A stretch of 53,204 nucleotides of DNA, the filler included, from Porpidia crustulata (taxonomy: Eukaryota), in the NCBI GenBank assembly GCA_964255105.1. It is 4 parts of 4 records of this genome, joined end to end, with 100 filler letters (N's around TTAATTAATTAA, not from the genome) between each part and the next. Parts side by side here need not be neighbours in the genome. Positions count along the whole stretch, not along the records: positions 1 to 13,288 come from CAXUWE010000449.1; 3 more parts are not named here. One strand, 5' to 3'. Below the pieces are notes generated by a model. The model saw only the letters and a list, made by a program, of their open reading frames with translations, had not been told where the DNA came from and did no database searches. Positions 1 to 53,204 of this stretch are shown piece by piece. Positions within the stretch are counted from its first letter, which is position 1; each line of letters begins with the position of its first letter. The translations under genes and the position numbers were made by a program.

Positions 1-446
1 TATTTCTTCGTTGATTTACCACCATAGCTAGGTAGTTAGGAGGCCCCTAACAAATGAAGATTGGAATGAAAAAAATTCAAAAGTCTTCTTACGAATCATG
101 ATGAAAACAGCGAAATAAATTGTTTAATTTAAAAGCAAATGGTGGATATAGCTTTACATAACGATATTAGGCATGCTACAGTCAATTAAATAAGTAGATA
201 ATGACTGCTGTATAAAAGTAGGATTTCTGGTCGTTCAAGCCTTTCCCGCCAGTTTTTTTTGGGGGGGGGGGTGGTTCTTCAGCCCCCCCATTTTCCACAC
301 GACGATATTTTCAAAGTCGAGAAGCTGCGCTCTACATTACTCCAAATCCTTCACAGAACGGTTATAATTAAACAGCAGTCTCGACAGTCATCATTAAATA
401 CTCTAAAAATTATCGATCAACATCGCACGATTCCATATTGTCATCC

Positions 447-1076
447 ATGGAGAAGTCAGCCGCCCTCACCGCTCGCCTGAAATTCCTGGACACCTCAGCC
501 AATTTCTACTCTACCATCGCACCTTCGATTGCGGCCCATTTAATGCTCGAATGTAATGCCGTAGCTACAGAGAACAACAAAACCTTGAAAAATCCCAGTG
601 GGGATGGTTTCTGCAATGCCTGTGGCACCATTCGCATCTCCGGTCGAAACTTCCGTACCACGATCGAAGTCCCTAAAAAAGGAAAGGAATTTTCTTCGGA
701 GACTAAGGAAATGGCTTTTGAGGATTCAAAAAGGATTAAAGTCCAGGGGCAAGTAGTGACTGAGTGTTTTGTGTGTCACCGAAAAACGAGAGTACCTGTA
801 TCGGCTTCACAAGGGTCCAGGCCAAGTCAGGCGCGAGAGATAAGTAGCACAAACACAGCTTCGACAACCACTGCGTCTGCTTTTGATACTAAAACAGCGG
901 GCGAAACTTCGGACACAACCACTCATAAACCCAGTCCTTCTTACAACAGCAGTAAGAAGAGGACTAAAATTCGAAAACACGGGGGATTACAGGCTATGCT
1001 TGAGAAATCAAAGGGAAACGATCATACGGCTGCAGGCTCGCAGCTGAATCTCATGGATTTTATGAAACATATCTGA
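447..1076 (+). CDS. RNase P/MRP subunit, Rpr2/Rpp21/Snm1 family (zinc-binding)
   Basis: ATG at 447 (the track's 438 start is TTG). Two CxxC pairs (CNAC, CFVC), a basic C-terminal tail SKKRTKIRKHGGLQAML and a terminal LNLMDFM, as I recall for fungal Rpr2-domain proteins. No introns. Confidence 0.7.
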   Translation: MEKSAALTARLKFLDTSANFYSTIAPSIAAHLMLECNAVATENNKTLKNPSGDGFCNACGTIRISGRNFRTTIEVPKKGKEFSSETKEMAFEDSKRIKVQGQVVTECFVCHRKTRVPVSASQGSRPSQAREISSTNTASTTTASAFDTKTAGETSDTTTHKPSPSYNSSKKRTKIRKHGGLQAMLEKSKGNDHTAAGSQLNLMDFMKHI

Positions 1077-1601
1077 GCTATGGAAGCTGAATTTTTACAC
1101 TATCACACATGGCGAGTGATCTGATTTGTATGTTGAGGTCGCTGGCGAGTCCTGAGACGTGTGGAGAAATTGATCTAAGCGATAATAGAATCATACATAG
1201 CCCGAAGAGGATTTTGACTCTGATAGCAACAGATTATAGGTGGCGGCGCGGGAAAAGACACTAACAACAACGCGAGTCGTTGAACCAGTCGCATAGTGAA
1301 AATCAGCAATATCGATACTGGATCAATGCTACTGACAGCCCGCTCAACGGTGTGGCCAGTCTACTTATAGGTTGGGGGGTAAGAGCATTAGAGTAGGTGC
1401 GCTTGATGGTCGTCGCTATCTCGAGAGGGGCATATTGCAACTTTGTTCTGCCGGCTGTAACGGTTCCTTGATAGGCACGGGAGTTAAGGTCTCTGCTTTC
1501 GGTCTAACGAGGATCTTCAAAGGGTTTAAAATGGCATGACCCTCATCAAACGTTCTAGTATTGTTTTTCACCGCTTCCGGTGGAGCGGGTCAATACTCCT
1601 T

Positions 1602-2802
1602 TCAGCTTATAGCTATGTCCCTCTCGTTAACCTTCTTCAGCCGCTCAATGTGGTCTAAGATTCTCTCCTTCCATTTCTGATAGTCTGCTCTTCGCCTATC
1701 GCTCAAATAGTCGACCTGATCTCGCATCTAGATTATATCAGGAAGCGATTCCAGTTGGAAGAATATGACTCTCACCATTGTTCCTAAACCAGCTTGCAGG
1801 TAATTTTGGTCTCCGTCTCTATTCTGATTAAAGTTTACAACCGTTTCATGAATACCTTCCTCGTCATCCGAAACCTCCCCGTGCTCGTCTCCCGCTTCGG
1901 CAGCCACTAGCCCACCCCCGAGTGGTATATTTGCAAACCAGTCCATGTCCGCCCAACCCTCATGACCAATCAGTCTCATACATTCGTTAACGTCGGCTTC
2001 TTCGACTTCTTCCCTATCGTGATGTTCGCTTGCGCTGCTTTTGAGCAGTCTCAGTGCCTCAGCCCTCTGTCGAGGATATTCGTCTGAATCTGTCCCGACC
2101 CCTGACAAGCGGGTTATAGCAAGAAAGAGTACAGCGATGATCAAAGCTGGGGCTTTGACCATACCCAACGAATACGGATTTCCATCTTGTTGTGACGGAA
2201 GGGCAAGGATGGACGATACTCCTGCAAAGACGTGGGGTGGAGCTTGAGGTGCACCAAAATTCTTGCACAAGTGACGTATCGTAGGCATGACCCATTTTGG
2301 AATGTCGTCTGTATTTGAATGCCGTTGTGAGGCCTTTCTTCTGGGGGTTGTGGGCTTGGGCAGTGGCCTTTTCTGTGGTGTCTTGGGCTTTGCTGGGGAA
2401 GTTGTAGGTCTTGCTGTCGATCTATCTACCATTGGAAGCCGCTCACTCCGCCGTTTACCAGGAGGCAATGCTGCCTCAAGAAACTTGTAAAGTTTTTGGT
2501 ATACTTTCGGTGGACATGGTGGGCGAGGTTGGCATTGAGGTAGATTCAGTTTTTGTTGCAATCTAGGTCGTTCAGTAGATGCCTTAATACTTAAAAACAA
2601 GTGAATGAGAGCCCTCACACCTCTCACAAGCAAGATTTGCGCACGCGTAAGATCTAGCTATCTCCTCATCGGCTTTTAGGCTACTTGCCTTACTTCGGGA
2701 CTGGGCGAGAAGAGACGCAGCAAGCTCTTGGAGCTCGGTTGGTATGGGCCCTGAGAAGGCTGGTATCAATCCGTTCAACGCCTGCGCAATTGATTTGTCC
2801 AT
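1602..2802 (-). CDS. ORC6: Origin recognition complex subunit 6
   Basis: Exons 2802-2621, 2562-1776 and 1727-1602; introns GTGTGA..TAG (58 nt) and GTGAGA..TAG (48 nt). Motifs SLLAQSRSKASSLKADEEIARSYACANLACERL, PRPPCPPKVYQKLY and C-terminal GLGTMMRDQVDYLSDRRRADYQKWK match fungal Orc6. Confidence 0.9.
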
Positions 2803-3304
2803 CTTAAGAATTGTTGAACAGAGACTAGGGAGGAGCTTAGAAAGACTTGAATGTTTTCACACGCATGATTCACATGCAGGAACGACTCTTACCCGTCGAC
2901 CTAGGCTTCTCTAGGCTTTATTCAGATCTAATCTGATTAGATTAGTGCTCATCTACCACACTGAATCTTTTGTAGGAACATTTATATTCAATACGCAATG
3001 TGGCTCTAGTATTTGCAATTAAATGTGGTTTCAGGTTTAAAGATGTGAGCTTGAAATAGGCTTGGATGTACTGCCTCATATCACATCCTGTTTTTATGTT
3101 GCGTCTGTATCCCAAGCACAACACCTAGCACTTATAAATCTCATCTCATGAGGTGTGCTAACAAGAAATCTGTACTATTTATCCTCGATGACCCATCTTT
3201 ACCAGATTTCCTATTTCTTCTTATGTTTTGAGCGCACCCCAAGATTTCAAGGGATATTTTCAGCAGGCAAGGAAGAATAGACGCTGGGAAGAGTCATCAG
3301 CAAT

Positions 3305-6300
3305 ATGGTACCTATGATTTCGGATCCGCTTTCGCTGGGGAGGGAAATGCTTCTCGAGCTTGAAGACGGTGTGCTGTTTCATGGGCATAGCTTTGGTGCG
3401 GAGAAAAGCGTATCGGGCGAGATGGTGTTTCAAACGGGTATGGTGGGATATCCTCAGTCGATCACGGATCCTTCTTATCGAGGACAAATCCTGGTCATCA
3501 CATACCCACTAGTTGGGAATTACGGAGTTCCATCAAGAGAGACACGGGATCATTTGCTCAATGACCTGCCTGCTCACTTCGAGGCTGCCGAAATTCATGT
3601 TGCCGGGCTCGTTGTTGCATCCTACTCTGGCGAAGATTTCTCTCATCATCTTGCAGCGTCTTCATTGGGAAGATGGATGAAGGAGCAAGGCGTTCCTGCC
3701 TTACAAGGTGTTGACACTCGAGCTCTGACGAAGCGGATTCGGCGGGAAGGAAGTATGCTAGGCAAGATGCTGATAGAGGACAGGCCCAGAACAAACGGTG
3801 TTGTCAACGGGGTTACCGCTGCGAGGAAAAATATAAAGAACCCCTTTTCGCAAGATGTGCGAGCAAAATTCGACCGTATTGATTGGTCCAATCCAAATAC
3901 GAAGAATTTGGTGGCTGATGGTATGGGCTTCCGAAATCCAAGCTCTTGAAATCCTGACATTGGGTGTAGTCTCGGGACGAGAGCCTCGCATCTATAAACC
4001 ACCATTGGTTAATGCTCTGAGACACCCGTCTGGACGTCTTCTCCGTGTCGTCTGCGTAGATGTTGGACTTAAATTTAATCAATTAAGGTGTCTGGTCTCG
4101 AGAGGTGTAGAGGTCCAAGTTGTGCCATGGGATTACGACTTTCCGAGTCTTTCGGGCAAGGATTACGATGGGCTGTTTATATCTAATGGCCCTGGAGACC
4201 CTGCAATACTCACATCTACCATACAACATATCTCAAATGCCATGCGAGAGGGGAGAACCCCGATCTTTGCAATCTGCCTCGGCCATCAGCTTCTTGCTCG
4301 TGCTGCGGGAGCACAAACCGTGAAAATGAAGTATGGAAATCGAGGGCACAATATCCCCTGCAACAGTCTCACCTCTGGCAAATGTTACATCACTTCCCAA
4401 AATCACGGTTTTGCAGTGGATACAACGACTCTTCCCATCGATTGGGAAGAAACATTTGTCAACGCGAACGATGGTAGCAACGAAGGGATCCGACACAGAA
4501 CACGTCCATACTTCAGTGTACAGTTCCATCCCGAAAGCACTCCTGGTCCTCGCGACACGGAATTTCTTTTTGACGTCTTCATTGACGCGATCAAGGATTG
4601 TGTTGTCTCTACGAAAGCATTAGAGCAGCCAGTCGCATTTCCAGGTGGCAAGATAGAGGATAATGTACTGCTCCATCCTAGGGTGATCGCAAAGAAGGTT
4701 TTAATACTTGGTAGCGGAGGCCTCAGTTTTGGTGAAGCTGGTGATTTTGACTAGTCTGGTAGCCAAGCGATCAAAGCTCTTAAACAAGAGAACATTTATA
4801 CCATTCTTATAAATCCAAATATTGCTACTATCCAGACATCAAAAGGGCTTGCTGACAAAGTCTACTTCCTTCCCGTGACTGCAGATTCTGTACGAAAAAT
4901 AATTGAGTATGAGCGGCCAGACGCAATATATGTTACATTTGGTGGGCAGACTGCACTGCAAGTAGGTATTGCCATGAAGAATGAGTTTGATGATCTGGGG
5001 GTCAAAGTCTTGGGCACGCCCATCGATACTATCATCACAACTGAAGACCGGGAGCTTTTCGCCCGTAGTATGGAATCCATCGGCGAGAAGTGTGCAAAAT
5101 CGGCCTCGGCAAGCTCTGTTGAAGAGGCTCTACAAGTGGTCAAAGACATAGGATTTCCCGTTATTGTACGTGCCGCATACGCCTTGGGGGGCCTGGGCAG
5201 TGGTTTCGCAGAGGACGATCAGCAGCTTCTTGAGCTGTGTAACAAAGCATTCGCCGCAAGTCCGCAGGTCCTGATAGAAAGAAGTATGAAAGGCTGGAAG
5301 GAAATTGAGTACGAAGTTGTTCGAGACGCCAGGGATAATTGCATCACAGTCTGCAACATGGAGAATTTTGATCCTCTGGGTATCCATACGGGCGACTCTA
5401 TCGTTGTGGCTCCATCGCAAACTCTCTCTGATGAGGATTACAATATGCTGCGAACCACGGCCGTTAATGTTATCAGACACCTGGGTGTGGTTGGAGAGTG
5501 CAACATACAGTATGCCCTCAACCCATTCTCACGGGAATACTGCATTATAGAAGTCAATGCTCGGCTTTCAAGATCATCTGCCCTCGCTTCGAAGGCGACC
5601 GGTTATCCTCTAGCATTTATAGCTGCAAAACTGGGGCTAGGGATACCATTAAACGAAATCTCAAACACGGTGACTAAGGTTACAACCGCATGCTTTGAGC
5701 CATCACTCGACTACGTCGTGGTAAAGATTCCGAGATGGGACCTGAAGAAGTTCACCAGGGTCTCTACGGAGCTGAATTCGTCCATGAAGAGTGTTGGAGA
5801 AGTGATGAGTATCGGTAGAACGTTCGAAGAAGCCATTCAGAAAGCGATTCGTTCTATCGACTTCCACAACCTAGGATTCAATGCCACGAATGCTTTGATG
5901 TCTATTGACAACGAGCTACAAACACCGTCGGACCAGCGACTTTTCGCAATAGCTAATGCTATGTACTCAGGATATAGCGTTGATAAGATATGGGAAATGA
6001 CCAAAATCGATAAGTGGTTTCTGAGCAAATTGAAAGGCTTGAGTGATTTTGGGAAGAGAGCCGAGGCACTTGATTCCGCCAGCTTGTCGCCAACTATAAT
6101 ACGCAAAGCAAAGCAACTGGGCTTCTCTGATCGGCAACTCGCTAGCTTCTGTAGCCTCAATGAATCGACTGTCCGTCGTCTACGTGTTGAAGCAGGGATA
6201 AAACCTTTTGTGAAACAAATCGATACTGTCGCTGCCGAATTTCCCGCATTCACAAACTATTTATACCTGACATATAATGGAATTGAGCACGATATCAGCT

Positions 6301-9300
6301 TTGATGATCACGGCGTCATGGTATTGGGATCTGGCGTATACCGTATCGGATCATCAGTCGAGTTTGACTGGTGCTCAGTCAGAGCAATTCGTACGTTAAG
6401 AGAGCAGGGTTTCAAGACTGTCATGGTCAATTACAACCCAGAGACTGTGAGTACTGATTACGACGAGGCGGACAGACTCTACTTTGAGACTATCAATCTT
6501 GAGACTGTATTGGACATCTATCAATTGGAGTCCTCAAGTGGCGTCATCATCTCAATGGGTGGTCAGACTCCCAATAATATCGCTCTTCCCCTTCATCGTC
6601 TAAATGTGAAGGTTCTCGGAACTTCTCCAGACATGATTGACATGGCCGAGGACCGATATAATTTCTCGCGTATGTTAGATCGTATTTACGTTGATCAGCC
6701 AGCGTGGAAAGAGCTGAGTAGCTTCGAAGAAGCGGCAGAATTCTGCAACAATGTCAGATATCCTGTATTGGTAAGGCCGTCTTATGTTCTGTCCGGTGCT
6801 GCAATGAACACTGTGTACTCCAAAGATGATCTTGCAAGCTATCTGGCTCAGGCTGTCGAGGTATCTAAAGACCACCCAGTGGTAATCACTAAGTACATTG
6901 AGAACGCAAAGGAAATAGAAATGGATGCTGTTGCCCGGGATGGTAAGATGGTGGGACACTTCATCTCCGAACATGTCGAGAACGCAGGTGTGCACTCGGG
7001 TGATGCTACTCTCATACTTCCACCTCAAGATCTTGAACCTGAGACGGTCCGAAGAATTGAAGAGGCGACAAGGAAGATTGGAAATGCATTGGACATTACT
7101 GGACCCTACAATATCCAATTCATCGCGAAGGACAACGAAATAAAGGTGATCGAATGCAATGTTCGCGCTTCCAGATCATTTCCATTTGTCTCCAAAGTAA
7201 TGGGTGTAGACCTCATAGAGATGGCGACCAAGGCTATCATGGGAGTTCCTCTAGTCGCATATCCGCCAATAGACATTCCGAAGGACTGTGTTGGGGTAAA
7301 AGTCCCCCAGTTCTCGTTTTCCAGGCTTTCTGGTGCGGATCCAGTGTTGGGTGTGGAGATGGCTTCGACTGGCGAAGTCGCTTGCTTTGGGCGAGACAAG
7401 TACGAAGCATACATCAAGGCTTTGATGTCGACGGGCTTTCGGTTGCCTAAGAGAAACATTCTACTGTCGATTGGTACATACAAGGAGAAAGCGGAAATGT
7501 TACCTTCTATCCGAAATCTGCACAAAATGGGGTACAATCTATTTGCTACTGCTGGAACAGCCGACTATCTAGAAGAGCACGGCATACCGGTGCAGTACCT
7601 CGAGGTCTTGAGCAACGAGCAAGGTAACCAAAAATATGAGCACTCGTTGACACAGCATTTAGCAAATAAACACATCGATTTGTACATCAATCTACCGTCA
7701 AGTAATAGATCCAGACGCCCAGCAAACTACATGAGTCAAGGTTATCGTACTCGAAGGATGGCTGTAGATTATCAAACTCCCTTAGTCACCAATGTCAAGA
7801 ATGCGAAAATCCTCATCGAAGCCATAGCTAGACATTACGATTTCGAGATTTTGAATGTTGACTCTCGGACAGGACATCGTATGGCGGTCTTGCCAGGGTT
7901 GATCAATATCGCAGCGTTCGTCCCTGGTGTGTCCGTCAACGGCAGCAACGATTTCCAACTTGTAACCAAAGCCTCGATTGCTGCAGGCTTTAGCATGATC
8001 CGGATCATGCCCATGGGCCTCGAAGGATCTCTGACAGACAAGAGATCGCTTGGGATAGCCCAGCAAAACAGTAGACAGGGGGCGTTCTGCGATTACAACT
8101 TCTCTGTTGCTGCTACCTCAACGAACGCGGAGCAGGCCAGTCAAGTGACATATGAGGTTGGATCGCTTTTTATTCCGTTCAATCATTTGTCATGCAACAT
8201 CAGCAAAGTGGCTGCCATAACTTCCCACTTTACTGCGTGGCCTGATAATAAGCCTATGGTTACGGACGCGAAGACGACGGACCTTGCCTCCGTCCTGCTA
8301 CTGGCCAGCCTGCATAGTAGAAATCTACATGTCACGAGCGTGACAACAGAAGATGACATCAAGCTGATTGCCCTAAGCAAATCAAAAGGGCTGCAAGTCA
8401 CGTGCGATGTGTCGGTCTACTCGCTGTTCCTTTCGCAAGAAGATTATCCTCAGTGCACTTTCCTACCGACACTCCAAGACCAAAAAGCGCTATGGGAACA
8501 CATGGCCATCATCGACATCTTTTCAATTGGCAGTCTCCCATACCAGGTTGCTTTTGAGATGAAAAAGGAGATTTCGCCAGCAATAGGAGTGGCCGATACC
8601 ATCCCACTGTTATGTACCGCTGTCGCTGAAGGCAGGCTTACTATAGAGGATATTATCGCGAAGCTGCACGACAGCCCCAAGGAGATCTTTGAGCTTCACG
8701 AACAGACGGGGACTTCGATCGAGATTGAGGTAGATCGATCCTTTGTGCTGCAGCCCTCATCCACTTGGTCACCATTTGCTGGCAAAACCATGCGAGGATC
8801 GGTGCAGAGAGTCACCTTTCAAGATAAGACAATCTGCCTGGACCGTGAGATACTGCCGAATGCACGTCACGGAGTCGACATGTCTACTCATTCAATACAG
8901 TCAAATCAGATGAAGTCACCAGCGCTCAAGGCCGTGCCTTCGCCCAGCATAGGCTCAAGATCCGAGACTCCGAGAGGGAGACGTCAATCTTTGGTCACCG
9001 CCCCTGCAGCCCTCCGTCGACGACAAGTCGATCTGCCAACTATGCAATCTCCAAATGGCGCGATACCAGGAGGAACGGAAGAATTTGGCCCTCCACTTCC
9101 TCCGGTGGACCATTCTGCGACATCCCTATCATCATCTTTCCTAGAATCCCTGGCAAAATCTCCGTTTAAGCAAAAAGACATCCTCTCCGTTTCTCAATTC
9201 ACTCGCCATGATCTCCACATCCTATTCACCGTCGCCGATGAAATGCGCCTCGGCGTTCAACGTCAAGGAGTCCTTGACATCCTCAAAGGCCGTGTCCTAT

Positions 9301-10160
9301 GCACTCTCTTCTACGAGCCTTCCACTCGCACCTCCGCCTCCTTCGACGCCGCCATGCAACGCCTCGGCGGCCGCACCGTCGCCATCGCCACCTCTCACTC
9401 TAGCACCCTAAAAGGCGAAACCCTCGAAGACACCATCCGCACCCTCGGCTGCTACGGCGACGCAGTCGTCCTGCGCCACCCCGACGAATCCAGCGCCGAC
9501 CGGGCCGCCAAGTGCTCCATGGTCCCCGTCATCAACGGCGGCAACGGCTGCCGCGAACACCCGACCCAGGCCTTCCTCGACCTCTTCACCATCCGCGCCG
9601 AGCTCGGCACCGTCACCCGGCGCACCATCACCTTCGTCGGTGACCTCCGCTACGGCCGCACCGTCCACTCCCTCATCAAACTGCTGCGGCACTACGAAGG
9701 CGTGCGCGTCCAGCTCATCTTCCCGCCCTCGCTCGCCCTGCCCGCCGACGTTCGCCAGCAGCTCATCGCCGCGGGGCAGCTCGCCTCGTCCGGTCACGAA
9801 CTAACCAAGGAGGTCGTCGCCCGCTCCGACGTGCTGTACTGCACGCGCGTGCAAAAGGAGCGCTTCGACGACCTGGACGAGTACGCCCGGCTCAAGGATA
9901 GTTTCGTCGTGGACGGCGCGGTGCTGAAGAACGCTAAGAGCCATATGATTGTCATGCATCCGCTGCCGCGCAACCAGGAGATTGCGGTCGATGTGGATTT
10001 GGACCTCCGGGCGGCTTATTTTAGACAGGTGAGTGGATTTTTTTGTGGCGATCGCCAGTCTTATATCTATCGTAATATGACGCTAATACATGGGAAACTA
10101 CAGATGCGATACGGACTTTATGTCCGGATGGCGCTGCTTGCCTTGGTTTTGGCGCCGTGA
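3305..10160 (+). CDS. URA2: Multifunctional pyrimidine enzyme GATase-CPSase-(inactive DHOase-like)-ATCase, URA2/pyrABCN; carries an in-frame TAG at 4752-4754
   Basis: Exons 3305-3920, 3970-10028 and 10104-10160 (introns 3921-3969 and 10029-10103). GATase motifs: SNGPGDP, ICLGHQL, FHPE. CPS motifs: [40 protein letters not shown]. The DHOase-like domain lacks the HxH metal ligands ([10 protein letters not shown]), as expected for fungal URA2. ATCase motifs: [18 protein letters not shown]. The frame is continuous across the single TAG. Confidence 0.95.
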
Positions 10161-11307
10161 AGTTTATATTTTTGCGATACGGGGTCAATGTCGAAGGAAT
10201 AGGCGAGCTGCGAAGAAGAAATGGAGCGGAGACGTTGCAGATAGAAAAACCTCACATCATGCGAACTATGTTGGAAATCCTTCGGCAAAATTTTCGGGTA
10301 TCCCAGTTCTGGGTGCAAAAAAAGTTGTTGTATATAGATTATATTTGGGGGCGTCTGAAAAAGTTTTTGATTATTGTTGAAAGTCGTCACATGGACTACG
10401 GGGGCATTCCACTTCTTGGCTCTCTACTCATCAAATAAACATAAACGATCATCGGGGTATTTATATACGAGACGTTGTTGCCGCCGTCCCCTTGCGTGTA
10501 TTATATTGTAGCGTCACCGCCTTTGTTCATGCTCGAAGCATCCTGCGCTCCACGCTCCACGCCGGCCGTCCACCCTTCTTCCAAGGGGGAACCTTTACCC
10601 TCGTCCTTCGATGATCTAACCACGTAGCACGTAGTATCCGATCCGATTCCCCCTTTTCCCCGAAGTCGAGACATTGACACGGAGGCAGCGCCCGATTAGG
10701 GGGACTCAGGGGCGACGACCGGGGCGCGAACGCTGGGAGACCTCACGTATACATAAACACTTCGGTAGGGCCGCGCATTTTGTGCTTGCGTTGATAACGG
10801 GAACGGGATCGCGCGCTTGGTGGGGGAGCGTTTCGTTGCTGCGCGAGTGGGTTTGGGGCATCTGCTGCTTGGCTTACGGGTATTTTATTTTTTTTCGTTG
10901 CCGTCTCGAGTGTTTCTCTTTTGGTGGAGTTTGGATGGGCCGCGGTCGTAGAGCGGAGGGAGCTGGGTCGAGGATGTGTGTTTGGCTGACTGACGATTTG
11001 GATCATGTGCCGGTGGTTGTGATCGCGAGAGCATTAGGGAGTGAGCAAAGAGAGGAACGAGTTGACCTTGGCGGATTCTGTCAGGTGGGAGTGTTCGCAT
11101 GATGGCATGGCTCCTGTTGGGCTGGCGTACTGGAGCGATTGCAATGTATACAATCTTTCCTCTTAAAAATAATAATTCTACCATCTCACATCCATCCCAG
11201 CCTCGCGACTTCTAAAGATACTAAATCTCTTGGTTCCCGTCGTTCACTTGAGTACATATCTGGCGTGCCGATTGGCGATGCCCACAGATTCTTGCATCGT
11301 GATATTG

Positions 11308-12495
11308 CTAAGTATAGTGATATTCGTCCAGTGGTATCGATTTTGTTCTCCGCGCGTTACCCATCAATTTATCTTGAGGTCTTCTCCTCATGAGCAAATA
11401 CGTCACCACCGTTGTAGCCGTTAACGGGACTGTCATTGCCCAGTACATCCAAAAACCTGTATTGTTCAAAACACCATTTTCGAAATAGGACATACTCATA
11501 ATGGAGGAGACAAAGGTTCCGGGCAAGCCAACCAATGTAGCCAATGAGATTATGTTCATAGAAGCACTTTCATGATTTTGCTTTGCCACAATTGAGTCAA
11601 GATAATCGTCGTGGTACAAATTTTGATCTTTGGAAAGCCGAATCAAGTTGGTGTAATCATCTTCTAGTTGCTGCCGTTTTTTCAGGAGAGAGAGCATCTG
11701 ATGCTTCAATTCAGGTAAATTCATATTCTCCAAGTCGATCGTCTCGGGGTCCAAAAGTGGCGTTTCATCTGCCAGCCAGGCTTCAATCTTCAATCTGTCA
11801 GTGTCGGACATTGACAGTATTTCGGATTTTAAGGAAGCAGCCCGTGAGAATGCGGCATGATCTTCTTCGCAGATTTCGGAGACGAGCTGCAACGTGTCCA
11901 CGTCGGTGATTGTGGTAATGCGCTTGGTCATTGCCGATTCCTGCAGTACTATAGGTGCCATAGACTTTGTAATTTCTTGAAGGCCATCGACCAATTCCTT
12001 GATATGTGAAACGAGTTCTGCGAACTTCTTCCGATCTCTTATCACCCATCTCGCCTTCTGCCCCATTTTTAACCCTCTCCCCTCGGGAAGACCATTTTGA
12101 AAGTGCAAGAAGGCAGCAGCAAGAGGGTTCGTGAGGTCCTCTTCTTCACCACCTGCTATCGCCAATGCTGTGGCTTTTCGGCAGCCATAACGTTCTTGGA
12201 TTCTCTCGGAGTCGTTGAATAAGTCGTGCAACGTTTGTAGGGTCTGAACAACAAGGCCTTTGAATTGGAACGAGTCAAGATGGCGAGGCTCGTCACACTG
12301 TGATGTGCTCGTCAGTCCCATCATCTGACCCCATGTATACAGTCTACATTTCTCAATATTGAATTTCACAAGCAGACGATTGTAGTCGGCTTCTTGGTGA
12401 CGCGCAGCTTGCACCAGGTCAAATGCATCGACACATGCTTTGAAGAGCGCACTAATAGTCAAGGCACTCGCAAAGATACCAATTGCCTCTGCCAT
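11308..12495 (-). CDS. HeLo (prion-inhibition and propagation) domain protein with C-terminal CorA-like two-transmembrane module
   Basis: Likely ATG at 12495 (MAEAIGIFASALTISALFKACVDAF), 395 aa, no introns. HeLo hallmarks: hydrophobic N-terminal helix, KFNIEKCRLYTWG, ERYG, KARWVIRDRKKFAELV..IKELVDGL. The C-terminus ESASMNIISLATLVGLPGTFVSSIMSMSYF...FWMYWAMTVPLT resembles the TM1/TM2 region of fungal CorA-like proteins. Confidence 0.8.
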   Translation of the reverse strand: MAEAIGIFASALTISALFKACVDAFDLVQAARHQEADYNRLLVKFNIEKCRLYTWGQMMGLTSTSQCDEPRHLDSFQFKGLVVQTLQTLHDLFNDSERIQERYGCRKATALAIAGGEEEDLTNPLAAAFLHFQNGLPEGRGLKMGQKARWVIRDRKKFAELVSHIKELVDGLQEITKSMAPIVLQESAMTKRITTITDVDTLQLVSEICEEDHAAFSRAASLKSEILSMSDTDRLKIEAWLADETPLLDPETIDLENMNLPELKHQMLSLLKKRQQLEDDYTNLIRLSKDQNLYHDDYLDSIVAKQNHESASMNIISLATLVGLPGTFVSSIMSMSYFENGVLNNTGFWMYWAMTVPLTATTVVTYLLMRRRPQDKLMGNARRTKSIPLDEYHYT

Positions 12496-13130
12496 GTTGG
12501 AGAACTTTCGGAGAAAGGTTCTTGTCGTAAAGGCAACGCGTGCTAATTGATAGTTCAAGAGAGCAGCAATGTGCAGTTGGCAGAGATTAGCGAGTAGGCT
12601 CGGCAATGGGCGTTGTGATGCTACGCTGCACAGCCACTCACAAGAGGTGCCAAAAGTCATTGGAGTAGCTAAGTCGAGGTAGCTAGACTAAGAGCTCTAA
12701 TGATTTTTGGCATCCCCGATTATCCATCCAGACTGGCGCGCTACGAGGATGGGAGGATGGCACGATGGCTAATGGCAGCAATTTACTGTAATTAGGTTTG
12801 ATGGCTGGAAGTTGGGATTAGTAGCCCACCTCCATATGAATGTATGGCTCTGCCCGATTCCAGGCTTCTTTGCCCTAGTATTTTAATTAAAGCAGTACTA
12901 CAGTACCATAGCTCAAGTTGGTGGACGTGATTGGAACAAGGAGGCAGGAATTTCATGTTCAACCGTAGGGGTATTTCTCGTAAAGTCGTTGGTAGCACGA
13001 GGCGAGCCACTCCCCAACTTTCACACCATCATCGACCTGAACGATCGTGGGATTTACGGCTCCACCATCTCTCAAATGCTAAGCTCAAAGTCCCCGTGCT
13101 GGTAAGAAGAAAGCCCCAAGTACGAGTAGC

Positions 13131-13288
13131 ATGACGCTCTGGATGCTTCGTCAAGCTATTCGCTCCTTGCAAGACAGCCTGGCACCGAAGCCTCGAGGGA
13201 AAGCACTGTACCACCACAGCAAGCGCAGACCGTGCCGACCCTATATCTCTTCTACACTCACCCTCAAATCGCCGTCCCCACTTCCTCC
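13131..13288 (+). CDS. Possible 5' end of a gene truncated at the contig end (basic, presequence-like N-terminus)
   Basis: The ORF MTLWMLRQAIRSLQDSLAPKPRGK... stays open to the linker and is rich in R/K/S/L. No recognisable domain. Confidence 0.25.
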
Positions 13289-13388
13289 NNNNNNNNNNNN
13301 NNNNNNNNNNNNNNNNNNNNNNNNNNNNNNNNTTAATTAATTAANNNNNNNNNNNNNNNNNNNNNNNNNNNNNNNNNNNNNNNNNNNN
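13289..13388. other. Artificial contig linker N44-TTAATTAATTAA-N44
   Basis: Exactly 100 nt; the 12-mer gives stops in all six frames; identical to the other two linkers. Confidence 0.98.
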
Positions 13389-15139
13389 TCCTCGTAGCAT
13401 CCGACGTTGATGCAGCTGACGCCGAGGTTGTACCGGGCGCGCACGAAGTTGGGCCGTAGCGTGAGGGCGCGCTCGTACGCGGCGATGGCCTCCTCGCTGC
13501 GGCCGCTGTTGGCCAGGGTGGCGCCGAGCCGGTTCCAGAGTAGGTGGGCGTGGCCGGGACTGTTGCTGGCGCCGGCCTCGGTGCTGGCGAGGGCCGCGTC
13601 GAAGCAATCGACCGCTTTGGCGTACTCCTCGGCGCCGTAGAAGAGGACGCCGAGGCCGACTTGGACGTCTGGGTCCATGTGTTCGCCGCCGGGCGAAAGT
13701 TGCGCGGCGGAGATGAAGAGGGCGGTGACTTTTTGGTGGAGGTCGTGGCGGTCGGTGAAGCCCATGTCTGTGTCGGGGGTCAGGGAGGCGGGCGAGATGA
13801 TTTGGGGGTATTTGGTTGCGAGCCAGCGTTCCAGCGTCCGATAAGCGGTAGCGTCGTAGCCGTCGTTGGTGTATGAGATTGCAAGGCCCATGAGGGCATC
13901 TAGGTTTGTGGGATCGAGTTTCAGGGCTTGTTCGAGAGCACGGATGGCGGGGGTTTCTTTTTCGTTTTGGGCTTGGGCGGTGCCTAGGGCGGCCCAGGCG
14001 TCGACATGTTGAGGTGATTGTTGCACAGCGGCTTCAAAAGCAAGGGCGGCCAGCGAGAGATTGCCGCCTTCGGACATGATCTTTTGACCCTCGACAAACG
14101 GATCTTTGGTGGTAGAGAAGACGTTTTCTTCTTCGAAGAGATAATTTCCAAGTTGGGGATCTCGATAACCGTCATTGAATTGGCTATCAAAGCCATCCCA
14201 GGTGTCATAATCGCGTAGAGGCATGCCGTCATTCATGCGGAATTGGTCTTCGTTGGCCATTTGCCTGGCCGCCGCTGTTTCAGCTTGGATGCTGCGCCAG
14301 ACACTCTCGAAATCGCCAAAGTCATTGGTTTCGGAGAGGACTGACCTATCTATGTCACTGAGTTCCCTTTCCATGGCGGCTTCGGCTTCGGCATCGAGCT
14401 CCTGCTGGCCTACGGCGTCAATCTGGGCAAATTGCTGTTCCCAGTCCTGGTCGTCTAATTCGACCATCCGGGCCTTCCCTTTTCCAACTGCTGTAGCATC
14501 ACCCGGTCGTTGTTGAACAGGGAAATTTCCGTACTGAGGCCCGATTGTTCCCATGTTTGTGCCATATCCCATGCCCATAGGCCTCTGGTATCCGGACATA
14601 GCCATAGGCGTCTGCGACACTGGACTCGATAACCTTGCAGGAGCATTCCTCTCCATCTGTTGAAATCGCTGAAACTCTGCTGGGCTGAACCCTGCTGGCA
14701 CCAGTCCCCCACCCTTTGGCATCTGGAATGCAGCTTCCATGCGTGCCTGTTCTGCAGGGTCGTACTCGGTCGCCCACGCTGGCGATCCTGTGTTTGGTGA
14801 ACCTATCCTGTAGTTTTCGAGATCTTTTCGCATTTGTTCCATGGCAAATGGCTGAGGAGCGTCTTGATAGAGTTGGCCATTCTGTTGTAGGAAATTTTGC
14901 ATCATCTGCAAGTAAACATTCAGTAACGTACATCAGTAGTTACGCTGCAGTCGAGCATAGGGCTTTACCTCGTCTTGGCCCGGTCCGTTTCTTTGGCTTC
15001 TGAAGCTCTCCTGTAAGCTCCCTGAGCCCTGGCCCACCAATCTATCCCGCTGCAAAGACTTATCATCCTGGACATGTTTCGTAAACTGGGAGAGAGGATT
15101 GCCGGCCGATGAGCATTCGGCGCCGCCGAGGAAGGACAT
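13389..15139 (-). CDS. PEX5: Peroxisomal PTS1 receptor Pex5 (TPR), 3' end truncated at the contig end
   Basis: Exon 1 15139-14969 (MSFLGGAECSSAGNPLSQFTK, with the conserved N-terminal Cys), intron 14968-14906, exon 2 14905-13389. WxxxF/Y motifs (WATEY, WEQQF). TPR motifs LAFEAAVQ, QAQNEKE and LWNRLGATLANSGRSEEAIAAYERAL..PNFVRARYNLGVSCIN. Confidence 0.95.
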
Positions 15140-15627
15140 GCCAACTTGGTTTGTTTTATGTTTGGCTAGATTGGACAAAGGAAATACAGAAAAGAGTCAA
15201 GAGGGATTAATTTTACTGGACACCTGAGAACTCTAATGGTTATTAAGTATTTGAAGCGCGAGGTGGTTCTTTGGACATTACTCCGTCGTCACAGGCGAGT
15301 ATCTATGGTTAGCCGAGGTCTATTCTTTGATATTACATATAGCTGCGCTTCCGAAACCTCGACAATCATGCATGACATCCGGATCACTGCTCAATCTTTC
15401 ATCATTCATAGAGAGGTGATTATTTGCTCGGTATCATGGCTAGTATGTATTGTACAGTGAAATGTGCCGGAGGACTAGAAGTGAAATACAGGACGGAGAA
15501 GGCCAATTTGGCAAAAGCAGCGCAAATCGCTCCACACTATTCTTCTATTATGACCAACTGCCACAGATGCACAGCAGAAGTCTCCCCAAACACCAGACTG
15601 TTCCCACTACCACCTCACAACCCTCTA

Positions 15628-16725
15628 TTACTGAATTTCAGATGGGGGCATGGCCGAGCGCCCACTTGACGTGCTGTAGTCAACCCTTAGAATCCTACCA
15701 TTTACTTCCTTACCCGCCAGTATTGCAAGCGCCTGCTCCGCACTTGATACATCAGTGAAATCGGCGTGAGCAAAACCTCTTGGTTGACCAGTTCTTCGAT
15801 CAATGGCCACGCGGACATCTATCACGTTCTTGATTTCACGGAACAAGTTATTCAAGTCACGATCGGACATATCAAAAGCCATATTTCCAATGAAAAGGGT
15901 CTTGGTAGGTTCCGAAGGTCCTCTATTAGCAGTCGGTCGGGATCCAGTCTGCGTGCGGCCAGCGGAAAACTGCACTGACAGACGACGGCCCTCGAAAGTC
16001 TGCATGTTGAACATATCAATGGCTGTCTTGGCAGCGTCGGTACTGGAGAAATCCACGTAGCCGAACCTTTACAATTGTTTTATCAGTGTGGCAACGACAT
16101 GAACGTTCTCGGGATGCTCACCCTTTGCTAAGTCCCCTTTGGTCGTAGATAATCTTGACGTTTTCTACACCGCCGGCTTTGGCAAATTCTTGCCTCAGGT
16201 CTTCTGCCGTAACGTCAAAGAAAAGGTTCCCGACGTAGACGCTATTCGATGCTACGGGCTCGGGTCTGGATGATCGTTCGCCACCAGTCATGAACGAGGT
16301 CGCAGTCCGTGCCGCAGATCCAATAGACTCCGTAGCAGCAGACGCCCGGTCAGATGCTGTATGAGCCGCAGACTTCACGGCTTCAGCCACAGTGGATTGG
16401 TCGTGGTGATCCGCAGAGGTAGGTGCCTCAGCCTCGGAAGCGTTGGCGATTGAGTTCTCCCCATGTTGCGCCTCCGCGGCGCCGTCAGCTTCAGGCTCCG
16501 CCTGTGTGACCTCCTCGCTTGCCCATCGTTTTTGTAGTGGTGAAACTTTTGAGCCAAGGCTAGCGATGCGAAAGATTGATGGGCTAAGAGTAGTAATCGA
16601 TCGAGGCCTGGCTGATATAGATATTGACGGAGAGGAGAGGGCGCGGAAGGCGACACGGCGTAGACAGTACCTTGCCATGACAAATTAGCAAAGTAGACAC
16701 AGGCGAACGCGTCCGAAACATACAT
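15628..16725 (-). CDS. Two-RRM RNA-binding protein with probable mitochondrial presequence
   Basis: Probable exons 16725-16724 (AT), 16670-16122 and 16066-15628. RNP2/RNP1 motifs VYVGNL / KGFGYVDF (spanning intron 16121-16067) and LFIGNM / RGFAHADF. The N-terminus is R/S/L-rich and lacks acidic residues. Confidence 0.85.
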
Positions 16726-17230
16726 GATGATGTGATAGTCAAGCGGATTAGTATGGCGACGGATTACTTGGAGCGAGTGAGAGGTGGTCGGGTTGATTTA
16801 TGTATAGGAATCTCGTCTTGACAATTTTGCATTGTACTTTTACCCAAGAACTTTTCTTAGCGTATTTTACAGAAGTTTGAAGATGAGCTAAGCTAGTATA
16901 GGTTAAGACAAATATTGAGGTAAATGATTTTAATTCGACAAGAGCTTCAAGATGAACAAGAAACTTTTCCATCGTTTCAGTGGTTAGCTACTATTGGACT
17001 TGATCAAAACAAACAAAATACCCTCTCGCTATGCATGAACTACGACCGACATTATTCCAATGACTCGGTAGTATAACACAATTCAATTACAGATAGGTCT
17101 CGCGGACCTAACCTCGTTGCAGTTGATTTCAGTATATACAAGTTTTTGGCACTCTTACAAAACTTCGCACTCATTACCAACGTGCTAGCCATGTCTCCTC
17201 TCATTTGTGGACCATTTCTTTTCCGTCACC

Positions 17231-19395
17231 CTATGGCATCGACAGAAACTTCAGCAACAGCCTTGGGAAATTTGGGGTACCCAGGCTACGTGATGTTAGC
17301 TACGATCTGTGAGCATAAACAGAAGACTTACCCAGTAACAGGATCCCATCCAGTGACAGCCTGGAATCCGGGTGTTCCACAGCCCTGGTTCCCACCCATC
17401 GTGATGTCATTAAGTGTGTTAGGGTTGGCATACAAGGTCGGGTTGATAAATCCAACAGACCCCTTGCCAAGATTGTACCTGGCCTCATTGATGAGGGTGA
17501 TGATTGAACCGACGGTGGGAGATGAAGCTGACGTGCCTGCCGATTCAATTAACAATTGCAGGCACCAAAGCGTTAGACAAGTTATTACCGAAAACAAGGG
17601 AGAATTTCCCATCGATCGCAACAATGTAGTTGGCACCGTTGGCACTGATATCAGGGAAGCCACGAGATTGCTGCGTATTGTTGTAGCGATCGGCACCGTA
17701 TGGTGGTGGGTGATTTGCAAAGTATGATTTGACAGCAGCTGCCTGATAGCTAGGAAGTCCAAATACGTTGGAGAAGCCACCGCCCGAGTATATAACAGTC
17801 TCGCAGGCCTCCTCCGGTGCAGTGACTGAAGCACCGGGAACTATCTGGGTAGCGCCGACAGAAGTGATGTACGGACAAGTTCCTGGGAAAGACGGCTAAA
17901 AAACGTGTCAGCGAATTGCATCCCTGAAACGTCGAAGCGGTACACTTACATTGAAAAGCCCCGAAGTTCCGTTGTTGAGCTGATGAGTTGCCGGGTCGAT
18001 GCACTGTCCACCATTCCCTGTACATACTTTAGTATTTGATCTGAGGTTATCACGTAGTCAACAATTACCTGCAACACCGTAGTCTCCTGATGAGTAAAGG
18101 ACCGTTGTTCCGGCGAGTCCTAACTTCATGTACTCCGCACACTGGCGCATCTCGTAAAAAGGCGTCAGATCTACCTCATTGTAGCCGTACGAAGTAGAGA
18201 TGACTTTAGTCGCCGCAAACCCACCACAATTTTCAGGACCGGTGTAGCCGCCTGGGAACGGATCGGGGTAGACTGCATCTTGCGTGGGGTCATCTCCTCC
18301 TTCAAAAGTACAGTACGACCCATCGATAGCGTCAAGGAAGTTGTTGAAAGATGCACCCTCGACAAGGTCACCAACCTGGTACAAGGTAACTTTCTGTGGG
18401 TTGACGAGCGACATTGCATATTCAAGGTCGAGATCGGATTCACCGTTGTATTGAAAGCCCTGAGCTTGGGTCTGGTCGACACCGCCGTCGATGGAGTCGA
18501 GGATAGGGGTTCTTTGTACTTGGGCCTTGGAGAAGTTGGCGAAGAAAAGATCCAAATCCCCTTGGAGGTATGCTTGAGGGGTGTACTCAACAATCCCGTA
18601 GCTATTCTTTGGATTTGCGGTAAATCCTGGGGGGAACTCATAGAGTGCTCTGAGGCAGTTGGGCGTGATATATTTATTACAATTCTTGAGCTCATCCAGG
18701 ATACCCTTAATATTAATATCTGTACCTTTCTTAGGTAGAGACCCAGAATTTGGCGAACCGACGCCCAAGGCAGCTTTATCCCTCACGGGGACGCCGGCTG
18801 CAGCTGTTGGAACCTCCCGCTGCTCGAGTTTATTCATATCTACCGCTGCCTGCGGAATTTTGGTATCGAAATGGACCGTTGGGGTAATGAAGTCCAGATG
18901 GGGGGCAACATGCTCGGGAATATGGTATTTCGAGCAAGCAACATGTGGCTTGCCACTCGCATGTTTGTAGATGTGGTACTTTGTCTGGAGAAGGTTCTCG
19001 GCTTCTTTGATAGTAGCATCAAAATTCAACCAGCCAAGAGATTGAGAGCGCGATATCCGATCCGGGTTGATACCAGCCGATTGCAACCACTCCGTGACAG
19101 AGTCAACTGATGCCTGGCTCGGCGCAAATGTTTCTGCTATTCGCTGCGCTGTCCAATGTTGTCCAAATTTCTCGGATTCTGGGTGCGAGACTTCCATTAA
19201 GTACTCATCTGCCTTGTCCAAATTTCCTTGAGTAAGTGCAATCCGCATGGGTAAGACTTCATCGCCCGTAGGCTTTGCATATCTCGTCCATCCTTGAGGG
19301 AGTCTGTCACGCTTTTCATGTAAGACATGGTTTGATGAGGGCGCAGCAGCAATGCTGGCGACTAAGGCACCAAGAGTCAATAGGGAAAGATGCAT
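17231..19395 (-). CDS. Secreted sedolisin-family (S53) tripeptidyl peptidase
   Basis: Exons 19395-18069, 18017-17950, 17895-17589, 17536-17332 and 17285-17231. Signal peptide MHLSLLTLGALVASIAAA, then a pro-domain. Catalytic motifs GESDLDLEY, SSGDYG and GTSASSP; Ca-binding end GWDPVTGLGTPNF. Confidence 0.93.
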
Positions 19396-20731
19396 GGTTG
19401 AAAGGATATTGATAGGATAGGCGCAGAAGCCAAGAAAGAATGAGAGGGGAGAGGAACTTTTATGTCACTTCGGACCCACGGCGATGCTCTTCCTCTCCTA
19501 GCCAGCTTTACATACCATAGTCGCGATGAACAAATCCTCTGCATACGGAAGGAGCTTGAAATCAAGTGGTCCGTCAGCTGGTTAGGGAGGCAATCTAGGT
19601 TTAGATAAACAGACCGGCGTGCCAATTCGTAATTCGTGTGGTCCAGCATGTCGACAATAATCTTTTACGCATGCACGACCTTATCATTGGGAACCAATAG
19701 GTAGGGGGCAAAGCTGCTAATTGGTACACAGGAAGGTCTCTTTGCGTGGTATTCAGGGATGACTCTAATCATGAACCACACCAACACCCATCGTAAATAC
19801 AAGTATTGTCCACGAAAGGAAGGAGAGGCTCCAAATGAAGGTCCGATAAAGACTAGTCTTCGGCACTGAATGGTTCAGTCCGTGGAGTCGCAGCTTGCTC
19901 GCTTGGTCGACATATGCGGCAGGTGTGTTCACGAGGGATGGTCCCTACGGACCATGATATTACTGCTCCCATGACATCAATACCGTTACGACGCAGTGAG
20001 GACACCCTCAGCATGCGGATGAGAAGAGTGGGAGGCGTGAGCTGCAGGTACTGAGACATCCACAGCCTTTCGTTGCCCACAGATCTGTTGTGGAGATGGT
20101 CTATTGTCGTGTGGATGATCATCCGTCATCGCCCCGCATTACTATGATGATATCTAATAGATAGAGATAAAATGCGAGTACTCGTTCGCCTGCAATCCGA
20201 ATTAGTCGAAAGACAGCCTCGGACCTGCTACAATGGGTTACTGCGATAACACTTGCATACCTCTGCTCCGATTATTCTCGACTCTCAACCTTACTTTTTT
20301 GGCTCAGATGTTGTAGAGCAAGACGTACGATACCCGAAGCTGTGGACAGACTTCCAATCATGTTGATCAGCTCGATGCCTAGATAACCGCCCGTGTAAGC
20401 CGTAGATCTGGTTAGGATGACGGCTCGGGCGACGGTTATTTTGACGAGGGAAAGGTCTGGCCAAGAACGAAATCATGTTTACTCGCTAAAGTAAGAAATT
20501 TTGATTAATTGCTACCTGAGTAACTAGATCTATGAGATATCTAAGATCCTAGGCTCGTGATATATTTTACAATGCTGTAGTCCCAACATACCGGGCATCT
20601 CACAAAATTGATGACATATTGACTTTACACTCACACAACTGATCCTATTCCACCTCTTCCGGATGAGCGACCAACAATCTAAACTCCGATACGCCCGTTC
20701 GAATCAGAGAAACTAGACAGTACGATGTGAC

Positions 20732-22255
20732 TTAAGTGCTGGGGCTTGCAGAATTATCGCCGCCAACGAATTCCCTATTCCAGCTCATGATATGGTCCCT
20801 ATTCTTCGCTCTTCTTTGTCCATCAGCAGATCGGTGTGGAGAATCCAAATTTGCCGTCATAAGATTCTCGCCGGGTTGCGGTGACGGAAGCTGTTGTACA
20901 GCCGCGATTGACGGTGAATTAGGCTTGTTGATAGGCAGATGCTCCGGTTTCAGGGATAGCTCAGAGATCTCCTCCGCAGGGACCCCGGCAAGTTCTGGAG
21001 GGTTCCCTGCAGGGCTAGGAGTCGACCAAGTCATATCGTGATCAGGGCGAACCATAGAGCTGTCGGCTTCCAGCACCCTCTCTCCGGGCGTGTCTGGGTG
21101 CACTGGTGAGACTGGAGGCTTCTTCTCCAGATTGCTATCGGTACCTGCAGCACTCCCTTCAGAGCTCACACAAGACTCGTGGTTTCTTACTCTAGTGTTT
21201 GCCGAACCGTTGGCGTACAGTCCTAGGTACAGATTAGTGAGCTGCATGTCCCTAGTCTACCGAAAGAACATGGTGTACGCAAAATCTTGCATTACGTGAT
21301 ATAATCTAGTCAATTTAACCTCCGGAGCTGATAGCATGTCACACAGATCACAGTGGGGAGCGTTTTCAGATGAAAGTGAGACGCTCAAATCTTCTTAAAA
21401 CTTACCACTAAGCCGCCCAAATGTTTCTCCTGCTCGGTTCGCATCGATACCCTGAAATCTTGGGTCGTTATCATACGCCTGTCTTTTCTTTTCTTCTGCT
21501 GTACTTTTGGCACGTCGCCACCGCCAGAGTAGCCAGAGTAGTATGACTGCTGCGAGAATGCCTCCTAGTCCACCCCCAGTAGCACCAGCTATAATAGACG
21601 TATTCGATGTTGTACCACTATCTGGGGACACGGTAAATTTGGGCGGCGTCGCGATTACCGGTAGTGACGAGCTAGGTCCAGAGGCCACGATCAAGGAAGT
21701 GGAAGTGGAAGTGGTGAGTGATCGCATAGGAGACAGAGTTACCCCATGGCTTGTTGGTGTTAGGTAGATCACAGAGGTAATGAGTATAGTCACAGGAGCC
21801 TCGATAGATGTTGCCAATGAAGTCGTCTGAGAATTAGTGTCGTATGGGGATGTCGAGGCACTCTGTCTGTCGGCCGAGGTCGGTAGGTCTGACGAGCTTG
21901 CTGTCTGTGTAGGGGCCGGGTTTTCACTTGAACTCTGTGTTGAGGTAGGGGCGGCAATTGAACCTGGATCTTGTGTCGTTGGAAATACGATCGAGGTCAG
22001 GCTCATACTAGAGGGCGTTGTAACCGTAATAATCGGGGCAGCTCCTGTTTGAGAGTCTATTGAAGATGAAGTCTGGGTTGCTGAGTCCGGACAGCCGTGG
22101 CTAACGCAAGCGTCCACTGAACAACAGCCAAGATATTGGATTGAAGCGCAAGTATAGTACTTATATGGAAGAATACAGGTCAGATCTCTGGGCAGTTGCT
22201 CGTGCATTTTTGTCGGCCATGGACGGTTCGACGCCATATCTTGAAGACTCATCAT
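20732..22255 (-). CDS. Single-pass membrane protein: N-terminal 6-Cys module, Ser/Thr-rich stalk, TM helix, cytoplasmic tail (Mid2/Wsc-like layout)
   Basis: Exon ~22255-21406, intron 21405-21223 (GTAAGT..CTAAT..TAG), exon 21222-20732. Cys module CILPYKYYTC..YLGCCSVDACVSHGCP; TM IIAGATGGGLGGILAAVILLWLLW followed by RWRR. Start codon uncertain (22255, 22252 or 22237). Confidence 0.7.
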
Positions 22256-23101
22256 GCAAACGAAAGCATAGGACAATGCCTCACATATGATTTAGGGTGA
22301 GATAGAAATTGAAGATATTCAGAGTGGGGACGGAATGCTGGGACTTTTTGAGAGTGAAAGTTCAAGAAGTAAATAGTACTACCATTTCAGTGTTTCACCG
22401 ATGTTAGGGTCCTATTGCCATCCCAAAAGATTGAGGCGATTCCCGGGACTAGTCGAAAGAGTGAACGGAAAATTACTCGCGATGATCCTCTTTTTCAGAC
22501 ACTCTTTGAGACCTGTCTTGCTTCTTTGATCACGCATTGCTTTACGATAGAAAAGCAACCACAATGATGCTGTCAATACCTTTAGTCTGTAAATCAGACA
22601 CAAACAAGATCTACATATAACGTTCTTGTCTGCTCATACAACTGCCTTTTTTGCTTTCAGATCTTGCTGCTCAACATATCTCCAATGTTCCCAAGTAAGA
22701 CACTACAATAGATAAGATACCTGGGGCGATCCATATCCATATGCATCTATCCGTCGGTAGGAGACACAACGGTACCTCTGGATTCATACTATCTGACCAT
22801 CAATCTGGAGATCTAGATGGAGCATTTTCGAAGGAAGCAGCGACCTACCTTGACTCCTGCGTCAAACGTAGAACCGAGTGCAGATCCTTCTCTTAGCTAT
22901 GGGTTGCCTCATACAGTACAATCCTGGTAAAGTGACTGAAAATATGAGTCCTGAACAGTTGTATGTAGAGCTAATTTGCAAGTATCAGAAAATAAGTATG
23001 GAGGTAGACGCTCTCAGGTGGACATGTATCGTAATGGGGAGTTTAGTACAACGTCGAACACTAGGAGTTGATGCAGTTGACTCGGTTGAATGCAATTTCG
23101 A

Positions 23102-24194
23102 CTACCTCCCAAATCTCATTTGAGCTTTCGCATAGCTGTGCAAGGCTCGGAGGAATACTTGGTACCCTACGCCGGTGTTATCTTGGACGTGAAAGATCTC
23201 CGTCAATCGGACCTGCCACGGCGGATAACCTTGTAGTCCTACGTCTGGTCCAAAGAGGATAAGCAGCTCGGGCCCACCCATTACGCTCTCTGTAATTTCG
23301 GCATCAATAAGATCTAGCGAAATGTCATTGGGTGATAGCTTGTTCCGTTGGGCCATTTCAGTGAGGGTTTTAGTAAGGTCGACAAGAGTAGAGCGACCAT
23401 CTTCAGCCGAGAGAAGCAAGACAGAGAGATGACCTTACGAAAGCATAAGTTTTGGGTTTTGATTAAGATATTTAATAGCGTCGCTCACCTGATGGGATGG
23501 AAGACGAATCCAACTTCTCAAAGCTCCCGCCATTCAAAAGAGTCGGCATATTAGGAGCTCTCAATTGAAGTGAAGGAACATGAGGACCGAAGTAAGCGTG
23601 GAGTTTGGAGGATATTGTGCGATGCATATTTGGAATATGCCCTTTCAAGATACCTGTCACACAACCTTAATCCAGGCTTGATTTTCTGATCAAGTGTATC
23701 AAATACCTACCAGTCCTCTCATATACACTGAGCATTTGTATTCCAACACAGGCACACCAAGCAGATATCTCTGCAACTTCATCCATCAACCCTTCCAGAC
23801 CTGCCGAGCCTCTCTCTTCGCTTTTGAGCTCCAAGATAACGCTCAGGTGATGAGGTAATCTACTCAACCCGCGAACGTCTTGCTTTATAAGTTCAGGTGC
23901 GCGATGGTGGTAGTACAAAATCGCAAAGACCCGGTCGATGAGCACATGAGCTGTTAGCCGTATCCTTATGTAGAGAGAGAATAAAGTGTGGATTATGGCG
24001 AAGACCAATATGTGTAATTGCAATCTGAGGAATAGCCGAATAGACCTTGATTTCCGAGCATCGGGTGACGTTGACGAGACCGGCGTTGACGGTAGATATG
24101 GCCTCAGAAGGTCTTCGCGCTGCTTAGGCGTCAAGAGGGCACCTTTTTTTCTTGCATCCTGACGGTATGCGTTGGTTTCCTTTGTCGCAACCAT
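23102..24194 (-). CDS. NUS1: Dehydrodolichyl diphosphate synthase complex subunit Nus1 (NgBR)
   Basis: Exons 24194-23711, 23653-23489 and 23433-23102. Motifs LPHHLSVIL, LSVYERTGILK, LLSAEDGR, LQGYPPWQVRLTEI and the C-terminal RxG motif (RFGR-stop). Confidence 0.93.
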
Positions 24195-24627
24195 GGCCGA
24201 TGAGCCGATGAATTTGACGAAGAAGTATTGGTATGAGAGTCTGGTGAGATGCTTGCTTTCTGCTGACCGTGGCAGGCGGCCCTTGGCTCTTAGCTTTATA
24301 ATAAGCTCATGGTACAGTACACTCGCAAAAGTAGCCCTCTACGATCTCCTGAATTTCTTTACTTGAAGCCAGGCAAATCTCCCAACGGAAAATATGGGTT
24401 CAAGAGTATCAATCCCTGTATAAATTACCTTGTAATATTTATCTAATACTAAAAATGTTGGCGGCAAACGAAGGCGCGCAGGCGCGTCAGCACAAAGTCC
24501 GACCTAAGTCCGACTATTACTTGCACAGTGGTTATGGGCGGCAGGATCCAGTAGTCCGGCTCTGGACGAACTAAACCCAGGCAAATAGGTCGCAGACCCT
24601 AGAGCTCAATATTAAAGATACAACGTC

Positions 24628-26641
24628 ATGCCTGGCGCTCTGAGTACAACCTCCTCGTCCTCACAGCAGACTTCTGGGTTTGTGAACAGATCAATATTTC
24701 CTCAAGCTCCACTTTTCAGCCTCGAGACCTTCTCTAGCCGAGACTTTATTGTCAAAGATTTTGTCGAGTCCCTTTCGGACAGCGCCATTCCTCCCAATCG
24801 AAGATCTGGCCCTCCAGGCCAGGCGCAGGCTTTTGATCCCAAACCCCTGATTCGAAGTTTCGAACATGCTTTGAGCCGCATTTCTGACCTTTCGGGAGAC
24901 CTTGAGCTGCGAGAAAACGAGCTTTCGGCAGCTGTACGAAGAGCGGAAGCTCAACATGCGTCGAATGTGCAAACGCTTCGTCGAAAGCTCGATCAAACGA
25001 TAGACTCTTTTCAGCACCTCGATACTTCGCTCAATGGTGAGGATGCTGCTGAGGGTAATACCGTGGTAAAGATTGGAGAAAAGCTTGAAGAGCTTGATCA
25101 GCAGAGGATACGGGCGCAAGATACAAAATTTCTTATACAATGTTGGATGGAGGTCAGTGAGCGAGGAGCGCTCTTACTTCTTGAAGATATTCGAAGGCAG
25201 GGTGGTGGAGACGGCAAGGTTCGCTGTGCGCATATCGCAAGGCAGTTGACCAAGATTAGCCAAAGGCTTGATCCGGAAAGTTGGAGTAATGTCAATGGCC
25301 ACACATCAGCCATAAACGGCACCAACGGAAACTCAGGCCCAGATCGTGGCCAAAAGAAGCTGCGCTACAATACCCGGGAGTTGATTGAGAAATTCTCCGA
25401 GACATTGGAGAAGGATCTTCTGAAGTCATTCGATGACTTTTATAGACGTGAAAACTTCGAAGGCATGCGGGAATGTGCAAATGTACTCTACGATTTCAAT
25501 GGTGGTGCCAGCGTCATTGGCGCCTTCGTTAATCAGCATCAATTCTTCATCGACCGAAGTCAACTCGTCACGGAGGAGGTTGGCGGGGAAGCTGAGATGT
25601 GGGAGCGTTTGGCAGATCCAGACGCCGAACCTCCTGGTGTCGAGCCTAGTCTGCAGTCACTGATAGATGAAGTCAGAGTCGTGGTGCAGGAAGAATCTAT
25701 CATCATCAAGCGTGCATTTCCGTATTACGAGCAAGTGCTGGGGAAGTTTTTGCAAAGACTTTTTCAACAATCTATCCAGCAGAGACTAGAGATGGTACTT
25801 GAAAAGGCCAATACGATTTCTTCTCTTGCGTTTCTGAGGTCATTACAAGCAGCTCGAAGCTGTATAAGTGCCTTGATAGACGATTTGAAAACACATGGCC
25901 TTACCGAGCATCCCGAAGTTGCGTCTTCACAGACGACTCTAATTCTTGATCAGCAGTTTGATGATCTTTTTGTACCATACTTTGTTGGAACATCATACAT
26001 AGAACGAGAGAAGAGGAACCTGGAGGAGTTGTATTCGTCTCTGCTGTTCAAATATACGATATTCCATGTATTTTCTACCAAAAATCCATTTGACGGAAAT
26101 GCACTGACGAAAGTAGTCTCGGAGACGGAAAATACCTACCACCTTTATGAAGTCTCTTGCGAAATCAGGCAGCGAATTACTTGCTTCAGCTCGAGATGCC
26201 TACGTTGAACGTCTTGACTCCTCAGATCTTGCTCCTGCCCAGAAAGCCATGCTTCTTCGAGTAGCGGGTCTCAAAGATTCGGAAAACGCTAAGACACAGA
26301 CAGAGATAGAAGTGAGCGAAGAAGATGGTGTCTTGGACACAAATAACGCTAAAAGAATGCTCAAGTGGCTCGCCGAAGCGGTAGGCAGAGGTCTGGAGCT
26401 CAGCGGTGGCAACGATACCGCTCGAGACGTCGCAGCTCTCAACAACCTCCTCCTCACCAACATGGCAGAAATCTACCTCGAAACCGCTCTAGATGCGTAG
26501 GTCATTCCCAAAGCCAACGTCCCAGCCCACTAACATTCTTCCCTCAGCGCCACCGACCAAGCCGCCGCCCAAGAAAGCTCCAAGTCCGAACCTGACCTCA
26601 ACTACCTCAGCTCCCTGCGCCCAGCCTTCATAATCATGCAC
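24628..26641 (+). CDS. SEC10: Exocyst complex component Sec10, 3' truncated at the contig end
   Basis: Exons 24628-26067, 26117-26496 and 26548-26641 (open to the linker). Motifs FDPKPLIRSFE, IEKFSETLEKDLL..FD and LYDFNGGASVIGAFVNQHQFFI match fungal Sec10. Confidence 0.9.
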
Positions 26642-26741
26642 NNNNNNNNNNNNNNNNNNNNNNNNNNNNNNNNNNNNNNNNNNNNTTAATTAATTAANNN
26701 NNNNNNNNNNNNNNNNNNNNNNNNNNNNNNNNNNNNNNNNN
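26642..26741. other. Artificial contig linker N44-TTAATTAATTAA-N44
   Basis: Identical 100-nt six-frame-stop spacer. Confidence 0.98.
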
Positions 26742-26893
26742 GTTGCGGGGTTTGTAGGTAGATAGTTTGGGGGTTCGGTGCTTGGGTCGTCCAAGGAAAA
26801 AACCGGTCTTCCCATGTGTCCTGGCAATGTATACTCTCTCTTGTAAAGGGGTCCAGTGGCTCTTTCTCCTCCCAGAAAACCAGGAATCAGCCA

Positions 26894-28681
26894 TCACCTT
26901 TTGATACCCACGACTACCAGATTACGTGGGCTTTGCTCGTATTCAAAAACTGCTTCCACCCAGCAATCTTTAATCTCTTCCTGTTCTCTGAGGTAGAGCC
27001 ATCTATCAACGACGATCGTCGATTCTACCACGCTAGTACTGAACGCCATCAAGCTCCACACTATGCTGAGCTCTTTCTTCCTTTCCTTATATATCTCCTC
27101 ATAGCCCGCAATTGTATCGTCTGTGAGACTAGCCATACATTCGGCAATTTTACGCCCTAGGATTTTATCGTTGCTTAATTTTGAGATTGCGCCATGAACA
27201 TACGCCGTGAATGAAGTGTAACAAGCTTTCCGTAATGAGCCAACTATTATTGGGTGGTTTGATCCGTTCCACTCTTGGCCGTTTCCACAGTCAGGCAGAC
27301 CTGTGGTCTGCGGCGACTTGCCCAATACACCATGATCCACAAATATTCGTTGAAGCAAAGCTCGGTAAAAATGTCTAGTGAAAAACGACGCACTCTCATC
27401 TTCGGTCCAATTTTGGGGCGCCTGCACGGCCATCATTCGAGCGGTGATGTTAAACCCGATGCCTTGGCCATGTGCGTGCTCGTACAAAGCAAGACGTTTA
27501 GACATGGGAAAGCCATGAGGATCGCCCATGCAAGATGTCCGATCAAGACGAGAGTTTTGGAAGCGAAGATTAGGGAGCTTGTGAGTAGGTGGCCCAAGTC
27601 GCTCTGTCATCAGATTGTAGCAACATCCAACCATGGCGACGACTTTCACATCTGGGTTGAGCACAATTGAGCGCAATCCATGATGTATAAGGTTTCCACA
27701 AGAGTGTAAGGAGATGACCATCAGCCGTGGGCGTGATGGAAAGTTACAGGGGTTGGGCTTAATTTCCTCTATAATTTTCGAAAGGTTACCATCCTGAATG
27801 ATAGACTCAATATATTGGATTTTCCCGCGCGTTTCAATTGCTTCCTCAACTCTTATTGATTCAGATTGTGGCGGGACGTCTGAAGCTTCCGAAAGCGAGC
27901 TGTTATAGTCTGGGAATATCTTCTGTACTACCTCTTCCGCTGTCCTAGTCCGGTATTGTTTTTTATCCCGCATGAAGATTTCCTTCTTCGCCAGCTTTGC
28001 TCTCACATCCATGCTCATGGCTCCATTGATGTTAAGCTGCTTACTTTCTATAGCGATAATATTTTTTTTATATGGTGGACTAGCTAAAGCTCGACCGAGA
28101 TAGTTTTGACCTGATCCAAAGTCAACAATATGGGTAACATTGTCAGAGCTAGTAAGTGCAATGTTGGACGTTAGATCATCAATATACCTAGCAAAGTTCT
28201 CTACCTCATGAATCTTCTTAGGTTTCATACCACTGCTTACATGGTGTGAAAGTTTTGAAGCTTTACGGACAATTAGTCTGGTGACAGGATTTTGGAATTT
28301 TCTATTCAGCGAAAGACTCCGGATTGCCTTGATATATTGCAGTAGCGTTGATGGTGGAGCTGGGCCGTTTCGCCAGCAAGCCTTACCGTTGAAGGCCATA
28401 GATTCTCTAGAAATTATGGTGGATTCGAAACAGCGAAGATCTTCTTTCATCAACAAGTCAAGAATGTCCGACATGTCATGCTCCTGAAACCAACTTCTCC
28501 ATGCTGATGGGAGTAGATTGGTATAAAGATCTGGGTCTTGAATGAAGAAGTCTAGAATATGTACGCCTCCACAGAGCTTTTGAAAGAGCTCCGAGGTCGA
28601 AACGAAGGATAGTAGTGATTGGACGTAGTTTTCGACATCAGTATACTCGGGAGGAAGAGGAAGTGAGCTTGCTCTCGCCAT
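26894..28681 (-). CDS. METTL25/RRNAD1-like class I SAM-dependent methyltransferase (Methyltransf_32-type)
   Basis: Intronless, ~595 aa from ATG 28681. Motifs GMKPKKIHEV, IVDFGSGQNYLGRAL (motif I), LHSCGNL, VGCCYNL, GFPMS and C-terminal SPRNLVVVGIK. Confidence 0.82.
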   Translation of the reverse strand: MARASSLPLPPEYTDVENYVQSLLSFVSTSELFQKLCGGVHILDFFIQDPDLYTNLLPSAWRSWFQEHDMSDILDLLMKEDLRCFESTIISRESMAFNGKACWRNGPAPPSTLLQYIKAIRSLSLNRKFQNPVTRLIVRKASKLSHHVSSGMKPKKIHEVENFARYIDDLTSNIALTSSDNVTHIVDFGSGQNYLGRALASPPYKKNIIAIESKQLNINGAMSMDVRAKLAKKEIFMRDKKQYRTRTAEEVVQKIFPDYNSSLSEASDVPPQSESIRVEEAIETRGKIQYIESIIQDGNLSKIIEEIKPNPCNFPSRPRLMVISLHSCGNLIHHGLRSIVLNPDVKVVAMVGCCYNLMTERLGPPTHKLPNLRFQNSRLDRTSCMGDPHGFPMSKRLALYEHAHGQGIGFNITARMMAVQAPQNWTEDESASFFTRHFYRALLQRIFVDHGVLGKSPQTTGLPDCGNGQEWNGSNHPIIVGSLRKACYTSFTAYVHGAISKLSNDKILGRKIAECMASLTDDTIAGYEEIYKERKKELSIVWSLMAFSTSVVESTIVVDRWLYLREQEEIKDCWVEAVFEYEQSPRNLVVVGIKR

Positions 28682-28945
28682 GATAGCAATCACTACATAT
28701 CAAAAAGACGCTTGCACGATGCGCCTGACTCTGACGTCTGTTTATACAGTAGATCTATTCCCCGTTCTTATTATCGCTCGTGCTTTTGACTCAAAAAGTG
28801 ACGATGAAGGGCCGAAGGATGATGGATTGCTACGGCCGCCTATTCAATCCAATAACGCAAATCTCAAATGTCGAGGTAGCTCCTGGTTCAGTAGTCTACA
28901 ACGATATCATGAGGTACATAATTTCGGGAGTCTGAGAGCCTTACC

Positions 28946-29785
28946 ATGGCTTCGGCTATTAATCCAGATGACCCTTTTACAGAAGCGCAAAAGTAAGCTC
29001 AAGCTCCATATCTTTTGATAAAAGCTAAAGCGGTACATCAGCGACATCCTAGCCACCCTCGATACAACCCGCTCTTTATTCTCTTCATACCATCGCATAC
29101 GTTCCCTTGCTTCATCCGCATCTTCTCCAGAATTAACTCAAGCTCGCACAGAGCTTGAAACCTCGCTTCATGACCTCAATTCCGAGCTTCAAGACTTAGT
29201 TGACAGTGTCCGAGTCATCGAAGGCGATCCTTTCCGCTATGGACTCGATATTGACGAAGTTGAGCGCCGGCGGAAGTTCGTCGGGGAGGTTGGAAGGGAA
29301 GTCGAGGGGATGAGGCTTGACCTTGCAAAGACTACAGCGGTTCCGCTCACGAATCAGACACTACCTCCACCTGAAGCCTTCGATCCAGGCTCCCCTGAAG
29401 ATGCAGATGACTATGGGGCTTTCGAGCAGCAAAGACAGGTCGAAATAATGCACGAACAGGATGAAGCGCTAGACGATGTTTTCCAGACTGTGGGGAATCT
29501 AAGGCAGCAGGCGGACGATATGGGGAGGGAATTGGGGGAGCAGGAGGAGATGCTTGAAGATACGAGCAATATTGCTACTAGGGTTGAGGGCAAGCTACAG
29601 ACGGGGATGAAGAGAATAGGCTGGGTCATCAAGAAAAATGAAGGTGTGTCTATGAAGCAGTGGCCTTACTCGGCAACTGGTGTGAGATGCTGGCTAATTC
29701 TTCGACAGACACTATGTCAAGTTGTTGTATTGGCATACTGATCCTGGTTTTGATTCTTCTGCTTATCCTCGTCATTGCGCTCTGA
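28946..29785 (+). CDS. TLG1: Qc-SNARE Tlg1 / syntaxin-6 family
   Basis: Exons 28946-28992, 29042-29643 and 29709-29785. N-terminal DDPF, Habc motif DPFRYGLDIDEVERRR, SNARE motif EQDEALDDVFQTVGNLRQQADDMGRELGEQ, and a C-terminal CC followed by a TM anchor. Confidence 0.88.
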
Positions 29786-30957
29786 CGGCGTGAATCTGAC
29801 TGGACCTCATTGTCTACCGGCTCATCGACCTTTGACTCGGCCTTCCTATGTACCAAACATTCCGACCGCTACTCGACCACAAGCCTTTGTGTTGCCCGAC
29901 TTCAGAAATTAATCTGACTGGCGAGAAAACTACAAACAAAGATCTTTCAGCCTATCGAAATGGTCGTGGCTCGAACCTCTGATTATGTGGGGCTTAACAT
30001 TGAAGATAGCAGCTATAAGCCGCCATCAATGGTGCCGCCACCTGACGAGATCAGAAACTTGCTATGTCTTATCATACCGTGAAAGCTTTTTGCAAGCCTT
30101 GAATTCCAGAGATGAGATGTGAAATGAGTGGATCACGCTGTATACCACCATCGACATGAGCGTTTTCTGGTTTCCTCAAACGTTGGAACCAATCATACAT
30201 GGAATGCGCGTCTAAGTAGATTCATGATCTACTAGATCGTAAGCTGTTGGATCCGCTCAAGAGCTGCCAAGTCTTCGAGACTCTGAGCATCTAAGACATT
30301 GGAGACATCTTCAACTGATAATTCCCGAAAAGTCTCGTTGTTACGTAGAACATTGGCTCGCGTGCGATGAAGTTGGACGAGTCCAATTCTTGCGTTGTCT
30401 GGGTCTCAGCACTGAGGAACTCTCCCTGAGGGTCTCAATCCACAGTTTGCCCTTTGAGGTCAACGGGAATGAGAGAAGACGTTGGCTTCGATGTCATTCA
30501 AAAGCGCCAGTCTTAGCTGCTGCATAGACATCATCAGCGCAACGAAATATCTAGAAATTTACTATTAGTGATTACGTGGGATTCACATGCATAGGAGACT
30601 GATTCAGGAAATCGGAGCGTATCCGAAAAGCCGCGAGCGTACTTTGGACCGTTGAGACCTCTCGCCTCTGATTGGCTCATAATTTTAAGCCGACGAGCCG
30701 AGCAAACACTCTATTCTTAACGCCGGCTTCACTAGAATCCCCTTTGAACACATTTTCTCTTTGTATAGACACCTCTCGTTACATACTTCTGAGTCTTTTG
30801 GTGGTATTGGGGCATTTCTCTTTCTGTCGTTCCTTCAATCGTCGTAGAACGCCATAACCTAGCTTCACAACAATAACGGACTTTCTCCCTACAGAACAAT
30901 CAACCTGCGCTGCTTACAGTGATACAACCATTGGCTACTTGCGCCTGGAAGCACATT

Positions 30958-32204
30958 ATGTCGTCTGATACACTAAAGTCCATTCCTTTCCCCGTACCGA
31001 CCCTCGATAAACCCTTTGGAATCGAGCTATGGCCAATATTCGACAAGCTATTCTCGGCAGTGAAGGGCTACTCTCCACAGGACTTTAACTTCGTCCCAGG
31101 AGAAACTCCCATGTCAACACTGCAGGCGACCGCCGCAATGCTGATAACATACTACATCACGGTCTTCGCGGGTCGAGAATTCATGAAGAATAGACCCCCC
31201 TTTAAACTCAACGGACTCTTCATGATACATAATCTTTACCTGACACTGATCAGTGGGGGGCTTTTGGCTCTATTTGTGGAGCAGTTATTGCCAACACTGT
31301 GGCGGAAAGGGACATTCTTTGCCATTTGTAACCATGCAGGAGGTTGGACGAGACCATTGGTGACGCTCTATTATGTATATATATAAGCGAGAATCCAGTC
31401 TTTAGATTGAGCTGATTGTGTGCAGCTGAACTACCTAACCAAATACGTCGAACTCCTGGATACTGTTTTCCTAGTTCTGAAGAAAAAGCCCTTGAGTAAT
31501 AGCAGGAACACACTGTACTCACAAATATCAACTGACATGGTTTAGCATTTTTACACACTTATCACCACGGAGCAACTGCAGCGCTTTGCTATTCTCAGCT
31601 TATCGGTATCACCTCCGTATCATGGGTTCCTATAACGCTCAATCTTACGGTTCATGTAATAATGTACTGGTACTATTTCCAGAGCGCAAGAGGGATCCGG
31701 ATCTGGTGGAAAGAATGGATTACAAGATTCCAGATTGCTCAGTTTGTGTTGGATCTCGGTGAGTTGCCATGGATGCAAGAAGCTGCAACGACATCGCTTA
31801 TGTACAAATTAGGGTTTGTCTACTTTGCTTCCTACACTTATTTTACCTCAACCTACTTCCCAAACATGCCTGGCTATGGTAGATGCGCCGGAGAGGAATT
31901 TGCTGCCTTTGCAGGGATGGGCATTTTGACCTCCTATCTACTCCTCTTTATCTCATTCTACGCAGCAACCTATAAGAAGTCTGGGCGAAAGGGCAGGCAG
32001 CGCAGCAATACTGCAAAGAAGGCTGCCATAGATATGAGCAAGATGGAGGTGCCGGATGTGGAGACGACTAAAGAAGTTATAAGCCACACTCATGGTTCCG
32101 CTAAACAGACTGTCACATCCAACGGATCAGGCATGTCTAATGGAAGTGCTAACGGCTCCTTGAAAAGCCCTAGTGGCCGAGCTACGAGATCCAGGAAAGG
32201 TTGA
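30958..32204 (+). CDS. GNS1/SUR4-family very-long-chain fatty acid elongase (Elo2/Elo3-like)
   Basis: Exons 30958-31374, 31426-31495, 31546-31758 and 31813-32204. Motifs [29 protein letters not shown] (HxxHH), HVIMYWYY and [10 protein letters not shown]. Confidence 0.93.
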
Positions 32205-34592
32205 GTATCAACACATAGATGCTCGCAGGATCCAGGTCCTAACCCATCGAGGACCAGCTTGAGCAAACTCGAGCTCGCGCGTATGCTTGAGGAAGTCTGA
32301 AGAAGTTTAATTACAAGCAGGTTGCGGGTATACGCAACTCAAATATGTAGCCCATACTATGGGCTTCGGGTCGCACATAACATTCTTTTCTTCTTGTACA
32401 TTAGGCTTTGGTCCGACATACGGCGTATCAGTGGAACTTCTTTACCATTTTGTAATGCTGGGTTCGGCTGTGCGCTTAAATGCGTGGAAAGTCCAGATGT
32501 GGGTTTGTACTTGTACAGCGAACAGATCTGTGAAGATGACGTACATCACAAAGAGGGAACAAGTATAGTGGGATCAGGTAGCAAAGCAATGAGTTCTGCA
32601 AACATGATCAGATTCGATACGATGATTCTGTTCCTATCGCATCAATCAAGAATGGCGAGCATTGTGCACAAGCTCATCCGGATCTCCCGCAAAGCTCCGA
32701 TGAGGCTCGATAGCCGTTAGAACTGAGTTTTTTTACTTTATTATCCGACCGGATCACTGAAAGCGCAGGATGTTATGGCGAGCATGGCCGGAAAATCAGA
32801 CTTTTGCTACTTCTCACCCGCTCTACCATTTGAAATCTTGACACAGACAGCAGACAGCAGAAGCACGGCACGTGAATATATTGAAATTGAGGCCCCGTAT
32901 TGACCATTAAGTGCTGCCTTATCACCTCCTTGCTTGCAGAATGCACCACCACCGGTTCCGCAAGCGTAGATATTTCATGGGATGCAACCCCCAACGCTAA
33001 CGACGCAGCGAACATTTCGTCTGTTGCAAGCTGCTTCTCACCGCCAGAGACCAGACAGCGGGCAAGTACGAGCGAAATTCGATCATTTCCCCTCATTTGA
33101 TTTGTTTCCCGCGGGGGGGCAATAAACAAAATTTCATCTCGCCCTAATGCACCCCATCATGCATCCTACTTGTCACGGAAGTTTAGCCACGCTGTTGCTG
33201 ACTCGCCCGTACTGGACGGCGAACCAGCGATTAACCCGACAATCTATTGAGAAGCGCTCAAAGGGACTAGCAAAGATTTCCCCTTCCTTCCTGCGTTGTC
33301 GCAAGAGGAAAGAATATGACGATGGGCGGACTGACGGCAGCGAGTAGCTTCATTTTCATAGTAGGTTTCGCTTGAGTGTTCGATGGAAAAATGAAGGCGG
33401 GATAATCCAGCCGATGTTGAAGCACGTTGACCGTCTTAATCCCGATGACTTCCTGGCCCCCATGAACTACGAGAACTGGAAAGATGCCGTGGTCTGGATG
33501 ATGGATTGAGGTGCCTGAAACATGGCACAGGTGGCAGGTGCGAGCTGCGTCGTTTCAGGCTTTCGCAGTGTGTACCTTATTTGACCTGGGTGCGTCGATC
33601 GTGTGCCACACCTTTGTTTTTGTGGGAGGCTGGGAGGGCGGACTACCTTCGTTAGGGACCGATCACCAGAAGGAGCATAACTGTCTACCTGCTACATTAG
33701 GCTCCGGATACCTGGCTCACACCCATAGTCAACGCCATTGATGAGGGGTATAGAGTGTCTTGACACGCTTGGAGCATTCCTACTTTACTATGCGATCATG
33801 CATGAATCTTCTCAAAGATACAGAGATTTTACTTGGTACATGCGACGCTGACTCGTCATCCTCTACCAACTCAACGGCCCGAATCATAATCAGATGCAGT
33901 TTACACCTATCATGGTGAACCGCGATGGCGGTCGGATAATTTCGAGAGGGTGGGCTTGCGGTACGGCATGCGCAGCAATTGATGTTGCAGTGGGGATGAT
34001 GAGAGGATGGGATTGTTAAGGGCAGCTGGGCAGCTATGCCGCTTCGAGTTAAGCAGCGGTTGGCAGTGCTTGCATCGTGTCAACTCGTGTGGTGCTCTTA
34101 AATCCGAAATCAGCCAATGGCATGTCTGAAACCTACACACCCACATCGGTCGACTCGTCCCAGTCCAACATGATCCGAATGGGCTACATGGAATTCGTAC
34201 CATCTCGCGGGCCATGACCCTCAGCACTCCAGATGCCGCCCCCGATCTCGAGCTAGTGCAATAATGCTGATGATAAGCCGGAATTATGCTACGGTACAAT
34301 AGCATTGCGCCGCAGGCAGCTGGGAGATATAGCCCCGTTTATGCCCCAATGCTTGCTGATGATTCTCTGCGGACCACCTATCCTCCATTTATCCTCCGCT
34401 GATTTATTGCACTATATCTTTAAACTGATTCATTACTACAGCGTTGAATGATTTCAACGCTCGTTGATGTCTCATACCTCATACTAAGCTGAATAACTAC
34501 CTACCCACAACCCAAGTCTTCATCGACATCCAGGCCCTCCACTTTCCGTTAAGGAAGATACTTATTCCTCGCATCTCACTGAGGAAGCTGCA

Positions 34593-35606
34593 ATGCCAGT
34601 CCTTGAACGTCGTCAGCAAACGCTGCTTGCCAGACATGATGGTAGCCTCAGAGATAACTCCGATGGTGTCGAAACAGAGCATCTATGGGTCGTGGAAGAA
34701 GACTACGAGCACACAGAGGAAGGGATGGAGCTCCCCAAAGCGAAGCTAAACAGACAACCTCCCAGGCAAAAGACGAGAAACACTTTACGGATCAACACAT
34801 ACCCGAAGGCGGAGCTTCACGAGCGCTACCTCTCAAGCGAAGAAGAGCCCTCCCCAAGCCCGAGTGAAAACGTTGAGAACCATGATGTGAGGGAGAAGCA
34901 TGAGTCTGCCACAACAAGCGCCGATGAATCCATTGACATTTCCAAAATCACCGAATCAAAGGCCGAAATTGCTATTGCCGTCCCCATCATGGTAATCGGC
35001 CGCCCAAAACTGATCGACATCACCAACTTGGCACCAATGCAGAAGCGAAAGCGAGCGAGCCAGCCATTGACGCCCCAGTCCATCAGCAAGAAAGTGGCTT
35101 CGAGAGTCTCCCGTACCGATGTCGAAAACTTACCGTCCCTCATTAGGGATCCAGCGGAGGCACATGTCCCAGGACGAAAAGCAGTTGCTCCAAAGCGAAA
35201 AGATAGCCTGCCCCCCATGGAGGCGCCAGAGTCATGGCTTCCGGAAGAGGAGCCGGAACAGGTTGGAGGCAAAGAACTTTACTTTCCGCTCGACGTTCGC
35301 CGTACTCCTGCGTACCGCGATTACGATCCGTACTCGCTCGAGCCACCGCGCCTGTCGAGAACGAATTCTCCCACATCCACCAAAGACACCGTCCGCGAAC
35401 GGGTAAACTCAAGTCCGCCAGTCACTGTCGGTAGCGTGGGATGGAAGGGTCTTGGGCGCTCACTCAGCTTGGCAAAACGACAAAGTACACTACAGCAGCG
35501 CCAGGTGGTGAAAAAGCCGAAAATGGTCGCTCGGGGCGCAACCGAGAGGGAAGAGATGCCAATAATCCCACCGTTTCCTTTTGAGGGAGGAATTGTCGTG
35601 GGTTAG
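34593..35606 (+). CDS. Hypothetical Pro/Ser/charged low-complexity protein (337 aa)
   Basis: Long intronless ATG-initiated ORF with coding-like composition and short motif-like blocks (ERYLSSEEEPSP, GRPKLIDI, KPKMVARGATERE..IIPPFP). No recognised domain. Confidence 0.65.
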   Translation: MPVLERRQQTLLARHDGSLRDNSDGVETEHLWVVEEDYEHTEEGMELPKAKLNRQPPRQKTRNTLRINTYPKAELHERYLSSEEEPSPSPSENVENHDVREKHESATTSADESIDISKITESKAEIAIAVPIMVIGRPKLIDITNLAPMQKRKRASQPLTPQSISKKVASRVSRTDVENLPSLIRDPAEAHVPGRKAVAPKRKDSLPPMEAPESWLPEEEPEQVGGKELYFPLDVRRTPAYRDYDPYSLEPPRLSRTNSPTSTKDTVRERVNSSPPVTVGSVGWKGLGRSLSLAKRQSTLQQRQVVKKPKMVARGATEREEMPIIPPFPFEGGIVVG

Positions 35607-36238
35607 TGTGGGCGGATTGTCGCGTAAAGAGAAATTACCTTGTTGCTGTGGGCGTCGGATCACGAATTGGGTCGGTGTTACAGGATGGGATTTGGTCTAT
35701 TGACCTTAAACGTTCACTAGATACCATTGATTTACATACGCTCTTTAGCAGGTTAATTCTTAGTGTTTCATTAGGGAACCGTCTCCCGAATACAAAGAGA
35801 TAAGTTGACAGTCACGATGCTGCAAGGGAGTTTACAAACCGCACTAGCCTGATTCGGGCATTTTATTAGCGAACTTGAAAACTTCATCGCATTGACCCTT
35901 TGGAATATCTCAACCTGCAGAAGCTTTCCACTTTTCTCCTCACTTGAGTCCATTCCCTGTTCACGCTTGCTTCTCTTTCACCGGTCAGCAGCTGTGGGGA
36001 CTCCGAGCAGCTCAAGATCTAGAAGTGGCCCAAGCCCTTTCGCAAAGTCCATCACTGTGACTGCTTTCCCAAGTATATTTTTCTTGGGATTAATTTTCGT
36101 TGCATATGGCTTTTGGACTAGTACATTGGTCAAACGTCTAGCAGTTGGTTTATTCTCCTTGAGTTCCTGCATACAAGCTCACCGCTTCTTCCGAACCCCA
36201 ATCGTCGGTCACTTCGGAATTTCTAGACCTTACGCCCT

Positions 36239-37895
36239 ATGGAGCACTCCATACCCGGCGGGATAGCCCAAGAATCTCGAGTCCTAGTTGTTGTGACTGG
36301 AGGAACCATATGCATGAAGAGAAGCGCCAATGGATTCGTTCCCGCTCGGGGCTTCCTAGCATCTGGCATGGCTCCGAGACCTTCGTTCAATGACGGGTCT
36401 AACCCCGGTGAGATCAATGTCATGCTGGACGACCAAACTGAGAGGGCTTTCCGCAGCCTGCGCACACCGATCAGCACCTACCAGAAACACGTCCGCTATG
36501 CTGTCCTCGAGTTCGACGAACTTCTCGACAGCAGTTCCATTGACGCGAAAGGATGGGTCCAAATTGCTCAGACCATCCATCGGAATTACAAATTGTTTGA
36601 TGGTTTCGTGATTCTGCATGGCACAGACAGTCTCGCATACACCTGCTCTGCATTAAGTTTTATGCTACAGAACCTAGGCAAACCTGTCATCTTCACGGGT
36701 TCCCAAGCACCAATGCTGGAACTCCAGAACGATGCCACCGATAACCTTCTCGGGTCGCTCATTACCGCGGGCCACTTCATGATCCCTGAGGTATGTCTCT
36801 TTTTCAATTACAAATTATTCCGTGGCAACAGAGCTACGAAAGTTTCCGCCAGCGATTTTGCTGCCTTTGCGTCACCAAACCTTCCGCCGCTGGCTACCAT
36901 TACTTCTCTTAAAACTCACGTATCGTGGGACTTGGTCTATAGACCGACCCACATTGAGCCGTTTAGTGTTCAGATCAACAAAGCGACTGGTAACGTCGCA
37001 TGTCTTCGCATCTTCCCAGGTATCAAGCCCGAAATGGTCGATGCGGTGCTCAAGGTTCACGGCTTACAAGGCCTTGTCTTGGAGACCTTTGGGCCCGGTA
37101 ATGCACCTGGAGGTCAAGATGGCGCTCTGACACGAGTTTTGGCCCAAGCGATTGGAAGAGGAATAGTTATCGTCAACGTCACTCAATGTTGGTCGTGCAA
37201 TATGGCATCTATTGTGATTGTACTGATACATAGACCTAGGTACGACCGGCACAGTTAGTCCACTCTATGAGCCTGCAGTACTATTGGAACGTGCGGGAGT
37301 GGTCTTTGGCCATGACATGACCTCCGAGGCCGCTTTGACCAAATTATCGTACCTTCTTGGACGTACGGAATTGAGCACTCAAGATGTTTCGGATCAACTG
37401 TCCATATCTTTACATGGAGAGCTCACTGGATCCACGCAGATGAAGTTTGAACATCCGAATGGCCATTTGCCACAGCATCTATCGGACCTCACAGCTTTAA
37501 GTTATGTGATTGCGAAAGGGAACCTCGCGGAACTGCAGGGCTTACTGAAGGCTGACGACGAATGGTTATTAAATCAGGCGGATTACTCTGGCAATACCCC
37601 ATTGGTGAGTTCCAAAATACCTACCAGGGCTTTGCTTGGCTCACAACGCATTCAGCACATTGCTGCCACAGGACCTTCCCTCGAGATTCTCCGAAGCTTG
37701 CTATCGAGAGGAGCATCGGTCCATCTACGTAACAGCGCCGGGCGAACTCCATTGTTTCTCGCCACGAATGCCGGCCTAATTGACCATGTGATGTTACTGC
37801 GGGACTCAGGAGCGCATCTGCACGCGGATGAGATCAACACCGCGAGGCTGCACGCTCGACACGAGCCGTCTATTTGGCATGCCGCAGGTGTCTAA
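36239..37895 (+). CDS. Type I L-asparaginase with C-terminal ankyrin repeats (ASPG/60-kDa lysophospholipase-like)
   Basis: Exons 36239-37187, 37240-37604 and 37656-37895. Motifs TGGTI, LDSSSI, HGTDS, TGSQ and RGNRATK; ankyrin motifs GNTPLHIAA and GRTPLFLA. Confidence 0.9.
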
Positions 37896-39239
37896 GACGG
37901 TATTGGCGTGTCTTGATAAAAGACTTTGCTATTTTTATGACCTGAATTCCTCCAAGCTTGACCGTCGGCCATGGATATTGGTTCATACACACGCACATGA
38001 TCGTCAACCGAGACAAGCCGTGAAACATGTACGGGAAGACATACATTAGGCCTGCATAACTGACCTTGCCTGATTGACACATGTCGGCATTGGCGAGGAT
38101 CGTCAGTGGGGGTTCTTGAATCCCACTTTCAATCACTCCAGGCTCCAGAATCTTCGAGAGATGAAAAAGGAACCCAATCGCGGATGATCATCAACGCTAT
38201 CTATATATATCTTATCTAATCCGATCTGGCTCGAGATTCATTTGCGATATAAGCTCAACTACCTGCGGGACCGTCTTGGGTACAATCAGAAACATATTTA
38301 AGGAAATGAACTCATCCACATGACCTCGACTGCATACATGTATGATCGCGTGTTATCTAGTAATTGACGGAAGGTCTAATTTTTCCCGTCGTACATTGAT
38401 AATCTCGCCTGCCGGTGACGCGATTCTTCCGTGGTATGACGATGAAGGAAGCCTCACTGATTTTGGTAAATCTTGGCCGGGTTGAACGAGGGGATGGCTT
38501 TTCGGGGTAAGAGACCCCTCATTCAGTGTGCTGTGATTGGGGGCTGACTGAAAGGCAGCTCAACGGAGTCGAAAGTGTGTCATTAGCGCTGCTTCCACTA
38601 AAAATTCCAGGTCATCCCCTCCACCAATTACGTAACGCAACGGGCATGGGCGTAACCTCACAATATCAATTTAAGAAGTCCTCTCCTTGCCATACTATCG
38701 TCATTACTACATCTCATTTGGTACCGAGATGGCTTCGGTGCCTTTACTCATTGAATCTCTTCAAGACTCCGCGGATTTACTTACAATCATCGAAGAAACA
38801 GCGTCGGCTGCGCACCCGAGCAGACTGGCAGCTAAGCTTGAAATGACCAATCTCGTCCACAATTTATGCTGCCATGTTTCCATCGAGTAATTCGTTCTTT
38901 CAAGCATGCGTGCGCCTTTCCTCCACTCGTTTAGTGCTCGTGCTTGTGTCTTCTGGCTATCATCTCTTCTTGCTCAACTGCATGACATGGCCGAAGCCGT
39001 AAGAACAGAGACTATCTACTACCGTCAGAGTCCTAGTGAACCTTATCCCCGGATTTTCCAAGATCTGACATTTCATTATTAAATCTCTGTTGACTATGAT
39101 GACCAGATTTTCTTACTGAGCAAATTTCCCTGCCAGTACATACCAGTATTTCTGTATCCATCATTTCCAGATCTTGAAAGTTCGATACAGCTCAATACAT
39201 TAGATCCAGCCTTTGGCCTACTTGTCATTTTCCGTTCAC

Positions 39240-39933
39240 ATGCCAAGCAGAACGCTCGTTCTCGTCAATTCCACTGGTCGCCAGGCAGCTTCCGTGGCCC
39301 GCGTTGCGGCTGCGGTGGGATATTGTGTACGCGCGCATGTGCACTCAAGAGAGGGATATAGCGGGATCATTGCGCGTGAATTGGAGGATCTGGAAAACGT
39401 CACGGTTATTCAAGGCTCCCTAGAGGACAAGAAATTCGTCGAGGTCCTCTTCGTTGGAGCGAAGCAAGCCTTTATCAACACACTCTCGTGGGGTGATGAA
39501 GTCGCCATCGGCAAGTCCTTGGCTAATGCCGCCAAGAGGGCAAACGTCCAACATTACATCTACAGTAGCATGCCCGACCACAGCGTCTACGGCAAAGGCT
39601 GGCCATCTTTACCCTTGTGGAGTGTGAAATTCACAGTAGAGAATTATATCCGACAGGTCCGACATCAGCATTTGACAAGCAATAAAAGCCAATACTTATC
39701 CTCCGATAGATCGGTCTCCCTGCCACCTTTGTCTACACCGGTATCTACAATAATAACTTCACCAGCCTGCCGTACCCACTATTCTGCATGAAACTGCAAA
39801 AAGACGGCAGCTTCGAGTGGAAAGCTCCCTTCCACCCAGATACCCCGCAGCCCTGGCTTGATGCCGAACACGACGTCGGCCCCGCCATCTTGCAAATCTT
39901 CAAGGACGGCCTCCGCAAATGGGCCGGCCACCG
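39240..39933 (+). CDS. nmrA: Nitrogen metabolite repression regulator NmrA/Nmr1, truncated at the contig end
   Basis: Exon 39240-39656, intron 39657-39709, exon 39710-39933, then a GTAATC donor just before the linker. Motifs VNSTGRQAASVARVAAAVGY, HYIYSSMPDH, GIYNNNFTSLPYPLF and PWLDAEHDVGP. Confidence 0.92.
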
Positions 39934-39939
39934 GTAATC

Positions 39940-40039
39940 NNNNNNNNNNNNNNNNNNNNNNNNNNNNNNNNNNNNNNNNNNNNTTAATTAATTAANNNNN
40001 NNNNNNNNNNNNNNNNNNNNNNNNNNNNNNNNNNNNNNN
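39940..40039. other. Artificial contig linker N44-TTAATTAATTAA-N44
   Basis: Identical 100-nt six-frame-stop spacer. Confidence 0.98.
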
Positions 40040-40392
40040 TAATTAAATCTTTCAATTTCCACCCACGACCTATCTATGAAGAAGAAAACGGACGCACATT
40101 CAGTGAATGCCACGAGGACGTGATCAGCCAGTTGAGTTTCATGATGAATCTATTAGATCGGATTCGTAATGGTGGCTTCATGTAAATTAGCAAAAGTTCA
40201 GTTCGATGTTTTGGTGAGGATGAAGGTGCCTCGATAGAACGGACTTCACTGGCTTTTGTCATTCCCTGATGGTTGGAGATATCTCTGTCGGGCTGACTCC
40301 ATTGACTTTTACTATCGCCTGGTGTTTTAAGAAATCATATTAGCAAGAACGACGATCCTGATGATGGTTTCCGTTTGATGATTTAGATCTGG

Positions 40393-40458
40393 TTTTGGAT
40401 TTTGGATTTTGGATTTTGGATTTTGGATTTTGGATTTTGGATTTTGGGTTTGGGTTTG
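40393..40458 (+). repeat. Heptanucleotide tandem repeat (TTTTGGA)7 decaying into TTTGGG units
   Basis: Seven perfect TTTTGGA units at 40393-40441, followed by TTTTGGGTTTGGGTTTG. Confidence 0.95.
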
Positions 40459-40630
40459 TCACGATGGTCTTTGGTGCATTGCTTGTCATTCAAGAGAACT
40501 CGCATGAGAGGGTTACCGCGCGATTAAAGGTTCGAGGTGGATACTTCCTCAGGCCGTCCACCTTGGATAGTTGAAAAAGGGTTGGACGGTCGTGCGTGAT
40601 TCTGTTGGAATATGAGGTATGGGAATTGAC

Positions 40631-40777
40631 GTTGATGTGGTTGTAGTTAGGAAGCTATCTGGGGGGTAGAAAGGAAAGGACACCTATGGAAAATATTGGC
40701 GTTGATGTCGTTCTTGTACCTAGCTAAGAAGCTATCTAGGGGATAGAAAGGAAAGGCTGCCTATGGAAATATCTGCC
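40631..40777 (+). repeat. Imperfect tandem duplication, 2 x ~70-77 bp
   Basis: GTTGATGT...GAAGCTATCT.GGG..TAGAAAGGAAAGG...CCTATGGAAA occurs at 40631-40700 and again at 40701-40777. Confidence 0.85.
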
Positions 40778-40898
40778 ACCGCCCTTAGCCCCATATGGCG
40801 GAGAAATTTGACTCCCATAATTCCAAAAGAAGCTTGATGAGAGTACCGGTCTTGATTCCAAAACATTTGATCCTGAATAAATCTCCCAAAGACTAACA

Positions 40899-43366
40899 TT
40901 ATCTCGGCTCAAACGCTGCTTGCAACACCCCCATCGTAAACGTGAATGCCACTATCATATAAGCCGCAACTCTGAACCCGCCTTGTAAATCCTTGTCGAC
41001 CATAGACCATGTCGCTCCAAATGCGATACTCGACAAGAAACCCGCGAGCCCCAGACACCACAGTTTCGTCCAGTGCAGGCCCTCGACGAAATGGATGCCC
41101 CATCCCAGCCCCGTCCCTCGACTCGGACAGACGAGCAAGCGCCCACGGATCTTTTTGGGTATCTTCTGGAGGCAAATACCGCTGGCTTCCGCATCCTCCG
41201 GGTGCTCGTAGACATGCATGAGGTGGTTCTCGCCAACTGGGGGGATGACCTCGGCCGGAATAGGCCGATAGCGATACTCGTCCTTTTTCGTCTCGGGAGG
41301 GATATCGTTGGTCTTGCGGATATCAACGAGCTCGCTTTTGTACATTTCGAATTGCACAAAATTGATGGCATTGAGTGTTGTCAGGGAGAATATCAAGCTC
41401 CATCGGCCTCGTATCTCGTGATAATGGGCTTTGAGCTTCCGGAAAAAGATCCGGTCTGATTGCAGGGCGCAAACGTCCATGTGGATGAGTCTCGTGGCAT
41501 GCTTGCGGTGGGGGATGCAAAGGAGGAGGAACAGGTCTTCGGGATGACGAGGCTCGGACGCTGAAGTATTCGGGATTGGTTGGTCTTGCTTCTGGTGTAA
41601 ACGCAGTGAGGGGGATGATTGTTGCGTCGAGTTCCAGGGAAGCCATGTCGAATTTAGAATGCTGCTGATCGTGCTGCTCCTGCTGTTGCATGCCCCTGAA
41701 GTACCGTCAGAGCCGGTACTGTTTTGCTCTAGTACACTATAATTCCGATTCAGTCTCTGTTCTATTTCCCTAGCGGCACCAGGTCGTAATTCTTGAAAGT
41801 CGTCAATAATTTGACGGCCACAGCGCTAATTGAATCGTGTTAGCTCTGTTTATGTAATAAACAGAGTTCGAAAATCTGCTGAGACAGGTGATAAAGTAAG
41901 ACTCACGCATGTCCACTGTATCCGCTTTTTGCCCTTCTCCAGGGGTGGCTCCAGTATGCACAATAGACCTGTGATTACCCGCTGTACCCACGGGTAGTAG
42001 CGTTGCACGGGGCTCCCAAGAACAGCATCCCTTTCTGTGGCTCTTGCAGGGTTTCCAGGCTCTGGAAGTAAGCTACTAGTTATGGTAGGTCTGGACAGCG
42101 AGAAAAGGGTCTGTAGGTATTCGTAGGCGGGATCGTCGTTGCTAATAGGCGTATGAGAACTCGAATCAACATCTACGTTTCTTTTGGGTGATTTTGGTCT
42201 GGATAGTGAGTAAAGCTCTTCGTAGGCGGGAGGTTCGTTGCTGATAGGTGTATTAGAAATCGAATCAATTGATATGTTTCTTATGGGTTTTTTGGGTCTG
42301 CGAAATGAAAAACGCTTCTGTAAGTATTTGTAAAGGGGATGTTCATTGCTAAGAGGCGTATGAAAACTCGAATCAATCTCTACATTCCTTTTGGTTTCTT
42401 TCAAAGCTGAGTCTTGATCTTCAGACCAAGGTGCTCCGTAAGCTATATTTCTGAAGTCTGTTGACTCGTCTTGGGGAAGGTTTGTTGATAGTCTGCTCGG
42501 AGTGCCGGAAGATTCGAACAACGATGGATAACGATTGTCGTGTGTTGAATTATTCATATTGGTGTTCGTCTGTTTGAAAAGAACGGGCGGGACATAACCC
42601 TCACAGGAGAATTTGGATATTATGCAATTGTTACAAGATGGTGGCTCTTCACCACATTTGATCCGACGTCGTCGACAAGCTGCTATAGGTCAGCCACCAA
42701 ATACTACACAGTTGTACAGGTCCGGCGCCTACGTAAGCATCCGGTTTTGGTTCTTCCTCGTGGAGCGAGCTTTGAATTGATCGTAGTATCTAATGTGAAC
42801 ATTTTCTCATGCTGGACTGGCATTTGCCCAGGGATCCCTTCGTTCTCCACGGTATCTATTTCATTTGACTTTCCTTGGATGTCAAGCTGATGTCGTCCTG
42901 CTTGGTTTATGTAATAGAGCGGTTTTGCGGCCAAATGCCCAAATCTCTCATGCTCTGCCTCAGTTGCTTGATGCAGTGAGCCGCTATGGAACGGAATGCT
43001 TGATTGCGGCACTTTCTCAATAGTCGGAGCTTGAACTGAGGCTCCATCATCTGATATGTGAAGACGGCCCGTGCCACCTTCGACAGAGGTCTTCTGGATC
43101 CCAGAGAATTGATTGTTGTAGCTTGATTTGGTTGTGTGTGTCACTTGGTCCGGACTGGTGATATCACGATACTGAGGTAAGCTCGCTGGTGTTGCGGGCG
43201 CTGGTTTGATGCTGACCTTCGAATCTGGTCGACACCGACTACACAGAACCTCTGGTTCTTGCAGTACCATCGGACGGTGATATAAATCACCGTCATCGGT
43301 ATAGCAAAAGAGAGAATGACACCTTGGACACCTCCGACCTTTGTAGATCGAAAACCGACGAGACAT
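40899..43366 (-). CDS. Multidomain protein: CxxC..CxxC, Zn(II)2Cys6 cluster, 3 internal repeats, uncharacterised fungal domain with two C-terminal TM helices
   Basis: Splicing joins three track ORFs in frame: exons 43366-42733, 42679-41907 and 41825-40899; introns GTAGGC..GCTGAC..CAG (53 nt) and GTGAGT..GCTAAC..TAG (81 nt). The spliced cluster reads RTKTGCLPCRRRRIKCGEEPPSCNNCIISKFSCEGY. The C-terminal domain has EPPLEKGKKRIQWTCRCG..DDFQELRPGA and GWGIHFVEG, then two hydrophobic helices. Confidence 0.78.
42085..42389 (-). repeat. Three in-frame coding tandem repeats (108 and 99 nt spacing)
   Basis: Units RNVEIDSSFHTPLSNEHPLY.., RNISIDSISNTPISNEPPAY.. and RNVDVDSSSHTPISNDDPAY.. start at 42389, 42281 and 42182. 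Confidence 0.85.
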
Positions 43367-43585
43367 GTTCAACTTAATTCTTTACTTTTTTTTGAGCAAA
43401 ATGACAACTATAGCAGTTCAAATCAGAGTCGATATGGAGAGCGGACCTGCGTTTGAACGCTTCAAGAAGAAAAAATTGCGAGGTTTGTGATCAAGGGGGT
43501 CTTAGCCTCAATGCAGCTCTGTGCATGCCTGGAGTCAACATTACTCATACACACCCCTAGTTCGGTCACCGTACTGTGGATTAAG

Positions 43586-43658
43586 GTCACGTGATCGTTT
43601 CGAAGTCAGAATGACCGAACTAGGGGTGTGTATGAGTAGCGAGCCTATACTCGCGAAA
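43586..43658. promoter_or_regulatory. Candidate Cbf1-type E-box (GTCACGTGA, 43586-43594) and SCB/MCB-like CGCGAAA (43652-43658) upstream of CDC8
   Basis: Exact motif matches 220-300 bp upstream of a gene typically regulated at G1/S. The motifs are short and could occur by chance. Confidence 0.3.
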
Positions 43659-43881
43659 AGGCTGCGTATTTCAGAAAGACACATGAAGGACATTTGGAAT
43701 CAGCCTCATACAAACAGGAATAATAGCTGTCCGATGTATATAAAATACACTGTGCGTCGAAGATGGAGGGACACATAAGATTATCTGGCGCTAGTGCGAT
43801 ACTAATCCGCTAGCGCAGAACGCCCACCCCCGGAACAATTACGCAGCTTCTAAACTGCCAGCAATATCTGTTTAGAGAAAG

Positions 43882-44651
43882 ATGTTTTCTCGCAGGCGAG
43901 GGGCTTTGATCGTCATCGAAGGCCTCGATCGAGCTGGCAAATCCACACAATGCGAGCGCCTATGCCGTATCCTCGAAGATCAAGGCCGCAAAGTTAAGCG
44001 CATGAGATTTCCTGGTGAGCGCAACCAGAACCTTCAATTCACTTATGAAGCTGACAGGCAACGCTAGATCGCTCAACAGCAATCGGCAAATCAATCGACG
44101 CCTATCTCAAAGGCGAAGCGCAGCAGGAAGATCATGTGATCCACTTACTCTTCTCCGCCAACCGATGGGAGGCTGCGGTGCAGATACGGGCAGATATCAC
44201 GGAAGGGATCACGATTGTCGTTGATCGGTATTACTATTCTGGGATTGTATACTCGGCGGCGAAGAACAGGCAGGATCTTACGTTGGAGTGGGCCAGGGAG
44301 CCTGAGGTGGGACTTCCGAGACCGGATATTTGCTTGTTTTTGGATATCACGCATGAGGCTGCCGTTGGCAGAGGAGGATTTGGAACTGAGAAGTACGAGA
44401 CTAGTTCAATGCAGAAGAGAGTGAGGGAGCTGTTCTACGAGCTTGTGCGGCTGCCTGACGGAGAGGATATTCGGACTGTCAACGCCAGTAAATCGATGGA
44501 CGAAGTCACGAAAGAGATACTGGAGTTTGTGGAAGTAATCCTTGATGAGAAGGCGCTGCTGCAACCTTTGCGGAGCATTGAAAACCCAGACCCAGATTCC
44601 ATTACGATGAGACAAGCCCCAGCCAAAATGCCCAAGGATACTCACACATAA
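43882..44651 (+). CDS. CDC8: Thymidylate kinase (dTMP kinase)
   Basis: Exons 43882-44014 and 44068-44651. P-loop [35 protein letters not shown] and GLPRPD. Confidence 0.95.
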
Positions 44652-44664
44652 GTAAATGTTGCGG

Positions 44665-46100
44665 TCAGTCAAGGACTTCGGCATTGCTCCAGTCACTGTC
44701 CTCGATGACAACCTCTAATTTCCGAACTGGCAGCTTCGGCGCGAGCGGATTCATAGAGTTCAAATGCTCGGAATCTACACTGGTGTCTGACATCACCTCA
44801 CCTTCGTCATCAACTTGGTGATACCAATCTGCTGGCAGCGGATCCTCAGACTCGTACCTAGGGCGTGCGGAGGTATCTTCTAGGCTACATTCCTCGTAGT
44901 CGAATTCACCAAGGCCCTCCAAATCATTACTTTGGAGTGATACGGTTTCTTTCGCGGCCTTCGTCTTACGCACGGTCGGCCTCTTCATCAAACGGGCCAC
45001 TTCTGTCTCTCCACGCATTCTCAAGCTCATTTCTTTGACGACATCGATCCATTGAAGCGTTGCTTCACAATGAGGACAGCTTCCGGAGATTGGAACCACA
45101 TCGTCTGGCACTCCCTCCTCGTCAATGAACCGTTTCGAAAGACAAGTCATGTGCGTCACTGCCCGACATTCCGCTTTTGCACAGATCAACACCATTTTGT
45201 CCGAAAACTTGATTTTCGTGGTGCAGACAGCACACGCATGTGTCACACCCGCAGCGAGAAGGAGTAAGCTTTTCTCCAAGTGTGATCTGAGCCCACTGTA
45301 GCCGACATCAACGTCCTCAACTCCCCCCTTGCCTCGAGTCTCTCTCTTCCGCTGGTCGGTTGCCTGGTTTTCTACAGGAGTCTTACCTTGGTCCGGCAAG
45401 AGTTCTGGTGGCTTCCCATCTAATGTGATTTTAATGCCGTCCCTGATCTTACCGTCAACTCTCTCACTCCAACGCTGCCATACCTGATGGACGTCTTCAC
45501 AAAGGAAGCGCACTTCAAGGGGCCATCTAGCGAAACTTGGGACTCGAAGTAACAGGTGCAAATTTGCAAGCTTGTCAGCAACCGACGAGCGAGGACGTGC
45601 CGGCCGTCTGCGAATCTTGCCCGATTTGGAAGAGACGCGTGATGTGGTCTCTCGGACAGTGATTCGTTGACCTTCGGCAATCTTTTTGGTTAGGTGCGTA
45701 TTCTGCCACGCCCACCTGTATCACTATCAGATTCTACAATGGCAAATTCTAGTACTAAGATGGCAAGGCCTTCTAGATAGATATGATGCAATCAGAATGG
45801 GATGTAAAATACCTACTCAAATTGCAACGCTGCAACATTCGATGGAAACCCAGTGACTATACAGGCCATCTCCTTCTTACATTTCAGACCAAGTATTCTC
45901 CACGAAAGCATCAAAGGCTACTTTACCCACGGACGGAGATTGTTCCGCGCTGTTCTCACCGCACCTCCTTTGGAAAGACCATTGTGCTGCGCTAGTCTAC
46001 GCTTTGGATTGGGGGTGGAACCCACGTAGATGGAAGAGCGGCGGATTGTGGATCGCAGGAGGTAGCAACAGTAGAAAGCTGGAATCGGTTTTGTCGTCAT
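44665..46100 (-). CDS. SLX1: Structure-specific endonuclease subunit Slx1 (GIY-YIG + C-terminal zinc-binding domain)
   Basis: Exons 46100-45927, 45872-45817 and 45715-44665. Motifs [27 protein letters not shown] and [18 protein letters not shown]-terminal CAVC..C..C..HMTCL..CPHC. Confidence 0.95.
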
Positions 46101-46207
46101 GACGAACGTAAGGAATTACAGAAGAAAGCTCCTAGCAAGCCAGATTGCGAAAAGGTCAACTGCCTTATCTGGATGATAGTATTAATATGTACTTTAAACT
46201 ATCTTCG

Positions 46208-46213
46208 ACGCGT
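46208..46213. promoter_or_regulatory. Candidate MCB element (ACGCGT) upstream of SLX1
   Basis: Perfect MluI cell-cycle box ~110 bp upstream of the SLX1 ATG. It is a single hexamer, so the evidence is weak. Confidence 0.25.
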
Positions 46214-47194
46214 GATCGGTGGATGAGGCTGATGGCCACCTGGGTCGAATGTTATTTATTCAGGCTAGAGGCGGGCCGGTCGCTTTACAAGCTTCCCCCC
46301 ACTGTGAAAGGGACTTTGACTAAGTACGCTAAGGTAAGGAATCCTAAAAACCCTTAGTGTAGTACCTTAGCAGTCGCTGCGGTGTCAAGTACCTTACATC
46401 TTGACCGCACAGCAGAAAGCTATCCCACCAACTAGGTGTGAGATTAGATGATATGTCCTGGCTGTCAATTATGCTGAGCGTTTTCTTCGTGTTTGTCGTA
46501 TTCAATAGGAAGATGTGAAATAGAATTATATACAACTATCATGAACAGTACTGATGAGATGCTACCCCTCGGCAATCGGGCCTGATATCAGCGATCCCTG
46601 TCTTCAACCATCTAATGAGAAATTGGGCGGTCGAAGTGGTACGGGGCGGAATAACTTACCCTACCCAAAACGCAAATACGCAATGAAGGAAACGTAGCTT
46701 GGAGCTTGCAGTCCCTTAGCACTTAGCATCCTCGCGTTCTAGTGTCTGACCACCCATCCTGATATCGCCCATTTCGCCTTTGTCGTACTTTCCCGCATTC
46801 CCGTAGATTCATTCTTTTACTGCTTTACTTCCATACCTACTCTACCATCTCTCCTCCCCTCATGATCAATACGCTATCGAATGCTGCTCCTACCAATGCG
46901 CAGTCTCATAGCCTTGCGATACCCTTATTAAGGAAGGAGACCCTCGGCTACGTTCATTCATTCGCCCACCAACATGCAAGCCACAGTGGTTGTCCCAAAG
47001 TAGCGGGTTACTCTCTCAATCCCGGCCTGATTTGGTCCCATTGCGATTAGATACTTGGCCCGGCATAATATTGCTGTAGAACTGCAACAACAGCCAATTC
47101 CATTATTCGACTGTGGACCGTATGAATACCACGAATCTGTCGAAATTGTACGACGATTTTGCGTCTCCCAGCTTGCCCTTCTGCCCTGCTCAGC

Positions 47195-50100
47195 ATGGTG
47201 GTTCCTCCGTCGACTGGAGGGAATTCCTCGGTCTCTACCAGCGGCGGAGTCCATGTAACACCCTCAACGAGCAGCTTCCAAGTCAACCTTACGCACAATT
47301 CGAGTAATGGCGCATATCCGACTTATGCCCCTCACATCCCGTTCAGCGCCCGACGAGCCCCGCCCTTGGACATGTCGACTGTCGAGAGACGAGGGCACCC
47401 TTTGGCGGTGCGAGAAACAAACAAGAGAGTGCGCCCCCATGGTCTGCAAGATGCGCCGACATTCCGACCGACCGAGGAGGAATTCGCGGATCCGATGGAA
47501 TACATAAGGAAAATTGCACTGGAAGGCAGGAAGTATGGAATATGTAAAATAATACCACCGGAGAATTGGAAACCGGACTTTGCTATAGACACAGAGGTAC
47601 GGCGCGCAACCCGATGGCAGCAATAATTCTGAGAGTTGTAGAGCGAATTTGCGCGCAAGGCAGAATGCGAGCTGATACAAACCTAGAAATTCCACTTTCG
47701 GACACGACGCCAAGAATTAAATTCGGTAGAGGGAGGTGAGTCTGAGCCTTGATGTCAAGTTGCAAGGGCATATAGATGGAATATCTATGCATCCAGATCT
47801 AACATGGTGCAGGTACTCGGACAAACCTCAATTACCTGGATCAGTTGGCAAAATTTCACAAGCAGCATGGCATGAACCTCAATCGCTTTCCAAGTGTAGA
47901 TAAACGTCCGCTTGATTTATACAAATTGAAAAAGGCGGTCGAAACACGGGGTGGGTTTGAGAAAGTGTGCAAGCTGAAGAAATGGGCGGAAATTGGTCGT
48001 GATCTTGGTTACAGTGGGAAAATCATGTCATCACTGTCGACGTCGCTGAAGAACTCATACCAAAAATGGCTGCATCCATATGAGGAATACCTTCGTGTCG
48101 CCAAACCAGGCGTGCAACAACAGCTCGAGTTCGAGTATGGAGGGCCGTTCACTCCCTCATCAGCTGCTTCACCCTTGAAAAGATCGAACCAAAATACTCC
48201 GTCGGGTCTGCCAGACGATTCTCCAGCCCTACGAGCATCTGCGTCTCTTAATGCTTCTTTAAAAGACGCAGACGATCCTCTTGATCGTGGAACGCCCAAC
48301 ATCCCGCCAACGCAGCCGATGATCTTTTCCGGTTTCACCGCGGTCAATGCTGGCGGATTTACGCCCATCAATATGACTCCTGCTTCTTTCCAGGCAGCGA
48401 ATGTTTCCAACTCGTCACACAAACGAGATGTGGAAAGTGTTGCCTCTGCCACTAAGCCCCAGCATCAAAGTGAGATTTTCAAAGCCGCGCCAAAAGATGT
48501 ACCCGAGTACCGAAATAGTACCAATCACATAACCAATGGACATACTTCGAATCCTCTAAAGCGCACCATCAGCCATGAAAGCTTAAACGGAACATCTGGA
48601 ACTGATTCCATGGGCGCCGACGCTGACGATCAGAATGGTCGCCGAAGTAAACGCCTGAAAAAAGCTCCGACTGTTGTTGGCTCGCACATGAGTCTTCTCC
48701 GACCGTCAACACCGAGGATGCAAGCAGATCGTGGGATCTGCAAACCTGGGGAAATTTGCGAAGCTTGCGGGAAGAGTGAGGATCGCTCCTCACTCTTGAT
48801 ATGCGACGGCTGTGAAAATGGCTACCATCGATATTGTCTAGACCCACCAGTCAAAATACCGCTCGACTACGACTGGAATTGCCCCCGTTGTCTCGTCGGA
48901 ACCGGTGAATTTGGGTTTGAGGAAGGCGGTATATACTCTTTGCGACAATTCCAGGAGAAGGCCCACAACTTCAAAGAAAGCTATTTCTCGCCAAAGATGC
49001 CCTTCGATCCAGTGCTGAATTGCAAGCGAACGGTCACAGAAGACGATGTTGAGCGTGAATTCTGGAGGCTAGTTGAAAGCATCACAGAAATGGTTGAGGT
49101 AGAATATGGTGCTGATATACACTCGACCACGCACGGTAGCGGCTTTCCAACGATAGAAAAGAATCCATTAGACTCGTATTCGACAGATCTCTGGAATTTG
49201 AATATCCTTCCCCTCCATCCCGAGTCTCTTTTCCGGCATATCAAATCGGACATATCTGGTATGACCGTACCTTGGCTATATGTCGGGATGTGTTTTTCGA
49301 CTTTCTGCTGGCACAACGAAGATCATTATAGCTACTCTGCGAATTATCAACATTTTGGTGCCACCAAGACATGGTACGGTATACCTGGAGCCGACGCAGA
49401 GCGATTCGAAGCAGCAATGAAGCTGGCTGTACCCGAACTCTTTGAAACGCAGCCAGATCTACTTTTCCAGCTTGTGACGCTACTGCCGCCGGATCAGCTT
49501 AAAAAGGCCGGTGTCAATGTGTACGCACTGGATCAAAGAGCTGGCCAATTTGTCGTTACCTTTCCACAAGCGTATCACGCCGGTTTCAATCATGGTTTTA
49601 ACTTTAACGAAGCTGTGAACTTTGCTCCGCATGATTGGGAACCCTTTGGAGAAGCTGGCGTGAAGAGGCTGCAAGAATTCAGGAAGCAGCCTTGTTTCTC
49701 ACATGATGAGTTGCTCATGACCGCTTCAGGTAGGGACACAACTATCAAGACAGCTAAGTGGCTCGCTCCTGCGCTTCAGCGCCTGCGAGACCGAGAGTTC
49801 CAGCAGCGGCATGATTTTGCGAAGCGCCACAAGGAGTTCAACGATCATCAGTGCCTGATCGACTGTAAGCACGGAACACAAGGCAGTACACCATGTCAAC
49901 TTCATTTTGAATACGACGAACAAGATGTACCTGAAGCGGAGTACCAGTGCTGTTATTGCAAAGCTTACACTTTCCTCTCGCGCTTTCGATGTCAAACTAC
50001 CTCAAAGGTTTTGTGTCTTTTGCATGCTGGTAGCTACGAGTGTTGCAATGCCAGTGAAGAGCAGCGCTTTACAAGTCCGGACCATCATCTCACATATCGG

Positions 50101-52588
50101 TCGTCGGATATCGCGCTCAATACAATGGTGCAGAAGGTTATAGATCGTGCGAATATGCCGGAGGCATGGCAAGAAAAGCTGGATAAGGTCCTTGAAGATG
50201 AGGCGAAGCCGTCACTAAAGGTCCTAAGATCAATGGTGAGCGAAGGAGAACGGATACCGTATGATCTTCCTGGCCTTGCAGATCTGAAGATTTTTGTGAA
50301 TAAGTGCAACGAGTGGGTTGATGAAGCAACGAATTACATAACGCGTAAACAGCAAAACAGACGCAAAAATGACCGCGTGTGGCGAAAAGGTGCGAAGGCC
50401 GTTGAAATGGAAGAAAGGGATCGTGAACTTCGAAAGATAGAGAATATACACAAACTTTTGGCCACGGCAGAAGATATCTCTTTCGACTGCCCTGAGATTA
50501 CGACGCTGACAGAACGCTCCGAAGCTATAGCAATTTTCCAGCGTGACGCGAGGAACGCACTTATGAATCCGGGATTGAATTCAACACAAGATTTCGAGGA
50601 CCTCGCTGAATTAGGCAGAGGTTACAATGTAGACGTGCCAGAGGTCGAGAAACTCGAAAAAGTGGTTGAGCAGATGAAATGGAACGATGAAGCCCGAGAG
50701 AAACGAAAGTTGTTTCAGACACTAGACGATGTTGCAATATTAATCTCGCGGGGAACTGAGATCGGAATACCGGAGCACAACGAGTACATGCTACACTACA
50801 AGGAACAACAGTCACAAGGCGAGCTATGGGAAGCTAAAGCTAAGGAGCTCATCTCGGTTGAGGCTGTTCATTATCAACAACTTGAAGCTTTGTCAACGCA
50901 AGCAACGTCACTTCCCGTATCGCGTGAAACTCTGGCCGCAGTAGACGCAATATTGACGAAGCAGAGAGAGGCACAGCAGAAGATCATGTTAATGTATGAG
51001 AAGTGTAAAGATCCTGACCTCAGGAGGCGGCCAAAGTACAAGGACGTGCGAGATGTTCTCAATGGGCTGTCCGAGCTCAACAGTAAGCCAAACGGAACCA
51101 TAGATCTGGAAAAGGAGATTAAGCGCGTTGAAGATTGGATGCGTAAAGGAAAGAAACTTTTCGGCAAAGCCAACGCACCGCTCCATATCCTTCAGGTCCA
51201 TATGAACTTTGTGGCAGAGCACAACTCTTACTGTTTCGAATTATCGGACAAGCCAAGGATGCCAGTGGAGCCCGCATCAAGAGAAGTGTCGCCCGATGGT
51301 TCACAAAATGGTGAGGATATCAAGTCATCAAGGGATGTTTTCTGCATGTGTCGGCAATCGGAAGCTGGTATGATGATAGAATGCGAGCTGTGTCACGAAT
51401 GGTATGCTCGCAATTATTGTATCCACACATCAATCGTCAACTGACCATCATAGGTACCACGGGAAGTGCCTCAAGATTGCCCGAGGTAAAGTCAAGGAAG
51501 ATGACAAGTATACCTGCCCCATCTGTGACTGGCGCCTAAAAATCCCACGCGATGCAGCTCGTCCCAAGCTGGAAGATCTGCACAGCTGGCAAGCCGAGAT
51601 ACCTGATCTACCATTTCAACCAGAGGAGGAAGACATACTGGAAGAGATCATCAACACAGCCCAGAACTTTCGAGAATTCATGCGCCCATATACCAGCCCT
51701 GTAATGACTACGCCTGAGGAAGTGACTACACAGCGATTCTATCTGCGGAAGATCGAGGGAGCAGAGATTCTCTTGGCCTCTGAGACCAACTTCTTCCGCC
51801 AAGAGCTGCATAAATGGGCTCCCATTGCACCTGAGGCTCCGCCTGTGTTGCAAAGCTCTCTCTCCACCCGAAAGCCGCGCCCAACAAAGCAACAGAAAAT
51901 AATGACTCGATTAGGCATTGACGACCCGGAGAAACTTCCCCAGCAATATCGCACAAAGGCACATAGCTTCACTAAAGTACGTAATTCCAGCGACTCGCAC
52001 TCAAGCAGAAGCCATTATCTTCAGCCGGCGCCACAGCGTCGGACCCGATCCGATACACCCAACTCCGCATCAACCAGTAATGGAGCAGACACTCATACAC
52101 ATTCTCACCGACTCCCTGCACCCATGTCTTCGACACATACGGATCCTACCTATACGGCTTACTTCAATTCTCCTCAACATCCTCAACACCATCCTGGCTC
52201 GCCAGCCTTCCCCACAGGTCCTTATCATTCAAATCATCAGAGCCACAATCACCACTCCAGTTATTCAGAGTCTCCAGGATACCCACCACGTTCTCCCTTA
52301 AGTCGCGGATCAGGTGCGCCCCTCGACCCACATCTCTTCAGCCCTTCGAATCAACAGTTTGGGTCTCAGCTGCCGAGTCACAGTATGCTTAGTCCACCGC
52401 GCAATTCGTATGAAAATGACCCGTCAGGCCCCAGCTTGGACAACATATTCGCCGACTTCACTACTGATCCTGCGGACGATGGCACGGTGGGTAGAAACGA
52501 GATCGCCGACGCCATCGACGCCAGGGGCAGAGAGGAGGATGAAGCGCGGAATGGGAGGAGCTTGGTGGACGACTACCTCCGGGACTGA
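47195..52588 (+). CDS. KDM5: JARID1/KDM5-family H3K4 demethylase (JmjN, ARID, PHD, JmjC, C5HC2, PLU-1, PHD); Lid2/KdmB-like
   Basis: Exons 47195-47596, 47687-47735, 47813-51401 and 51454-52588. Jmj[57 protein letters not shown]; JmjC with intact Fe ligands WHNEDH and QAYHAGF; second [22 protein letters not shown]. Confidence 0.95.
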
Positions 52589-53204
52589 GACGAGATCCCA
52601 ATGCAGAGAAACAACACCATCAAAACGGAGCATCAGCGGGCAATGTACAGCTCTTTTATTTATTCATTTATGCTCGACTTCTTACTCTTCAAGAGCCAGC
52701 GAACCAAGGGGAGTTCCAGTCTTTCCTTTTTTCTCTTTCTCTTTTTTTATCAGCTATGAAAGTTATCCTCATGTCGGTTATGATATGAGATGTTTTTGTA
52801 CGCATAGATGGGCGGCTTTTGGGAGGTGTGCTTTATTGCTCGGAATTTACATGATGAGCCGGCTCTGCGCGAGCTCAGATGGCTGCTGAAGGGGGTTTTG
52901 AAACTTACGGGGCGGTGAGGGGTGGGATGAGCTTTTGTACTTTTATAGCGTGGCGGCTTTTTCGGGACGAGGAGATTATTTTTTATTCCCGCTCGTAAAT
53001 GGTAGAAAGGTTGAGATGAGTGATGCGTGATTGCGGTGATGACTTTGTGGTGATTGGTTTTGTGCTGTGGTTTGTGATGATGGGTGAGTGGAAGTGCATG
53101 AAGGAACGATCTTGCCCCGACCGCCTCGAATCTCCGCCGCCCTTGACTCTCACACGCCCTCGTTCATCTCACTCGCTCTTACGCACCGTCTTCCACATCT
53201 ACTC

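What the first reader, a model, noticed from the sequence alone, without database searches (positions are those of the whole stretch)
11308..12495. HeLo cell-death domain fused to a CorA-type membrane module: candidate membrane-anchored fungal immune/death effector
Seen: an intronless 395-aa ORF among housekeeping genes. Its N-terminal ~175 aa (nt ~12495-11970) are HeLo-like. A helical linker (ELKHQMLSLLKKRQQLEDDY) follows. The C-terminus (nt ~11580-11385) has the CorA-like stalk-TM1-loop-TM2 pattern ESASMNIISLATLVGLPGTFVSSIMSMSYF / FWMYWAMTVPLT, with SMS where CorA has its GMN selectivity motif. I see no HET-s-like amyloid motif, NACHT domain or kinase. Known: HeLo (HET-S) is an MLKL-related membrane-disrupting domain activated by oligomerisation via a prion-forming domain or an NLR. 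CorA TM modules form pentamers, and CorA-like proteins act as effectors in some bacterial type III CRISPR systems. Inference: the CorA soluble domain has been replaced by HeLo, so the TM module may pre-oligomerise or membrane-anchor HeLo. That would be an amyloid-independent death or defence channel. I cannot confirm that the architecture is undescribed.
Basis: partly seen in the sequence, partly recalled or inferred. Interest (0 to 1): 0.78.

Follow-up and report, generated by a model that had tools for sequence, protein, structure and literature searches.

The report
Fungal death domain with swappable tails
This fungal gene joins a known cell-killing domain (HeLo) to the membrane end of an ion-channel-like protein, and its relatives carry the same killing domain joined instead to pieces of many different core cell proteins, which suggests a family of simple one-piece alarm switches that use borrowed parts as sensors or anchors.

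Summary
The ORF is real and the fusion is as described. Residues 6-204 are HeLo (Pfam E 2.6e-39; model matches HET-S, Z 15.3). Residues ~300-370 are the stalk end and two membrane helices of the expanded ascomycete CorA-like family (donor-only profile E 5.7e-22; Pfam CorA itself stays below cut-off). Two corrections: SMS is the commonest motif in the donor family (20 of 116), so it is inherited, not special; and only URA2 is a true neighbour, because the window is four contigs glued together. The larger finding: this is one of 119 relatives sharing a HeLo-plus-70-residue core with a hypervariable C-terminal slot (113 tails, 63 clusters). Eleven tails are clearly CorA-like; 29 others carry 14 Pfam types, five traced to core genes (Sin3, Skn7, Vts1, Bim1, Sec2). 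No NACHT, kinase or amyloid domain was seen. Best reading (0.45): a one-component HeLo death switch whose captured tail is a bait or docking handle, here anchoring it in the membrane beside CorA-like channels. A dedicated HeLo-gated ion channel is less likely (0.17). Toxicity, oligomer state and expression are untested. Ten literature searches found no description of the fusion or the family.

The parts
11308..12495 (-). HeLo + CorA-like-tail ORF, 395 aa, single copy in the assembly
   Evidence: one Logan contig spans it without differences
12430..12486 (-). N-terminal hydrophobic helix (residues 4-22), the predicted membrane-inserting segment of HeLo
   Evidence: mean hydropathy 1.88; G6, A9, L17, A24 kept in 109-112 of 119 relatives; aligns with the HET-S N-terminal segment
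11812..12495 (-). HeLo domain (Pfam 6-204; structural match to residue 228)
   Evidence: PF14479 E 2.6e-39; HET-s/HET-S chains E 1.9e-14 to 5.6e-11; VIA Z 15.3, rmsd 3.8, 195 aligned to 2wvo_A
11653..11811 (-). Family extension (residues 229-281): helix with W240, acidic linker, LE-x-L/M-x-x-x-ELK motif that starts the long helix; the variable tails join after it
   Evidence: W240 in 114, E256 in 99, E262 in 93, K264 in 88 of 119 relatives; helices 231-243, 250-256, 260-
11563..11652 (-). Junction and stalk (residues 282-311), the least conserved stretch
   Evidence: 3-37% identity in the 10 closest relatives; helical at pLDDT 54-62
11485..11562 (-). CorA-type TM1 with LPGTF and the SMS triplet (residues 334-336, nt 11488-11496) at the position of GMN
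   Evidence: tail profile aligns this position with GMN of Thermotoga-type CorA chains; donor-only profile E 5.7e-22
11386..11457 (-). CorA-type TM2 (residues 347-370), followed by a basic cluster
   Evidence: W, Y, P nearly invariant in the 92-row alignment; helix in both models; only moderately hydrophobic, 0.9-1.2
12496..12660 (-). Open in-frame 55-codon upstream extension from a weaker ATG; conserved 5' leader or a longer isoform
3305..10160 (+). URA2/CAD-type gene (CPSase small and large chain, ATCase), the only shown neighbour, convergent
   Evidence: Pfam; same contig
13289..13388 (.). Artificial N44-TTAATTAATTAA-N44 linker; sequence beyond it is not on this contig

Best explanation
A one-component HeLo death switch with a captured tail. 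The constant part is HeLo plus a ~70-residue extension. The slot behind it has been filled again and again with interaction modules taken from the fungus's own proteins; here it holds the stalk end and two membrane helices of a CorA-like channel. Shown: the architecture, the origin of the tail, the interchangeability of tails. Inferred: TM1-TM2 anchor the protein with HeLo in the cytosol; the tail docks on, or co-assembles with, endogenous CorA-like oligomers or baits whatever targets them; a change in that partner (a parasite's effector, or a foreign allele after hyphal fusion) clusters or pulls the long helix, the N-terminal helix of HeLo is released and the cell dies. The tail does what the amyloid does for HET-S and the NOD domain does for NLRs. 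HeLo, not the CorA piece, makes the lesion.
For: HeLo fold and N-terminal position. Residues 1-58 are the best kept part in the 10 closest relatives (74-90%); 94% of 118 family N-termini have a 19-residue window of hydropathy >=1.6, median 1.88; H33 as in HET-S. 113 tails fall into 63 BLAST clusters, 46 of them singletons. 29 of 115 scanned relatives carry a tail domain over Pfam's cut-off, of 14 types. All 5 tails tested match a core gene of this genome: Skn7-type receiver 59%, Sin3 PAH 42%, Vts1 N-terminus 57%, EB1 C-terminus 48%, Sec2 coiled coil 56%. Tail types are scattered over the core tree: 15 changes for 10 types, 9 being the minimum; PAH, LisH, Vts1, C2H2, Taxilin, AD and SH3 each need 2 changes on well-supported branches. 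CorA-tailed cores are rejected as one clade (p-AU 1e-51), and one (P0019) has a GMN tail closest to other CorA paralogues. Many tails are homo- or hetero-oligomerisation modules (LisH, EB1-C, Sec2 and Taxilin coiled coils; own knowledge). HeLo is activated by oligomerisation of its C-terminal part (PMC3531502).
Against: No toxicity, partner or trigger is shown. Position 23 is Asp, as in non-toxic HET-s, and Asp or Glu in 103 of 119 relatives; HET-s needs both D23A and P33H to become toxic (PMC3531502). Most tails (46 singletons) are unexplained and many relatives are automatic gene calls whose tails may be cut at introns or run into non-coding DNA. With unlabelled rows ignored, well-supported branches force only one origin of the CorA tail, so an ancestral CorA tail later replaced is not excluded. 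The donor CorA-like family is expanded and variable, unlike the single-copy core genes behind the other tails, so bait logic fits it less neatly. Only 3 loci of relatives could be read.
Confidence: 0.45

Rival explanations
1. Dedicated channel: the CorA piece homo-oligomerises into a pentameric pore or ring that pre-assembles five HeLo domains; HeLo gates it or is primed by it, as the sensor domain gates CRISPR-associated CorA.
For: The fusion keeps the stalk in one helix with TM1; both TMs and LPGTF are intact; CorA-like is the largest tail class, 11 of 113 clear and 3 degenerate, present in at least 5 places on the tree when all other rows count; CorA-type proteins are defence effectors in type III CRISPR (PMC10600005) and two donor proteins match PADLOC CorA-like models weakly (E 9e-5 to 0.04).
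Against: The TM pair is decayed or lost in 6 of the 10 closest relatives and the stalk is the most variable part; most family members have soluble tails on the same core; SMS is just the donor's motif; HeLo has its own membrane-attack helix, which is the most conserved part.
Confidence: 0.17
2. Non-lethal or neutral chimeras: a mobile HeLo core picks up tails by chance; HeLo is inactive (HET-s-like) or works as a regulator or scaffold, and tails only set location or drift.
For: D/E at position 23 in 103 of 119; many singleton tails and decayed tails; tiny clusters of 1-5 members; relatives sit at unrelated loci.
Against: The same tail types recur in diverged genomes (PAH 6, Vts1-like 8, LisH-like 7) and recur on separate branches; the insertion helix is strongly conserved and as hydrophobic as HET-S's (1.88 against about 1.8 for HET-S and about 1.4 for HET-s, the last two hand-calculated from the alignments).
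Confidence: 0.22
3. Selfish or allorecognition killer (het gene or spore killer): the short isoform is a poison, and a longer isoform capped by the upstream extension, or the matching host allele, is the antidote.
For: Single open frame, patchy occurrence and changing loci; het-S itself is an allorecognition gene (PMC10197012); the upstream in-frame extension resembles those called in P0003 and P0295 without gaps (9 and 8 of 30 identical, 0 of 2000 shuffles), and a cap would block the N-terminal helix (inference).
Against: The extension is called in 2 of the 10 closest relatives aligned (P0003, P0008), and only weakly similar in P0008 (29 of 2000 shuffles); it may be conserved leader DNA; no repeats, transposon ends or second copy near the gene; no population data.
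Confidence: 0.13
4. Artefact: mis-assembly or chance read-through of two genes.
For: The contig ends 793 nt upstream and depth is about 8.
Against: One Logan contig spans the gene without differences; four relatives at 64-69% identity from NCBI, Logan and ENA have the same full architecture.
Confidence: 0.03

Closest known systems
HET-S / HET-s of Podospora anserina (HeLo PF14479 + prion-forming domain; het-S/nwd2 pair)
   Same: N-terminal HeLo fold (Z 15.3), hydrophobic first helix, His33; activation presumably through the C-terminal part.
   Different: No amyloid motif; a family-specific extension and a membrane tail instead; Asp23 as in HET-s; no adjacent NLR seen (upstream side unknown).
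HeLo/HELL-NACHT fungal NLRs and HeLo/HELL-kinase (MLKL-like) proteins
   Same: All-in-one design: HeLo fused to the part that controls it. This genome has HeLo-ankyrin and two HeLo-kinase-like genes too (tails named by eye).
   Different: No NOD, repeat or kinase domain in the Pfam hits shown for 115 relatives; the second part is small and interchangeable.
Integrated decoys of plant NLRs, and putative ones in Sordariales NLRs (PMC12258605)
   Same: Fragments of conserved host proteins fused repeatedly to an immune-type protein.
   Different: There the carrier is an NLR; here it is the executioner domain alone. No effector or ligand is known for any tail.
Expanded ascomycete CorA-like proteins (weak PF01544; consensus KRDSxSMKTIAxLTMVFLPGTF...SM...FWxYxAVTVPLT)
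   Same: Stalk end, TM1, loop, TM2 and the SMS-type motif.
   Different: Their large cytosolic domain is absent; none of 118 such proteins matched the HeLo core.
CorA/ZntB/Mrs2/Alr1 Mg2+ channels, and the SAM-AMP-binding CorA effector of type III CRISPR (PMC10600005)
   Same: Distant homology of the two-helix membrane module (tail profile E 0.013-0.61 to CorA, ZntB, CmaX chains).
   Different: No GMN, no cation- or nucleotide-sensing cytosolic domain; the fusion itself matches no PADLOC model at E<=0.1.

Membership tests
HeLo domain (PF14479) | Profile match over the curated cut-off | tested here: met
   135.6 bits against 23.2
HeLo domain (PF14479) | HET-S-like helical fold | tested here: met
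   Foldseek E 2e-7 to 2.7e-6, the only 4 matches at E<=0.001; VIA Z 15.3, next row 7.6
HeLo domain (PF14479) | N-terminal position with a membrane-prone first helix | tested here: met
   residues 4-22, hydropathy 1.88, if translation starts at 12495
HeLo domain (PF14479) | HET-S-type (toxic) residues at 23 and 33 | tested here: inconclusive
   H33 as in HET-S, D23 as in HET-s
HeLo domain (PF14479) | Membrane permeabilisation and cell death | not testable with these tools
   needs expression or liposome assays
Amyloid-activated HeLo effectors (HET-S type) | C-terminal amyloid signalling motif | tested here: not met
   no such Pfam hit at E<=1; no Q/N/G-rich stretch after residue 200; C-terminus modelled as helices
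Amyloid-activated HeLo effectors (HET-S type) | Adjacent NLR gene | tested here: inconclusive
   URA2 downstream, contig ends 793 nt upstream; no NLR-like frame recognised by eye in L024 and L025
Fungal NLR or MLKL-like HeLo-kinase | NACHT/NB-ARC or kinase domain | tested here: not met
CorA/MIT superfamily channel | Homologous stalk-TM1-loop-TM2 module | tested here: met
CorA/MIT superfamily channel | PF01544 over the curated cut-off | tested here: not met
   10.1-15.7 bits against 27
CorA/MIT superfamily channel | GMN (GxN) motif | tested here: not met
   SMS at that position
CorA/MIT superfamily channel | Cytosolic funnel domain | tested here: not met
   residues 1-228 are HeLo; donor similarity starts mostly around residues 270-305
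CorA/MIT superfamily channel | Structural match of the tail to solved CorA | tested here: inconclusive
   two-helix model gave only generic matches
CorA/MIT superfamily channel | Pentamer and cation transport | not tested
Integrated-decoy receptors (works-like comparison) | Recurrent fusion of conserved host-protein fragments | tested here: met
   family level:
Integrated-decoy receptors (works-like comparison) | Carrier is an NLR | tested here: not met
   no NOD domain among the Pfam hits shown for 115 relatives
Integrated-decoy receptors (works-like comparison) | Integrated part senses a non-self molecule and triggers death | not testable with these tools
   needs ligands and cell assays

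The most novel reading that the evidence does not exclude
Filamentous ascomycetes have a family of minimal immune receptors with neither NOD nor amyloid: a HeLo executioner wired directly to an exchangeable decoy copied from core proteins (Sin3, Skn7, Vts1, Bim1, Sec2, Pan3, CorA-like channels). The catalogue of tails would then list the host proteins that parasites or competitors of fungi attack, and the CorA-tailed form would be a membrane-resident guard of a little-studied channel family.
Probability: 0.3. Interest if true: 0.9.

Novelty: new variant of a known kind. Interest (0 to 1): 0.66.

Why it matters
The triggers of fungal cell-death receptors are a stated open question (PMC12881547). 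A family in which a known executioner is joined directly to small pieces of identifiable host proteins gives concrete baits to test, with no upstream receptor to find first. It would add a further way to control HeLo, beside amyloid, NOD and kinase, and carry integrated-decoy logic to NOD-less fungal proteins. The CorA-tailed members also offer a handle on the many GMN-less CorA-like proteins of ascomycetes (11 CorA-type matches in this genome). If the proteins prove non-toxic, the family is still a clear case of recurrent domain capture onto one chassis.

Tried and rejected
Expression: no RNA holder listed; this says nothing either way. Fold searches with the tail model listed no CorA chain (Foldseek 0 matches at E<=0.001; VIA best Z 6.5 to coiled coils); a two-helix model cannot decide this. 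The full-length profile of 11 close relatives gave weak bacterial sodium-channel rows (E 0.47-1.6), not CorA, for the tail; I take these as hydrophobic chance matches, since the tail-only profile gave 11 of 11 CorA-superfamily rows (that profile included two non-HeLo CorA-like rows and one mis-cut row) and the donor-only profile scores the tail at 5.7e-22. ESM Atlas: tail hits at 0.91, one cluster 17% CorA; no usable hit full length. A word-based search with residues 255-395 found only 3 proteins. First metagenome scan found no relative, the second 3 loci, none CorA-tailed. No convincing terminal repeats, target-site duplication or second copy; no RIP signature. PADLOC: no match for 4 fusion proteins. 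Rejected: the TPR gene as neighbour (linker); SMS as an innovation; mis-assembly. Capture through mRNA: donor introns are missing in the P0030 and P0117 tails, but P0117 is an NCBI gene model and P0030 comes from a Logan contig of unknown type, and four CorA tails stop or read through where fungal CorA-like genes seem to have an intron, so the route of capture is open. No DNA of close relatives was available, so no dN/dS. Literature: of ten searches none returned a paper on HeLo-CorA or on this family; subscription papers are largely missing from the library and no supplements were read.

Full report
1. The observation. An in-frame ATG at 12660 would add 55 residues but has the weaker context. 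The window is four pieces joined by an artificial N44-TTAATTAATTAA-N44 linker; the gene's contig is window 1-13288. The only shown neighbour is therefore the convergent URA2/CAD gene, and the contig ends 793 nt upstream. A Logan contig covers 9813-13262 with no differences; it probably comes from the same reads. The gene is single copy at DNA level.

2. The N-terminal part is HeLo. Pfam PF14479 covers residues 6-204 at E 2.6e-39. The three PDB sequences with significant E-values, of 9 listed to E 10, are HET-s/HET-S N-terminal domains. An AlphaFold2 model (mean pLDDT 77; 56 sequences) matches 2wvo at Z 15.3, rmsd 3.8, 195 residues, the next row being 7.6 (Foldseek agrees). The first helix, which inserts in the membrane in HET-S (PMC3531502, passages), has hydropathy 1.88. 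By hand from the alignments, with the recalled Kyte-Doolittle scale, HET-S reaches about 1.8 and HET-s about 1.4. The protein has His33 like toxic HET-S but Asp23 like non-toxic HET-s; that paper reports that HET-s needs both D23A and P33H to become toxic. Toxicity is therefore likely but not assured.

3. The C-terminal part is the end of a CorA-like protein. Pfam CorA is below its cut-off. A nine-row tail profile retrieved 184 proteins at E<=1e-5 among 7999 scored candidates; of the 120 listed, the named ones are fungal and many carry PF01544. In the PDB it retrieved 11 sequences to E 10, all CorA, ZntB or CmaX (E 0.013-0.61), with GMN aligned to this protein's SMS position. That profile held two non-HeLo CorA-like rows and one mis-cut row, so I ran two controls. 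A profile of five fusion tails only hit 118 of 118 of these proteins at E<1e-5. A profile of 84 of them, without any fusion row, scored this tail at E 5.7e-22, reversed tails at best 0.1 (the donors had been selected with the first profile). Against: the full-length 11-row profile gave weak sodium-channel rows instead, and fold searches with the tail were uninformative. At the GMN position the donors have SMS 20 times, SMT 14, AMP 14, STT 10 and GMN 2 of 116, so SMS came with the donor. Both models show one helix from about residue 260 through TM1 to 337-339, then TM2, at pLDDT 53-71 for the tail in the full model.

4. The family. A word-based search gave 37 relatives; a full scan gave 113 representatives at E<=1e-30, of which the best 150 overall were listed. 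Of 175 proteins, 138 had a complete core; I set aside 19 that branch apart on a midpoint-rooted tree, leaving 119. They share HeLo, a helix with W240 and an LExLxxxELK motif. Behind it, 113 tails of 20 or more residues fall into 63 clusters, 46 of them singletons. Eleven tails are CorA-like at E<1e-3, three more at 0.012-0.022. Of 115 members scanned, 29 have another tail domain over Pfam's cut-off, counted by me: C2H2 7, PAH 5, chromo 2, Sec2p 2, LisH 2, Taxilin 2, AD 2, and one each of receiver, CLIP1 knuckle, PAN3 CCCH, Vts1, EB1, SH3 and DUF7924. No NACHT, NB-ARC, kinase or prion domain was among the hits shown (six proteins had their lists cut to five). Five tails were searched against this genome and all five found a best non-HeLo locus at 42-59% identity; I name them Skn7, Sin3, Vts1, Bim1 and Sec2 from the Pfam labels and the flanking frames, partly from recall. 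In P0117 the two Sin3 PAH domains are in reversed order. Named members come from Letrouitia, Vezdaea, Tricladium, Halenospora (closest), and Xylaria, Trichoderma, Pyrenula, Cladophialophora, Penicillium, Lindgomyces, Rhizodiscina, Blastenia: several ascomycete classes by my own knowledge, in clusters of 1-5 sequences. Three loci of relatives show single open frames; the two with enough flank lie among ordinary genes with no NLR recognised.

5. History of the tails. On a 59-row tree the CorA-tailed cores need 6 changes, 5 forced by well-supported branches, and one clade is rejected (p-AU 1e-51; the group came from tail searches, with P0011 added after seeing a first tree). On the 119-row tree with unlabelled rows ignored, only one origin is forced for CorA, but two changes for each of PAH, LisH, Vts1, C2H2, Taxilin, AD and SH3. 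So either CorA tails were captured several times or one old CorA tail was often replaced; P0019, with GMN and different nearest paralogues, argues for at least two captures. Among the 10 closest relatives the membrane pair is kept in 4 and decayed or lost in 6, while residues 1-58 stay 74-90% identical. Caveat: many relatives are automatic gene calls, four CorA tails seem cut at or read through an intron, and singleton tails may include non-coding read-through.

6. How it most likely works. Shown: architecture, donor, interchangeability, conservation pattern. Inferred: the two helices anchor the protein with HeLo in the cytosol, where CorA's own cytosolic domain would lie; the tail engages a partner (its own copies, endogenous CorA-like subunits, or a molecule aimed at them); clustering or strain passed along the long helix frees the HeLo first helix, which damages the membrane. 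This follows the HET-S rule of activation through the C-terminal part (PMC3531502) and the guard idea used for PLP-1/SEC-9 (PMC12881547, passages). I give it 0.45; neutral or non-lethal chimeras 0.22; a dedicated channel 0.17; a poison-antidote or het-type killer 0.13; artefact 0.03.

7. Known systems and novelty. It is a HeLo protein by every sequence and structure test run; it is not an amyloid-type effector, an NLR or a HeLo-kinase; it is not a CorA channel by membership (no GMN, no funnel domain, below cut-off) though it carries the CorA membrane module. It works like an integrated-decoy receptor at most by analogy. PMC3531502 already notes that HeLo occurs with many uncharacterised domains; PMC12258605 (passages) proposes integrated decoys only in NLRs; the passages read of PMC4986451, PMC12881547, PMC10197012, PMC9815663 and PMC3321046 cover HeLo with NOD, amyloid, Goodbye and kinase parts; PMC10600005 (passages) covers the CRISPR CorA. 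'HeLo domain' with 'cora' gave 3 papers: in the two read it was 'coral', the third (PMC11267912) I saw only as a listing and it is absent from the whole-word search. Whole-word HeLo with CorA gave 21 listings, none on fungi; two searches gave none; searches listed nothing on this family by title or abstract start. No paper was read whole and no supplements were seen; architecture tables there, or papers outside the library, could mention it. The fusions are in public databases, one even labelled 'Prion-inhibition and propagation/EB1-like C-terminal motif'.

8. Verdict. Real gene, real fusion, both domain calls confirmed. The single fusion is of moderate interest; the family behind it raises it. 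New variant of a known kind; interest 0.66.

Noticed in passing
window 13289-13388, 26642-26741, 39940-40039: Three identical N44-TTAATTAATTAA-N44 linkers: the window is four pieces of about 13.2 kb in falling order of length, so gene neighbourhoods across them are not shown.
   Followed up: yes
window 12496-12660 (-): The open upstream frame resembles, without gaps, the called extensions of P0003 and P0295 (0 of 2000 shuffles) and weakly P0008: conserved leader or a longer isoform that would cap the HeLo first helix.
   Followed up: partly
window 9300-9950 (+), URA2 ATCase part: Third-position GC jumps from about 0.5 to 0.92 inside one reading frame; Logan pieces meet at 9813-9816 with no listed bridge. 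Local codon bias, conversion or a join; unexplained.
   Followed up: partly
G000 C841, C635, C290, C1488, C1139 (L002-L004, L017-L022): Five more HeLo matches in this genome: one with many ankyrin-like repeats, two with kinase-like C-termini, one with a TAG after the HeLo part, one with an unrecognised tail (tails named by eye).
   Followed up: partly
G000 L005-L016: 11 Pfam CorA matches plus L005; several lack GMN (STT, SMS, SMN, GAN at that position), an expanded CorA-like set.
   Followed up: partly
P0117 residues 331-564: Captured Sin3 PAH domains lie in reversed order (PAH2-like before PAH1-like) relative to the genome's Sin3 locus.
   Followed up: no
L024 2737-5488: A relative sits beside a divergent pair that looks like a 2-oxoglutarate oxygenase and an amidohydrolase-fold decarboxylase (named by eye); the gene studied here sits beside URA2. 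Possibly chance, both may touch pyrimidine metabolism.
   Followed up: no
P0250, P0202: Two fungal CorA-like donors match PADLOC defence-associated CorA-like models weakly (E 9e-5 to 0.04).
   Followed up: no
P0172, P0145, P0140: More distant HeLo proteins carry a ubiquitin-conjugating-like region (by eye), a GYF domain, or an N-terminal low-molecular-weight phosphatase.
   Followed up: no
window 1-55: The contig start has very high word depth and many loose ends, a short repeat.
   Followed up: no
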